64,000 nucleotides of DNA from Nitrosopumilus sp. (lineage in GTDB: Archaea > Thermoproteota > Nitrososphaeria > Nitrososphaerales > Nitrosopumilaceae). The stretch lies in the NCBI GenBank assembly GCA_965203315.1, contig CBDBCE010000005.1, positions 24,660 through 88,659 of the forward strand, in the 5' to 3' direction. The position numbers and the translations under genes are program-made. Positions 1 through 64,000 of the stretch are shown here, piece by piece. The first letter of the stretch is position 1. Every line of letters begins with the position of its first letter. The notes under the pieces are model-generated. The model saw nothing but the letters and a program-made list of their open reading frames with translations. It did no database searches and was not told the DNA's origin.

Positions 1-174
1 CTATTGGAATGGTCAATGATCACACTGCCCAATGCTATCTGTATGAATCTGCTTAAACGATATTTATGCGATATATTTAATTTGCCTATGATGAAACATG
101 ATGCTAGTTTGTTCTCATAATTGAACGTGCCTGATAGAACCCTCGCTTTTAGCGTCTATGAAAAGTATTGACTT

Positions 175-289
175 GATCTTTTCGGTTTATGGGGGACGTG
201 GACGTTTATAGAAACACTACAAGATTCTCTGAGGGAAAATTATGGAAAAACTTTACGAAATATCCTCACACGTAAATCGAAAAGAATCC
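175..289. mobile_element. Degenerate MITE, family A (IS6-type ends)
   Basis: Ends GATCTTTTCGGTTTA...TAAATCGAAAAGAATCC resemble the TIRs of the IS6 at 13903-15404. The interior aligns with the reverse complement of 9883-9997. No clean TSD. Confidence 0.75.
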
Positions 290-414
290 TGTGTTGATTC
301 TATACTGTGTAGGGTTAAGACCGTGTCGATACAGCATAGATACTAAAATTAAACAATCGATTAGATCGTACTCTGTCATCTTACAATCTTGGTATGAACG
401 AATCATTCGCGGTC

Positions 415-437
415 TTTATATGGCACGGGGGGGGGGG
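415..437 (+). promoter_or_regulatory. TATA box (TTTATAT, 415-421) of the S-layer gene followed by a G11 homopolymer (427-437)
   Basis: TATA-like box about 30 nt upstream of ATG 451; run of 11 G seen directly. Confidence 0.65.
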
Positions 438-850
438 ATAAATTAATAACATGAATAACGAAATAGGACGAAAAACAACTAGTTTAATACTAATGACAAT
501 AATGGTCGCAGGCGGACTGACCTTTGCTATACCAAGCATGGAGCCAGTATACGCCCGGTCGACACCAAACCTATACGTCTCAGCTGCTGATCCAAATGGA
601 TACGGAGCTAGATTCGACAACACCTTTGGTGGACTACAGATAGTGCAAGTAATTGTGAGTGATCCTCTACGAGATGATGCTGATGACGCACCGCCTCGTG
701 TAACCATTAATGATGATGAATTAACCATGAAATATCATAGTGGTAGTTGGTATGTATACTTTACAATAGTTGATGATCCTGATGGCAGTACACCTACTAT
801 TAACGATCTTGCTAATTTGTGGACTGATGCCGTTGGCATAAATAAACTTG

Positions 851-1753
851 GGTGATTAGCCGCGTACAGCCCCTAACATCAATTTCACCAAAAAGTTGAA
901 CAAGTCACACACCCTAAAATTATATCTCCATTCCATCTCTTTTATGTATAGTAGAAATTTGTCTTGGCTTACACCATGATGTTTAGACAATTTTTGTTTT
1001 GCAAAACTCCAGAATCCTTCAATTCCGTTGGTATGCACTTCATCTTGCCCAAACGTCTTGCTATGATCAACTGACTGGTGTTTGTAACCATGCGTGGTCA
1101 GTGGGTTGTATCCAGCCCACTTGTCTGTGTATATGGTGCTACCTTTCTCTACTACCGCAGTTATGCTGGCAAGTAAAGTGTCTGCACTAGCATCAGGTAT
1201 GATCTCAACATGTACGTTTCCACCTCTCTTCAACATACCTAAAACGATTATCTTGTTTTCTGCACCACGACCACGATTTCCTTTCCTTTTACCCCCAAAA
1301 TACGCCTCATCTACCTCAATTTCGCCACGAAACATACGAAATTCGTTGTTTGAGTGTTCCAGTATGAGGCGTCTAAATATGTCAAACGCTTGTAGCACTG
1401 TCTTGTAATTTAGCTGTGTCTGTTCTGCCGCAACCTTTGCAGAAGCGGATATCTCAAATAACTTGATTAGAATAAGCCACTTTGAATACGGTATGCAAAG
1501 TAGTGCAAAATGAATCTCTAAACGGCCTAAAATCACTCTTACACGATTTGCAGCGTAACCTACTTTTATTCTTCATTGGATAGAATTGGTTGCTTGTACA
1601 AAATTTGCATCTGATTTCTTTAGCCGATACTGATTCCAGATATCGTATTGTGGATATCTCATCACATGTTATCTTGGATAATGACCACAGATCCATCAAC
1701 TATGTGGTAAAAACACCCCCCTATTATTTAGGGGCTGTACGCGGCTAATCACC
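851..1753 (-). mobile_element. IS1595-family insertion sequence (903 bp)
   Basis: Perfect 26-bp TIRs GGTGATTAGCCGCGTACAGCCCCTAA (851-876 and 1728-1753); 8-bp TSD TAAACTTG (843-850 and 1754-1761). Confidence 0.95.
856..1699 (-). pseudogene. IS1595 (ISXO2-like) DDE transposase, frameshifted
   Basis: Zn ribbon (CKFC...CKSC) in ORF 1454-1699; catalytic motifs EVDEAYFGG, YTDKWAGY and HTNGIEGFWS in ORF 856-1536. Frames switch near the T4 at 1507-1510. Confidence 0.88.
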
Positions 1754-4700
1754 TAAACTTGTTAGGCAGCCAGGCATCACCATGGATGTTCAGAATGAAC
1801 TAAAACTACTTGAATCTGACGACACCTTTGATATAGTGTATCACAAGGCAGGAGCACCACAAACAATATCTCTCACATATGACGACTCTGTAAACAATGA
1901 TCTCAAACTAGACAGGACATCATATCCCAGAAATGCTCACGTACACGTAGAGATAACAGATCATATACTAAATCTCGATCCAACTACCAAAGATGTTTGG
2001 ATATACGATACAGACACTACAGAAACTACAGACACTCAGATAAGATATCTATATGATGATACTAGTAGTGACTCCCAACAAAGACCAAAAACCACTAATC
2101 TTGGTTGTCAAGATGACAAGTGTATGTTTAGCATAGATGGTATTAGCGACAATTCGACTAATACTGTTAACAGGATTAAAGACGAAAATAACATACTTTA
2201 TCTACATATGCCAGAGACTGTTGCTCCTCGATATATGTTTGAAGAGACAGGTCCAAACACTGGAGTCTTTAAACTAATCTCCTATCCTACTAGCAATAAA
2301 AACTACGATCTCGATGACAACGAATCTCCGATCCGGATTGAATCTATGGCTCCCCGTGGACAAAACACACAAATTCTGTATAGTGACGAGACTGTCTCTG
2401 TAAACACACGACTTACTACTGCTACTGTAAACCTAGACGTACAAGATGGCACATGGAACTCTGGCGAAAAGATTGATCTGACAATAGTAGATGCCGATCA
2501 AAATTTAAACAGTGATGCAGAGGATGATCAAAAGGTATCTAGTGCAAATGCAAGAATTCCCGTATTCGTTACAGGTGATCCACATACGTTAAAGGATGGT
2601 GAAACCGATACTATCAAACGTATATATCGCGATCTTCCCACACCTCTTCCTCATGAAGATACTTACATAGACAGCAGATCCCGCCTATTATCGTATGAAG
2701 TTGATGATAGCTATAGGGGCACATTTACTATAGATCATACAGGTGGTGGTGGCAGCGTAAGATATGACAAGCTTGTAATTCCACTAGGTACACTTGGAGA
2801 TATTCACGAGTCGATCAACGGTAATGATACCAATAAAGGAATCTTTACAGGACGTAATCTATTCAACTATGACTTTAGTAGTGTCGTTAGTGGCATTACT
2901 GTTCCTGCTGACCCTTTTACGACTGGGACAGATCAAGATAAAAACACCCAAATGAATGCTACTCTTATTGTAATGCCTGATAATGGGAGCAAGGCGGTTG
3001 TTGCTCTTTGGGGAACACTTGTCTCAACTAAGAGTATGGGCAATAGTGGATATATGGACATCACAGATTTCATGCTAGGTGAGGATGAAGACCTTAAAAA
3101 CAAAAAACTATTGGCCGATCGTACAGCACTATATAGTGTCGCAAATGTCTCCAAAAGTAGTAAAGTCAACCTCGTACTACAGTTTACTAGCAATGACGAT
3201 CTAACAAAGCCCACGATCGTAGATATGGATAAAGACAAAAAGTTCTCACTAGTCGCAGACTTTTTTTCATATGGATTCTACGATGATGGTGCACAAGCAG
3301 CCGAGAGGATTGCAAATCAAATCATACGAGTCGAGGTAGAAGAGACAGGTGAAAACACCAGTACCTTTACAGGAACACTAGAGTATGTGATGATAAACCA
3401 ACTCAACGTTAACGATCCCAAGACATACACTGATATCATGCCAAGAGGCAATGAAGTAAAATTCATCGCCTTTGAGGATCTTACCGGCTCTGACGCGCGA
3501 GTAAACTATGCAGACATAGACTCGAACGGCAACATGGCTACAGTCTCTGATCAACAAGATATTGCAACCGCTAGTGGTGTAGTATCTCTGAACGCAGAGA
3601 CATACAGTGTAGGTAGTAATGTCGTAATCACACTAGAGGACTCTGATCTGAATACAGATCCTGATCGTGCTGATACCTATACAGTAGTAACACGAAACAT
3701 GACTGACGGAACCACGAACACTGGTAAGGACAAGGACCAGGTGGGTATTGATGTCATGCCCACGTATGAGGCTCTACTACCAGGTAAGAAATCACTAGGA
3801 ATGCTACTAGAGGTAACCTTTGATGGTAAGAGATGGCAATCTGGCTGTACTCTGTCTGATGGAGTTCAGAATGGACTTGGTGCAACAGGATTCACTCTAC
3901 AAGAGACCGGATCCAGTACAGGAGTCTTTACAGGTTCCTTTGCTATACCAAAAGAGGTATGCAACTTTAATGATGATGGCAGCGTAAACACGAACGAATC
4001 TAAAATAACTGTAAGCGGCAAAGACATTGGTGTAACATATCTAGACTTTAGAGATGCATCTGGTCAAATAGTCACAGCTGGTGACTCTGCATCGATTGGT
4101 GCAAGTACAGGCTCTGTATCTCTAGATAGAACTGTATATCCAGTTCCATATGGTGCTGGTACAGAGTCAGGTTCTTCAAGAGCCCTAGACATGGCCGGAG
4201 CAAATCTTGCAGGTGGTACAGTCAAAGTCTATGTTCAAGTAAACGACCCAGACTACAACTTGAATCCTACAGGTGAGGACAAGATCGAAGACGAGTCAGG
4301 GAACGGACCAGTCAAAGTAATAGTCTCTCGCAGTGGTGACGAGTGTGTAATAGGTAATGCAGGCGGTACGACATCAGTTCCAACCGACGAGATCAGTAGA
4401 TTGTTACAAGATCGAAATACAAAGAAAGCTAGCTATGATCTAGACAAGACAAACACCGACAAACAGACAGCATATCTCTTGGCACAACTAAAGTATGATG
4501 CTGCCAGTGATACTGGTACATGTACTCCAAGGGAGTTAGGTGCTCTAACAGAGACATCTCCTGAATCAGGAGTCTTTGAGGTGAGCTTTAATCTATATCC
4601 CAAAGATGGACCAAGTGGCAGTGACTGTCCAAGTAGAACAATAGCCGACGGTACAACAAGCCGTACATGTATCCTACAAGGTGACATACTCACCGTACAG

Positions 4701-6276
4701 TACAACGACACAACAGACGCTTCTGGTAATCCACGTACAGTCACAGACTCTGCTACCTTTGATCTACGAAACGGTGCTCTACAGACAGACAAGTCTGTAT
4801 ATGTGATAGGCTCGGACATGATCGTAACACTCATCGATCCAGACCTTGATCTAGACAGCGGTACACGCGAAACATACACACTTGATCTGATCAAGTGGGA
4901 CTCGGACGCAGGTACCAAGAATCTGAGTGAAGGTATATTCGATGCAGAACCAGGCTCTCTACGAGAGACTGGTCCTAGCACAGGTATCTTCCAAGTGGTC
5001 ATATCTGTTCCCAAGGCCATAGACAACGACAGACTAGAACGAGGCGAAGAGATCAAGCTAGAATACACCGACTATGGACCATCAGGTGCAGACTTTGTAG
5101 GTGATAACACAGAAGATATCGACAGAACGGTATTCACATCAAACTTTGGTGCTACAATAGAACTAGATCAAAGTGTATACAGTTGGACCGACAAGGTATT
5201 CATTACTGTAACAGCTCCTGATCACAACCTAAACACAAACCAAGTAGACGAGATTGGTGCTAATCCATATCCAGTGCGTGTTGCTACAAGATCCGACGAC
5301 ATTAAAAACTACAAACTCGTAGAGACAGGTACAAACACTGGTATCTTTACAGGTGAAGTAATACTGACAGGATTCTCGTACGACGCAGACGGTGATCAAG
5401 ATACAGGCGAAGATGGTAAAGACGTCACAGGTCGTACATGTGACACATGTAATGGACCAACCGATGGACTATTACCAACAGACAACGACGACGGACTCGA
5501 GGTATCATTCGAGTTCTCTGACGACGAGACTGTTCGCAAGTCTGCTCTAATCCGTTGGAACATTGGTGAAGTTCAGTGGCTAGAAGCAAGTTATCCTGCT
5601 ACAGCTACAGGCGTACTACGTGTAATCGATCCCGACATGAACTTGAATCCAGAATCTGCAGACAACTTTGAGGTCAAAGTATGGTCTTCTAGTGCACCTA
5701 GTGGAATAACCCTTACAGTAACAGAGACTCAACCAGCAAGTGGTATCTTTGAAGGTACTGTATTCTTTGGACTCTCTGTCCAATCAGGTGGTCACAAACT
5801 ATCCACAGAAGAAGGAGACACAGTCACTGCAAAGTACAGCGACAACACTCTACCTGCTCCATACAGTAAAGGCGACTCTGAAGAGATCACTGCAACCACC
5901 ATAATAGGAACAATAGTACCTCCTCTAGAACGAGTAAAGATCGAGTCGTTGAGAATAGTAGACTCTACAGGTACAACACTCAGTACAGTATCAATAGATC
6001 AACAAGTCCAGATCACTGCAGATTTGACAAACACACAAGACAAAGACCAGCCATTTGCATACTTGGTACAAATTCAAGATAGCGATGGCGTAACGGTATC
6101 TCTGTCTTGGATTGATGGTTCACTAACACCATCTCAGTCGTTTAGTCCATCTCAGTCTTGGATACCAACAGCAGCCGGTGAATACACAATTACCGTATTT
6201 GCATGGGAGTCGTTGACTATACCAACTGCACTATCTCCACAACAGACAACAACAATAACTGTAAACTAGTTCAAAC

Positions 6277-6297
6277 TTTCTCTTTTTTTCTTTTTTT
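6277..6297 (+). terminator. Oligo-T archaeal terminator of slaA
   Basis: TTTCTCTTTTTTTCTTTTTTT directly after the stop codon. Confidence 0.7.
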
Positions 6298-6493
6298 ATA
6301 TTTACATAATACAATATACAATATACACAATGTAGCTTATGCATGGCGATAGCTGTATACAGTAACGGCTACAGCACACGATAGTATTCTGTACCTACGT
6401 CACGTTATGACCAGATGATCCCTGCTCTCTCATTCTCTATTCTCGCATCATACAATATTGATCATTCACAAGAATATTCTCTTAACTTATCTG

Positions 6494-6704
6494 GGACAGT
6501 TGGAATTTAGGAGTTCTTGGAATTATACTAGTGGTAAAAGTACCATGATAAAAAACTAAAAAATTACATGATTCATGATTCCAATATCAAAAATTTACAT
6601 AATTCAAGATGTATTGTTCAATAACATGTAAAATTTTTTGTGAATTGTTTACAGGATTGTCACTGCCTGCAAATTTCCAAGAACTCTCTTAATTTCCAAC
6701 TGCC
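6494..6704. mobile_element. Putative MITE (~210 bp) with ~30-bp imperfect TIRs
   Basis: CAGTTGGAATTTAGGAGTTCTTGGAATT versus AATTTCCAAGAACTCTCTTAATTTCCAACTG; AT-rich non-coding interior; no TSD found. Confidence 0.6.
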
Positions 6705-6894
6705 TTTCTATAAGAGAGCTGATGATTAATCAAGACTGACGTATTGTTTGGAGAATGTTTCTGAATCCGGTAAATTCTAGTAATTATTTCCTTTGCCTTC
6801 CACTTGTTACGTCACCTCATTCTATCTAAACACAACCCCTGCTGTCAGAATGAATGCTGTGTCTGATTCGAGACCATTCGTCTAACTTTTATCG

Positions 6895-8160
6895 TTGAGT
6901 GTTTCATGTATGATCATGCGGTTAATGATCATAATTTTACTGATCTGTGTCATACCTGCATATGCTCAAGAGTATCCTGATCTCGGCGTATATGTGGAGC
7001 CTGTGCATCAAAACCTAGTTGTTCCATGGAGTGTAGATTGGTTACCTGATGGAACTATGATATTTACTGAACGTGGTGGCGATCTCTGGATTTCCGACAA
7101 TGTACCACCAAGACTGATCCTGTCACTAGATACCGGTGGAATTGAAGGAGGACTGTTAGGTCTTGCTGTCGATCCTGACTTTGAATCTAACAACTACATC
7201 TATCTGTACTATACATATTCAGATTTTTTCACTTTGATGAACAAAGTTGTACGATATCAGTATGTTGACGGCAGTGTGTATGGTGAGACAACCCTTGTAG
7301 ATCGAATTCCTGGTGGTCCTGTACATGACGGTGGACGAATACAATTTGGACCTGATGAAAAGCTATACATCACGACTGGCGATGCTGGTGTACCTAGCCT
7401 CGCTCAAGATGTTGACTCACTAGCTGGCAAGATACTCAGAATAAATCGTGACGGATCCATACCTAGCGATAATCCGTGGCCAAACTCTCCTGTGTATACT
7501 ATGGGGCATAGAAATCCACAAGGAATTGATTGGGACAGATATGGAAACTTGGTCGCATCCGAACACGGTCCATCAGGATTTTCATCTGGACATGATGAAA
7601 TCAATATAATCATATCTGGCACAAATTATGGGTGGCCAAATATAGTTGGCGATGAGTCTACTTTTGGAATGTCGACTCCATTTTATCATACTGGTCAAGA
7701 TACGTGGGCACCATCTGGTGTAGAGTTTTATGATGGTGGTACTATACCTGCATGGACTGGAAAGTACTTTGTAGCTGCATTGTATAGCCAAAACTTACAC
7801 ATGTTTGATATCAATGCTACTGACGGTACTCTTTCGTCTCACCAATCTTTGTTTCAGGATGAGTTTGGACGTCTACGTGACGTACAAACAGGTCCTGACG
7901 GTCATCTATACTTGTTGACTAGTAATCGTGATGGCCGAGGTAGTCCTTCACCAAACGATGATCAAATACTTCGAGTAATGCCTTTGGACAGCAAGTGCAC
8001 AAATGATTCAAACACATGTTTGGCTGATTCACGTATTCCTCAATGGGTAAAGGAAATATTTGCTGCGTATTTGGACGATATGATAACCGAGGATGAACTG
8101 TTGAACGCATTACAATATCTCATAGAACAAAAGGTGATTCTAATCGACGCAGACAGATGA
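6895..8160 (+). CDS. Exported PQQ-dependent glucose/sorbosone dehydrogenase family protein with thaumarchaeal C-terminal IPxWVK domain
   Basis: Motifs GEGGLLGLAVDPDF-like, HDGGRIQFGPD, GHRNPQG, NYGWP, GRLRDV; signal peptide; C-terminal IPQWVK...ALQYLI. Confidence 0.88.
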   Translation: MSVSCMIMRLMIIILLICVIPAYAQEYPDLGVYVEPVHQNLVVPWSVDWLPDGTMIFTERGGDLWISDNVPPRLILSLDTGGIEGGLLGLAVDPDFESNNYIYLYYTYSDFFTLMNKVVRYQYVDGSVYGETTLVDRIPGGPVHDGGRIQFGPDEKLYITTGDAGVPSLAQDVDSLAGKILRINRDGSIPSDNPWPNSPVYTMGHRNPQGIDWDRYGNLVASEHGPSGFSSGHDEINIIISGTNYGWPNIVGDESTFGMSTPFYHTGQDTWAPSGVEFYDGGTIPAWTGKYFVAALYSQNLHMFDINATDGTLSSHQSLFQDEFGRLRDVQTGPDGHLYLLTSNRDGRGSPSPNDDQILRVMPLDSKCTNDSNTCLADSRIPQWVKEIFAAYLDDMITEDELLNALQYLIEQKVILIDADR

Positions 8161-8488
8161 CTTGGTGCTTTCACGTTGGTGTATTGAGTCAGACTTTTTT
8201 TAAATTGGCGATTAGGGATATCGAGCCTCCAAACCTACTGATCGATAACACAGTAAAATAGATACGAAATTCGAACATATTGAGATAGAGTCGATTGACT
8301 TTCAATCAGTTTCTGATGTGTCTCTTCATTTTTTGATTGATTTCTGACATTAAATTTGTATAGTCCAAGGGTCATTTAGAGCAATGGATGTTTAATCACC
8401 TAGATTTTAATCAAACATTTGTAGACTAGACATTACTAGCATACAGAAATTAGGGTGTCTGAATAAATTATATGTTGTAAAGTTTCAC

Positions 8489-9844
8489 ATGATATTAGTG
8501 AAAAAATCAACAAATGTCTCTACGAGGACGATCAAACGACCACGTGGCAGACCTAGAAAAACCGATACCAGCACAACAACTAAACGACCACGTGGCAGAC
8601 CTAGAAAAACCGATACCAGCACAACAACTAAACGACCACGTGGCAGACCTAGAAAAACCGATACCAGCACAACAACTAAACGACCACGTGGCAGACCTAG
8701 AAAAACCGATACCAGCACAACAACTAAACGACCACGTGGCAGACCTAGAAAAACCGATACCAGCACAACAACTAAACGACCACGTGGCAGACCTAGAAAA
8801 ACCGATACCAGCACAACAACTAAACGACCACGTGGCAGACCTAGAAAAACCGATACCAGCACAACAACTAAACGACCACGTGGCAGACCTAGAAAAACCG
8901 ATACCAGCACAACAACTAAACGACCACGTGGCAGACCTAGAAAAACCGATACCAGCACAACAACTAAACGACCACGTGGCAGACCTAGAAAAACCGATAC
9001 CAGCACAACAACTAAACGACCACGTGGCAGACCTAGAAAAACCGATACCAGCACAACAACTAAACGACCACGTGGCAGACCTAGAAAAACCGATACCAGC
9101 ACAACAACTAAACGACCACGTGGCAGACCTAGAAAAACCGATACCAGCACAACAACTAAACGACCACGTGGCAGACCTAGAAAAACCGATACCAGCACAA
9201 CAACTAAACGACCACGTGGCAGACCAAAAAAATCACTTCTTGACAGCTTGTCTGAGTTAGCTGCCGAAATTGAACAAGATAAGCTAAAAAAGGCAAGTGA
9301 TGTGAACCAGCTGGAACAAACAAAAAATCAACCAACATTTCAAGCAAAACATATGGTGACAAACGACTCGGTCAAAATAGATAAAGCCGAATTAAACAAA
9401 ACACTAAAACAGATAGATGAAAAAATAGCAAAGGTATTAAAATATTATATAGTTGATACTGATGCGAAGGAGATCAGATCTATTACAGATTATTTAATGT
9501 CTGACATCAAAGACATAGTAGTCGAAAATATGAAGGCTAATCAAAGAGTTGTGTACAAAAAGTTTTCTAAACAACTGGAAAGTAGAATTATTAGAGGGCT
9601 TAAAAATATTAACATTGTAAAGCATGTATGTTATGACAACAGTTCAACGCATGATTACATGAATCTGATTGTGATATATGATCACAAGAATAGTTCTCAC
9701 GCATACGATATAATCTCTGACATAGTTCAGAGTGTTGAGGTTGATCGTCACAAGCTATATATCGACTTGAACATATTAAGTGTGTCTGAAGCTAATGCTA
9801 ATCCTGAATTTCTAAAGCATACTACCACTCTACTTACACGATAA
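8489..9844 (+). CDS. Multi-AT-hook DNA-binding protein (15 x KRPRGRP[RK]K) with C-terminal globular domain
   Basis: Canonical AT-hook core PRGRP repeated 15 times; the ORF continues ~200 aa past the repeat; AT-rich TATA-like sequence upstream. Confidence 0.8.
   Translation: MILVKKSTNVSTRTIKRPRGRPRKTDTSTTTKRPRGRPRKTDTSTTTKRPRGRPRKTDTSTTTKRPRGRPRKTDTSTTTKRPRGRPRKTDTSTTTKRPRGRPRKTDTSTTTKRPRGRPRKTDTSTTTKRPRGRPRKTDTSTTTKRPRGRPRKTDTSTTTKRPRGRPRKTDTSTTTKRPRGRPRKTDTSTTTKRPRGRPRKTDTSTTTKRPRGRPRKTDTSTTTKRPRGRPRKTDTSTTTKRPRGRPKKSLLDSLSELAAEIEQDKLKKASDVNQLEQTKNQPTFQAKHMVTNDSVKIDKAELNKTLKQIDEKIAKVLKYYIVDTDAKEIRSITDYLMSDIKDIVVENMKANQRVVYKKFSKQLESRIIRGLKNINIVKHVCYDNSSTHDYMNLIVIYDHKNSSHAYDIISDIVQSVEVDRHKLYIDLNILSVSEANANPEFLKHTTTLLTR
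8534..9225 (+). repeat. Perfect 48-bp tandem repeat, 14 full units plus a partial 15th
   Basis: Unit AAACGACCACGTGGCAGACCTAGAAAAACCGATACCAGCACAACAACT; (9206-8534)/48 = 14. Confidence 0.95.
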
Positions 9845-9882
9845 ATTCACATGATGCTCAATTATGTATGATTAAGTTAATA

Positions 9883-9997
9883 GGATCTTTTCGATTTAAG
9901 TGGGATAAAATTTCGCAAGGCTTTTCCATAATTTTCCCTTATGGGATTTCGCAGTGTTTTCTATAGCCCTTCTATCCCATGCAAATCGAAAAGATCT
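9883..9997. mobile_element. MITE family A (IS6-type ends)
   Basis: GGATCTTTTCGATTT...AAATCGAAAAGATCT; same ends as the IS6 at 13903; homologous to 175-289. Confidence 0.8.
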
Positions 9998-10199
9998 AGT
10001 AGAGCACCTCAATCTACTCGCAAGACTCTGGTTTGTTAGTTGTCTTATGAATATGCGGTGTTGAGTCTTAACTCGTAGCTTGTCTAAACACAATACGTCT
10101 TGACCTCGGATTTTGATTTTATTCCCTTTCTAGCGACTCGGAGATCATATAAAATCTAACGAAAGAAACAGTTATCCATAAGGCTTGCGGATACTAGTT

Positions 10200-10607
10200 A
10201 TGTCAAATGCAGAATCGCCGTTTTGTGACCCCCTGGAGAAACAAAACAAATTTGCAACATCGATCTCTTGTATGGATGGACGAATTCAGATTCCTCTATA
10301 CAATTGGATCAAGACAACATATCGAGTCAACTATGTTGATGTGATAACAGAACCGGGAGTCGACAAAAAAATGTCTGAGGATGTAGGCATCGAGACTATT
10401 CGAGACAAGGTTTTGATATCGGTCAACGCTCATAAATCTCAAATAGTTGCAGTGTCTGGACACTATGACTGTGCAGCCAATCCTGTAGATGCTGAGAGAC
10501 ATATGTCTGAGATCAATAATGCAGTAGCGATCATAAAATCTTGGGATCTTGGAGTCAATGTAATAGGTCTCTGGGTAGATGACTCTTGGAATGTTAACCT
10601 GCTCTAA
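10200..10607 (+). CDS. Putative beta-class-like carbonic anhydrase
   Basis: Zn-ligand pattern CMDGR...HYDC. Confidence 0.75.
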   Translation: MSNAESPFCDPLEKQNKFATSISCMDGRIQIPLYNWIKTTYRVNYVDVITEPGVDKKMSEDVGIETIRDKVLISVNAHKSQIVAVSGHYDCAANPVDAERHMSEINNAVAIIKSWDLGVNVIGLWVDDSWNVNLL

Positions 10608-11023
10608 TATTGATGTGTCATATGATCGGATACAAGACTGTGACTCAGTCTGCGTTCACAATGACTCTTCTTTGAGATAACTATAACTCACTCCTCGTAT
10701 AAAGTGACGCTCATTTTTAATTGACTCTTAGGCGGCTGTTTTTTTGACATCTGTCTAATAAGCGTCTCAAATTGTGTCTCGTATCTGTCTTTTAGATACC
10801 TGTAACGTCGCTCATGTTTTAGATGTCGATGACCAAGTCTGTCGAATCACTTGTCATCCTATTGGAAATTATTCGATTTGTGTGAAATAGTAAGATTATT
10901 CATGATTTTAATTTTTTCAAAAAATTTGAAAATTCTAAGATAATGTATGTTGTATGTTAGTCAAATTAACGATATATCGGTAATACCAACACTATTTAAG
11001 GCATACCGATATATGTATCAAAG

Positions 11024-11647
11024 ATGCGCAAAAAGAGAGGTCTCATCCGAGAGAGGATAATTCGAATATTACTCAACAATCCTAGTGGCGATCTCACAAA
11101 ATACAGGGTGGCGAAATTAGCAGACGCTGCATATTCTTGGGTACATGACTTTCTCAAGAATTTAGAAAGTAACAGTTTGATAAAAAAGACCAGTGTTGCA
11201 AACCATCAAGGCCTCTTCTCGCTTTGGAGGGAGTTTCAGATTATTCCTGAGAAGAGAGAATACATGATTCAAGATCCGTTCAAGATCCTCAAATCCAATG
11301 CACTAAAATATGCTCTTACTACATATGTGGGAGAAAATTTAATGCAAAAATATCTCATCCCTTCCCGTGTTGATTTTTACATAGATCCAAAAGACAAAGC
11401 AAAGTGGCATGACATTCTCTCTAATAGTGGTCTTGTCGGAAAAGGCAATGTTCGAGTGTTGATTGGTGACACCCATGTCTTTTACAACATGTTTGAAAGA
11501 GAAGGACTCAACACTGTCTCGATTCCCCAACTGATCGTAGATCTCTTGAGAGAGGGAGGCCCGTGTGGAGAGGCAGCCGAGATGCTTATAGAAAAAGAGG
11601 AAGAACGGTTTGCATTAGACAATGAGAAAAGCCTAAGTCAATTATAG
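11024..11647 (+). CDS. wHTH protein resembling a type IV TA AbiEi-like antitoxin
   Basis: N-terminal HTH; YALT...VDFYI...VSIPQLIVDL..EGG..GEAAE.L pattern. Confidence 0.55.
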   Translation: MRKKRGLIRERIIRILLNNPSGDLTKYRVAKLADAAYSWVHDFLKNLESNSLIKKTSVANHQGLFSLWREFQIIPEKREYMIQDPFKILKSNALKYALTTYVGENLMQKYLIPSRVDFYIDPKDKAKWHDILSNSGLVGKGNVRVLIGDTHVFYNMFEREGLNTVSIPQLIVDLLREGGPCGEAAEMLIEKEEERFALDNEKSLSQL

Positions 11648-11793
11648 CACTCTGTTTTACATCTGATGATGCGTGGATTGACATAGTAGATGCTAAATGC
11701 AGAATCTCTAACTTGTCTCGATCTCGATATCTAAAATGCTCGTTTACTAAAGTTTACACACGGTTTAAATTATGTGCGATGTATTGTCTAGTG

Positions 11794-12303
11794 ATGAAGA
11801 TATCTGCCAAAATTAAAAAGGCACTAAACGATCAGATTGCACTAGAAGCAGACGCATCTAACAAATATCTCTCAATGGCATCCTGGTGTGAAATTACTGG
11901 CTATGGTGGTGGATCTGCTTACTTTTATGCTCAGTCTGATGAAGAGCGTACTCATATGCTAAAGATCGTACATTATCTAAACGATATTGGAGTTTCAGCT
12001 ATAATTCCTGCAATATCTGCACCTATGTCTTCTTACAAATCTCTTGAAGAGACGATAAAGATCGCATTAAAGAGTGAGCAAAATGTGACCCAAGCGATCA
12101 ACAAGATAGTAGAGATTGCACAACGCGAGGGTGATCATGCTACATATGTATTTCTAGAATGGTTTGTAACTGAACAACTTCATGAAGAGACAAAGTTCGA
12201 AACTCTATTGCAAAAGTTTGATCTAATTGGTCGAGACAAACTCGCAATAAATGAGATAGATAAAATTATGGCTATTGAATCTACCTCTACAGATCAGCCC
12301 TAG
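11794..12303 (+). CDS. ftnA: Non-heme ferritin
   Basis: LNDQIALE...YLSMASW, EERTH, FLEWFVTEQLHEE ferroxidase motifs. Confidence 0.9.
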   Translation: MKISAKIKKALNDQIALEADASNKYLSMASWCEITGYGGGSAYFYAQSDEERTHMLKIVHYLNDIGVSAIIPAISAPMSSYKSLEETIKIALKSEQNVTQAINKIVEIAQREGDHATYVFLEWFVTEQLHEETKFETLLQKFDLIGRDKLAINEIDKIMAIESTSTDQP

Positions 12304-12309
12304 TATGAT

Positions 12310-12648
12310 GTGATGATGACAGTTATAGTCACACGCATGCCTGGAAATATAACACAACTGTTCAATACTGATACTGGCAGAATTACGTACAAGTGTAGAT
12401 CAGACTCGGCGTATCTACTACTGGATGCATTTGGGGGAATTGTCAAATTTAACAAAAAAGGTGCGACAGCAACTGTTGCTGGACATATAACTGAACTTGA
12501 TTTTTGTGACGTACTCAAAAAAGGCCATGTAGATTACCAGATTGCACTTGAATCTATAGTTAAATCACATGTCGAGTTTGCACAACAGACATCTGATAAA
12601 CAACAAGATTTTATTCATGAATTAGAACACAAGCTATCTGGCCTTTGA
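12310..12648 (+). CDS. Hypothetical protein
   Basis: 112-aa ORF starting 7 nt after the ferritin stop. Confidence 0.55.
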   Translation: MMMTVIVTRMPGNITQLFNTDTGRITYKCRSDSAYLLLDAFGGIVKFNKKGATATVAGHITELDFCDVLKKGHVDYQIALESIVKSHVEFAQQTSDKQQDFIHELEHKLSGL

Positions 12649-13083
12649 TATCTCTATTACTATGTGTATGGTAGAACACAACATGAATCTCTTCTACAGT
12701 GGTTGCTGTGTTAGGAATGATTTGTGGAATTCGTTTTTCATATTTGAGTATTCTTGTCGAACTGAATCATGTCACAATTAATTCTGTTATGTTGGATAAT
12801 GGTGTCTATCTGCAAAGATCGATAGGAAGCGATCGAGCATCTACAATTGATTAGAATGATTTGACGATCTTGACTTTGTAACCCATCTCGTAGACACTGA
12901 TACTACATCTGAACTCGGTTGCGTTGTGGATCAAAGTTTGTAAGATATCTGGGATGTTGAACACAAAGTCAGTCTACTCATCACATCGTCTTTGGTAGAT
13001 CTTGGTCGTTAAATTGATGTTCTGCCAATCTTGGTCGTAGATTTCACGCTTTGTATAAATTAGAGTAGTATGTAAACCACTTT

Positions 13084-13464
13084 GTGAGGAAATCAGTAGA
13101 AAATTTAGCTACGAGTAAGACGACTGGTGGTCGAAGACACCCGTTGCGTACTAGACGCAAGTACGAGACTGATCGATATCCAAATGAAGCTACAAGCGGA
13201 GCCCAAGTTACAATAACGAGAAGAGTTAGGGGGAACAACCGAAAGACTGCATTAAAGTCGATCGATTTTGTAAATCTTGCAGATGGTTCAAAAACAACAA
13301 AGACCAAGATCATCAAGGTTTTAGAGAATGCAACAAATAACGATTATCAGAGGCGTGGAATTATTACTAAAGGCGCAATACTGGAGACTCAAGAAGGCAA
13401 ATGTAGAGTGATATCCAAACCCGGACAGCAAGGAATAGTCAATGCGGTACTGATCAAGCAATGA
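13084..13464 (+). CDS. rps8e: 30S ribosomal protein S8e
   Basis: TGGR...RRKYE, RVRGNN.K, RRGIITKGAILET, SKPGQQGIVNAVL. Confidence 0.95.
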   Translation: MRKSVENLATSKTTGGRRHPLRTRRKYETDRYPNEATSGAQVTITRRVRGNNRKTALKSIDFVNLADGSKTTKTKIIKVLENATNNDYQRRGIITKGAILETQEGKCRVISKPGQQGIVNAVLIKQ

Positions 13465-13760
13465 AAGACTATGAACACTTTGTAGTTTGGTTGGATTATT
13501 TTAACAAAAATTTGAAGAGATCCAAAGGTAGACGAATGAGTCTAGAAAATTGCATATATGATCCAACACTAAAAGAACTTATGGATGCTACAAAATCAGC
13601 TGGTTTTGAGATCACAGAATCGGCAGATAGAGTTAGATTTCCGCGAAGACCATTTGTTAGATCTGGCTATGTAGTATTACCAAAACAACTATCAAAGACC
13701 AAAGTCCTTACTAAAATATCAAAAAGCCTTGTTGCAAAGAGACACAAGCACTCCAAATGA
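13461..13760 (+). CDS. srp19: Signal recognition particle 19 kDa protein
   Basis: VWLDYFNKNLKRSKGRR...PTLKEL...FPR; overlaps rps8e by ATGA. Confidence 0.9.
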   Translation: MKDYEHFVVWLDYFNKNLKRSKGRRMSLENCIYDPTLKELMDATKSAGFEITESADRVRFPRRPFVRSGYVVLPKQLSKTKVLTKISKSLVAKRHKHSK

Positions 13761-13902
13761 TATCTAGTAAATACTCGTTATATTGTTCAAACTCATTTTA
13801 GTATCCATAATTTGTTTATCACGTTGCTACTACGAACATAATCTGATATGAAGTTTGTTTTTTTGTATAGCGTATTGCATAGATCAGTTATATTGACGTG
13901 TA

Positions 13903-15404
13903 GGATCTTTTCGATTTACGTTGGATGGATTTTTTTACAGACGCATCATTGCAAGACTTGATGAAATTATTGAAGCGAAATATTCAAACTTTGTATTAAA
14001 ATGTCAATTAAAAAAACACTTGTTATTTAATTCTGTTAGAATTTACTAGACAAATTTAAAATTATACAGAGTTTTCACTGCGTTCAGTATTAATGTGCGC
14101 CATTTATTTGCTCCTTTTATGATAATTCCAGCTCTGTCGGCTGGTGTGTCACTGTTTAAACCCATATGTGGTCTAATGTAATTGTAATGTATTCTAATTC
14201 CACGAATAAGAAAAGCATTTTTGAAGCCTTTGATTTTTTGTTCAACATGTCTAAACTTTCCATTAAAACTCTCAATCTCATTGTTGTGTACATGATCACC
14301 TGCCATGTGAATTTCTCTAATGTGAATAGATGACTTGCCTGATTTTGCTTTTGCAAATATCTTCTTAAACGATGCTTCATAACAAGCTGCGCCATCAGTT
14401 ATCAGCACAGATGGTGTTTTTTGCGCAATCTTTTCTGCTTCTTTAAATAATTTATTGACTTGTGCTTTATTTTTCTTCTTGCCAACTTGACTGCCTAGCC
14501 AAAACCTTGTTTTACGATCCAGCATCGCAAAGAGATAATGCAGTTTGCCATTGATCTCGAACCACACTTCATCAGCATGATATATCTCACCAACTTGAGG
14601 TGCGAGTGTTGAAATGTACTCATCCATCAATTTGACGTATCTTACAGTCCAGTCGTGAATGGTGGTACACCCAACTTTGACACCTTTCTTTGCCAAAAAT
14701 TGTACGACTTCACTCAAGCTAGATCCTGTAAGATGTAAATGTATTGCATCAGTTACATGCTCTGGTGACGCGGCTAGTCCCTCAAATCCCACATTTCCAG
14801 AAAACGATACCTCGCATATCTTGCAGTAATATTTTTGATTATCATAATTTTTGTTAGGTCTGATGCCATTTTTTACAGTCTCTAGTGTGCCACAATGTTT
14901 ACAACAAATCTTGCCATCATTTAGTGACTCTAGCGTAGTTTCTTTTGTTTTTGTCCCAACCTCCACTACGATATCAACCATTTTGACATGTTTGCATCTC
15001 TTTTTTCCAAACTTGTAGCCTTTACAAGTGCAAAACCAATTTCCTGGTTCACCCATAACATCGTATGTTTCATCTCCTGTTTGAATCTTGACTTTGTAGT
15101 GGTTATCTTGTACTTTTTTGACACACTTGCACATTTCCAAATACTCTTTTGTAGCATCAGACATGCAGATTTGCTCTAGATTTTGCTTCACATGTGTAGT
15201 AGAAATATACTAGTATATACCACTTTTTTTAAAAAAAGTTAATTTTTTAGTTAAAAATATTTTATTCATTTAAAGTTTTCTATCATATACTAAATTACAA
15301 ATAGAAATCTAGTAAATATCACACAATTGTTTTATTTTTGAAGTGTTGGGTAGTTTTAGGAAAAAGTCGTCTAAAAAACCATCCAACGTAAATCGAAAAC
15401 ATCC
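13903..15404 (-). mobile_element. IS6-family insertion sequence (1502 bp)
   Basis: TIRs GGATCTTTTCGATTTACGTTGGATGG and CCATCCAACGTAAATCGAAAACATCC (1 mismatch); 8-bp TSD GACGTGTA (13895-13902 and 15405-15412). Confidence 0.93.
14046..15191 (-). CDS. IS6-family DDE transposase with N-terminal SWIM-like and Zn-ribbon domains
   Basis: CTC...CKH (SWIM); CKHC...CKIC; DDE motifs HADE, LITDG, NNEIESFN; YNYIRPH. Confidence 0.9.
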   Translation of the reverse strand: MKQNLEQICMSDATKEYLEMCKCVKKVQDNHYKVKIQTGDETYDVMGEPGNWFCTCKGYKFGKKRCKHVKMVDIVVEVGTKTKETTLESLNDGKICCKHCGTLETVKNGIRPNKNYDNQKYYCKICEVSFSGNVGFEGLAASPEHVTDAIHLHLTGSSLSEVVQFLAKKGVKVGCTTIHDWTVRYVKLMDEYISTLAPQVGEIYHADEVWFEINGKLHYLFAMLDRKTRFWLGSQVGKKKNKAQVNKLFKEAEKIAQKTPSVLITDGAACYEASFKKIFAKAKSGKSSIHIREIHMAGDHVHNNEIESFNGKFRHVEQKIKGFKNAFLIRGIRIHYNYIRPHMGLNSDTPADRAGIIIKGANKWRTLILNAVKTLYNFKFV

Positions 15405-16548
15405 GACGTGTAAACTGTAGTATGTAGTTCTAGACCATGTTAATTGCGTACAAAAAAATCATTGACTAGTAGGTATTCTGAGAAACATGTTGGTTTAGAA
15501 TTATTCTGCAAATCAGAATAAACTGATGATGTAATCTATGCCAAAGTGCAAAAGTATTTTCCAAGTAAATTATAGAATAGCACATGTGTAATTATGAATC
15601 CATCTTGCGGAAATCAAATGGACTTCATTTGAACGATTTTGCCTATAGAAATAACACATACACTGTTGTCATTACAAGATGAGTACGTCCATAAAAAGTA
15701 CATATACGTTCTTTTGTCGTTGTCTTGGAAAATACTTTTGCACCTTGTATATATCGGTATTTCTAAATGAGTCGTTATCAAATTGTGATTATGATCAGAA
15801 ATCTTCAGTTTATGTACCTATTTTAAAACGTAATGTCTCAACGCATCGCAAAATGTTACAAACAATTAAAAAACTTTAATCTCAAAACAATAAAATGACA
15901 AAAGAATGTAATAAATTAAAAAATAAAACAAAAAATTAAATAAACATATTGGAAATCTTGAAAAAGCAATATAACTTAGAACGGAGATAAATAAATTAAA
16001 TAAGATATTATATTCACAATTTGATTCTTTTCTGATACTCTCTATTGAAAACTCTGCACATAAATCAAACACACTCTTCCATTATTCCTGTCTCTCGTCT
16101 AGTTGAATATTGATTAAAGTTTTTGACAACACATTTGATATCTTGGAGGTAAATCTGTCACATGCTGTAAATTTATGCATTTATGTAGATCTTTTCTAAA
16201 AATGTCCCTATGATGACTCGTGGCACTTGTATGATGTTATGTTATCATAGATGTCATGTGTGATCTTTGTGAAAAGTTTGTTTTTCGTGCATAAACAACA
16301 TGTCGACCTAATGTCGTACTGGCACTTTCTGTAAGATTTTATCCCATGTGGGTTGAAAGGTTCAGATATACGTCACCTCGATAGTACGCCCCGCTAGTTT
16401 TGGTTCATATCTTGGCTTTATACGCCATTCTGGTGGATCTGAGAGGCGATCAAGCGGATCTAGAGTCAAAATTAACTGAAATATAGCTATCTACTGAAAT
16501 ATTTTTGACATACATACATGTTAGTAAGTAGTACGTTATCAACAATAA

Positions 16549-16803
16549 TTGCAGCAAGTAGGTAAGATAATGCATTTGGCCGGTAGTGGCAGAGTCATCA
16601 TTCAGCTATCTGATCGACTAGAAGAAGGGCAGATACTATATGATAAAAAACAGACCAAACTTGTCAAAATCGTCGAGCTGATAGGTCCTGTAAAGAGACC
16701 ATTTGCTTCGGCGTTACCCTTGACAAACAACATCAAAAAGTACATAGGCAATGCAGTGTATCTAACTAAACCTGCTACAAGAGATAGGAGAAAGAGACAA
16801 TGA
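16549..16803 (+). CDS. gar1: H/ACA RNP component Gar1
   Basis: IVELIGPVKRPFA motif; immediately upstream of tfb, a conserved archaeal pairing. Confidence 0.85.
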   Translation: MQQVGKIMHLAGSGRVIIQLSDRLEEGQILYDKKQTKLVKIVELIGPVKRPFASALPLTNNIKKYIGNAVYLTKPATRDRRKRQ

Positions 16804-17756
16804 ATATACTAGAAACACAAAACTGTCCTGAATGTCAATCATCGTTAATTGATGACATGCAGAATGGTGAGGTAATTTGTTCTGGTTGTGGCGTAGTAGT
16901 TGCAGATCAGATAGTCGATCACGGACCAGAGATATCGGGCTCTAATCTAGAAGACAAGATGAAGCTAGCAAGAGCTACGGGGGAAACCACTTATTCTCAA
17001 CACGACTTGGGGATAACGACCGATATTTCTGCAACTGGAAGAGACTTTAGCGGTCGAGCCATTAATAGAGATGTCCGAAACCAAATGGATAATCTTCGCA
17101 GATGGCAACAACGTGTCAGAGTTTCAACACCACGAGATCGACGCCTCACAAGTATCTTGAAAAAGATGAACGAGGTTTGTGATAGTCTTAATCTCTCAAA
17201 GAATGTCTTAGAGACTGCATCGATGATATATCGAGATATTGATGGACGTATCGATGTAAAGGGTAAATCAGTAATCAGTATGACTACTGCAACAGTCTAC
17301 ATGGCATGCAAGCAATGTGATCTAGTAAGATCACTTGAAGAGATATGTCGTAGTATATGCCCACCAAAAGACGTAAAATCAAAGACAAAGCTTGCAGCAA
17401 AGTACTATAGAACGATGGTTATGGAGATTGGTCATATCACTCCACCTGTCGTGACTATGGACAAGTACATATCCAAAATAGCAAACATCACTCAAACAGA
17501 AGTCAGAGTTGAGAGACTTGCGCTTGAGATTGCAGCAAAGACTCAAAACAACAACGTGACCGGCGGAAAGACTCCTAATGGTATTGCTGCAGCATACTTG
17601 TGTGTAGCATCGATCCTATTGGGTCAGAGTATCATGCAACGAGATGTCTCGAGCGTGGCAGGCGTGTCAGAAGTCACGATCAGAAATCGATGCAAAGAGA
17701 TTCTATCGAACTACAAACTACGAATTAAACTAAGACCTTCTTTGGGAAACAACTAG
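16800..17756 (+). CDS. tfb: Transcription initiation factor TFB
   Basis: Zn ribbon CPEC...CSGCG; two cyclin folds; GVSEVTIRNR. Confidence 0.95.
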   Translation: MNILETQNCPECQSSLIDDMQNGEVICSGCGVVVADQIVDHGPEISGSNLEDKMKLARATGETTYSQHDLGITTDISATGRDFSGRAINRDVRNQMDNLRRWQQRVRVSTPRDRRLTSILKKMNEVCDSLNLSKNVLETASMIYRDIDGRIDVKGKSVISMTTATVYMACKQCDLVRSLEEICRSICPPKDVKSKTKLAAKYYRTMVMEIGHITPPVVTMDKYISKIANITQTEVRVERLALEIAAKTQNNNVTGGKTPNGIAAAYLCVASILLGQSIMQRDVSSVAGVSEVTIRNRCKEILSNYKLRIKLRPSLGNN

Positions 17757-17835
17757 ACAAACCACATCTTTTTTTCTTTAATTAGGATTAACTAAAATTC
17801 GTTTGTATTATATAGAGAGATGAGAAAGTTGTGAT

Positions 17836-18606
17836 ATGGCTGTCTTGGAGATTCGAGATCTACATGTAGTGCGAGAAGGCAAAGAGATCCTTAAAGGAGT
17901 CAATCTAAAGACTGCTCCAGGCCAAGTTCATGCAATAATGGGACCAAACGGATCTGGCAAGAGTACACTTGCATACACACTGTTGGCACACCCCAAGTAT
18001 GAAGTAACCAAAGGTGACATCTTGTTGGATGGTCAGAGCATCTTGGAGATGACTGCAGATGAGCGCGCAAAGAAGGGACTATTTTTAGGATTCCAGTACC
18101 CTACCGAGGTTGCTGGTGTTGGCTTTTCACACTTTTTACGAACAGCATACAATTCACTAAGTAAAGCACTAGCTGGTGATGATAGGGAGGTATTCATCAC
18201 TGTTCGTGAGTTTCAAAAGTATCTAAAGGAGAACTTGGAGAAAGTTGGTTTACAAGAAGAGTTTTTGTCTCGATATTTGAACGAGGGATTCTCAGGGGGT
18301 GAGAAGAAACGCGCAGAGGTGTTACAGATGGCTGTTCTAAAACCAAAGATATCCATATTGGACGAACCAGACTCTGGACTAGATATAGATGCTGTTCAGT
18401 CAGTTGCAAAGGCGATAAGTCAAGTATCAAGTAAAGATGCAACTGTTATTGTGATAACACACTATGCTCGAATCTTAAAGTTTCTAGACAAGTTGGACTA
18501 TGTCCACGTATTTGCAAATGGTCGAATTCTCAAGACTGGTGATGCATCACTTGCAGACAAACTTGAGAGTGAAGGCTATGACTGGGTTATAGAACAGACT
18601 GTATGA
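17836..18606 (+). CDS. sufC: Fe-S assembly ABC ATPase SufC
   Basis: GPNGSGKST, FQYP, NEGFSGGEKKR, LDEPDSGLDID. Confidence 0.95.
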   Translation: MAVLEIRDLHVVREGKEILKGVNLKTAPGQVHAIMGPNGSGKSTLAYTLLAHPKYEVTKGDILLDGQSILEMTADERAKKGLFLGFQYPTEVAGVGFSHFLRTAYNSLSKALAGDDREVFITVREFQKYLKENLEKVGLQEEFLSRYLNEGFSGGEKKRAEVLQMAVLKPKISILDEPDSGLDIDAVQSVAKAISQVSSKDATVIVITHYARILKFLDKLDYVHVFANGRILKTGDASLADKLESEGYDWVIEQTV

Positions 18607-18645
18607 TTTGTAAATATAATATATGATAGTGATATATGACAAGAT

Positions 18646-19311
18646 ATGTCCGAACAGTACTATTTTGTATTTGCATTCTTTAAGGTGGATCCAAAATGGA
18701 GATGGATGGCCGATCTAGCAAAGACCGAGTCTGCAAACGAGGTTGCAAATATACTGAGAAACTTAAAGATACAGTATCGAGCATACTCTAATTTGGGTCT
18801 ACGTGATGATGCGGATTTTATGCTATGGTTTGTATCCCAATCCATAGACGAGATCCAGCTAGCCAATGAAAAGATGTATCAGAGCGTATTTGGCAAGTAT
18901 GTTGTTCCATCACTTACATATCTATCATGCACGAGGCCATCCATATACGTACAAGAACAGAAACCACTAGGATTTGTTAGTGGTGAAGAACCAAAAAAGT
19001 ATGTCATAGTATATCCATTCACAAAGACTAGAGAGTGGTATCTATTGTCTAAAGATCAGCGACAAGATATAATGGATGAACATATTAGAGTCAGCAAAAA
19101 ATATCCTCAAATCATACTAAACACGACATACTCTTTTGGGATTCATGATCAAGACTTTATGCTAGCATTTGAGGTGGATGACATTAGAGATTTCCAAGAT
19201 CTGATAATGGAGCTACGAGAGACACGTGTATCAAAATACGTAAAGAATGACGTACCCATGATAGTTGGTATTAAGAGAGATATTGTATCATTGATAACTA
19301 GCCTAGGATGA
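18646..19311 (+). CDS. Chlorite dismutase / coproheme decarboxylase family protein
   Basis: GLRDDADFMLW, YPFTKTREWY, MDEH, TYSFGIHDQDF. Confidence 0.88.
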   Translation: MSEQYYFVFAFFKVDPKWRWMADLAKTESANEVANILRNLKIQYRAYSNLGLRDDADFMLWFVSQSIDEIQLANEKMYQSVFGKYVVPSLTYLSCTRPSIYVQEQKPLGFVSGEEPKKYVIVYPFTKTREWYLLSKDQRQDIMDEHIRVSKKYPQIILNTTYSFGIHDQDFMLAFEVDDIRDFQDLIMELRETRVSKYVKNDVPMIVGIKRDIVSLITSLG

Positions 19312-19577
19312 TATACTGGATTCCTACTCTTCTATAGTCGCGAACATAATAATTTTTCTAGTCTGTAGTATCACAATTTGGCGTTAGCTGTTCTGCCAGA
19401 GGTAAATTCCGTCTCTGACCACACATGTGCGGAAGTAAACAGGAAAACAATTCCATTCGTGACTATGGCACAAGATACTAGACGTATCTAGATTGTGACT
19501 ATGACCGGCATGCTGCTGTACACCGTGATACATAATACAACATGGTTTTTTAATAGTATTGTTGTAGATTTATCTGT

Positions 19578-19701
19578 CCCAAGCTAGCTCAGCCTGGTAG
19601 AGCTTCCGGCTGTAGTTGTTGGCTTTAGATGGCTGACGAAGTAGCAGCATATCAGGCATACAGAAACCGGGTTGTCGAAGGTTCAATTCCTTCGCTTGGG
19701 A
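19578..19701 (+). tRNA. tRNA-Tyr(GTA) with a ~50-nt intron at canonical position 37/38 (about 19616-19665)
   Basis: Acceptor stem CCCAAGC/GCTTGGG, D arm GCTC-GAGC, anticodon stem TCCGG/CCGGG with GTA at 19612-14, T arm GAAGG TTCAATT CCTTC; CTGTA/TACAG helix consistent with a bulge-helix-bulge motif. Confidence 0.93.
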
Positions 19702-20082
19702 CTACACTAAAAATAGTATCTGTTTGCTAGGCCGATTCGATTTTTTAATGGTTGCCCGGCCCTCCTACGATCAACATTTTATTCTCTAGATGTATTTTGT
19801 TTCTTGTATGTGAAATAGGTGATTATAATTACAAATATCTTGCAGTATGAGACAAAACAGGAATAGTACAAACTCTAACGTGTCAAAAGCAAGCTCGTAC
19901 ATATCTGTGGTTTCTTGTTGTGTCTAACAACTTTACTACTCTCATTAACGAGTTAGAAATCTATTGTTCAATAATATTCTTGATCGACAAATGTGTATAT
20001 GAACTTGTTTCTGTTGGAGATTGTGTGTATTATGTGTATTATAGTAATTCAAGACAAACCTAATAAGTAATCTTGACAGATA

Positions 20083-20421
20083 TTGGTTATGGATAACACA
20101 CATGTAGCATATGGTTCAAAAGAATATCTGCAAGACTTACAAATTTATGTTTGTGCTATAGACAAGCAGAATTTCAAGTTAGCTAATACACTAGCTAACA
20201 GAATAATGCCTACTGAATGGGTTTTTGACAAGAAAAAAATAGGAATTTTGGGTTTTTGTCAAAAACAACTTGCTGTGATTGATGATCACGTTCTAGATAC
20301 ACAACAAAAAGCCAATATGGTTGATTGTATAGATTCTTTCACGGCGATTATTTTAAACAACTCTGTTGACATGGAAAAGTCAATCATAAATCAAATAGAT
20401 GAACAGGAGGTAGTTAATTAA
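20083..20421 (+). pseudogene. Internally deleted paralogue of the 45526-46359 protein
   Basis: EYLQDLQIY...ANTLANRIM...FDKKKIGILGFCQKQ aligns with EYRQELQTY...ANALSNRIM...FDKKSFGIFAFFQKQ. The C-termini EVVN and EVIN are shared, but ~165 aa of the middle is missing. Confidence 0.7.
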
Positions 20422-21143
20422 TGAGTTTTCTTTACAATGACACGAAAAGAAACAGCTCGTCTACAACTATTCCTGACATAACTCTACGTCATATGTCTAG
20501 CAGTGACTCACTTTTTAGTTTTTTGAAAAAGGACATAACACAAAATGGTTACAAAATTGACTATTTAGGAAATTCTAACACAAATATTAATTCTGATACT
20601 AGTTGTGAAAGCATTAATTCTAATCAAGTAATCAAATTCACGATGTTATTGCTTGGAGCTAAAAATTATGAACCAGTTTCAAGTCCATATTTGGATATAG
20701 AAATGTACATGTTGAAAGATGTGTTTCAAAAATTAGCAAACGAGTTAGACTATGTTGATCATACTCCGTATACCGACACAATTACTGAGACGCTAGTGGA
20801 TTTAATAAATATGAAACTAGTTAGAAATGATGATAATTCGTTTAAACTTACACAACAAGGTCGAGAATGCTATGAACAAGCAAAAACAAATTCAACAACC
20901 GAAGAAATTTCTGCTGTAGAAGATTTTAAAGATTTGTTTAATGATATGACTATCGACGAACTCTGGGCAATTACATATTTTTCTAACCCTGAACTAGATA
21001 TTGATATAAACATACGTAACAAGATAATGAAAAATCGTAAAGACCTTGCTTATTCAATGTACAAGAAAGGCAAGTTAAGTATTTCGAAAACAGCTTATAT
21101 GTCCGGTAAGTATTTGGAAGATGTTATGAATGAGTTAGCATAA
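20421..21143 (+). CDS. wHTH + UPF0175-like HTH protein (putative antitoxin), paralogue of 44816-45526
   Basis: KLTQQG...EDFKDLFND.T.DE...NRKDLAYSMYKKGKLSISKTA. Confidence 0.7.
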   Translation: MSFLYNDTKRNSSSTTIPDITLRHMSSSDSLFSFLKKDITQNGYKIDYLGNSNTNINSDTSCESINSNQVIKFTMLLLGAKNYEPVSSPYLDIEMYMLKDVFQKLANELDYVDHTPYTDTITETLVDLINMKLVRNDDNSFKLTQQGRECYEQAKTNSTTEEISAVEDFKDLFNDMTIDELWAITYFSNPELDIDINIRNKIMKNRKDLAYSMYKKGKLSISKTAYMSGKYLEDVMNELA

Positions 21144-21263
21144 ATAAATCAGAAATTAAAGTTTTAGATTCTACAATATTAATAAAATTTCTAAGCACTA
21201 TGAACTATCGAGAGGGCATAATTAAATTATCACAATATTGTAAAATAATCATAGCTGAAGGAG
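21140..21263 (+). pseudogene. 5' remnant of a PIN (DUF3368-like) toxin, truncated by a MITE
   Basis: Translates INKSEIKVLDSTILIKFLSTMNYREGIIKLSQYCKIIIAEG, homologous to MYEPKIKIFDAMVLIKLLSKMKCRNGIFNLSQFYDLVVPQG (44834). Confidence 0.75.
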
Positions 21264-21440
21264 GGTTCCTTTAATTTGGCGAGAGTTGACGTTGTCTGCA
21301 CAAGACTCTCTAAAACTTTTGCAAAATACAGAAATGATCTCATATCGGATATTGTAAATCTCTGCTGTTTTGAATTGAATGCTGTGTGTTTCTTGTGATA
21401 ACATTCTCTCTATCTTACCCACCATCAAATTGGCACAACC
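21264..21440. mobile_element. Degenerate MITE, family C (~175 bp)
   Basis: Colinear with 53867-54041 (shared CTCATATCG..TAT.GTAAAT..CTG.TGT and GATAAC); GGTT...AACC ends. Confidence 0.65.
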
Positions 21441-21540
21441 ATTCTATCTACCAACCATAAGGTAGAATCTTTAACAAGTATAAAATAATAAAAAGATAGA
21501 CTGATTTAACAAGATGTAGATCTTTAATTAAAAATACTGC

Positions 21541-21732
21541 CTATTCTATTTTTTTGACTTTTTGGGCTGCAGGTCCTTTTTGACCCTCGCCTACCTCGAA
21601 CTCGACTTTATCTCCGTCCCCGATCTGTCCTTCAACATCTGTCTTGTGAACAAACAGATCGTCTCCTGACTCACGTTCGATAAAACCGTAGCCCTTTATG
21701 CGATTGAACCACTTTACAGTGCCTTGTTCCAT
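21541..21732 (-). CDS. csp: Cold-shock protein
   Basis: GTVKWFN..KGYGFI, DLFVH, KGPAA; real start at MEQG (21732). Confidence 0.93.
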
Positions 21733-22124
21733 GCACTCTATGTGTAAATTATTGATTATATTAACGCAACAGTAAGGGTCTACATGTCTGATACTATCTG
21801 ACAAAACTAGAAAGAGTTCTTGACTGTTTCTGCCCAATTTCATTTATGTTGCAGACTCGTTTCGATCAGGATCGGTGGCGGATGCAGTTTTGTACCCGCT
21901 AGTGAGACAGTGCCACCGTCCACCAATCTCTATTATGTGGATGCTGATACAGTCGTGGTTGATCTTTGAATGTTGTCAATATTGTGAGCATTCATGAATT
22001 ACTGAATCTCTATACCGTTCTCACACAATTTGATTCAAACACATCTTTTGATACCATGTGGTAGGCTTTGATTCAAAGAACCAAATTTGTGACATATACA
22101 AGCTACAAATTCGATTGACTGCGC

Positions 22125-24134
22125 TTATGATACATTTGCAGCTTTAAAGCGTTCGTCATACAAAGTATCTGGATATGTCTCTGGAACTTGGATCGTATAT
22201 GGTCCCTGAGGTGCTTGAGGATTGAATGTCAGGCCGGTCTCTGCGGTAAATACGACTCGCCTGATCCGTTCATTCAGTGGAATGTCTGCATATTCATATC
22301 GTTCATTCCTAAATTTTGCCATCTTTGGAGTGGTCATAATAGTCCTGCCAGAAGAGTCACTGACATAGTTGAGTGCATCGGTATCATAATATGTGCTACT
22401 ACGTCTAATCGCTATCTCTGAAGTAATGTCGGACTCTCTTAATATTGGTAGTATGTAGTTGATGGTCTCTGGTGACATTCTATGAATAACTTGACCTGTA
22501 ACTCTACTTGTGGTAATCTCAACTGGTGTTGTACTGTATATGCCCTTGTATCTGATACTTGGAAATCCACAAAACATCTCTACTCGTTCCTCTTTAAATC
22601 CCCAAACACGCCTTCCAATCACAGACTCTGATTGTTCCTGATCCGAGTCTGCAATACTCTGCAAGATATCGATCAAATTATCGTTCTGAACATACCACAT
22701 CTTGCGTTTGGCATCGTACCAACAGTTGTTATAGATATGTTGCTGCTCTATGTAATCTGGTGCTACAAAGTTTGCAATTATTGTATGATTTCTGTCTCTG
22801 TTTGCCAATGTCTCTAACATGATTTTGTATTCTCTATTATTGTTGGCGTCAGAATCTGGTGTATAAACATCTGATTTTGAACTGTGATTTCTAAACCTGG
22901 CTCCACAGTCTTTGCAATAGTAAGGATTCAACTCTTTCACGAGATATTTGAACCATCCGTCGTTATACTCGTCAGTAAAGTCTTGTAGAGGATTTTTCTC
23001 GCACCATCTTTTGTACACCATCATAACTCGCTTATCATAATATCGTAATGATTCAGCTCTAATCCTGTTCACGTGTCTGATAATATCTCTGTCTGATTGT
23101 CTACTCTGCCGTCTGTGAAATTTGATTCTTGTGTCCTTCTTGTGATGTTCTATAGGTATGTGTAAATGTTTATGCATTCCAGTCTCGTGTATGATATTAT
23201 CGTACAAACGTCCAAATCTTGTAGCAAATATCCTCTGTTGAATCTCTTCATCTGTCATGGACGCAATCCATTCCGCATCATGGTCTCCTTCTAATACACA
23301 TGCTAGCTCCAACCCTTTCTCTTTACCTGTAAACTCTGGACACAAATGCCCAAAATCCATTTTACACATGCATGAAAGATGATAATCTAGTTGCTCATGA
23401 TATTCATCTTGGAGAAATATGTCGGAAACAACTGACTGTACTGGGCTTTCATTCAAACTAAAGAATTTATCATCAAAGTCATACAATCTCGCAAATCCCA
23501 TCGTAATCTCTAGATGCCCATCCTCTTGTTCCGTTTGGTCTGACATAATTAGATCGGATGAGAATATCGGATCATAAAGCGACGACACATCGTGCTCCCA
23601 GATTATTCTGATGGTTTTTCTACCCACCTCTTTGACGTGTTGTATCTGTTCATGATACATGTTCATCGATATTCCGTTCTCTGTCTCGTGAATGATTCTC
23701 AAATCTGTTATGTACAGTATTCCGTTGTTGTCGTTTAAAGAGACGTTGTGACGTACCTCTACGATCCTTTCATCTGATCTGATATATGCTAGACCTACCA
23801 TATTGCTTTGTAATATCTCTAGATTTGTAAATTTATCAACTAGCGCGTGGCACAACTTTAAAGGTGTCATCTTGAGTCTGTCTAGTTTGTACACTAGTTT
23901 ATTTGGTGTAAATGGATGTGGCTCTTTCTCTGTAATATAATATATGCATATACTAGTCTCCTCGATTGGCATAATTGCTAGAATATCATGTACAGGTATG
24001 GTGTGCAAGACTCTTTCAGAGTTGTATACTTTGACTCCTTTATCACTGATCTCTATTTTTTCATCTACGTCTGATATATCTAAAATATATTTATCGTCCA
24101 TCTTGCCCATTATGACAATTGTATTATATTGCAT
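22125..24134 (-). CDS. Hypothetical 669-aa protein with possible N-terminal PH-like domains
   Basis: Long ORF; GILYITDLRIIH...IQHVKE resembles a bacterial PH/GRAM strand pattern. Confidence 0.7.
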   Translation of the reverse strand: MQYNTIVIMGKMDDKYILDISDVDEKIEISDKGVKVYNSERVLHTIPVHDILAIMPIEETSICIYYITEKEPHPFTPNKLVYKLDRLKMTPLKLCHALVDKFTNLEILQSNMVGLAYIRSDERIVEVRHNVSLNDNNGILYITDLRIIHETENGISMNMYHEQIQHVKEVGRKTIRIIWEHDVSSLYDPIFSSDLIMSDQTEQEDGHLEITMGFARLYDFDDKFFSLNESPVQSVVSDIFLQDEYHEQLDYHLSCMCKMDFGHLCPEFTGKEKGLELACVLEGDHDAEWIASMTDEEIQQRIFATRFGRLYDNIIHETGMHKHLHIPIEHHKKDTRIKFHRRQSRQSDRDIIRHVNRIRAESLRYYDKRVMMVYKRWCEKNPLQDFTDEYNDGWFKYLVKELNPYYCKDCGARFRNHSSKSDVYTPDSDANNNREYKIMLETLANRDRNHTIIANFVAPDYIEQQHIYNNCWYDAKRKMWYVQNDNLIDILQSIADSDQEQSESVIGRRVWGFKEERVEMFCGFPSIRYKGIYSTTPVEITTSRVTGQVIHRMSPETINYILPILRESDITSEIAIRRSSTYYDTDALNYVSDSSGRTIMTTPKMAKFRNERYEYADIPLNERIRRVVFTAETGLTFNPQAPQGPYTIQVPETYPDTLYDERFKAANVS

Positions 24135-24151
24135 TTTTAAATATGCTGATT

Positions 24152-24258
24152 GGGTTTTTCGATTTACCAGTGATGGTGTTTCGACAGGTTTTTCCTAAAA
24201 TGTTATTCTCATGGTATTTTTCTGTAAAAATTTACTCTCACGTAAATCGAAGATATCT
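24152..24258. mobile_element. Degenerate MITE, family A
   Basis: GGGTTTTTCGATTTAC...GTAAATCGAAGATATCT ends. Confidence 0.6.
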
Positions 24259-24298
24259 TTGCACATATTGTGTATATGACAGATCATAATTGTGTAAC

Positions 24299-24610
24299 TC
24301 AAAAGTCTTTTGGAATATGTTTGTTCTCTTTTAACCACTCGACTTGAGGTATCGTAAACCTCCAAACTATATCGCCTTGCTCTTTCTCGTTAAAGTCCCA
24401 CGGTGCTATTATGACAATATCATTGTCACGGATCCATACTCGACGCTTCAACTTGCCACGTATGCGACCACGACGTGTGATGTTGTCTGCACATTTTATC
24501 AGCACATTCTCGCCCCCAAGTATCTTTATGACACGACCAAACAGTTCACCCTCTTCTGGTAATCTGATCTCTTTTAATGCACTCTCACTCTTGACTTGAC
24601 GTTTACCCAT
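24299..24610 (-). CDS. eif1a: Translation initiation factor aIF-1A
   Basis: RGRIRGKLKRRVWIRDNDIVIIAPWDF. Confidence 0.95.
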   Translation of the reverse strand: MGKRQVKSESALKEIRLPEEGELFGRVIKILGGENVLIKCADNITRRGRIRGKLKRRVWIRDNDIVIIAPWDFNEKEQGDIVWRFTIPQVEWLKENKHIPKDF

Positions 24611-24759
24611 GATGGCAGTTAGACGCTTTATCATATAACTTGTGGGTTTCTTGTTCTGAATTTGGTGTACTCACACCTTTGGGATTTGTACAAGAATGCA
24701 TCTCTGCTGTATATTGGAACTTGCAGAATACATTTTAGAACGATCTTGTTACAAGACAT

Positions 24760-25320
24760 ATGAAGTTTAAGTGTGTTGACGAGTGTGCCGAGTGTTGCAT
24801 AGATAGGAGATACTATCCAGAGATTAGGTTTGGAAAGATAGGTGTGATCCTACTAGGTGACGAGAAGATCAAGATAGAACATCTTGCAAGAGAACATGGT
24901 ATCGATGTCAATATCTTGCCCAGGATCGGTATATCTGATGATATCGACAAGACTCCTGAGACTCTCGCATATCAACTGATGGGTAAAGACAAGGATGGAG
25001 ATCTCTGCCCATTTCTCGATAAAGACAAGCGTTCGCCACACGGTGGGTTCGCATGTACAATATACAATGACAGGCCACTCGCATGTCGTGCATATCCGTT
25101 GATAGAGTCTGATCCGATAGAGTTGGACCGAGAGTGCAAATTTTGTAAAGAATGTGGTGTTCCAGATAGAGACCTAGATTCAGAGATCGAGTCGTTGTTA
25201 AAGATCAAGTCTGCGATGCACACTCATGCTCTATACATATGGCGTTTTGCTACAGGTATCGGTGAGGACAAGCATCGGGACCACTTTGAGCATGGTTGGA
25301 TCCTAGATACTAGGGATTGA
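24760..25320 (+). CDS. YkgJ/UPF0153 family Cys-cluster protein
   Basis: C..CAECC, CPFL, CTIYNDRPLACRAYP. Confidence 0.88.
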   Translation: MKFKCVDECAECCIDRRYYPEIRFGKIGVILLGDEKIKIEHLAREHGIDVNILPRIGISDDIDKTPETLAYQLMGKDKDGDLCPFLDKDKRSPHGGFACTIYNDRPLACRAYPLIESDPIELDRECKFCKECGVPDRDLDSEIESLLKIKSAMHTHALYIWRFATGIGEDKHRDHFEHGWILDTRD

Positions 25321-26362
25321 TTACCGCACGACCTATGATTCGTCTCTCTTTGAGATCATTCAATGCAGTATTTGCATCATCTAACGAGTAGTGTTTAGAT
25401 ATCACGGGATTTATCGTTCCTTTTCTTGCAAGTGACATCAACTCTACCATGTCATCATAGCTTCCAGTATATGCCCCTTGTACAACTAGGGACTTTAGCG
25501 GAATAGTAACCAATGATATATCTAGAGAGCCGCCAAAGAGTCCAACCAACGTTAGCACTCCTCTCTTACGCAGTATGGCAAGACCTAGTTTGGCTGTAGG
25601 CGGAGCATTGACAAAGTCGACCACACTATCGGCACCCTTTCCGTCACAAATATCTATGATCTTTTGTGCTGTGTCATCTTGTTTAGAGTTTACTGTGTGA
25701 TCCGCTCCCATCTCTCTTGCTGTGTCTAGTTTCTTGTCGTCTAGATCAACACATACTATCTTGGCATCTGTTATAGCTCGTGCTATCTGTACTCCCATCA
25801 ATCCAAGACCTCCTGCACCTATGATTATCAAGTATCTTGGATTGTTGTTTATGGATCTCTTGATTGCGTTATATGCAGTAAGACCAGAACAAGCAAGCGA
25901 TGTTGCAGCATCTGGATCAATTCCATCTAGCTTTACTACATATCTTGAATCCGGTATAATGACGTAATCTGAATATCCACCATCTGTAAAGACGCCCATG
26001 GAACGAGGAGAATCACACAGGTTCTCATTATTTGATATACATGCAGGACAGTCTCTACAACCTATCCATGGATACACTAGAATCTTGTCTCCAATATTTA
26101 CATCTGATACTAGTGGTCCCACAGCTGAGACTGTTCCAACTATCTCATGTCCTGGTGTTATAGGATACTTTACCCCTCGATCTGTAACCTTCATGAATTG
26201 ACCATCGCCTAGGTCATAGCCTCCCTCCCAGAGGTGTAGATCACTATGACACACTCCTACAGACTCTACTTGTACGAGAACTTGGGTTGACTCTGGACTG
26301 GGAGTCTGTGTTTCGTGTATGACTAGTGGTTCTTTGGGATTTGCTATTTGCGCAGATCTCAT
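25310..26362 (-). CDS. adh: Zn-dependent alcohol dehydrogenase
   Basis: GVCHSDLH, GHE, C..C..C.......C, GAGGLG. Confidence 0.92.
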   Translation of the reverse strand: MRSAQIANPKEPLVIHETQTPSPESTQVLVQVESVGVCHSDLHLWEGGYDLGDGQFMKVTDRGVKYPITPGHEIVGTVSAVGPLVSDVNIGDKILVYPWIGCRDCPACISNNENLCDSPRSMGVFTDGGYSDYVIIPDSRYVVKLDGIDPDAATSLACSGLTAYNAIKRSINNNPRYLIIIGAGGLGLMGVQIARAITDAKIVCVDLDDKKLDTAREMGADHTVNSKQDDTAQKIIDICDGKGADSVVDFVNAPPTAKLGLAILRKRGVLTLVGLFGGSLDISLVTIPLKSLVVQGAYTGSYDDMVELMSLARKGTINPVISKHYSLDDANTALNDLKERRIIGRAVINP

Positions 26363-26436
26363 TTGGAATGATTCTGCATATTTAACAATATAAGAGTTGA
26401 CTAAAAGTCGAAAAAGAGTAGAGTTATTAGATATTA

Positions 26437-27129
26437 TTGAGTAGAGTCCTAGCAAAAGCTATGGAATCTGCAAGAATATCTGACGAGCCGGTCAGTATTC
26501 TATTCAACACATCTGTAGTTGCTAAACGAGATGTCTGGAGTATAGATCTGATAAAGATACTCGATCTCTTGATGGACATATTGGCCAAGACTGGACATAC
26601 CGATCTAAAGGTTGCAGGAATGGCTGCACTCTCATCCTCGTTGATATATCATATGAAGGTTGAGAGCATCTTTGCACTACAACGAGCCGTGGCAGAAAAG
26701 AGACCCATACCACAACGTGTAGATGTTGATATTGATATTATAGACATGCCGTATAGACACGAGTCGACCTTTCCTGTATCGCTTGATGATCTGTTGGAGA
26801 TGCTGCAAGACCTGATAGGCATGATGGCTAATCCACGTTCACACAGAAAGGCGATGATAGAGCCTGTCGAGAGCCCAAACTTTGACGAGTATTTTGTCAA
26901 AGTCGAGGATTTTATTGCAAAGTATCAAGATCTGATCATGAGCAAGATTGAAAGGTTGGGATCTGGAACTCTGCACGAGATCATTCAGGATCTCGATTCT
27001 ATAGACTCTATTCGTTGTTTCTTTGCAATCTTGTTTCTTGCAAGGGATCAGCGTGTCGATCTAGAACAGGATGGCGATGATATAAAGATCATTATGGTAA
27101 AGGATGATGCACTTGGTACAGAAAGTTGA
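26437..27129 (+). CDS. scpA: Segregation/condensation kleisin ScpA
   Basis: DVWSIDL, FFAILFLARDQRVDLEQ; adjacent to scpB. Confidence 0.85.
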   Translation: MSRVLAKAMESARISDEPVSILFNTSVVAKRDVWSIDLIKILDLLMDILAKTGHTDLKVAGMAALSSSLIYHMKVESIFALQRAVAEKRPIPQRVDVDIDIIDMPYRHESTFPVSLDDLLEMLQDLIGMMANPRSHRKAMIEPVESPNFDEYFVKVEDFIAKYQDLIMSKIERLGSGTLHEIIQDLDSIDSIRCFFAILFLARDQRVDLEQDGDDIKIIMVKDDALGTES

Positions 27130-27133
27130 AGAT

Positions 27134-27655
27134 ATGGCAGATGCGAGAGGGAGGATAGAGGCTGCACTATACTCGTCTGGAAGACCACTAAGTATACAAG
27201 ATCTGATAAAGGCATCTGGGACAGAGTCACGTCCAAAGACCCTCGAACTGATCGATACTGTAATAAAGAGAACCAAGACTGCTTTCAAAGCAATAGAGAT
27301 TGTATCACTTCCTGATGGTTCGTACGTCTTTCAGTTAAAGCCCGAGTACAGCAATACGATAAAGCGATATGCATCAAAGCCTCTTCTATCGAAGGCTACA
27401 CAAAAGACGCTATCGTATATTGCATATGAACAACCAATATCATCAAAACGATTGGTCGAGACACGTGGTACAGGTGTGTATGCTCATCTCAAAGAGCTAC
27501 GACAGCTAGACTATATCTCACATCAGAACGTTGGGCGACTAAAGATATACTCCACGACACCCAAATTTCAAAAGTACTTTGGAATTCAAGGTGATCCTGA
27601 CGAGTTGAGAAAACAACTCTTTGCAAAGTTTAGACAAAAAAAGACCAAGCTTTAA
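27134..27655 (+). CDS. scpB: Segregation/condensation protein ScpB
   Basis: IEAALYSSGRPL, TLSYIAYEQPI, YSTTPKFQKYFG. Confidence 0.92.
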   Translation: MADARGRIEAALYSSGRPLSIQDLIKASGTESRPKTLELIDTVIKRTKTAFKAIEIVSLPDGSYVFQLKPEYSNTIKRYASKPLLSKATQKTLSYIAYEQPISSKRLVETRGTGVYAHLKELRQLDYISHQNVGRLKIYSTTPKFQKYFGIQGDPDELRKQLFAKFRQKKTKL

Positions 27656-27898
27656 AGCTGTGGCATCGTAGATGTAATGTTTGTTTGTTCATCTTGAATA
27701 ATAGATATCATCTTGAACTATTTGGTTATTGTTTGGACATCCTATTGAGTGACAAAAAGCTATGCATTATATGTAAATCATACACTCTACTAGAATCAAC
27801 ATTTATACCTTTTTGGATCACTTTCTTTGATCTCACTAGTTGCAGCCTATTGCAAAACTGATCTTGATACTTTGATATTCTCTAGAGAAAAGTACGTT

Positions 27899-27944
27899 GT
27901 CTAGTTGTTGTGTCTAGTTGTTGTGTCTAGTTGTTGTGTCTAGT
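27899..27944. repeat. 13-bp tandem repeat (GTCTAGTTGTTGT) x3.5
   Basis: Seen directly between convergent genes; followed by an inverted partial copy AACAACTAG. Confidence 0.85.
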
Positions 27945-28000
27945 AACAACTAGTCACTGATCTAACATAATTATCATATACATCATATACGTCATATGGA

Positions 28001-28564
28001 TCATATGTTTTGCACTTTGATTGTACGATCTTGTGTTACGATCCATCTTACTGGTATGTCGTCTGCTCTCTTTGGTATGTGTCTAATGATCTGTTTCTCA
28101 AGTACTAGTGATATCGTCTCTATGTTGTATTTAGCTAGATATCTATCATAAAATCCATGACCGTATCCTAGTCTGATCCCTTTTGGAGATACTGCAACCG
28201 TTGGTACTAGTATGATATCTAGGTTATTGTCTGACAAGCAACTATCTTTTGGTTCCATTATTCCAAATTGACCCATCTCTAAACTTGCAACGCCATCAAT
28301 CTCTCTAAACTCTATCATGTCTGATACAATCTTTGGTAGATAGACTTTTGATTCAGAACTAGAGATATTCTGGATGATATCCCTAGTTGGAATCTCACTT
28401 CCAATAGAATAGTACAGTCCAATCTTTTTAGCAGATGCAAAACTATCTATCTTGCATAGTCGTTTATGAATCTCTCTAGCCGCTATCTCTAACATGTCGC
28501 CTGATGTATTGTCTCGTTGATTCAATAGACGTCTACGTAACGACTCTCTCTCATGATTGTACAA
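28001..28564 (-). CDS. 5-formyltetrahydrofolate cyclo-ligase
   Basis: FGIMEP, DIILVP, RLGYGHGFYDRYL. Confidence 0.92.
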   Translation of the reverse strand: MYNHERESLRRRLLNQRDNTSGDMLEIAAREIHKRLCKIDSFASAKKIGLYYSIGSEIPTRDIIQNISSSESKVYLPKIVSDMIEFREIDGVASLEMGQFGIMEPKDSCLSDNNLDIILVPTVAVSPKGIRLGYGHGFYDRYLAKYNIETISLVLEKQIIRHIPKRADDIPVRWIVTQDRTIKVQNI

Positions 28565-29417
28565 TATGACTATTTAGTGATGCAGCTGTTATTGTATTTT
28601 TCAACAACATTGCAACTGTCATGGGTCCAACTCCGCCGGGAACAGGTGTAACGAATCTTGCTTTTGTTATGATCTCTTCATAGTCTATATCGCCTATCAG
28701 TTTACCATCGTATCTTGATATTGCAACATCTATTACAACTGCATCTTTTTGTATCATGTTTGATTTTAAAACAAACTTTGATCTATTGCCTACAGCTGTG
28801 ATAATGATATCAGCTGTCTTGCATATCATATCTAGGTCCCTTGTCTTGGAGTGGCAAATAGTAACTGTCGCATCTCTCTGTACTAGTAAGTGGTATAGCG
28901 GTATTCCTACCAGCCGACTTCTGTTGACGAGTACAACATGTCTGCCGGATAACTCTATACCATAATAGTCTAACATCTCGATCACCGCTAGTGGAGTACA
29001 CGCAATCAATGCTGCCTTTCCTGCTGCAAGCAGACCTACATTGTACGGAGTCAGTCCGTCAACATCCTTTAACGGTGATATCTTTAGTAGTGTGTTGTAT
29101 TCATCTAGGTGATCCGGTAGAGGTAACTGCAACAAGATTCCATGTACCAGAGTATTAGAGTTCAGTTCTTGGATCAGATCATCTATCTCACTCTGAGTTG
29201 TATTTGCAGCTAGAGTATGATCTTGGGTTGTTATGCCTACCTCTGCACAAGCCTTGTGTTTATTTCTGACATATGTGGCCGAAGCCTGATCGTCTCCTAC
29301 TAGGATGGTAGCAAGACATGGTATGATGCCTTGTCTCCTCTGTTCCACCACTGCCATCTTTACTCTATCCTTTACAGATTGTGCAACCTTTACTCCATCC
29401 ATCCTTGTACCTGTCAT
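28551..29417 (-). CDS. folD: Bifunctional methylene-THF dehydrogenase/cyclohydrolase
   Basis: YVRNK, HGILLQLPLP, KDVDG, TPVPGGVGPMTVAML. Confidence 0.95.
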   Translation of the reverse strand: MTGTRMDGVKVAQSVKDRVKMAVVEQRRQGIIPCLATILVGDDQASATYVRNKHKACAEVGITTQDHTLAANTTQSEIDDLIQELNSNTLVHGILLQLPLPDHLDEYNTLLKISPLKDVDGLTPYNVGLLAAGKAALIACTPLAVIEMLDYYGIELSGRHVVLVNRSRLVGIPLYHLLVQRDATVTICHSKTRDLDMICKTADIIITAVGNRSKFVLKSNMIQKDAVVIDVAISRYDGKLIGDIDYEEIITKARFVTPVPGGVGPMTVAMLLKNTITAASLNSHIVQS

Positions 29418-29493
29418 GTATCTCAGTCTGTATTTTGCTATTTAATTCTTGGAGCAAGATCAGAGACAAGATATTGGACTCAGATATGATGTA

Positions 29494-30739
29494 CAGACAT
29501 CGCAAATGTACGTGTAAATTTTGGCATCTAGGGTGCAATCGGCTCAGGCGGAGGCTCAGGTGGGATCTCGATCAATGTTTGCACTGTTTTAAGAAACAAG
29601 CTTTGGTACATCTTGTGAGATGTGATACCTTCAACCAACAATACAAGATTGAATATAGTCCACAAGTTTAGCAACATTTGTGCAGACATGAACATGTATG
29701 TTCTACACGGTGTTGATCTACTGTGAGTTCTAACACGCATATTTCGAGTAAATTTGAATCCATTCTCAATCTCCCAACGATCGCGATATTTCTCTAGATC
29801 AATATTTGGATCATTTGTTGCAAATGCTCTATACTCTTCTGGGTCATCTCTGTCACGAGTTATTATGATGTAACATCCTGCTTGATCCTTGTTGTTCTTT
29901 ATTACATATTTTGACACTCTAACTCATTCTCCTCGTTTGTATTCCTCTATTGCTTTTTTTATGCCAGAAGTGTTTACGCATGGCATCAGATATTTGTGTC
30001 TAGTTCCATTCAAGAATTTGATCATAGCAACTGAATAAAACCCACGATCGGCAACAAACAGCGCTGGTCTTGTAGAGTTTATTTCGTAAAAATCTACAAT
30101 TTTAGGCATAAAATCAGCATTTTTTTCCCCTTTTTTGACTGAAAATGTAGATAAAACAAGTCTTGTGCCGGGGTTGACCAGCTGTGCAGAGATGTGTGTC
30201 TCAAATACAGTCGTACCATCTTTCGCTCTACCCTTAATCAGATCTGGATTATCTTTATCATATCTTGAAAAACTCGTTCTGTCTACTCCAATGATAGGAT
30301 GTCGAGGAAAGCGACCAAGCCGTTTTAGCTCTGACAGGTGTTGCGTCACGGCATACTTGAATATCTCATCTATCGGTTTCTCACACGTCTCTTCGATCCT
30401 CTTCCTAATCCATTCGCCTGTAGGTGCATAACCATCACTATCTCTGATCAATCTGGAACGATCAGCAGGAGATTTGTTTGCTACTGCCGCATCTATGATG
30501 ATCTTGAGTCCGTCCCATTTTGTGTATTTGGCATTGTGATAATTAGATACTTTGAATGGTATCTGATCCATAGCGTTTATGAAAATATATCTATAAGTAG
30601 AACGGTTTCTAGATACTGCTTGTCTCAGCGAGTCTGATTGTTTGCGCATTAGATTCCTGAGACATGCAATCCTTATTGACTTTGTTTGATCGATATTTTT
30701 GATCTTTTGGTTAAATTATAGTTACTTTTGCGATGTCTG
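29494..30739 (-). mobile_element. ISH3-like (IS4 superfamily) insertion sequence
   Basis: 17-bp TIRs CAGACATCGCAAATGTA and TACTTTTGCGATGTCTG (1 mismatch); 6-bp TSD GATGTA (29488-93 and 30740-45). Confidence 0.88.
29528..30649 (-). pseudogene. ISH3-type DDE transposase with an in-frame TGA at 29924-29926
   Basis: IGVDRT, ADRGFYS, YRDRWEIENGFK; the two ORFs share one frame and are separated by a single stop. Confidence 0.88.
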
Positions 30740-30815
30740 GATGTAGAATATTCTGACATTTGTAGTATGTCGTATAGGAACTAGATCTTTTAACGAATTG
30801 AAAATCAACACCAAG

Positions 30816-30956
30816 AGACTATGTGCGTATTATTAAGAGTGCTCATGTCCGACCATCAAACATGACCACAACGAATCAATTTGCCTCTAGAAATCACATG
30901 TGTGTTTGACTATGTCTCAAAACATGCACAAGATCTAAGAAATACGCACACAGTCT
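30816..30956. mobile_element. MITE family B (~141 bp)
   Basis: TIRs AGACTATGTGCGTATT and AATACGCACACAGTCT; 3-bp TSD AAG; homologous to 34624 and 42540. Confidence 0.88.
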
Positions 30957-31003
30957 AAGATTGCAAAATCATAAACAAATTCATCTGTTGGACAAACCAG
31001 ACA

Positions 31004-31696
31004 TCAAGAGTTGAACATCTTTGATGTTATCTCTTCATGCGACATTTGAATTATATCACACTGTGGAGCAAACTGCCACATCTCTGATATTGGTGTATCG
31101 ATGTATGTATTTATGACATCTATGATGATATCTTTGGCGCTGTGGATCATCTCTTGTCCTTTAAAGTGATCAATCAGACCTAGTCGTAGTGCAGCTGATA
31201 TCATTCCTGTAACTGCACTATACACCATACACGTCATACCTTGCTGTTTTGTCAGGCCCATTGCACATGCAGATACAGCAGACGCAACAACAAGAGTTCC
31301 ACGTGTCGTATTGTCTGATATGTGCGTATGGTATAGTCGTACATTATCGTTATCTACAAACCTTGATACACAACGAATCATTTGAGAGCCTGAACGTGTA
31401 GATGCATCTCTGATGGTCTTGGCAGTCTTTGTTGCATGTATGATATGATCGATCCGTACAATCTCGTCTAGATCACTGCGTGTCATAGCGTCATATGCGT
31501 TACCAAATCCAACGCAGTCTGTTGGACCTATCTGTTGTGCTATACAGGTACAGACGAACTCGTAAATGTCATTGTGATCTAGATGTTTTTGTGCAAGAGA
31601 CTCTAATCCATTAGAGAAGGTAAATGAACCAATAGGAAATAACGAGTCTGATATCTGTAACATTCCTAGAAATTGTTCACTAGTGTTCATGGACAT
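31004..31696 (-). CDS. ureF: Urease accessory protein UreF
   Basis: LQISDSLFPIGSFTFSNGLE; ISAALRLG; C-terminal HE...SKMFNS. Confidence 0.92.
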   Translation of the reverse strand: MSMNTSEQFLGMLQISDSLFPIGSFTFSNGLESLAQKHLDHNDIYEFVCTCIAQQIGPTDCVGFGNAYDAMTRSDLDEIVRIDHIIHATKTAKTIRDASTRSGSQMIRCVSRFVDNDNVRLYHTHISDNTTRGTLVVASAVSACAMGLTKQQGMTCMVYSAVTGMISAALRLGLIDHFKGQEMIHSAKDIIIDVINTYIDTPISEMWQFAPQCDIIQMSHEEITSKMFNS

Positions 31697-32135
31697 CTGC
31701 TGCCTCTTCTGGAATAAAGACTTGTTTACGTATCTCTATGCTGCATATCGTGTCACCAAGTAATCTCGTAAACAACTCTAACTCTATGTCTGCATGTATC
31801 GGAAATATTATCTCGTTATCTAGAATCGCTATCGGTCTATGTCGATTTCCAATGATGTGTCCCAAGAGCGTCAGTGTCTGTAGTTTATGATCATGTGGTT
31901 TAACAACTGCAACCTTTTCAGGAGTCTGATATATCACAATATTGGTATCATTGTCTTGCATGATATCACCATGTTTCAGTCTGATCCCTGAATCTAGATT
32001 CAGACCGACATCTGTACCTTTATCGGTTTGAAGTCGCATCACACGTCGCTGCATCTCTGTTCTACTGATACTTACTTGCTCGTGAATACTGATATCATCG
32101 ACAAATACATTTCCTATGCGTCTAGGTCGTATCAT
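31680..32135 (-). CDS. ureE: Urease accessory protein UreE
   Basis: RLQTDKGTDVGL, LKHGD, GHIIGNRH. Confidence 0.9.
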   Translation of the reverse strand: MIRPRRIGNVFVDDISIHEQVSISRTEMQRRVMRLQTDKGTDVGLNLDSGIRLKHGDIMQDNDTNIVIYQTPEKVAVVKPHDHKLQTLTLLGHIIGNRHRPIAILDNEIIFPIHADIELELFTRLLGDTICSIEIRKQVFIPEEAADVHEH

Positions 32136-32202
32136 GTGTATACAAATCTAGTTATTCTTTTTAATTATTAAATAGCATCAACATCTAATACATTATACAT
32201 TG

Positions 32203-32502
32203 ATGCTAACACCACGAGAGATAGATAAACTACAAATCTTTGTTACTGCAGAACTCGCTCGCAGAAGACAGGGTCGTGGTTTGAAACTTAATCATCCAGA
32301 GGCGATATCGATACTCGCTGATCATATTTTAGAAGGAGCTAGAGATGGCAAGACAGTTGCCGATCTGATGAGTTCTGGAAGACATGTCTTGACAAGAGAT
32401 GATGTCTTGGAAGGAGTTCCAGAACTGATTCATAGCATTCAAGTCGAGGCAACGTTCAATGACGGGACCAAACTAGTGACGGTTCATGATCCAATTGTGT
32501 GA
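32203..32502 (+). CDS. ureA: Urease gamma subunit
   Basis: [38 protein letters not shown]. Confidence 0.97.
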
Positions 32503-32508
32503 TGCGTT

Positions 32509-32871
32509 ATGATTCCGGGCCAATACTATATCTCTGATGAACCGATAATAGCCAATCGTGGCCGGAACACCAAAGAGATATCTGTACAAAACACCGGTGA
32601 TCGACCTATCCAAGTCGGTTCTCACACTCACTTTTTTGAAGCAAATAGAGCACTAGAGTTTGTGCGTAGAGAAGCGTATGGGTATCACTTGAATATTCCT
32701 TCGGGGACATCTGTACGATTCGAGCCAGGTGGTACAAAGAGAGTACAACTAGTAGAGTTTGGTGGCAAGCGGATAGTGTATGGTTTCTCTGGTCTAGTGA
32801 ACGGTGAACTAGATGCCATGTATGACACAGCACTACAACGTGCCGCAGAGAGGGGGTTTAAAGGAGCATGA
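32509..32871 (+). CDS. ureB: Urease beta subunit
   Basis: [28 protein letters not shown]. Confidence 0.97.
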
Positions 32872-34577
32872 CATTGCATATGCCTAGAAGCAGATATACA
32901 GATCTCTATGGGCCAACCGTAGGCGATCGAGTACGACTAGCTGACACAGATCTCATAATCGAGATAGAACGAGATCTCTTACGTTATGGTGATGAAGCGG
33001 TATTTGGTGGAGGAAAGAGTATTCGCGATGGACTCGGCCAAGCAAGTGGCATATCTGATGACAAGGGACTGGATCTAGTAATAACAAACGCTCTGGTGCT
33101 TGATCCTATACTAGGTATAGTAAAAGCAGACATTGGCATAAAGAACGGAGTCATAGTCGGTGTAGGGAACGCGGGAAATCCAAACATCATGGATGATATC
33201 GACATGATCATATCGTCAAATACAGAGGTCATTGCAGGTGAACACACTATATGCACGCCAGGTACAATAGACTCTCACATACACTTTATCTCGCCACAAC
33301 AAGCGATTCATGCAATATGTAACGGTACAACTAGTATGATCGGTGGCGGAACAGGCCCGGCAGATGGTACAAACGCCACGACATGTACACCAGGCAGATG
33401 GAATATTCACAGAATGATTGAGGCGGTAAATGACATGCCGCTCAACTTTGGCTTTCTTGCAAAGGGAAATGACTCTCAAGGTGTATCTTTGATGGAACAG
33501 ATCGAGTCTGGAGCATGTGGACTCAAACTACATGAAGACTGGGGGACGACTCCTGCTACCATCGATATGGCGTTACGTATAGCCGATCAAACAGACACAC
33601 AAGTTGCGATACACACAGATACATTGAACGAGTGTGGTTTTGTAGACGATACAATATCAGCTATAAACGGCAGAACCATTCATACATATCATACCGAAGG
33701 TGCAGGTGGTGGACACGCTCCTGATATTCTGAGAATCGCAGCTCATCAGAATGTATTACCATCGTCCACAAACCCGACACGTCCTTTTACTATAAACACG
33801 CTAGACGAACATCTGGATATGATGATGGTGTGTCATCACTTGAATCCTGGTGTACCTGAAGATGTTGCGTTTGCTGAGTCTAGGATTCGCGGAGAGACCA
33901 TTGCTGCTGAGGATGTATTGCACGATATTGGTGTACTCAGTATGATGTCATCCGATAGTCAAGCCATGGGACGTGTAGGTGAGGTAACTACACGAAATTG
34001 GCAGACAGCTGACAAGATGAAAAAGATGACTGGTCCACTTCCACAAGACACAACAAGAAACGACAACTTTAGAGTCAAACGCTACCTGGCCAAGATCACA
34101 ATAAATCCTGCGATAACTCATGGCATATCATCTTATGTGGGTTCACTCCAACCTGGCAAGATAGCAGATATTGTGATGTGGTCACCACAGTTCTTTGGGG
34201 TCAAACCAAAGATGATCATAAAGGGAGGGTTCATTGCATACTCGCTAATGGGTGATCCAAACGCATCTATTCCTACTACTGAGCCTGTGATGTATAGACC
34301 AATGTTTGGCGCACATGGCAAGGCAACTCAATCAACATCAGTCATATTTACATCAAAAGCCGCAATCGAGAAGGGCATCAGATCAGATATTCCGTACAGA
34401 AGACTAGTACCGGTTCAGAACTGTAGAAGTATAGGTAAACATGACATGTTGTACAACGATCAAACTCCAGATATCCAGGTCAATCCCGAGACGTATGAGG
34501 TACGAATAGACGGCAAGATTGCATCGGTTGATCCAGTAGATCGACTATCGATGGCACGACTCTACAATCTCTTTTGA
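32868..34577 (+). CDS. ureC: Urease alpha subunit
   Basis: [38 protein letters not shown]. Confidence 0.98.
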
Positions 34578-34623
34578 TACTAGATCGTCAACACGACACT
34601 GTTCTTGACATGCCTAGAACAAT

Positions 34624-34763
34624 AGACTGTATGCGTATTATTGAGAGTGCCCATGTCAACCATCAAACACGATAACAATGAATCAATTTGTCTCTAGAAA
34701 TAACACGTGCGCTTTACAATGCCTCAAAATATACATGAGACATAAGAAATACGCATACAGTCT
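34624..34763. mobile_element. MITE family B
   Basis: Perfect TIR AGACTGTATGCGTATT / AATACGCATACAGTCT; interior homologous to 30816. Confidence 0.88.
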
Positions 34764-35000
34764 CTGATATCATCTATGTCGATACAAAATGTCCAATGTT
34801 GTACAGATTCCCACTGCCTGGTGTTATGTCGACTTGTCAGATCTAGACTCTAAATGATACATTAAGATATCTGGTATTATATACAGTATGTCGTTATAGG
34901 TGCCTGCTGCGATATACAAATCTGTAGATGTCTACTAAATTGAGTAGATAAAGAATATTGTATCTTTAATTATTAAGTAGAATATTGATTCAGAGAAACT

Positions 35001-36983
35001 GTGTACACGCCAAAGTCTATCCCCTTGATGTCGATGATAATTATAGCCAGTATTGTAATCGTATCGGGATCAATTCCATATGCATCTGCCGCAGGCGAGA
35101 TCTCGCAAGGTTTTGCAATAGGTGAGGCTCTACCTGAGTGGATTGGCTGGGCAGTCGTTGTAGGTCTAGGCGCAGTATTTGCTGTTATCATATCGATTGA
35201 GGTCAAGATCGAAGAAAAGTATCTTGGAGTGAACCAGACCTCTGAGATGTTCAACACTGCAGGAAGAACGATAAAGACTGGTCTCACAGCTGCAGCAATA
35301 GTCTCTGCATGGACGTGGGCTGCTACTCTTTTGCAGTCGTCTACAGTAGCATATCAGTATGGGATCAGCGGTCCGTTTTGGTACGCTGCTGGTGCATCGA
35401 TTCAAGTCTTGCTCTTTGGAATACTGGCGATCGAACTAAAACGCAAAGCACCAAACGCACACACGTTCCTAGAAATCATCCGTGCGAGATTTGGTAGTGG
35501 CTCACACCGAGTATTTTTGGTCTTTGCTCTGATGACAAACATGATCGTTACTGCCATGCTACTGCTAGGAGGATCAGCTGTCGTGAATGGACTCACGGGG
35601 ATGGACATATCACTTGCTGCGTTCCTAATCCCTATTGGCGTCATGATTTATACTTTGGTTGGCGGACTCAAAGCTACGTTTGTTGCTGATTATATGCATA
35701 CTATAATCATCTTTGTTGTAATACTCACATTTGTTGCAGCTGTATACTTGAACTCTGATATCACTGGTGGCGTTCAAGGCATGTATGAGAAACTTGTTGC
35801 AGCTGCAGATATCAGACCGGTAGAAGGCAATGCAGCTGGAGCGTTCCTTACCATGGCATCTATAGGTGGTCTGATGTTTGGTATAATCAATATAGTTGGA
35901 AACTTTGGTACGGTCTTTGTAGATCAGGCATATTGGCAGAGAGCGATTGCGGCTAAACCCTCTTCTACAGTAAAGGGCTTTCTGTTGGGCGGTGCTTGCT
36001 GGTTTGCCATCCCGTTTACACTTGCAACTACTATGGGGCTTACTGCGGTGGCGCTTGATGTAGATCTCACTCCTGAACAAGTACAGCTCGGTCTAGTCGT
36101 TCCAGCAGCTGCAACTGCACTGATGGGTGAGGTTGGTGCAATAATGGTACTGACGATGTTGTTCATGGCAGTGACGTCTGCTGGTTCAGCAGAACTGATC
36201 GCGGTATCGTCGCTGATTACATATGATATCTATCGTACATACAAGAATCCAAACGCTACTGGAAAACAGCTTGTACGTATATCTCGTATAACTATTGTAG
36301 GCTTTGGTTTAGGAATGGGTGGTCTAGCCGTGATACTGTTGTACATGGGTCTCAGTCTGGGCTTTGTATACTTGGCAATGGGAATAATCATAGGAGCTGC
36401 TGTGATTCCAATCGCTCTGACTATACTGTGGCGGCGAACCAACAGAGTTGCCGCAACTTTGGGTGCAATAATAGGTCTGGGCGTAGCGGTATCTACATGG
36501 CTTGCAGTAGCCGCATCTCTACCAGAGTATGGTGGTGAGATCACACTTGCTAGTCTAGGACACAACTATTCCATGCTGTTTGGTAATATTGCAGGAATCT
36601 TGACTGGTGGTGCGATAGCTATCTTTGGTAGTCTTGCAACCAAGACGAACTTTGATTGGAACGATCTACGCAAAAAGATAACTCTTGTAGAGCTCAGCGA
36701 GGCAGAAGCAGCTCAGGTCACCGAGAACGAAGAGACACTAAAGAGAGCATTCAAGTTCAGCCTCAAAGGTGGCGGACTGATGACTCTGATATTGATAATC
36801 GCTTGGCCTATGCCATTGTTCGCATCTGGATACGTATTTGACATAATGTCGTATAGTATCTGGGTCGGCATATCTGTGGTCTGGGTGAGTATTGCATCAT
36901 TCTTTATCATATTCTTGCCGATAATCGAAGCAAGACATGGTATAGCGCAAGTAATAAGTAATAAGAAAACAGAGGTAAACTGA
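35001..36983 (+). CDS. Urea active transporter (DUR3 / sodium:solute symporter family)
   Basis: VSAWTWAATLLQSS, GISGPFWYAAGA, NFGTVFVDQAYWQRAIAA; lies next to urease. Confidence 0.92.
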   Translation: MYTPKSIPLMSMIIIASIVIVSGSIPYASAAGEISQGFAIGEALPEWIGWAVVVGLGAVFAVIISIEVKIEEKYLGVNQTSEMFNTAGRTIKTGLTAAAIVSAWTWAATLLQSSTVAYQYGISGPFWYAAGASIQVLLFGILAIELKRKAPNAHTFLEIIRARFGSGSHRVFLVFALMTNMIVTAMLLLGGSAVVNGLTGMDISLAAFLIPIGVMIYTLVGGLKATFVADYMHTIIIFVVILTFVAAVYLNSDITGGVQGMYEKLVAAADIRPVEGNAAGAFLTMASIGGLMFGIINIVGNFGTVFVDQAYWQRAIAAKPSSTVKGFLLGGACWFAIPFTLATTMGLTAVALDVDLTPEQVQLGLVVPAAATALMGEVGAIMVLTMLFMAVTSAGSAELIAVSSLITYDIYRTYKNPNATGKQLVRISRITIVGFGLGMGGLAVILLYMGLSLGFVYLAMGIIIGAAVIPIALTILWRRTNRVAATLGAIIGLGVAVSTWLAVAASLPEYGGEITLASLGHNYSMLFGNIAGILTGGAIAIFGSLATKTNFDWNDLRKKITLVELSEAEAAQVTENEETLKRAFKFSLKGGGLMTLILIIAWPMPLFASGYVFDIMSYSIWVGISVVWVSIASFFIIFLPIIEARHGIAQVISNKKTEVN

Positions 36984-37486
36984 TGACATCTTGTGCAGGT
37001 TGTAATGCGACACTTGGATGGAAAAAGTACAACTTTCAAAAGCAGTGGCGAATACCTGGATACTTTTGCCGAGACTGCATGACAAAGATCGGTGGCGACT
37101 TTGACGCACACGGTCATGTCACTATGCCCAAACGTCAATGTGACTCTTGCCATGTCGAACTATACTTTTTAGAGTCTGTCTGGCATGAAAAGAAGCAGAA
37201 ACACTGCTGCAAGATATGTAAAGAGACTGGCTTTGTTGAATCGAACTTTGGTGGTCTACCTCCTGTTCCGCCACGTGTTCCTGCAATGATGGCGATATTT
37301 GCTGGATTTGGTATACTCTTGATGATTGCAGGTTTTGCTTATGTTTTATTGGTTGCACCACAACAAGATGCTGGAATACTGCATGTTGTGATCGGTAGTT
37401 GCATGTCTGGAGCTGGATTCATGCTTGCACGCAAGATGGTAAAGGTTAGGAATCTTGTTCTGGGAAGACACAAAATAGCCCAGTGA
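36983..37486 (+). CDS. Hypothetical Zn-finger membrane protein
   Basis: Four CxxC pairs followed by two transmembrane helices. Confidence 0.7.
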   Translation: MTSCAGCNATLGWKKYNFQKQWRIPGYFCRDCMTKIGGDFDAHGHVTMPKRQCDSCHVELYFLESVWHEKKQKHCCKICKETGFVESNFGGLPPVPPRVPAMMAIFAGFGILLMIAGFAYVLLVAPQQDAGILHVVIGSCMSGAGFMLARKMVKVRNLVLGRHKIAQ

Positions 37487-37491
37487 TACAA

Positions 37492-37578
37492 ATGAGGGAT
37501 GATCCTAGATATCGCAAACTAATGTTTGCACTAGTTGGTGTATGCGCTGCTATACTTGTTGTAGTTAATTTGACTTGA
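37492..37578 (+). CDS. Putative 28-aa single-TM small protein
   Basis: MRDDPRYRKLMFALVGVCAAILVVVNLT, starting 5 nt after the upstream stop; below the ORF-track cutoff. Confidence 0.45.
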   Translation: MRDDPRYRKLMFALVGVCAAILVVVNLT

Positions 37579-37854
37579 GTTCATGATGCGTGTAATGTGT
37601 CGTGTTGTAATGTAATGTAATGTAATGGTTCCTAGACATCTAAAGTTTCATGACTTGCGACAAAGCAGATATTCTTAACAGCTGACGCAATGTCAGCACA
37701 TTGGATCAGTTCGATATACATACAAATTCGTAATGTAACACATGAGTGTAGGGTGAATTTGCTAATATCGTGCTCATCTTAAATCTCCGACAGATTGAAC
37801 AAACTTTGTAAAGTTTATTGCTGTCTCCAACTAGTACAATCAAGAATAGCAAAA

Positions 37855-38002
37855 GGTTCTGTTGCGTCTTCGGGAGCCGAAGAAATTCTTTGTAAATTCC
37901 ATATCTTTCTGGTCGATTTCATGTATTTTTAGGCGTTTTTGAGTCCAAATTTACAATATTTCTGTACTGTGTATTACGTGCTCCTAAAGATGCCATAGAA
38001 CC
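37855..38002. mobile_element. IS6-type MITE, family D (148 bp)
   Basis: TIRs GGTTCTGTTGCGTCTTCGGGAGC and GCTCCTAAAGATGCCATAGAACC; perfect 8-bp TSD TAGCAAAA. Confidence 0.85.
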
Positions 38003-38048
38003 TAGCAAAATAAAGGTTAAATACTCTTTGTTCGTATTATGAACAGCA

Positions 38049-38228
38049 ATGTCCCAATATGATGAAGCTATGAAATATTATGACGGTTCACACAATCCGA
38101 GTTCTTATGATGAACATGATGTATATTATAAAGAATATAAATCCAAACTTTTCTCAAATTTAACAAAATCAGATATAGAGAAAATCGATCTAATGATAAA
38201 AAAAATTGATGATGTGCTAGAAAGATGA
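38049..38228 (+). CDS. Hypothetical 59-aa protein coupled to 38225
   Basis: MSQYDEAMKYY...IDDVLER; TTAAATA upstream; ATGA overlap with the next ORF. Confidence 0.6.
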   Translation: MSQYDEAMKYYDGSHNPSSYDEHDVYYKEYKSKLFSNLTKSDIEKIDLMIKKIDDVLER

Positions 38229-38935
38229 GTCTCAAAGATAATGAACAAATCGTTGAATCTATAAACTATTTTAATTCACTACCTGACGAGAGAAAGGTAG
38301 CGATTGTACGTAATCCGAGTAGTTTAGAAGCAGGTGATGCAAAGCTAGGCACTCTTATCTTGGCTATACTTGAAGAGGTCTCAGATCATAACAAGGATGT
38401 TATATCGACAACGTTGCATGAGTTGGGGTTAGACAAAACATTTGCGACTTTGCTTGTTGACAATTTGGCACAAGTACACACAATAAAATACTTGCTAGGT
38501 CGTATCTCTGAGATTAGTGATGATGACTTTAAAATAAAATTTTCTGCACTAGTTAATGATTTGGTAATTGAGCGCAAACCACAAAATGATGTGCTCAAAG
38601 AACATGAAATTACGGCTGACCAAAGAACATTATTTTATGAATTTATTGTAGGTTCTATGAATAATCTGTCTGCTGGTCATATAACAGAAAAGAGACTAGT
38701 CGCTAAATGTAAAGAGTGTAACGTATCTGATTTCAAAACAAATTTAATTATCGAAGAATTTAAAACACATCTTCCATACTGGAGAAGCGTTGAACTTTTT
38801 AGCATTGTACGTCGTTTGAATGCTAGAGTGTCGAGTATAGAAGGTCAGAATGAAGTGATCTTAAAAAGCCTCAAAGATCTGTTAACCATAGTAAAAAGCC
38901 AAACCGACACAGGCAGTTTATCTCATTTTCAATAA
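38225..38935 (+). CDS. Hypothetical helical protein
   Basis: 236-aa ORF with a C-terminal coiled-coil-like segment. Confidence 0.7.
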   Translation: MSLKDNEQIVESINYFNSLPDERKVAIVRNPSSLEAGDAKLGTLILAILEEVSDHNKDVISTTLHELGLDKTFATLLVDNLAQVHTIKYLLGRISEISDDDFKIKFSALVNDLVIERKPQNDVLKEHEITADQRTLFYEFIVGSMNNLSAGHITEKRLVAKCKECNVSDFKTNLIIEEFKTHLPYWRSVELFSIVRRLNARVSSIEGQNEVILKSLKDLLTIVKSQTDTGSLSHFQ

Positions 38936-39032
38936 ACTATTCGTTGTGTGGTAAAAGATTTGATCCCAAGATTGCATTGTTGTGTAATCGGCCTGTCTAT
39001 CTTTATAATGTCTAATACATCACACAGATAGA

Positions 39033-42000
39033 ATGGAGTTTGTAACAAAGTTTGATGCAAAACAGATCGAATCTCAAGTAAAGGCCGCAATAAAACAAGA
39101 TGACATCTTGGCCAAGATTCGTACATCCGATCGTGACAAGATCTGGTTTATAGAAGGACCGCCCACTATGAACGGCACACCACACGCAGGTCATCTCCGT
39201 GGCAGAATAATCAAAGACTTGTGGTATAGATTCACCACGCTTCGTGGTTATATGATAGAGTTTACTGGTGGGTGGGATACACAAGGGCTTCCGGTAGAGC
39301 TGCAGGTAGAGAGGGAACTTGGTATATCTGGTGGCAAGTCTGAGGCGATCGACAAGTTTGGCATAGAGCGAATAGTATCTGAGTGTAAACAGCTTGTAGA
39401 AAAGTACAGCAAGACATGGATCAAAGTAGATCAACTTTTGGGCATATCTCTAGATCACAAGAGATCATACTGGACCTATAAAGACGAGTATATAGAACGA
39501 GAATGGCAGATACTAAAGGCCGCACATCAGAATCAGATTCTAGAGAAAGATTACACCGTAATCGCATACTGCCCAAGCTGTCAAACATCGTTGAGTCATG
39601 CAGAGGTAAATCAAGGATATGAAGAGGTCCAGGACCCATCATTATACTACAAGGTGAAACTCGAAGACGAAGATACATTCTTGGTGGTCTGGACTACCAT
39701 GCCGTTCACTCTAGTTACAGATGCAATGGTGGGCGTACATCCAGAAGAAGATTATGCCTATCTGAATGTACGTGGCGAGACATGGTTGGTAGGCAAGACT
39801 CGGTTAGGCGAGTTCATGGAATACATCAAAGAGCCGTACACTATACAGAGAACTGTCAAGGGTAGTAGTCTGGAAGGCAAGCGATACATCCATCCACTAC
39901 TCGTAGAAATTCCCAAACTCGCCGAGTACTCCAAAGAGCCCAACTTTCATGTTGTGGTGTCTGAAGACTTTGTTGATGCTAGTACTGGTAGCGGGCTAGT
40001 TCATCTATCTCCTGCAAACGGTGAAGAGGACATCAAGATTGCAAAGAGACGACAAGTTCAAGTGTTTAATCCAATAGACGACGAGGTAAAGTTTACTGTA
40101 CATGCAGGCAAGTACGCTGGAATGTTTGTTAGAGACGCAGATGATATGATCGTCAGAGATCTCAAAACAAATGGCTCTCTAGTAAAGATTGGCAAGATAA
40201 AGCACAAGTATCCTCTGTGTTGGAGATCACACCATCCTATTGTCTGGCTTGCTCGTAGTGGTTGGTTTTACAAACTAGACCGACTCGAAGACAAGGCGAT
40301 ATCTGCTGCAGAGTCTGTCGAGTACTTTTTTGATCAACCCAAGAATCGTTTCTTGGGTATAATACGCGAGCGACACCCTTGGTGTATATCGAGAGAACGA
40401 GTCTGGGGATGTCCACTACCTGTCTGGAACTGTACCGCTTGTGGAGAGAAGAGTTGGTTCTTTACTCGAGATGAGCTAGTGAGCGCTGCGTCTAGTCTAC
40501 CTGATGGTAACGACTTTGAATTGCATCGACCATGGATAGATCGAGTAACAGTACACTGCAAGGCATGTAACGGTACAGATACCCATCGTGAAGAGTATGT
40601 TCTAGACACATGGCACAATAGTGGAGCTGCACCATTTGCATCACTAGATGATGCATCATACTCTCAAGGTATTCCGGCACCATTCTTTACTGAAGGAATA
40701 GATCAGACTAGAGGGTGGGCGTACACATTATTGATCGAGAACGTTATACTGAATAACGCCGCAGTACCCCCGTACAGATCATTTCTATTTCAAGGACACG
40801 TACTAGATGAGAATGGTGGCAAGATGTCCAAATCTAAAGGAAACGTACTAGATGGCGTAAATCTCTTGGAAGAGTATCCTGCAGATCTGATACGATTCTA
40901 TTTTATGTGGAAGTCTAGTCCAATAGAGCCACTGAGTTTCAGCATAAAGGAGATGATGTCAAGACCATACCAAGTGATCAGTACTCTGTTCAATCTCCAT
41001 GTCTTCTTTGAACAGAATAGCAAATACGATAAATACAAAGCCACTACAATACAACAAACTAGAGATGATGGTGTACTCGAGTCTGTTGATACCTGGATAC
41101 TATCCAAACTACAGAGACTGATCGATAGAGTTACTATATCTAACAACACATGTAGATTTCACGAATCTGCAAGAGCGATAGAGCAGTTTGTAATTAGAGA
41201 TCTCAGTCAGACATACATCCAGATGACTCGAGGAGATATCTGGGATGAAGATACCAGCAATAGAAGGATAGGAATCTATACCGTATTGGGTACAATACTT
41301 GAGACCATAGATATACTGATACACCCAATATGTCCATTTACTAGTGAGTATCTGCATGCTATATTTGACGATACAAGTATCATGTTGAAGAGATGGCCAG
41401 AGAGTGACTCAAGTCTAGTTGATCAAAAACTTGAAGAGTCGTTTGATATATTGAATACTGTTGTGTCGGTTGCAGCTGCAGCTAGAATGAAGGGCAAGCT
41501 GAAGCGACGATGGCCACTAAACAATGCAGAGATATGCTTGATCAAAGGACAGAAGGCAAGACTCGAGCCACTAGAGTCGATCTTGAACACACAACTAAAC
41601 ATAGAAGAGATACGTATAGTTGAGATGGATTCTGATCAAGGACTCGCAACTCTTACCAGTATGCAAGAGATGGGGCTACCAATAACTCCACATATAGATA
41701 TCCAACGAGGAAAGATTGGACCAAAGGTCAGAGAGCACATGAGCAAGGTCGTTACAAGATTTGAAGAGACTGATCAGAACGATATAGTACAATCGCTTCA
41801 AGAGACTGGTCAATACACATTTGACATATCTGGTAGCACAATCACATTGGACACAGATGACTTTGTTGTAGGATATGCCCCTAAACAAAACTATCAGATG
41901 GCTGAGCGTGATGGCTGTATCGTGTTTATATCTACTACTAGAAACGAGACCATGATGGCAAGAGGTCTGATACGAGATATTGCTAGACGACTCCAATCGC

Positions 42001-42209
42001 TACGAAAGCAGCGCGGGTACAATCCTACTGAGATACTGAGTGTTGGTTCGATACTGGGTTTAGATTCCGAGTCATTACAACTGATAAAGCCTCTAACAGA
42101 TGAACTCGCATTCTTGGTTAGAGTTAAAGAGATAACCTTTGTAGAGTCGTGTACAATGTACACCGACGATGAGCTAGATGGTCAAAAGATTAGATTGTCT
42201 GTTGAATGA
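39033..42209 (+). CDS. ileS: Isoleucyl-tRNA synthetase
   Basis: EGPPT..HAGH, GWDTQGLPVE, WTTMPFTL, EGIDQTRGW, KMSKS. Confidence 0.97.
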   Translation: MEFVTKFDAKQIESQVKAAIKQDDILAKIRTSDRDKIWFIEGPPTMNGTPHAGHLRGRIIKDLWYRFTTLRGYMIEFTGGWDTQGLPVELQVERELGISGGKSEAIDKFGIERIVSECKQLVEKYSKTWIKVDQLLGISLDHKRSYWTYKDEYIEREWQILKAAHQNQILEKDYTVIAYCPSCQTSLSHAEVNQGYEEVQDPSLYYKVKLEDEDTFLVVWTTMPFTLVTDAMVGVHPEEDYAYLNVRGETWLVGKTRLGEFMEYIKEPYTIQRTVKGSSLEGKRYIHPLLVEIPKLAEYSKEPNFHVVVSEDFVDASTGSGLVHLSPANGEEDIKIAKRRQVQVFNPIDDEVKFTVHAGKYAGMFVRDADDMIVRDLKTNGSLVKIGKIKHKYPLCWRSHHPIVWLARSGWFYKLDRLEDKAISAAESVEYFFDQPKNRFLGIIRERHPWCISRERVWGCPLPVWNCTACGEKSWFFTRDELVSAASSLPDGNDFELHRPWIDRVTVHCKACNGTDTHREEYVLDTWHNSGAAPFASLDDASYSQGIPAPFFTEGIDQTRGWAYTLLIENVILNNAAVPPYRSFLFQGHVLDENGGKMSKSKGNVLDGVNLLEEYPADLIRFYFMWKSSPIEPLSFSIKEMMSRPYQVISTLFNLHVFFEQNSKYDKYKATTIQQTRDDGVLESVDTWILSKLQRLIDRVTISNNTCRFHESARAIEQFVIRDLSQTYIQMTRGDIWDEDTSNRRIGIYTVLGTILETIDILIHPICPFTSEYLHAIFDDTSIMLKRWPESDSSLVDQKLEESFDILNTVVSVAAAARMKGKLKRRWPLNNAEICLIKGQKARLEPLESILNTQLNIEEIRIVEMDSDQGLATLTSMQEMGLPITPHIDIQRGKIGPKVREHMSKVVTRFEETDQNDIVQSLQETGQYTFDISGSTITLDTDDFVVGYAPKQNYQMAERDGCIVFISTTRNETMMARGLIRDIARRLQSLRKQRGYNPTEILSVGSILGLDSESLQLIKPLTDELAFLVRVKEITFVESCTMYTDDELDGQKIRLSVE

Positions 42210-42419
42210 TTTCGTACATTTGGATATCTCTCGATGGATCTGTATTACCAAGTTTGATAAATCTACAACGTGATATCAAGTTGTTGACACACTTTTTTCA
42301 ATGAGAATTTATTTTTTGTATTTGCATGTTCTATAAAATATAATTTCTAGATTCCAAAGTTATTGTGATCTTGGGAATTGAGGCATAAAAGATCATAATT
42401 TTGTTACAAAACAGATTAA

Positions 42420-42533
42420 ATCTATTGGAGATCTCGATAGAATAGAATTTTTACAGAAAATATATTGCAAGATTTTATGGGGGGTTTTTAGAAAAAGTTT
42501 AGCAAAATACTATCTACTATAAATCGAAAAGAT
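42420..42533. mobile_element. Degenerate MITE family A remnant
   Basis: Right end TAAATCGAAAAGAT and interior GAAAAAGTTTAGCAAAATA resemble other family A copies; left boundary uncertain. Confidence 0.4.
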
Positions 42534-42539
42534 AATACT

Positions 42540-42680
42540 AGACTGTATGTGTATTATTGAGAGTGCCCATGTCCAACTATCAAACATGACCACAATGAAT
42601 CAATTTGCCTCTAGAAATCACATGTGTGTTTGATTGTGTCTCAAAATATGCACAAGACATAAGAAATACGCATACAATAT
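42540..42680. mobile_element. MITE family B
   Basis: AGACTGTATGTGTATTATTGAGAGTGCCCATGTC...TAAGAAATACGCATACA, third copy. Confidence 0.85.
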
Positions 42681-42682
42681 AT

Positions 42683-44214
42683 AGACATTATGCGTTAGTC
42701 GTTTTCAACGATACCAAAGCTAGTTGAAATTCGTAAGTTATTGCGTCAACGTCATTACACAAGTGTCTAAAATTAGAATATCTCATTCAACTTTGCAAAT
42801 ACAATCAAAATATTGCGTTAATGTACATGAATGTACAGGAATACAGTAAATCATAAACAGATAATGGTATCCTGTATTGCATTGTGATGTTTTAGCCGTA
42901 TCTCTTTCTCAATTTGTTGGCACGCCGATGATATGCACGCAATAGCTTGTCAAATCTCTTGGTTGACCGATCGCGTCTTTTGTCCCATAATATGCCTGCA
43001 TTTACAAGTGCTGCTACCTCTTCGATTCTTTTTTCTAAATCAGGTTCAACACATTCAATTTGTTGTTGCATGTGACGATACTGCTTGATCATTCCTATGG
43101 AATTTTCAACCACCACGCGTTCTGAGCTGTGATCTCGGTTAAACTCTTTCTGCTCTTTGGTGAGCTCGCCGCCACGAGGTTTTTTGAATGGTACGATAAA
43201 GTTTGTTCCTGGAAATATACTCTCGCCACCTTGGTATGCAGAATCCTGACGCATCTTTATTCTCTCTTTACGTGGAGTTGATGGATCTCTCATCTTGTCT
43301 TCCCATTTACCAAATCCCAATTTCCACTCTTTGAGTATGGTTATCTCGTGCGTACTGCCATAGTATAATGGACTCATAGTTAGGATCAGCTTTTCTTTGT
43401 TCACCATCACTAGAATTACACAAGTGTGTTTCTTTAGTTTGCCAGACCTTGACCACGTTTCTAACTGAGAATCTGATGGTATATCGATTATGAAATGAGT
43501 CCCATCAATTGCAGTCTTTAAGCGAGGAATCCATTCTCGTAGATCTTGTAATGTTTTACATTTAGAGATCTGGTCTGCTATATCTATTGGTCTTGTCCAA
43601 GATTGATTCAGGAATCTACGTACATGTCTAGTATGTCTAGAGACATTGCTTTGACTCATATCAAATATGGACCCAATCACATCTTGAGTCATTCCAGCTC
43701 GAGTAGACATAAACTCCATCAACATGACAGCTGTTGTGCTTAATACTGACACCTTTCCTCGTCCAACATTAACGCCAGAGTATTGTGGTATCTTTGGTTC
43801 ACCATCTAGTTTCTCTTTACGTCTCTTGTTGAGTTGATCATTGCGTCTCTCTCTAATTGATTCATCTTTGATGTATTGTTTGTATTCTTTATCATACAGC
43901 GCGAATAGATTGGGAGTCATTTTTGTGAATTTATACAAAGTAGTTGGTTTGGAGAGGATCCTCTTACAAAAATCATCAACCTTTTCTGTTTTCTGTCTGT
44001 AAAAATTAGGTTTATTGTTCGCCTCTTGGTCGAGTTGTTCTGCAACAGTATCTCGTTGTTGCTCTAGTTCACTAACAGTCTGCTCTAACTCTTTTACTCT
44101 TTGCTGGAGACACAGTATTTGTCCGTTTGACGTACTAGTTTTTTGACTCAATGATTGCTATTTTTAGACCTACGATCTAAGTGTTTCGGTCAAAACGACT
44201 AACGCATAATGTCT
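42683..44214 (-). mobile_element. IS5-family (ISL2/Harbinger-like) insertion sequence
   Basis: Perfect 23-bp TIR AGACATTATGCGTTAGTCGTTTT; 3-bp TSD TAT. Confidence 0.9.
42892..44151 (-). CDS. DDE_Tnp_4-type transposase, intact
   Basis: HTH (IFDMSQSNVSR), IDGTH, QDSAYQG, PFKKPRGGELT..QKEFNR.HS.ERVVVENSIG. Confidence 0.9.
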   Translation of the reverse strand: MSQKTSTSNGQILCLQQRVKELEQTVSELEQQRDTVAEQLDQEANNKPNFYRQKTEKVDDFCKRILSKPTTLYKFTKMTPNLFALYDKEYKQYIKDESIRERRNDQLNKRRKEKLDGEPKIPQYSGVNVGRGKVSVLSTTAVMLMEFMSTRAGMTQDVIGSIFDMSQSNVSRHTRHVRRFLNQSWTRPIDIADQISKCKTLQDLREWIPRLKTAIDGTHFIIDIPSDSQLETWSRSGKLKKHTCVILVMVNKEKLILTMSPLYYGSTHEITILKEWKLGFGKWEDKMRDPSTPRKERIKMRQDSAYQGGESIFPGTNFIVPFKKPRGGELTKEQKEFNRDHSSERVVVENSIGMIKQYRHMQQQIECVEPDLEKRIEEVAALVNAGILWDKRRDRSTKRFDKLLRAYHRRANKLRKRYG

Positions 44215-44336
44215 TATATCTACTCATCTTTTTTTCATTAAAAATACACAAAAGCTTTGATCATGTTATTTATACCAAAATTTATTTCAACTAGTGTATT
44301 TAGGCAGGTAATTGACCAAAGGGTACTTGCCACACA

Positions 44337-44834
44337 CTAAAAATCATTCTTGTATTGATTTGATAAACAATCTAATTTTTGAACTGCCATTGTCTTTATT
44401 TTGTGCTCAAAATCATTAATTGCTCCTAATTCTTTCATGATATTTATTAAATCTGTCGTTGTTTCAAAACATAATTCATCACAAAATTTTTTTCTAGGAC
44501 GATTTTCGTCACATATTATACAGATCTCTCCATATTGATTCCTCTTTGATTGAGCATATGCCACACACTCGCTTTCCCCATGATCTAGTTTATAGTCGTT
44601 TTTAATTTGTTTTACTTTATCTTGTTCAACATCTTCTTTTCGTATTATTTTGTGAAGTATTAAATCATCGAGAATTTTTCTGCCGGGCTGGCTTTGAACT
44701 TCATTAACAACACCTTGTGGTACAACTAGATCGTAAAATTGCGACAAATTAAATATTCCGTTTCTACATTTCATTTTGCTTAAAAGTTTTATTAATACCA
44801 TGGCATCAAAAATTTTTATTTTTGGCTCGTACAT
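44337..44834 (-). CDS. PIN-domain protein (DUF3368-like), putative toxin RNase
   Basis: IFDAMVLI, V.QGVVNE, LDHGESECVAYA, ICDE acidic residues. Confidence 0.8.
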   Translation of the reverse strand: MYEPKIKIFDAMVLIKLLSKMKCRNGIFNLSQFYDLVVPQGVVNEVQSQPGRKILDDLILHKIIRKEDVEQDKVKQIKNDYKLDHGESECVAYAQSKRNQYGEICIICDENRPRKKFCDELCFETTTDLINIMKELGAINDFEHKIKTMAVQKLDCLSNQYKNDF

Positions 44835-45526
44835 AATCTATCATAAAATTTCTCTAAATCTTCACCTGCTATCGATGCAGCCTTTGATGTGCTTATGCAT
44901 TCTTTTGAATACATAGAAATGGCTAGTTTTCTACGATTTGTTATTAATCTGTGACATAATTCAGATTCCACATTCATCTCTTCTTGATGTGAAAAATATG
45001 CCAATGCTAAAAACTCATCTACAGTTAAATTATTAAACGATTCTTTAAAATCTTCCGTAATTGCAAACTCTCTCATTGTTAGATCTTGCTTAATTGCGTG
45101 GTAGTTACGTAACCCTCTGTTAGTGAGATTTAATTTAGCTTCATGTTGCGCAACTAATTTCAATTTAATTAAATCATTTATCTTATTTTGTATATTTATA
45201 CTATGTAACTTAAAGTCTATGTAATTTAATTCTATGTCTAGATTTTTGAATACAAATTTTAACAGGTATATGTATATTGGTACATGTGTGAGTGATGTTG
45301 TTTGATTGTTGTTTTGGCCTAGAACTATAATAATGATTTTTGATACTTGATCCAAGTCACCATTTTTATATCTTTCTATTAGTTCTTTCCATTGAGTATC
45401 ATAATTTAATTTGTTGTTTTCATTATTCATGATTATTGTTCCATTATTGCTTAGCCTAGGTATATGATTTCTCGAAAAAACATGATTCATTGTTGATTCA
45501 TTTTTCAAAGTATTTTGCGAATTCAT
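44816..45526 (-). CDS. wHTH + UPF0175-like HTH protein (putative antitoxin)
   Basis: LNLTNRG wing; LAISMYSKECISTSKAASIAGEDLEKF UPF0175-like HTH. Confidence 0.7.
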   Translation of the reverse strand: MNSQNTLKNESTMNHVFSRNHIPRLSNNGTIIMNNENNKLNYDTQWKELIERYKNGDLDQVSKIIIIVLGQNNNQTTSLTHVPIYIYLLKFVFKNLDIELNYIDFKLHSINIQNKINDLIKLKLVAQHEAKLNLTNRGLRNYHAIKQDLTMREFAITEDFKESFNNLTVDEFLALAYFSHQEEMNVESELCHRLITNRRKLAISMYSKECISTSKAASIAGEDLEKFYDRLCTSQK

Positions 45527-46359
45527 TAGTTAATCACCTCCCGGTTAGATACTTGACTTAACATTACCTCTTTTGGATTAATAATTAAATTATTTGTGGA
45601 CTCTTGAGATTCCATAAATTTTATAAAATACAGTCTCCATATCTTTATCATATTCCACAAACTATCGTCAACAGAGTTATCAGAATAATTATTCAATGTG
45701 GATTCAAATCCCACGATTAATGGAAACAACTCGTTTTCAATTCTATCTTTAAAATCATCATTAGTTGATGTTCCGTCAACATATTCGTATATGTAATATA
45801 TCATTTGTAATAAACTGAAAATACGAATATCATGCTCTTTAATTCCATATAAACTTGCATTCCGAGTAGTTTCATTCAAAATCGATGCTAGCAGCTTGTT
45901 TCGTTTATATTTTAAAATTTCTTTTTCATCTAGAAGAACTTTCACTAATTTTTTGAGTATGTTGGAAGTTATTGCTGGGTTTAACTCATAGTATTTTATT
46001 TCTTGCTCTGATAAAATATAGCTTCTTATTTCTTCAAATGTTAGACAAAAATCACTCCAAATGTATTTTAGATACGATTCGTTTGATGAGCTAGTTAAAA
46101 TATGATTTGAGAAAGATATGATGCTTTTAGACACACTATCTTTTGATTTATTGGGGGAGCTAATGGCAATCATTGCAAATTGCTTTTGAAAAAAAGCAAA
46201 AATTCCAAATGATTTTTTGTCAAAGGCCCACGCATTGGACATTATTCTATTGGATAAGGCATTGGCCGATTCAAAGTCTCGCTTTTTAATACAATCCATG
46301 TAGGTTTGTAATTCTTGTCGGTATTCTTGTATAGTGTAATCTGGTTCTGTTTCACTCAT
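45526..46359 (-). CDS. Hypothetical all-helical protein, first gene of the PIN module
   Basis: Probable start MSETEPDY at 46359; GGAGGTGA SD-like sequence and TAATG coupling to the next gene. Confidence 0.7.
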   Translation of the reverse strand: MSETEPDYTIQEYRQELQTYMDCIKKRDFESANALSNRIMSNAWAFDKKSFGIFAFFQKQFAMIAISSPNKSKDSVSKSIISFSNHILTSSSNESYLKYIWSDFCLTFEEIRSYILSEQEIKYYELNPAITSNILKKLVKVLLDEKEILKYKRNKLLASILNETTRNASLYGIKEHDIRIFSLLQMIYYIYEYVDGTSTNDDFKDRIENELFPLIVGFESTLNNYSDNSVDDSLWNMIKIWRLYFIKFMESQESTNNLIINPKEVMLSQVSNREVIN

Positions 46360-46578
46360 GATTTTTAATAGTAAGCATGTTGTTTTAACCTTTGCGTGGT
46401 TGACATATCCGTGTACAATCGCTAGGCTGGTGGCATTCTTGATGTGTTGTGGGATTTGAGAGTTCACGTATGTCTGCCGATCATGACATTTGACAGATCT
46501 GCCATTATTTCCAGATCCAGACAAGACAAACCTTTCTAGTTAAATGCTAAATACTATGACATACCAACAAAATGGGGC

Positions 46579-47400
46579 ATGGATGCAGTAGACAACTCTA
46601 TAATAGAACAGATCGAGATACGAATGATTCGCCCATCACAATTTCCTATAAGGCATGCAGATCAGACAGAAATATCTGATCTAAAGACTAGTATAAGAGA
46701 ACACGGTCTACTGCAACCAATAGTAATACGACCTGTAGATCGTGGATTTGAGATAGTCGCTGGTCATAGAAGATTTGCTGCATGTCGTCTATTGCACTGG
46801 CGATTCATTACATGTAAGATACGAGATCTGACCGACAGACAAGCATACGAGATACAATTAACAGAGAATATCCAACGCAGATCTATGGATCCTATAGAAG
46901 AGGCGGAAGCATATCAAAAGTATGTGAGTGAGTATGGTTGGGGCGGAGTGAGTGAGCTTGCAAGAAGGATTGGAAAGAGTCAAGAGTACATATCGCATAG
47001 AATTCAATTACTCAAACTTCCAGAACCGGTTCTAGAGGATGTATCTGATAAGAGACTGAGTCCTAGTCAGGCATTTGAACTAACCACTGTAGATGACTCG
47101 ATGAGATCCAAGCTAGTAAACGAGATCATAGACAACAATCTCACTGTAAAACAGATACGTGTGATAAAGAGACAATCCAAGACAGAAGAGAAGCCAAAGA
47201 CTAAAAGATCGATTCACATATTAAAAAAGAGTCAACTCTCTCTCCGTGTATCTCTCTCACAGATAGATAGTTTGATCGAAGATGCTCACAAGGCAGCTCC
47301 AAAGGATCGTGCAGAACTCATAAAGTTTCTAATGTCTCTACGACTCCAAACACACTCAATGATAGATGATACAATAAAGTTCAAAAAACAACATTCATGA
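46579..47400 (+). CDS. parB: ParB/Spo0J-like protein
   Basis: SIREHGLLQPIVIRP, EIVAGHRR, ENIQR, HTH ELARRIGKSQEYISHR. Confidence 0.88.
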   Translation: MDAVDNSIIEQIEIRMIRPSQFPIRHADQTEISDLKTSIREHGLLQPIVIRPVDRGFEIVAGHRRFAACRLLHWRFITCKIRDLTDRQAYEIQLTENIQRRSMDPIEEAEAYQKYVSEYGWGGVSELARRIGKSQEYISHRIQLLKLPEPVLEDVSDKRLSPSQAFELTTVDDSMRSKLVNEIIDNNLTVKQIRVIKRQSKTEEKPKTKRSIHILKKSQLSLRVSLSQIDSLIEDAHKAAPKDRAELIKFLMSLRLQTHSMIDDTIKFKKQHS

Positions 47401-47934
47401 ACCTAAAAATGGTGGGGCCCATTCTTTTAGGAACTTTTTGTACTCTGCTTCGGTATATGTCAATGCGTAGATTGATGCTTCTGTCTGAGGTACAAAGTCA
47501 TACACCTCATAAACCTGGATGATATCTCCAAACAGATTGCGGTATATGTCGTTCTCTTCATCTGCCATTTGGTTTGATAGGAATGACTTTATCGTGATCC
47601 AATCATATCCGCCACGTGTACGTCCAGAAAATAGTACAAACGGCGCATCATTGAGATATTTTTTGAGTCCCTCTAGACGTTTGGGAAGAGCTTGCGATGT
47701 ACGAAACGTAACTAGATCAACTCTGATCACTTTGTGAGGAATCTTTTTAGAGTCCACAGTTATAGTATATCCTTTGATGACTTGGTCATCTTCCATCTTT
47801 GCAATCCTTGACTCGATCTCTTCTTCGGTGAGATTATAGTTGAATCCTCTAAGATAGTCCCAGATCTCAAAGACACTCTGTTTAGAATTCTGAGAGAGAG
47901 CAGATATGATGTACTCGTCTATCCTGTCAATCAC
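47395..47934 (-). CDS. Lrp/AsnC-like transcriptional regulator
   Basis: DRIDEYIISAL...RIAKMEDDQVIKGYTITVD. Confidence 0.75.
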   Translation of the reverse strand: MIDRIDEYIISALSQNSKQSVFEIWDYLRGFNYNLTEEEIESRIAKMEDDQVIKGYTITVDSKKIPHKVIRVDLVTFRTSQALPKRLEGLKKYLNDAPFVLFSGRTRGGYDWITIKSFLSNQMADEENDIYRNLFGDIIQVYEVYDFVPQTEASIYALTYTEAEYKKFLKEWAPPFLGS

Positions 47935-48256
47935 TTCACTATTGATAGGAATACTGACTATTTAACAAGCTTGTACTATATCGTACTGGTTCCAATCTCA
48001 AGACTCTGAATGATCAATCGCGACTTTGTTTTTCTGCTATGATCGTAGACCGTGATCGTAGACCATGATTGTATGTTTTATCGAACTAGAGATCAAAGCC
48101 ATCCAATATGCTTGATACTGTTATCTGTTTGGACAAAATCAAGATGTATGCATATGTGTACATGATCCTAGCGTTTGTACTATGCATACTTGATATTTGC
48201 ATGGTGTTTAGTAAGATCTCGTAAATGTTAAAATTATACAAAGTTGTTGTCTAGTC

Positions 48257-48673
48257 ATGAATATTCCAGACCCGCCCTCTGTAGCGGGTTCGTATGAACC
48301 TATAATGCAGACCACCAATCTGATATTCGTCTCTGGTCAGATTCCTCTCCGAGATGGCACGATAGTATATACAGGTAAAGTATCTGACGCAAATTTAGCT
48401 ATGGCACAAGAGTCTGCAAAACTATGTGCTATCAATCTACTCGCTCAGATAAAGTCCAAACTTGGAAGTTTAGACAAGATACAATTCGTGCGCGTATCTG
48501 GATTTGTAAATGCAGTTCCAGAGTTCACTCAACATCCAAAAGTTATTGATGCAGCCTCGAGACTATTGGTAGATGTATTGGGTGAGCGAGGCAAACACAC
48601 TAGAATAGCTGTGGGTGTATCTAGTCTTCCTGCCAACTCGATGACCGAACTAGACGCAATCGTCCAGATATGA
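48257..48673 (+). CDS. RidA/YjgF family protein
   Basis: FVSGQIP, GKHTRIAVGVSSLP. Confidence 0.88.
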   Translation: MNIPDPPSVAGSYEPIMQTTNLIFVSGQIPLRDGTIVYTGKVSDANLAMAQESAKLCAINLLAQIKSKLGSLDKIQFVRVSGFVNAVPEFTQHPKVIDAASRLLVDVLGERGKHTRIAVGVSSLPANSMTELDAIVQI

Positions 48674-48755
48674 TCATCTGATTTGATTCTTGTTGAACTC
48701 GGTGATCGAGACTAGTTGAGCATCTAGAGAATTTATCAGATGACATTACATGTTG

Positions 48756-49229
48756 TTATTTGACCACCATCTTGGTCTTTCGTAGTCTATACATAGACAG
48801 GCCTACAAATCCAAAGATCACGGACAGTCCCATATATGATAAGAGATCGCTGTACTCGATCAGCACAGCTGATGCTCCGGCTCCGACAACACTGGGTAGT
48901 AATGATAATGCATAAAGCCACCAACCACAGCAACCTAATGGAACTAGTGAAAAGAACGAAAAGAATGATGTAGCAGTGACACATCCAGAGTTGCTACCAA
49001 TACTCTTTCGTTGTGTATCTATGTTACAACCACGTAATCTTCTCTTCTCGGATAGAGTTACCTGTAATCCTATCCCTACACCCATCCCAAATATTATGAT
49101 GGGATTTATCCATAATGCCGCAGATATCGCGTCTATTGGAGCAAGCGCTGGCGTCGTAATGACTACTATGCCTAGATAGACTAGAATTGTAGATGTGCAC
49201 GCAATAACTCCTTTGTGGTGTGGTCTCAT
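48756..49229 (-). CDS. Membrane protein with a Cys-Cys motif
   Basis: Four hydrophobic segments; LGCCG; overlaps the DUF3179 gene. Confidence 0.7.
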   Translation of the reverse strand: MRPHHKGVIACTSTILVYLGIVVITTPALAPIDAISAALWINPIIIFGMGVGIGLQVTLSEKRRLRGCNIDTQRKSIGSNSGCVTATSFFSFFSLVPLGCCGWWLYALSLLPSVVGAGASAVLIEYSDLLSYMGLSVIFGFVGLSMYRLRKTKMVVK

Positions 49230-50326
49230 TGTGTATCGCCATACAGTAGAGTCTCTGGATGAAACGCAACCCATTCGAACCAAAATCCTGGTGATGATGC
49301 AAGACGTTCCAAACTCTCTCCTTCAAGACTACCTGATACTGCAACGCCTTCATAATTCCATGTGGACCCTGTCTGGGTGTCGATTATCGTACCGTCTATT
49401 ATTTCAAAATCGAGTGTCATGTCTGATATTCGTCGATCAAATACACGATAGTTTTCCTCAAACAATGATAACAATAGTACTGGTACATCTCCGACCGAGT
49501 CGTTAATTAGACTCTCTGTCTCAATATCGTGTTGTCTATATGCCTTGTAGGTGGCATCTAGATGTAGCCCTGCTATTATCTCCTTTGGATGTAACGTATC
49601 ATCTTGATGTGTTACTGGAAATATTATGTTGGGTTCAGTGTAATAGTTTCCATATGGATCAGTACCATATGCACGTACATGTCCGGTATCTGTCGTAAGT
49701 ACTAGAGTCTCGGGATACATGTTCTTCCAATCTTTCCACCGCATCAGATCAAATGGTATAATACTCAAGCTCTGTCCTGCTAGATCCCCCTTTACTGCAG
49801 TACCTGTAGCTTGACTCCAGTACGAGTTGGTAAGACGATCGTACATTAGTAGATTGCTGTTGTATAGTTTGCCCGATGTCCCAAACTCAACGGTCTTGTC
49901 ATCTATACTTCGTATAAAGACTTGACTTGTATAACACAAAGGACAGTATGTTACTGCCACCGGAATATCGTCTATTACATCGTTGACTATCTCATGCCAG
50001 ACTAGAATGAACAGAGGATATGCTTTTACTTCGGTCTCTGTCGCTATGCCTATTACAATATCACTATCTGCGATGAGGCCATCTGTTGTAGAGAATATGG
50101 GTTCATCTATGGATGGAATGCCATCTTTTGGTGGTCCTCCACTTCGTATCTGATCAAGTGGGATGGTATGCTTTATGCCATCCGTAGTGTATGTCTCTGA
50201 ATCTGTGATATTGTCTATGACAGATGCAGATCTGTTGACATTATTTGGCAATGTCATCGTTGGTACGATGATGATCAAGATAATTACTATGCCGACAGAT
50301 ACCCCACCAATGATCTTAAAGTTCAA
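49226..50326 (-). CDS. DUF3179 family exported protein
   Basis: GGPPKDGIPSID, WHEIVND, TYCPLC, SGKLYNSNLLMYDR, FWFEWVAFHP. Confidence 0.88.
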   Translation of the reverse strand: MNFKIIGGVSVGIVIILIIIVPTMTLPNNVNRSASVIDNITDSETYTTDGIKHTIPLDQIRSGGPPKDGIPSIDEPIFSTTDGLIADSDIVIGIATETEVKAYPLFILVWHEIVNDVIDDIPVAVTYCPLCYTSQVFIRSIDDKTVEFGTSGKLYNSNLLMYDRLTNSYWSQATGTAVKGDLAGQSLSIIPFDLMRWKDWKNMYPETLVLTTDTGHVRAYGTDPYGNYYTEPNIIFPVTHQDDTLHPKEIIAGLHLDATYKAYRQHDIETESLINDSVGDVPVLLLSLFEENYRVFDRRISDMTLDFEIIDGTIIDTQTGSTWNYEGVAVSGSLEGESLERLASSPGFWFEWVAFHPETLLYGDTQ

Positions 50327-50587
50327 CTAGATGTACAACTGCGTCTAGACTATTAAGAATTACTAGATATGTTCTGTTGACTTGTCCAAATGACCGTTTT
50401 GGAGAACATTTTTAAGAATTTTCAACTCATTCTCAACCAAGCAAATAATTCAAAACTTATGAGTACCGTTTATGGTTGTGATTTATCACAAGTGCAAGAC
50501 ACATTAAAAATATCTGTTAAAAGTTTTTCTAAGATACACACAACTCGACAAATTATTAGAATCATCAAAAGGGCGTTTATACAAATG

Positions 50588-51532
50588 TTAGAGATTTCCT
50601 GATTTGATATCGTTGAGACACTTTACAATGTCTTCTTTAGAGATTGGTATCGGATTCGGGTCTAGGTGACCTCTATCTGTCATCACAACATCTGCGGCAT
50701 CATTGACATCTGCCTTTAAATCGAGCTTGTCGAATCCAAGCTTGTCCATTGCTTGTTTGAATCTATCATAAAATATCGAGTTGTTGTGTTTATGCGCAAC
50801 AGTTGTACACGAAGATAGAGAGTAACCGTGAGGAACGCCTTCATTTGAAAATACATAAGACAATGCATGTCCTAGTGTTGTAGAGCAGTTACCGAACCCC
50901 ATTCCAGACAACATTGATCCGTATGGATACTTTTCTGGCGTGTCGTTCATTATTGCTTCGTACAATATATCGAATGCTTTTTTACATAACGTTCTCGTAA
51001 GATCATTTCCTAGTTTGCTGTCGTAGCCTTCAGTTGCTTGTGCACACGCATCACATACCGAGTTTTTAATAACCTGCTCTGGAGTACCATCCATAAAGTA
51101 CGAGTCGATTACAGCAACATCTGCTAGGAATCTGTCCTCTCGAAGTAGCTTCTTCTTGCCATCAAACTTTAAGACACAATATGTGGTCATCTCGGCTCCA
51201 GTACCAAATGTGGTTGGGATTAGGATCTTTTCTTTCTTCATTTCTGGCGCTGCATACTTTACAACATCCATCGAGCTTCCGCCCCCTAGTCCGATCAGGA
51301 CTGATGGATCTTTATCCTTGAACTGTGAGATCACTGTATTTACGTCGTCTATAGATGGCTCTGGAGTTACTTTATCATATAACATATAGTCAGTAATTCC
51401 CATCTTTGCAATCCATTTGTCAGATAGTTCTGGCGGAACAGTGGTAACGATCAAAGCATTTTTAGGATACTCTGTAGTACTTAGAGCATCATTGCCAAAA
51501 TTTATGAGCTTGGGAACTCGTAACGTATCCAT
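50588..51532 (-). CDS. Fe-containing alcohol dehydrogenase, probable malonic semialdehyde reductase (3HP/4HB cycle)
   Basis: GGGSSMD, PTTFGTGAE, GHALSY...PHG; resembles the N. maritimus enzyme as recalled from memory, not searched. Confidence 0.75.
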   Translation of the reverse strand: MDTLRVPKLINFGNDALSTTEYPKNALIVTTVPPELSDKWIAKMGITDYMLYDKVTPEPSIDDVNTVISQFKDKDPSVLIGLGGGSSMDVVKYAAPEMKKEKILIPTTFGTGAEMTTYCVLKFDGKKKLLREDRFLADVAVIDSYFMDGTPEQVIKNSVCDACAQATEGYDSKLGNDLTRTLCKKAFDILYEAIMNDTPEKYPYGSMLSGMGFGNCSTTLGHALSYVFSNEGVPHGYSLSSCTTVAHKHNNSIFYDRFKQAMDKLGFDKLDLKADVNDAADVVMTDRGHLDPNPIPISKEDIVKCLNDIKSGNL

Positions 51533-51810
51533 GGATTTGAAGATTTTTTGATTATTATTATGTCTTTGTTAAACAAGCACTCAAGTTATCCGTACATGAA
51601 ACCAAGTATGAACTATATGTTGAGACGAAAAGATGTCTGAGATGATAATAAATAATCTATGCATTCTAAAGACAATACATGGCATATGATTTCTAGAGAT
51701 GAAACTCGATCGAGTGGCCATATTTGGTTGTCGCACAAATTGATCCAATGATCATGCACATGCCCCTTATGATCGTATTAGACAGCACTTGCGTTTTCAC
51801 GTGTAAATGT

Positions 51811-52212
51811 TTATTCTGCGTCAGAAATCTTGGCAGGATTTGTGTTCGTGTCTAAAATATATTGTACAGATAATCTGCGTTGTTCAATCAGTTGATTTAT
51901 GAATCTAGTTCTATCTAGAATAAACTCATCTTCTACTTTTACATCTGTTGTAATCTGGGCAAACATGGTCTCATCTTGTAGCGTAATGTGGACAGTGTCA
52001 AGATCTCGTATGCGAAATGTTCCAATTGACCAAAACAGCCCTACATGAAGGGCAATGTATCTAGATTGTATGTGTGATATTTTGTCTAGATACAACTCTA
52101 CATGATCTCGAGATTGCGTTACATACGTTTGGTCTGTTTTTATCACCCACGAGATCTTTTTCTGGGTACCGTCTATGTACAATACATGATACGTATTTTT
52201 ATCATTTGTCAA
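51811..52212 (-). CDS. Hypothetical protein, RNase H-like fold possible
   Basis: LYIDG start and YIALHVGL helix. Confidence 0.55.
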   Translation of the reverse strand: MTNDKNTYHVLYIDGTQKKISWVIKTDQTYVTQSRDHVELYLDKISHIQSRYIALHVGLFWSIGTFRIRDLDTVHITLQDETMFAQITTDVKVEDEFILDRTRFINQLIEQRRLSVQYILDTNTNPAKISDAE

Positions 52213-52234
52213 TTTATAATCTGAAACTATTATT

Positions 52235-53239
52235 CTACTTTATCTTTTTGTTTAACTCTGTGATGAATTTATTTATCTTTGGTTTTGGAATTACTGCACC
52301 ACATGCTTTATCGTGGCCTCCACCAGAACCACCTAATTCTGTTGCCAATTTGTTGACTATCTTGCCTAGATGTACTTTACACTCCTTTGAACCTCTGATT
52401 GAGACGGCATAAATTCCATGATCTACTCGCTCTTTGTATGCAACACCAACCTTCTTTCCTGATAGCCCCATCACAAAGTTGACTGCACCACTAGCTCCTG
52501 CGTCAAGAATCTCCATGTATCCCAAGTTCTTTTTGGTCTTCATGCTGCTTTTTACTTTTGTCATTATCTCAGCTAATTTAGCAACTTGAATCTGAGCAAA
52601 CTCGAAAGCGTTTGGCAGTTCATGTGGAAACTTTGAATCTGCAAGTTCTTCGACTAGATATAACAGATAATCTGGTTCTTTCTGGTGCCCAACTATATTG
52701 TATGTTAGTACAGTCGCGTTAATCAAAGCAAACTGTCTATCATATATCTGTAAAAGTTTGGAGCCTATGGGCCTATCTTCCATATAGTCTGTTATGGCTG
52801 CACACGCTGCAATAAATTTCGCATGATCATGTAATTTCGATTTAAATTTTGTATATACTTGAACTGCAGTACACTCTCTAATATCATGAATGACCTTGAC
52901 CTTTAGTCGCGTTAATGCACGAACAACACTAGGATCAATATCGTGATGATCTACATATGTGATTGATACCCTCTTTTTACGTAGTGTTGCCATTATCTCT
53001 ACGAATTCGTCTTGTGTTTTTTTACTGAGCCCTAGATCACAGATATACAATGACTTTAGCCTTGTGTCTGTCAAGAGTTCGTTTAACGCATCCATTTGAC
53101 CAGGGTAATCGACTAGAACCGTATCTCCACCAAATGCTTGTCGAATCAGAGCGGCTGAGCTTATTCCGTCTACATCTTCTTTATGTGATATGCATATTAT
53201 TCTGTCTCGTTTTATGACCTTTGATTCAGATTTTACCAA
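52235..53239 (-). CDS. DHH/DHHA1 phosphoesterase
   Basis: HKEDVDG, CDLG, DHH, GGGHDKACG. Confidence 0.9.
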   Translation of the reverse strand: MVKSESKVIKRDRIICISHKEDVDGISSAALIRQAFGGDTVLVDYPGQMDALNELLTDTRLKSLYICDLGLSKKTQDEFVEIMATLRKKRVSITYVDHHDIDPSVVRALTRLKVKVIHDIRECTAVQVYTKFKSKLHDHAKFIAACAAITDYMEDRPIGSKLLQIYDRQFALINATVLTYNIVGHQKEPDYLLYLVEELADSKFPHELPNAFEFAQIQVAKLAEIMTKVKSSMKTKKNLGYMEILDAGASGAVNFVMGLSGKKVGVAYKERVDHGIYAVSIRGSKECKVHLGKIVNKLATELGGSGGGHDKACGAVIPKPKINKFITELNKKIK

Positions 53240-53866
53240 TTTACATTGAAATGTTATTCTCCCTCATTTAAATTAAGAATCAGCAGTGGACTATTTCGAC
53301 AGATATGACAAGTACTGATAGATTTCATAGGTATCAACACTGACAAAACAATGTCGTGTCAGTGCTATCAAGATGCCTGACATGTTTCCTTGCCCTCTCA
53401 TCTTGCTATAATGGCGCCATCATCCGCAGTTAAAACAAACAAAGGACTAAAACTCATCTTCCGACATGATCTTTGTATACGTCACATAGTGATAGCCCTT
53501 TTAGCTGTGTTACGGAGTCGATCTCTTGAATCAGTACCAGCTCTTCTGGAGAGGCATCCAGAACTAACTCGTCCAAATGCTGCAAACTCTGCCGTTCTTT
53601 GGGTGTCAACTGACATTTAATTCAAAGATCGGTTTTAATGCTCCAACGTTGACATATTAGACAAAATGGCTAAAAATAGTAAATGTCTGGCCACTCACAC
53701 GATGTGAGTTATCTCTCTTGTCATTCTCTGTGCGTTTCAGTATCATGTTCATGTGAGCGTTAATTCATCATTGTTTGAACACCAAAGTCACCATTATGTA
53801 TCACAAACTAGTGGCGCATCAACGAACACCGCATTTGGATGTTGTTCTAGATCAGTATAAAGAGCC

Positions 53867-54041
53867 GGTTCTGTTTAATTGACGAGGGTTGGCATTTTCT
53901 GTACAAAATTCCCGAAAAATTTCACAAAACGTGGAAACGGCCTCATATCGACTATCGTAAATTACTGATGTCTTAAGTCTCATGGTGTGCATTCGAGATA
54001 ACGTCATAAGGATTTCAACCACCCGTGAATTGAACAGAACC
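53867..54041. mobile_element. MITE family C (175 bp, IS6-type ends)
   Basis: GGTTCTGTTTAATTGACG...CGTGAATTGAACAGAACC imperfect TIRs; homologous to 21264-21440. Confidence 0.75.
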
Positions 54042-54145
54042 CGGGTGGCTAATCGCCTAGTATTTTATCTGTCAATTCACCCGTTTGTATCTGTCTTGGG
54101 GCTGTCCCGTCGAATCCAATTTCAAGGATCCGATAGGGCTCACTT

Positions 54146-54701
54146 TTATCTTCTAAATTCTGGAAATATGTCGACATATATCAGTTTAAAGTCACGCTTT
54201 GTTGGTTTTTCAGAAACTTGGTAATCGTTTTTCTTGTAGAAGCCGATTGCATCTTTGGTATACAAGATGATATATCTACAACCAATCTTTTCTGATACTT
54301 CTCTAGCTATACCAATACACCACAATAACACATATTCTCCAAATCCCTTTCCTCGTGATTCCTTGTCAATGCACAAATCAAGAATTATCATTGCAGGAAA
54401 GAACGCACCGTCACGGGTCGGAGGTCTCTTTTTTGGCGCAATCTCGTCTTTGTGAATGTTTGCCGAGGCCAGTGTCACATAGCCTATCGTTTTGCCTTTA
54501 TATCCAATCAGATATGTTACGCCCAGATGCGCCTCTTGGTTTTTTACTGCCCTTTTCTCGATAAACTTTTGTAAAGATTGGGAATCCTCGCCATCATCAT
54601 CCGTGCAGTCAAGACACGGCTTGTTTTTTTGAATTTAATTGTAGAAAATCAAAATCTTTTTCATTAAATGTTGCATTATGAGAAGTATTCACAGTGACCA
54701 A
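54146..54701 (-). pseudogene. GNAT acetyltransferase (AtaT/TacT-like toxin), frameshifted at an A7 tract (54624-54630)
   Basis: Upstream of ORF 54478 the frame continues LDCTDDDGEDSQSLQKFIEKRAVKNQEAHLGVTYL...IGYVTL. The N-terminus (..FNEKDFDFLQLNS) joins only if A7 becomes A6. Motifs RGKGFG and AIGFYKK. Confidence 0.7.
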
Positions 54702-54714
54702 AGTATACTGGTAA

Positions 54715-54921
54715 TTATTTTTTGCTTTGTTCAGACTTTGATTTTTCACACATGAGGCGATAAAATCTGTCTGCTTTTATTACACGATCTAGTTCTTTCT
54801 GTGTAGGCTTGCTTTTTCGATACTTGTCAAAATTCTCTGCGTCCTTTCCCGTGAGAACGATTGGCTCGTCTGGATGCATGTTGTACTCTTTCATACAGAT
54901 ATTTTTTAAGGTTTTTATCAA
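54715..54921 (-). CDS. Small putative antitoxin upstream of the GNAT gene
   Basis: PIVLTGKDAENF resembles the C-terminus of DUF1778-type antitoxins; operon position fits. Confidence 0.5.
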   Translation of the reverse strand: MIKTLKNICMKEYNMHPDEPIVLTGKDAENFDKYRKSKPTQKELDRVIKADRFYRLMCEKSKSEQSKK

Positions 54922-55261
54922 GCTGTCTCCGTCCAGGATCGCCTGGCGATCATCATAATTTCATCTGTTTTTGATCCTCTTACACAACACGACTAGGTTT
55001 CCAAGCACCCAGATCAATATTGTGGTAGATATTGTACTCCATCCGATGATTATTTTGAGAGATTACTACGTTTAGATTTTTGTGATATTTAGTCATCCAC
55101 AAGATAGTTTGACCATTTTGTGTCTAATAATAGGATAAAGCCGTATGCATGGATGTTCGGTGTGTAATCTTAATCTCTCGATCTTTGATTTTTCAAACCT
55201 AGAATCTGGCAGGTCCCTACAACTTTACAGAGCCGCTGATTTGGGTAGATTCAAAGCCAGC

Positions 55262-55381
55262 ATGAAAGCTTATGCATATTATGTAGGAAAATATCGTATA
55301 ATATTTACAATCGAATACACTGAAAATACAATAGCACTACATCGTGTATGTGATCATAAATCTGCATATGGCAAAGATTAG
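55262..55381 (+). pseudogene. RelE/ParE toxin C-terminal remnant
   Basis: VGKYRIIFTIEY...IALHRVCDHKSAY pattern; no convincing N-terminus. Confidence 0.55.
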
Positions 55382-55788
55382 ATGATTTGTTAATTTTAGC
55401 GGACGTAGTCATAAACCGATTAATAACAAGATCAATGGAGTTAGAGATAATAATTCAGAGAAGTTTCTAAAAACTTTGCAAAATTAGACCCCACAAATTG
55501 TGTTGTGAGTTTTGTTTCAACTGTTCTGTAGAGATGCAATAAACTAGATTACGATCTATTGTTCGCTGTTTCATTTGTTGCAATGTACATGTTCGCTTTT
55601 TTGTATAATGTTTGCATACTTGAATCTCTCTGTCTCGTCTCTTCCTTTTGTAGGCGTGCAGTCATACTCAACGCTACTCAAAACTCAGTTTATGCTTCAA
55701 TTGAGATCTGAGTTATGAGGACAGTTTCTAATTTTGTCCTAATGACTCATCTATACTAAAATATAATAAAAGAGTAGTTTATTGTACA

Positions 55789-56955
55789 TTGATGGAGACC
55801 AAGAATATCGGTTTACGTGGAATAGAGGTCGCTGACACACGAATATCTAACATCGACGGCAAACGTGGTAAGCTGATCTATCGTGGCTATGATATTGTGG
55901 AACTTACGGCAAAGTCCTCATTTGAAGAGACAGCATATCTCTTGTTATATGATCGTCTTCCAACAAAGAAGCAACTTGATGAATTTAACTCAAAATTGAT
56001 TGATGCACGGTATATTCCAAAACAGATGCAAAAGAATATGGGAAACTGGCGCAAGGACGCTGATCCGATGGATATGCTACAAGCCTTTGTAGCTGCACTA
56101 GCAGGATACTATGATGAAGAGTTTTCAAATAAAGATGCTAGTTATGATCGAGCAATCAATCTGATCGCAAAAGTCCCAACGATCGTTGCAAGTTGGCAGT
56201 GTATTCGAAACAATTTAGATATAGTTGATCCAGATCCATCATTGGGACACGCTGCAAACTTTCTCTATATGTTGTCTGGCAAAAAACCTGACTCTGATGT
56301 TGAACGTATCTTTGACATCTGTCTTATATTGCACGCTGATCATACGTTTAATGCTTCCACCTTTACAGCTAGACAAGTTGCATCCACTCGAGCTCACATG
56401 TACTCTGCATCTAGTGCTGCTATTGGGGCACTCAGTGGCGAATTGCACGGTGGCGCAAACACCGAGGTAATGAAGATGTTACTCGAGATTGGCGAGATCG
56501 CTAAAGTAGAGTCTTGGATCAAAGCTAGTATGGCTAGAGGTGAGAGAATAATGGGTATGGGTCATGCAGTATACCGTACGTACGATCCTAGAGCAGAGAT
56601 TCTGAAATCCATGTCAAAACAACTTGCCACAAAGACCGGTGATCCATGGTTTGCCATGACTGAAGCAGTAGAGCATGTAACCATATCTGAGATGAAATCT
56701 CAAAAGAATAGAGATATCTATCCTAATGTAGACCTATACAGCGCATCGATATACTATATGTTGGGAATTCCTGTGGATCTCAACACTCCAATATTTGCTA
56801 TATCGCGCGTAGCCGGATGGGCTGCTCACATAATTGAAGAAAAGTTTGCAGAAGCTGCACCAAAACCTGCACTATATAGGCCCAAAGCAGTCTATGTGGG
56901 CAAATATTGTGGTCCTCAAGGCTGTGAGTACAAGGAACTCGACCTTAGAGGCTAG
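55789..56955 (+). CDS. gltA: Citrate synthase
   Basis: LHADHTFNASTF, LHGGAN, GMGHAVY, YPNVDLYS. Confidence 0.95.
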   Translation: MMETKNIGLRGIEVADTRISNIDGKRGKLIYRGYDIVELTAKSSFEETAYLLLYDRLPTKKQLDEFNSKLIDARYIPKQMQKNMGNWRKDADPMDMLQAFVAALAGYYDEEFSNKDASYDRAINLIAKVPTIVASWQCIRNNLDIVDPDPSLGHAANFLYMLSGKKPDSDVERIFDICLILHADHTFNASTFTARQVASTRAHMYSASSAAIGALSGELHGGANTEVMKMLLEIGEIAKVESWIKASMARGERIMGMGHAVYRTYDPRAEILKSMSKQLATKTGDPWFAMTEAVEHVTISEMKSQKNRDIYPNVDLYSASIYYMLGIPVDLNTPIFAISRVAGWAAHIIEEKFAEAAPKPALYRPKAVYVGKYCGPQGCEYKELDLRG

Positions 56956-57280
56956 ATATCTAGTTTTGTACAGTATTACTCTCAATGTCTTGTGTTGATT
57001 AATATCCAAAGATCATCTCGTAAAATATCTAACTCTTTTGATCTTGTATTTCGACCATCGTATTCCACTGACCATAATTCACATCATGAATGCTGTGTCA
57101 ACTCGTCCACAATCTTTGTAGAATGTATTTGTGACGTGTTTCTGATTTTAAATACACGTAGTTTATTCAAATTTGTTGACGGTATAGCCAACACTGACTG
57201 CTATACGCTGCAACTATATGTCCTGCCTTCTAAATACAAGACTCTTGACTCATCAAATACATATCTAAAAAAAGCAGTGA

Positions 57281-58987
57281 TTGACAGTACATGTGATGGA
57301 GCATAATCAAACAGACACTATGTTGTCAAACTTTCCAAACAATCTTACACCAAGAGATATTCAAAGAGATATCCTCAAAGATATTGATCAAGAGATGCGC
57401 TCTGGCTACAAAAAGATCGTAATCTCTGCCCCTACTGGTTCTGGCAAGTCTGCTATTGGTATAGCTCTTGCAAACTCTCTCCATAGTTCGTTCATAGTTA
57501 CCGCATCTAAATCTCTCCAAGATCAATATGTCCATGACTTTAAACATCTAAGATCGGTCAAAGGCAAATCAAACTTTGCATGCCTGAAACAGATGGAACG
57601 CAAATCTGATCCTGTCAAAAGCCAAAAGACGGCACTACGATTAGGTATGACATGTGATAAAGGAGAATGTGTAGAAAAGAAACTAGTTGATGGTAAGGAA
57701 AAGGCAGTCAGTTGTAAATACAGACCAGCGATCCAAGATTATCAGTATGGTTTTGATGGTACTATATGTCACTACTATCAACAAAAGTATGATGCTCTTA
57801 TGTCGCCATACTCCATCTGGAACTATTTCTCATACTTTCAGATCATGAAATTTAATCTAAAGACATATGGCGACTATTTGAACAAAGACGTATCGATATT
57901 TGATGAAGCACACAATATAGAGAATCAGATACTGCGCTTCATTGGATTCGATCTAACTACCTCTCAGCTAGAGAGATGTGGCATCGAACATAGTCGATAC
58001 AATCTAGATGACATTGAAGACATACTTGTTATACTACGTACAATGGCTAAATATTATGCAGAAGAGATTAAATTGGTTGTTGAGAGCAAAGCATATCAAA
58101 ATAAACCTGACTACAGTAAGATCGAACCGCTAGAAAAAAAGTTTGAGAGGGTGGTTGATGCAAGAAATGAAATTGAAGATGAACCTGAAAATTTTATCAT
58201 AAATGTAAATAAAAACAACTATGGTTCTATGATATCTATTACGCCTTTAGATATATCCAAATATGCCAAACAGTTTTTTGTTACGCCGCATCAAATATTC
58301 ATGTCAGCTACCATCAGTCGTGACTCTTTCTGTCAGACTATGGGTATTCCAAACGATGAAGTTGCATTTGTAGATGCTCCGTATTCGCCATTTGATCTGG
58401 ATCATCGTAGTATAGAGATCTCTGATGTGGGGCGTTTAAACTATAAAACAACTCCTGACACAGAGAAGCGACTCTTTGATGCTATCAATAGTATCATGAC
58501 AAACAAACATCCTAATGATCGTGGTCTGATATTGACATCGTCAAAGAAATGGTGTGAGACTATACTTGACGGAATGACACCACAAAATAGATCCAGAGTT
58601 CGAATCTGCCACGCAACCAACCCTGATGGCAAAACTCAAGATGAGGTACTACGAGAACATGGCAAGACACCAAACAGTGTACTGTTGTCCTCATCTCTTT
58701 GGGAAGGTGTTGATCTCAAAGACGATCTATCTAGATTTCAAATAGTGGCCAAGATACCGTATCCAAACTTTGCTGAGAAACGAACAAGGCTTATGAAAGA
58801 GCGTTACCCGTTGTGGTATCCGGCACAAACCTTGACCAAAATGTTGCAAGGGTTTGGAAGATCCATACGAAACGAGAAAGATTGGGCAAAGACGTATGTC
58901 TTGGACTCTAGTATAAATCGTCTTGTATCCAACTATCGAGATCTCATTCCAAAGGCATATCATGACTCATTGAATATGGAATCATGA
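57281..58987 (+). CDS. XPD/DinG-family SF2 helicase
   Basis: APTGSGKS, FDEAHN, MSAT, WEGVD, QGFGRSIR; Cys cluster. Confidence 0.9.
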   Translation: MTVHVMEHNQTDTMLSNFPNNLTPRDIQRDILKDIDQEMRSGYKKIVISAPTGSGKSAIGIALANSLHSSFIVTASKSLQDQYVHDFKHLRSVKGKSNFACLKQMERKSDPVKSQKTALRLGMTCDKGECVEKKLVDGKEKAVSCKYRPAIQDYQYGFDGTICHYYQQKYDALMSPYSIWNYFSYFQIMKFNLKTYGDYLNKDVSIFDEAHNIENQILRFIGFDLTTSQLERCGIEHSRYNLDDIEDILVILRTMAKYYAEEIKLVVESKAYQNKPDYSKIEPLEKKFERVVDARNEIEDEPENFIINVNKNNYGSMISITPLDISKYAKQFFVTPHQIFMSATISRDSFCQTMGIPNDEVAFVDAPYSPFDLDHRSIEISDVGRLNYKTTPDTEKRLFDAINSIMTNKHPNDRGLILTSSKKWCETILDGMTPQNRSRVRICHATNPDGKTQDEVLREHGKTPNSVLLSSSLWEGVDLKDDLSRFQIVAKIPYPNFAEKRTRLMKERYPLWYPAQTLTKMLQGFGRSIRNEKDWAKTYVLDSSINRLVSNYRDLIPKAYHDSLNMES

Positions 58988-59248
58988 TTTGTAACTAGTT
59001 TTGTAAATATTCTACAGTTCTTTTTACAGAATTTGTAATCTAGTCGGCTTTTTTCAAGACACTGAATGTTGTTTTTATAAAACTTGATTATTTTTAGAGA
59101 AATTTGATTTTATTTGGCAATTATCTCAACGTTGACATATCTGTGACTCAATCCAAAGTTACTTTTCATTACATTCTCTCATAATTCTTCTAGAGTTACT
59201 GGGTACCTGATCATCAAATTTAAATACAAGATAACAATTTCACTAATT

Positions 59249-59917
59249 ATGAAGTATGAAATAAAAAAGAATCCGATGGGAATTGTAGAGTTTTTAATGG
59301 AACGTGGTGATCACGTGGTCGCAGAATCTGGCGCCATGGTCTACATCTCTGGTGATATCAAGACAAATACTAGAATGAGAAAGGGTGGTCTATTTCAGAC
59401 ACTAAAGACTGCTACATTTGGTGGTGAAACATTCTTTGTTAACGAGTTTGTAGCACAAGATAGTGGTAAACTGGGAATTACTGGTAATATGCTTGGTGAC
59501 ATAGATGTCATACAAATAGATAGCGAATATATAGTACAAAGTGGAGCGTTCATAGCCTCTATTGGCGATCTAACGCTTGATACAAAATGGCAGGGATTTA
59601 CTAGAGGTATATTTGGTAGTAATCTGTTTATGCTCAAGACCGTAGGTAAAGGAGAATTGTTTGTAAATGCGTGGGGCGGAATTCTAAAACATACTCTAGA
59701 GAGTGGCGAAAAGTTACTTGTAGATAACTATCAACTAGTAGCACTTTCATCTAGCGCGCAATATCGTGTCACCAAACATGGTAATCTAAAGACAACACTG
59801 TTTGGTGGTGAAGCTCTATTGATTGAGATTATAGGTCCTGGTACAGTATACTTACAAACTAAAAATATTACCGAGTTTGTAAAGGCATTAATTCCATTTC
59901 TACCAAAACAGAGATAG
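59249..59917 (+). CDS. AIM24/TIGR00266 family protein
   Basis: AESGAMV, GGETFF.N, GEAL....GPGTVYLQT. Confidence 0.88.
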   Translation: MKYEIKKNPMGIVEFLMERGDHVVAESGAMVYISGDIKTNTRMRKGGLFQTLKTATFGGETFFVNEFVAQDSGKLGITGNMLGDIDVIQIDSEYIVQSGAFIASIGDLTLDTKWQGFTRGIFGSNLFMLKTVGKGELFVNAWGGILKHTLESGEKLLVDNYQLVALSSSAQYRVTKHGNLKTTLFGGEALLIEIIGPGTVYLQTKNITEFVKALIPFLPKQR

Positions 59918-60552
59918 AATGGTACATCTAACATCCATTTGATAATTATGATCTAAATTATGTCATCCATAGTTGTACGAGAACCGTTTGTTTTGAATGC
60001 ATGTTGAATATTCTGCAAGTCATGCATAGATTTGTAATATCGTGTTTCAATGCGATACATTTGTAGATGACAATTATTTGGTGACTATTCGTGGTTCAAC
60101 ACAATCATCAAAATTATGTCGCCTAGTTGTAATTTGTCTTGTACCTAGAGTTTGTACACAAAATGGAATAGTTGGATACGAAACGCAAAAATACTCGTCA
60201 TATTAATCAAGAAACACTATCTGTTCAAATCATATGTGACCATGCCGATTCTAAAAGATCATCTGTGGGACTATTACATTTGTCGATTAGAGACAACTCG
60301 ACTAAACTAGACGTATTCAATGTATGAGTATCTCCTCAATATGTGTGTTTGGTTTATGATCCGTCGTCATAATCGATCCATATCTGTCATACTGTGGCAT
60401 TTTTATTTTAATATGCATAATGCAACACCATGACCTCAACATGCTTGGTCATTACAAAATAGATCGTCTAGATAGCTCTAGATCGCGTATAATGGTGCCT
60501 CTCCGTCTCTATTCAAGCATAAGCTTATTTATTCTAAGATAGTTGAGTTGAT

Positions 60553-61656
60553 ATGATGGGACGTAAAGGACTCAAATTTGGTATTCAAAACGGACTCAAT
60601 GTAGCGAGAGCAGGGTATACCGAAGATCAGATACTCACTGCATGCATGCTTGCAGACAAGACTGGATATGACTCTATATTTTACATGGATCACACAAATG
60701 TCCCTCAATGGAAGAATGCTACGGTTCTTGATCCATGGGTGATGCTGTCTGCAATTGCGGCTGTTACAAATAATGTTGAACTTGGTACTTGTGTGACTGA
60801 TGCAATCCGTCGCCATCCATCAAACATTGCTCTTGCTGCAATAACTCTTGATCGGATATCAAAAGGGCGAGCAATACTCGGCATTGGAGCAGGGGAAGCA
60901 CAGAATCTGAAAGAATTTTGTATTCCGTTTGAAAAACCTGTATCGAAATGGGAGGAACAGATCCAAGTGATTCATACATTATACAAATCAGATCCAGACA
61001 ATACTGTAAACTATACTGGCAAGTACTATAAACTTGAAGCAGCTTGTCTCCAAGCTCCATATATACGAAAACCTCGTATACCAACATACATGGCGTCTGG
61101 CGGTACTAGAACACTTGCATTGACCGGTAAACTCGGCGATGGTTGGTTACCTATTGGATATACTCCTGAATTATTTGAAGATCACGCAAAACAGATCCGG
61201 ATATCTATGGACAAAAATGAACGTACACAAGAAGAGAAGGACAACTTTGAGTATGCACTTGATATAGACGTCTACTTTTCTGATGATGCAGAAGAGTCAT
61301 GGGCTAGAATGAAAGAAGCAGTAAAGGTTAGTCTATTCAAGCCAGAGATTCTACGCGTTCATCAATTAAAAGAGATTGAAGGCTTTGACTTTAGAAAGTA
61401 TTTCACAGAGTATTCAATGTCGAATCAAGACTGGATAGTAAAGATGCGTGAAGCTGCTACAAAGATTCCAGAACACGTCGCACGCTCATCTACTGCGGTG
61501 GGTACTCCTGAGGATATAATTCCCACATTCGAGAGATTCATGGATGCGGGTGTGAATCACTTTGTCATCAGATTTTGGGGCAAGAACTATTTTGGCTCTA
61601 TAGACAAGTTTGCAAGTCACGTGATGCCAGTACTGCGGGAGAAGGCAAAACAATAA
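60553..61656 (+). CDS. LLM-class (probably F420-dependent) oxidoreductase
   Basis: DPWVMLSAIAAVT..VELGTCVT, TLDRISKGRAILGIGAG, GDGWLP. Confidence 0.9.
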   Translation: MMGRKGLKFGIQNGLNVARAGYTEDQILTACMLADKTGYDSIFYMDHTNVPQWKNATVLDPWVMLSAIAAVTNNVELGTCVTDAIRRHPSNIALAAITLDRISKGRAILGIGAGEAQNLKEFCIPFEKPVSKWEEQIQVIHTLYKSDPDNTVNYTGKYYKLEAACLQAPYIRKPRIPTYMASGGTRTLALTGKLGDGWLPIGYTPELFEDHAKQIRISMDKNERTQEEKDNFEYALDIDVYFSDDAEESWARMKEAVKVSLFKPEILRVHQLKEIEGFDFRKYFTEYSMSNQDWIVKMREAATKIPEHVARSSTAVGTPEDIIPTFERFMDAGVNHFVIRFWGKNYFGSIDKFASHVMPVLREKAKQ

Positions 61657-61874
61657 TGTCTTCAGATCTCACAGAACAACCTATGGCAGAATTCATCAAC
61701 GAACTGAATCATCTCCTGGATGAGAGTATAGACACACTATGTGATTTAGACTCTGATGATAAAGTCGTGACCAACATGTCTATGACTCATCTATACGATA
61801 TGGTCGAAGATGTAGTAATCTCTACTAGAACTAGACGTGCTGAAGATGGTCTCTTTGAGCGTATGTTGAGTTGA
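61656..61874 (+). CDS. Hypothetical acidic protein
   Basis: TAATG-coupled start MSSDLTEQ. Confidence 0.55.
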   Translation: MSSDLTEQPMAEFINELNHLLDESIDTLCDLDSDDKVVTNMSMTHLYDMVEDVVISTRTRRAEDGLFERMLS

Positions 61875-61967
61875 ACATGATATACGTACAAAAATACCGA
61901 GTCGTATTTTGAGGCAAGCTTGACAACACATGCAGTTTTTTATATCTGATCGATCATATTATATCTG

Positions 61968-62216
61968 ATGCTTGAGAAACAGTTCAACTCTGATCTGATG
62001 TATAACGAGATCGTTCATTATTATATTGATAAAAAGGGATACACAAAACAAAAAGCAAACGCGATAGCACAAACTGTCCTTCGTAGAGAGATTGAACGAC
62101 GCACATGTAAGAATCCATCTTGTGGTCATATGTCACACGATCATATTAGGAATGCGGGAACATGCCTAATCACAACATGTGACTGTAACAAATTTCTAGC
62201 AAAAGACACTAGTTGA
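61968..62216 (+). CDS. Hypothetical Cys/His-rich small protein
   Basis: CKNPSCGH..HDH.....CL...C.C; TATA-like sequence upstream. Confidence 0.65.
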   Translation: MLEKQFNSDLMYNEIVHYYIDKKGYTKQKANAIAQTVLRREIERRTCKNPSCGHMSHDHIRNAGTCLITTCDCNKFLAKDTS

Positions 62217-63179
62217 TGTTAGTGGCTCTGCAGATATATCTATTGCACGTAGATGTGCCGTGAACTCGTCTACAAATCCATGCACAGCATAAACTTGTTC
62301 TGCTTGTGATTTTTTTACCATGTCTACAAGCTCATCAAAGTCGCAGTGATCACTTAATGGAAAAGAATAGTCAGTGTTTCTACCATAAGGATATCTAGTT
62401 GACTTTGCCCATCCGGTAAAACCTATCGTCACTGCATCATATCTAGACTTTATCTCTCTGACAAATGTACTCTTTGGGTATAACAATGGAGCAACCATTA
62501 TCCACGGTTTCTTGTCTAACAATCCTTTATCTCGAGCTTTAGTGTATTCAATACATTCTGGTAGGTGTACTCCAAGTGATCTATGTAGATCATTCATCTC
62601 TTTTACAGAGTCGTGTAGATATAGTGGCTGCCAATGTTCAAACATCTGTGTTATTGTTTGTGCCTTGCCCAATTGATGCCCCATCAATACTACTGGAATT
62701 CCTTGATCATAGAGCTTTGATATCAACTCATCTGCTTGTTTTCTGATATCGTTGATCTTTGGAAATTTAAATTCTGGTAGACCAAACGTGCATTCTGTGA
62801 TCAATGTCTTGCATTTGGGAATTCTGGCGCCACGTAGAAATCCTCTGTCTCTAGTACAAATATCTCCTGTGTAAAATATGTCGTTGAACAGTATGCCCCG
62901 AGATCCAAGTATGTGACCGGCATCTACCAGCATGTATCCTTCTCTGGATTTGGTATGGTTTATGATCTTTTTATTTCGTAGATTTGCAATCTCTATCGTC
63001 TCATTTGACGCTAGCGCTGCACCATTGTTTTTTGAGGGCAAGTGATCCATATGTGCATGTGATACAAAGATAGTGTGATTCGAGTTTGCGCTAGATGGAT
63101 CGAGATATATGGACTCTTGTTCTGTCTTACACAAGATTCCATTCTCGGTAACGACTATCTCGTTCAATGTCATGCCCAC
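62196..63179 (-). CDS. Metallo-beta-lactamase / beta-CASP nuclease
   Basis: SHAHMDH, AGHILGS, YTGD, ECTFG, LSDHCD, VHG. Confidence 0.88.
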   Translation of the reverse strand: MGMTLNEIVVTENGILCKTEQESIYLDPSSANSNHTIFVSHAHMDHLPSKNNGAALASNETIEIANLRNKKIINHTKSREGYMLVDAGHILGSRGILFNDIFYTGDICTRDRGFLRGARIPKCKTLITECTFGLPEFKFPKINDIRKQADELISKLYDQGIPVVLMGHQLGKAQTITQMFEHWQPLYLHDSVKEMNDLHRSLGVHLPECIEYTKARDKGLLDKKPWIMVAPLLYPKSTFVREIKSRYDAVTIGFTGWAKSTRYPYGRNTDYSFPLSDHCDFDELVDMVKKSQAEQVYAVHGFVDEFTAHLRAIDISAEPLTSTSVFC

Positions 63180-63224
63180 AAATCAATTTGATATAAATTA
63201 CTAGATTGAACATCTGTTGACTAG

Positions 63225-63848
63225 TTGTTGAATTTAGGAATATTGATCTCTGGTCGCGGTAGCAACATGTCTGCCATCCTAAGACATATCAACGAACAGA
63301 ATATCCAAATCAATCCATCTATTGTAATCTCTAACAACCCTACAGCTAAGGGTCTAGATGTTGCTAGTTCGATGGGAGTTAAGACTGCTGTTGTACCAAG
63401 TAAAGGGTTTATGGGCAGTCGATCCGAGTATGATGATCAAGTAATCAAACTCTTGACACAAAACAAAGTTACTCCTAGAAACGGACTAGTATGTCTTGCA
63501 GGATTTATGCGTATTTTAGGTCCATCTTTTGTATCAAAGTACAAGAACCGAATCTTGAATATACATCCCTCACTACTCCCAGCATTTCCTGGAATTGCAG
63601 CTCAACGACAAGCACTAGATTATGGCGCAAAGTATACTGGATGTACGGTTCATATCGTTGACGCTGGAACTGATACTGGTCCTATAGTTATTCAGGATGT
63701 TGTCAAGATTGATGATTCCGATACCGAGAAGACGCTCTCAGCTAAGATTCTTCGCAAGGAGCACAAGATATATCCAAAGGCTGTAGAGTTGTTTGCTAAA
63801 AACAAGATCAAAATAATGGGACATCGAGTAACAATCTCGCATTCATAA
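63225..63848 (+). CDS. purN: Phosphoribosylglycinamide formyltransferase
   Basis: ISGRGSN, LAGFMRIL, NIHPSLLP, GCTVH, DTGP. Confidence 0.96.
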   Translation: MLNLGILISGRGSNMSAILRHINEQNIQINPSIVISNNPTAKGLDVASSMGVKTAVVPSKGFMGSRSEYDDQVIKLLTQNKVTPRNGLVCLAGFMRILGPSFVSKYKNRILNIHPSLLPAFPGIAAQRQALDYGAKYTGCTVHIVDAGTDTGPIVIQDVVKIDDSDTEKTLSAKILRKEHKIYPKAVELFAKNKIKIMGHRVTISHS

Positions 63849-64000
63849 ATCACTCAATTTAATCTAGATATCTGGATCTGAATCTAGATCGCACACACTT
63901 GTGAAAAATCGTTCATAGATCAATTTTTACAAGTATTTGTCTAAAATATGCAAATTATGTAAAATAAAAATATCTGTACAGGGATTCTAAAAATCGAAAT

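Follow-up and report, generated by a model that had tools for sequence, protein, structure and literature searches.

The window, the whole 64,000-nucleotide stretch of Nitrosopumilus sp. DNA that was analyzed, contains an intact ORF at 8489–9844 (plus strand) that encodes a 451-residue protein, referred to here as the AT-hook protein. Its ATG is the first start within the open frame. The gene sits at the edge of a ~10-kb insertion, and the features of the locus are listed below.

48–10184, no strand: block of ~10.1 kb, absent between the same flanking genes in congeners (boundaries approximate).
8465–8479, plus strand: A/T-rich motif AAATTATATGTTGTA, a candidate archaeal TATA-box/promoter element that starts 24 nt 5′ of the ATG.
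8489–9844, plus strand: coding sequence, stop codon included; 451 aa, predicted pI 11.4, net charge about +78 at pH 7.
8534–9205, plus strand: 14 full 48-bp units, each coding KRPRGRPRKTDTSTTT (one AT-hook and a Thr-rich spacer), from unit comparison.
9206–9232, plus strand: 15th, partial unit coding KRPRGRPKK, from translation, Pfam and unit comparison.
9233–9382, plus strand: linker, predicted by AF2 as a helix (aa 250–275) followed by a low-confidence, probably disordered stretch (aa 277–293).
9383–9544, plus strand: helical hairpin (aa 299–320 and 326–352; AF2 helices H51–72 and H78–104), the predicted homodimer interface.
9551–9841, plus strand: α/β domain (aa 355–451; aa ~361–451 as seen in the AF2 model) with a predicted minimal nucleotidyltransferase (MNT) fold, from AF2, Foldseek and VIA-align; the G[SG] / [DE]x[DE] signature is absent.
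9883–9997, no strand: MITE-like element, ~115 bp long, whose terminal inverted repeats (GATCTTTTCGATTT) measure 14 nt; it begins 38 bp past the stop codon.

The block contains an IS1595-like transposase ORF (856–1536, minus strand), a gene for a 1495-aa surface-type protein (1782–6269), a GSDH-family gene (6895–8160, assigned by Pfam), and the AT-hook gene. In 11 of 11 congener loci, the orthologue of the Pro_CA_2 gene (a Pfam match) is directly preceded by the orthologue of the gene at C6:24161–24706 of genome G000, which ends at window position ~47. The MITE-like element has 92 genomic copies of at least 60 nt. Overall G+C is 39%, with islands that are richer in A/T, and the genome contains many other perfect coding tandem repeats.

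Tandem Repeats Finder run on the window identified a repeat at 8534–9232 with a period of 48, 14.6 copies, 99% matches, and a score of 1384. Unit-by-unit comparison showed that the full 48-bp units are identical at the DNA level (14/14), and that the 15th unit, which begins at 9206, has the same first 20 bases and diverges thereafter. The translated array is KRPRGRPRKTDTSTTT 14 times followed by KRPRGRPKK, exactly as the first-pass annotation of this DNA had read it. Its count of 15 genuine AT-hooks also held: Pfam AT_hook (PF02178) matched 15 stretches of the protein with 104.4 bits (E 1.8e-31; cut-off 17.4), and in a genome scan 14 single hooks of the gene scored 18.5 bits each against the same cut-off. 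The protein has the RGRP core with basic flanks that defines the motif. The net charge of about +78 resides in the array; the C-terminal part is near neutral (−0.9). The hook count is the count as assembled, and a perfect 672-bp array is the kind of figure that assemblies get wrong. Contigs from public runs (X1, X3, and X4) that match the 3′ half of the gene end 7 to 37 bases inside the array. The present assembly may itself derive from runs X1 and X3, and the contigs from a second study (X4) are base-identical over the 3′ half. Run X8, guessed to be RNA, gave no match to 9233–10100, which is evidence neither for nor against expression.

Two further long ORFs cross the repeat (8514–9260, plus strand; 8485–9198, minus strand). 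They are by-products because the 48-bp unit is free of stop codons, and among the frames over the repeat only the AT-hook frame continues into a conserved domain. The base identity of the 14 units points to a very recent expansion. Most likely, they were amplified in frame from a 48-bp unit that pre-existed as three copies in the closest paralogue, C1:1733048–1733980. The 3 hooks of this paralogue are coded by a homologous 48-bp unit in three identical copies, and a hand count gives 3 differences over the first 29 bases between the two units. In the family tree, these two genes with hooks group as sisters (85/81, moderate support), and their C-terminal domains are 51% identical. The 15-mer AAATTATATGTTGTA is also found 5′ of the 3-hook paralogue, and the similar TATATACTGTAAA lies 5′ of paralogue C1:943875–944375. 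By sequence, AAATTATATGTTGTA would be the promoter of a leaderless or short-leader mRNA.

The structure of aa 249–451 was predicted with AF2 from a shallow 17-row alignment (mean pLDDT 81.3, pTM 0.50). The first-pass annotation described a helical linker and a ~100-aa domain. The model shows this to be roughly right, but the C-terminal 203 residues represent, from end to end, the long form of a protein family that is very narrow. The linker segment with pLDDT below 50 corresponds to model residues 29–45. A homodimer model of the C-terminal fragment scored 0.72, and the best of three controls scored 0.00. At least 50% of the contacts agreed between runs, and the partner pLDDT was at least 71. 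Among solved proteins, 20 of 30 one-chain pairs and 1 of 23 single-chain proteins reach this mark. The score is a model's confidence, our own alignment went into it, and the calibration is only roughly valid. The predicted contacts involve fragment residues 47–116, which form the helical hairpin. The hairpin thus probably makes a homodimer; the earlier proposal of an oligomerization module agrees with the model, but the predicted interface is in the hairpin and not in the α/β domain to which it had been assigned.

The C-terminus had been described as nucleotidyltransferase-like, and a structure search of aa ~300–451 had been proposed. Foldseek with the model of aa 249–451 placed MntA/MNT antitoxins on top (6m6v_A, 7ae2_B, 7aer_A, and 8xeo_A), with E values of 6.7e-4 to 4e-3 and TM by target of 0.44–0.64. 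The best match by VIA-align, which is independent of Foldseek, was 8xeh_E, which is the MNT chain from a complex of HEPN and MNT (Z 9.7, rmsd 3.2, 91 aligned), followed by five nucleotidyltransferase chains at Z 6.8–8.2 that include 1ylq_B (8.2), 2rff_A (7.9), 1no5_B (7.6), and 5yep_A (7.5). The VIA-align matches cover model residues ~107–203. C-terminal domains of CDF transporters and BolA-like folds were also among the structure matches. These comparisons of a predicted model support the minimal nucleotidyltransferase fold for aa ~355–451, in agreement with the first reading.

At the sequence level, Pfam PF01909 had no match up to E 10 in any of 17 family members, and hhalign of the family against 21 canonical archaeal MNTs gave a probability of 0.1%. 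Profiles A1 and A2, run with hmmsearch on the ORFs of 29 loci with canonical MNTs, found no match up to E 10, and a PDB profile search returned only ribosomal protein uS8 (E 0.3). The best ESM Atlas values for aa 295–451 were 0.86–0.88, to bacterial clusters, under the 0.9 lead level. The weak NCBIfam candidates AbiGI and RsfS were rejected as far under threshold; AbiGI reached 14.3 bits (E 0.02), and its cut-off is 300. The catalytic signature of MNTs is hG[GS] ... [DE]h[DE]h, and it is visible in the 21 canonical archaeal MNTs compared. The pattern G[SG].{5,20}[DE].[DE] occurs in the last 100 residues of 0/17 family members, which bears out the observation that GS and DxD are lacking. Strands 1 and 2 of the model are connected by a short loop (residues 136–141), and canonical MNTs carry at this place GS and ~10 further residues ahead of DxD. 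The domain has family motifs of its own, namely CY[ED]N, SE, a conserved His that follows strand 2, and TTT close to the C terminus. Y134 is invariant in the family alignment, and [ED]N, H, SE, and TTT are also conserved. Because the family keeps these conserved polar residues, it may have a ligand-binding or catalytic role of another kind.

The MNT-fold family has 14 copies in this genome and is rare in sequence collections (8 clusters among 1.84 billion representatives; 11 proteins in 5.8 billion). A MITE copy lies within 350 bp of 7 of the 14 family genes, compared to 8.1% of 20,000 random 500-bp intervals with a copy within 800 bp. A partner gene for a protein of ~111 aa lies directly 3′ in 8 of 9 short paralogues, with seven partners intact or near-intact and one degraded; three partner copies in this genome have stops or are reduced to fragments. 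The copies in other genomes are directly 5′ of the partner gene in 8 of 8 cases, and the order is the MNT-fold gene first and the HEPN-fold gene next. The partner model (pLDDT 85) best matches HEPN proteins 2hsb (TM 0.77/0.69, rmsd 2.7) and 4nqf, with the HepT toxins 7bxo_G, 6m6w_H, and 5yep_B as further matches; the Foldseek E-value behind the HEPN assignment is weak, 0.084. When hhalign compared the partner family to 10 canonical HEPN neighbors, the probability was 0.4%. The same alignment puts the invariant His and the ARY motif of the partner on the TH and SRY of canonical HEPNs, a suggestive correspondence between sequences. HEPN proteins follow the rule Rx4-6H. In the partner alignment, Arg-Tyr (R83-Y84) is invariant, and no His was seen 4–6 residues past it.

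The position of the partner 3′ of the short copies and in 8/8 foreign copies indicates that the family ancestor was a toxin-antitoxin-like MNT-fold/HEPN-fold pair. The AT-hook gene has no partner gene within ±5 kb, and the 9 matches in a whole-genome partner scan all lie away from it. It is a partner-less solo copy. The long subfamily to which it belongs is a separate clade (support 100/100) with 20–29% identity to the short, partnered copies, and one long-form paralogue is interrupted by a TAG.

The C-terminal domain as a single query had no match in 60 related genomes, 36 of them of the same genus, and the family profile found matches in 8 of 400 genomes of the class. A search for homologues with and without hooks, suggested by the first-pass annotation, yielded the 3-hook paralogue in the same genome, but the 8 foreign family copies are all hookless. 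Arrays of 3–6 AT-hooks on other scaffolds recur in related genomes: two adjoining genes with 4 hooks each in G018, a gene with 5 hooks in G002, and small helix-plus-3-to-6-hook proteins in G202, G251, and G130. In P0023, ~13 hooks are fused to PF09537/PF05974. The 15 hooks of the AT-hook protein are the highest count among the 401 genomes of the class scanned. The other multi-hook proteins resemble it in having tandem hooks, spacers of Thr, Pro, and acidic residues, and assorted scaffolds, but their repeats are fewer or not identical, and the MNT-fold family domain was found on none of them. The 14-copy family derived from an MNT-fold/HEPN-fold pair, the 3-hook paralogue, and the shorter arrays in relatives had been overlooked by the first reading. 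Searches of a paper library found nothing on AT-hook proteins of Thaumarchaeota and nothing relevant tying AT-hooks to HEPN/MNT systems.

Sequence and models establish the anatomy, predicted folds, family relations, missing catalytic signature, and genomic setting. The reading that we prefer, held to be somewhat better than even, goes further, to DNA binding, dimerization in the cell, and a biological role. In it, the gene encodes a two-module, extremely basic, cytoplasmic protein. The first module is the N-terminal array of 15 canonical AT-hooks that arose by recent in-frame amplification of the 48-bp unit, and the second is the hairpin, probably homodimerizing, followed by a catalytically degenerate MNT-fold domain from a solo copy that lost its HEPN-fold partner from an ancestral two-gene cassette. 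If the dimer forms in the cell, it would offer up to 30 minor-groove hooks that could coat or bridge A/T-rich DNA. The dead MNT-fold domain may serve not as an enzyme but as a scaffold or a head that binds other proteins. We infer for the protein an accessory, strain-specific role in the flexible genome as a nucleoid-associated or silencer-like protein.

The solo protein could instead be an orphan antitoxin that binds HEPN-fold partners in trans, with its hooks repressing the cassette promoters or sequestering a partner on the nucleoid. Its C-terminal part is homologous over the full length to the 5′ gene of the cassette, the genome has eight partner loci, and DNA-binding, autoregulating antitoxins are the rule in type II systems. 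Three points make this idea unlikely. The long subfamily is a clade apart from the partnered short copies, operator recognition needs far fewer than fifteen hooks, and AT-hooks have little sequence specificity. It is rather improbable that the gene is an evolutionary by-product, that is, a decaying solo copy with a slippage-inflated repeat and little or no expression or selected function, whose 15 hooks are perhaps partly an assembly artifact. The very recent expansion implied by 14 identical units, the TAG in a long-form paralogue, the damage to three partner copies, the abundance of perfect coding repeats in the genome, and the public contigs that end at the array all fit decay. However, the 451-codon frame stays intact through the 699-bp repeat and the 609 unique bp that follow, the X4 contigs match its 3′ half base for base, the promoter-like motif is common to the AT-hook gene and the 3-hook paralogue, and the hook unit is retained in two paralogues with C-terminal domains that are just 51% identical.

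The first-pass annotation suggested a chromatin organizer or xenogeneic silencer, taken here as a core or general one of the archaeal lineage. An oligomerization module (from the model) combined with minor-groove A/T binders parallels H-NS/Lsr2-type silencers, and the 39% G+C genome has A/T-richer islands. We regard this role as improbable; a core protein would be expected across the genus, and the lack of conservation argues against it, with 0/60 relatives by single sequence, 8/400 genomes by profile, all hookless, and a gene that lies within a strain-specific insertion absent in 11/11 congeners. An active DNA-tethered nucleotidyltransferase that, for example, AMPylates a target as MntA does is hardly credible, for although the predicted fold matches MntA-type enzymes, the candidate fails on the signature, which 0/17 family members have, the short loop between strands 1 and 2 where canonical MNTs carry GS...DxD, and the nil sequence similarity to PF01909.

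The preferred reading, a dimeric accessory DNA-binding protein, was compared to known systems. HMGA proteins have three hooks, an acidic tail, and no folded domain. The archaeal protein shares with them the AT-hook itself (basic-RGRP-basic core, PF02178), flexible spacers, and a hook region that is presumably disordered when free. It differs in having 15 hooks on base-identical repeats, a predicted dimerization hairpin, and an MNT-fold domain, and the architecture (451 aa, with a folded C-terminal 203 aa at pLDDT 81 and charge −0.9) places it outside HMGA. CarD of Myxococcus xanthus has four C-terminal hooks and an N-terminal CarD/TRCF domain that interacts with RNA polymerase. Both of these prokaryotic proteins combine an array of AT-hooks with a folded domain for protein interaction, but the module order is reversed in the archaeal protein. 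It is not of the CarD type: there is no CarD/CdnL/TRCF domain, and Pfam up to E 10 gave only AT_hook and three sub-threshold chance matches. MntA/MNT antitoxins, which belong to the type VII (HEPN-MNT) toxin-antitoxin systems, share the modeled fold of aa ~355–451 and the family gene order with a HEPN-fold gene. The AT-hook protein differs from them in lacking GS/DxD, sequence similarity, and a HEPN partner, and it has an extra helical hairpin and the AT-hook array. The bacterial xenogeneic silencers H-NS, Lsr2, MvaT, and Rok consist of an oligomerization module joined to an A/T-minor-groove binder, in some cases with AT-hook-like RGR motifs. The archaeal protein is predicted to share this design principle. 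Where the silencers have one binding domain, each of its chains has many hooks, and it is strain-specific, not lineage-wide. The H-NS, Lsr2, MvaT, and Rok families are not among the Pfam, NCBIfam, or structure matches listed for the 451-aa protein.

The scope of the AT-hook gene finding is one species. A broader and more doubtful idea is that AT-hook arrays, textbook motifs of eukaryotic chromatin, are, in this family of ammonia-oxidiser-type archaea, a recurrent, movable DNA-tethering cassette on unrelated scaffolds. Placed here on a domesticated, dead antitoxin dimer, the cassette might yield an archaeal analogue of the bacterial xenogeneic silencers whose valency is tuned by gain and loss of 48-bp units (3 versus 15 hooks). 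Independent of the AT-hooks, the analysis identifies a very narrow family of MNT-fold/HEPN-fold pairs with 14 copies in one genome and an association with a MITE. Should the predicted DNA binding hold, the AT-hook protein would represent a toxin-antitoxin component turned into a nucleoid protein, and an archaeal, flexible-genome counterpart of the H-NS-like silencers.

The AT-hook gene (window 8489-9844, plus strand) is one uninterrupted frame of 451 codons, counted from the frame's first start codon. Tandem Repeats Finder was run over 7500-10500 and reported a single array there, at 8534-9232 (period 48, 14.6 copies, 99% matches). Cutting the array unit by unit revealed that all 14 full 48-bp units are identical base for base, and that unit 15 keeps the first 20 bases and is unique sequence thereafter. 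The frame translates as KRPRGRPRKTDTSTTT repeated 14 times followed by KRPRGRPKK, and the Pfam AT_hook model matched 15 stretches with 104.4 bits (cut-off 17.4). These data bear out the tandem AT-hook frame called in the first-pass annotation. Two further long ORFs overlap the array, one per strand, because the unit is stop-free there as well; of the three frames, the AT-hook frame alone runs on into a conserved domain.

A search of the source genome (2.47 Mb in seven contigs) with residues 249-451 identified 13 additional copies with E values from 3.8e-50 to 0.0031. By homology, the C-terminal part of the protein is a family member and no odd tail. The long group has five members: the AT-hook gene, a 310-aa paralogue (C1:1733048-1733980; C1 and C5 are contigs of this genome), two copies that lack hooks, and one interrupted by a TAG. 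The short group comprises nine proteins of ~108-154 aa. The long clade, which consists of the five genomic copies and the foreign protein P0003, has support of 100/100; within it, the two genes with hooks pair as sisters, moderately supported (85/81). The family is extremely narrow. It forms 8 clusters among 1.84 billion representative proteins, and of 5.8 billion proteins its profile matched 11, of which this genome contributes 6. A single-sequence search of 60 related genomes (36 of the same genus) gave a family match in none, and the profile search was positive in 8 of 400 genomes of the class, all of the same taxonomic family and spread over five genera.

An AlphaFold2 model of residues 249-451, computed from a 17-row family alignment, has a mean pLDDT of 81.3 and a pTM of 0.50. 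The model begins with a helix and a linker of low confidence, continues with a pair of long helices, and ends in an alpha-beta-beta-alpha-beta-alpha-beta domain. The top Foldseek matches in the PDB are minimal nucleotidyltransferase (MNT) antitoxins of HEPN-MNT systems (6m6v_A, E 6.7e-4, then 7ae2_B, 7aer_A, and 8xeo_A; TM by target 0.44-0.64). VIA-align, which is independent of Foldseek, ranked 8xeh_E first, the MNT chain of a HEPN-MNT complex (Z 9.7, rmsd 3.2, 91 residues aligned). The immunity protein 8hhj_A was second (Z 8.8), followed by minimal and aminoglycoside nucleotidyltransferases (1ylq_B, 8.2; 2rff_A, 7.9; 1no5_B, 7.6; 5yep_A, 7.5; 1wot, 6.8). The nucleotidyltransferase matches all cover model residues ~107-203. 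Best Z values of 7-8 are common even for unmatched models, so a Z of 9.7 with a consistent family beneath it gives moderate, not overwhelming, support. C-terminal domains of CDF transporters and BolA-like proteins are present in both lists.

The ORFs within 5 kb of the 14 family copies were compared all-against-all, and a single conserved neighbor emerged, an all-helical protein of ~111 aa whose gene comes immediately after the short copies. A profile scan of the genome with this partner gave 9 hits, spread over 8 loci; a TGA interrupts one hit, one locus is fragmented, and one has a TAG in the scanned frame. The partner is present now or was formerly at 8 of the 9 short copies, and neither the ORFs within 5 kb nor the genome-wide scan placed one beside any of the 5 long copies. 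In the 8 other genomes holding the family, the partner directly follows the family copy in 8 of 8 cases. The partner model (pLDDT 85) best matches the HEPN-domain proteins 2hsb (TM 0.77/0.69, rmsd 2.7, Foldseek E 0.084) and 4nqf, and it also resembles the HepT toxins of MntA-HepT complexes (7bxo_G, 6m6w_H, and 5yep_B; TM ~0.6); sequence-level searches gave no support for a HEPN relationship. The independent MNT and HEPN fold assignments reinforce each other, because together they match both members of an established gene pair, in the established order. From these models we interpret the family as a toxin-antitoxin-like cassette of the MNT-fold/HEPN-fold kind, very divergent, with the two-gene cassette as its ancestral context. 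The AT-hook protein could also be an orphan antitoxin that still acts in trans on the HEPN-fold proteins, a role we consider unlikely. Neither half of the cassette has a Pfam match or canonical catalytic signatures. Outside the window, cassette sites lie at C1:634-760 kb and C5:219-248 kb and at loci L006-L013. The tally is 8 loci in this genome (3 with degraded partners), and among the 400 other class genomes 8 hold it once or twice.

The C-terminal part of the 310-aa paralogue is 51% identical to that of the AT-hook protein, and it carries three identical 48-bp units, each encoding KRPRGRPKKTTTAETT. By manual count, the units of the two genes differ at 3 of the first 29 bases. Homologous units in both paralogues make the hook unit older than their duplication, and the two arrays have been homogenized or expanded separately since. 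Identity at every base across all 14 units indicates a very recent amplification. Public contigs on the 3' half match the window identically, yet stop 7-37 bases into the array, and the unit count is as assembled. The gene might be an unselected leftover of a selfish cassette that was inflated only recently, its count possibly inflated in assembly too; the frame is intact and the hook unit is kept in both paralogues, and we regard this as rather improbable.

AT-hook arrays also occur elsewhere. At E <= 0.05, Pfam AT_hook matched in 15 of the 401 class genomes scanned; in 10 of these the match exceeded the cut-off, and 15 hooks is the maximum in this sample. Congener G018 has two adjoining genes with 4 hooks apiece, congener G002 has 5 hooks, and three genomes of a sister genus encode small proteins of one helix and 3-6 hooks. 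Spacers in these arrays are of similar Thr/acidic/Pro character, and none of these proteins has the MNT-fold domain. The wider protein collection holds multi-hook proteins on other scaffolds, such as P0023 with ~13 hooks. The AT-hook array is a recurrent module and no singular invention. The ~430-aa proteins at L016 (G018) and L021 (G002) have 4-5 AT-hooks, then KPKGTLPKGFG repeats and a conserved C-terminal region; KGTLPKGF-type repeats are also found at C5:292941-293381 and C5:320662-320923. A 169-codon frame at C1:~229.9-230.7 kb starts MGRPRK and continues with ~12 tandem RGRKPGTK-type units, carried on near-perfect 84/132/216-bp repeats; it is the genome's second strongly basic repeat protein of a hook-like type. 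A 352-aa transposase-like frame (C5:249123-250178) has a single AT-hook-like KKGRGRPHK (15 bits, below cut-off).

Features of the window around the AT-hook gene
451-855, 134-aa ORF with a signal-peptide-like start
856-1536, minus strand, IS1595-like transposase ORF
1782-6269, 1495-aa surface-type ORF
9883-9997, MITE-like element of ~115 bp with 14-nt terminal inverted repeats GATCTTTTCGATTT
10185-10607, Pro_CA_2 gene, downstream of the AT-hook gene

From 30 congeners with a match, the 11 best loci were compared, and in 11 of 11 the Pro_CA_2 orthologue is directly preceded by the orthologue of the gene ending at window ~47. In this genome, 10.1 kb separate the two, and the block holds the IS1595-like transposase ORF, the 1495-aa surface-type protein, a GSDH-family gene, and the AT-hook gene. 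The MITE-like element begins 38 bp past the AT-hook stop codon; genome-wide, 92 copies reach at least 60 nt. A copy is found no more than 350 bp from 7 of the 14 family genes, among them 4 of the 5 long ones, compared with only 8.1% of random intervals that have one inside 800 bp. The element is enriched beside family genes. The insertion's absence from all 11 congener loci and the MITE association therefore assign the AT-hook gene to the flexible genome. A lineage-wide chromatin organizer is quite unlikely, as the gene is missing from the relatives searched. The 'chromatin organizer' of the first-pass annotation is too strong a label. A 15-nt A/T-rich motif 24 nt upstream of the ATG, common to the 3-hook paralogue, is a plausible candidate TATA-type promoter. 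The transposase ORF sits between the 134-aa and 1495-aa ORFs and may have split one large surface-protein gene. A 207-aa ORF (window 11024-11647) with a winged-helix-like N terminus and no Pfam match lies between the Pro_CA_2 and ferritin-like genes; these are adjacent in congener locus L028, so it may be another insertion. A tandem-repeat scan found a CRISPR-like array at C1:1011654-1016338 (repeat GTCTGAATGAAACTTCTACTAAAACAAAGATTGAAAC).

PF01909 was absent among Pfam hits up to E 10 for all 17 family members, and hhalign of the family against 21 canonical archaeal MNTs, taken from genomic loci, gave a probability of 0.1%. The G[SG]...[DE]x[DE] signature is present in 0 of 17. An active nucleotidyltransferase is extremely improbable. 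The earlier interpretation was right in part: the hooks and a dead nucleotidyltransferase-like fold without GS and DxD stand, and membership in the sequence family does not. Its oligomerization module is plausible, but located elsewhere than proposed. The predicted homodimer of residues 249-451 scores 0.72 (three runs, 0.67, 0.72, and 0.73), and the highest of 3 controls scored 0.00. Among proteins of solved structure, 20 of 30 one-chain pairs and 1 of 23 single chains attained this mark, a calibration that is rough because a custom alignment was used. At least 50% of contacts agree between runs, with a partner pLDDT of at least 71. The model thus supports a homodimer, with its predicted interface in the helical hairpin (residues ~295-364), outside the alpha/beta domain.

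The net charge of the array is about +78, and the remainder of the protein is near neutral. A dimer would hold as many as 30 hooks for the minor groove, tethered by flexible Thr-rich spacers, and could coat or bridge A/T-rich DNA; the dead MNT-fold heads would remain available as a scaffold or to bind something else. DNA binding, dimerization in vivo, and any regulatory consequence are what we infer from this architecture; phosphorylation switches in the Thr/Ser-rich spacers are pure speculation. The protein resembles HMGA and CarD in its binding element and H-NS and Lsr2 in overall design, but belongs to none of them. It combines known parts in a new way, so far in one species and within a family that is very narrow and looks mobile, and its role would probably be that of a dimeric, DNA-coating or DNA-bridging hook protein.
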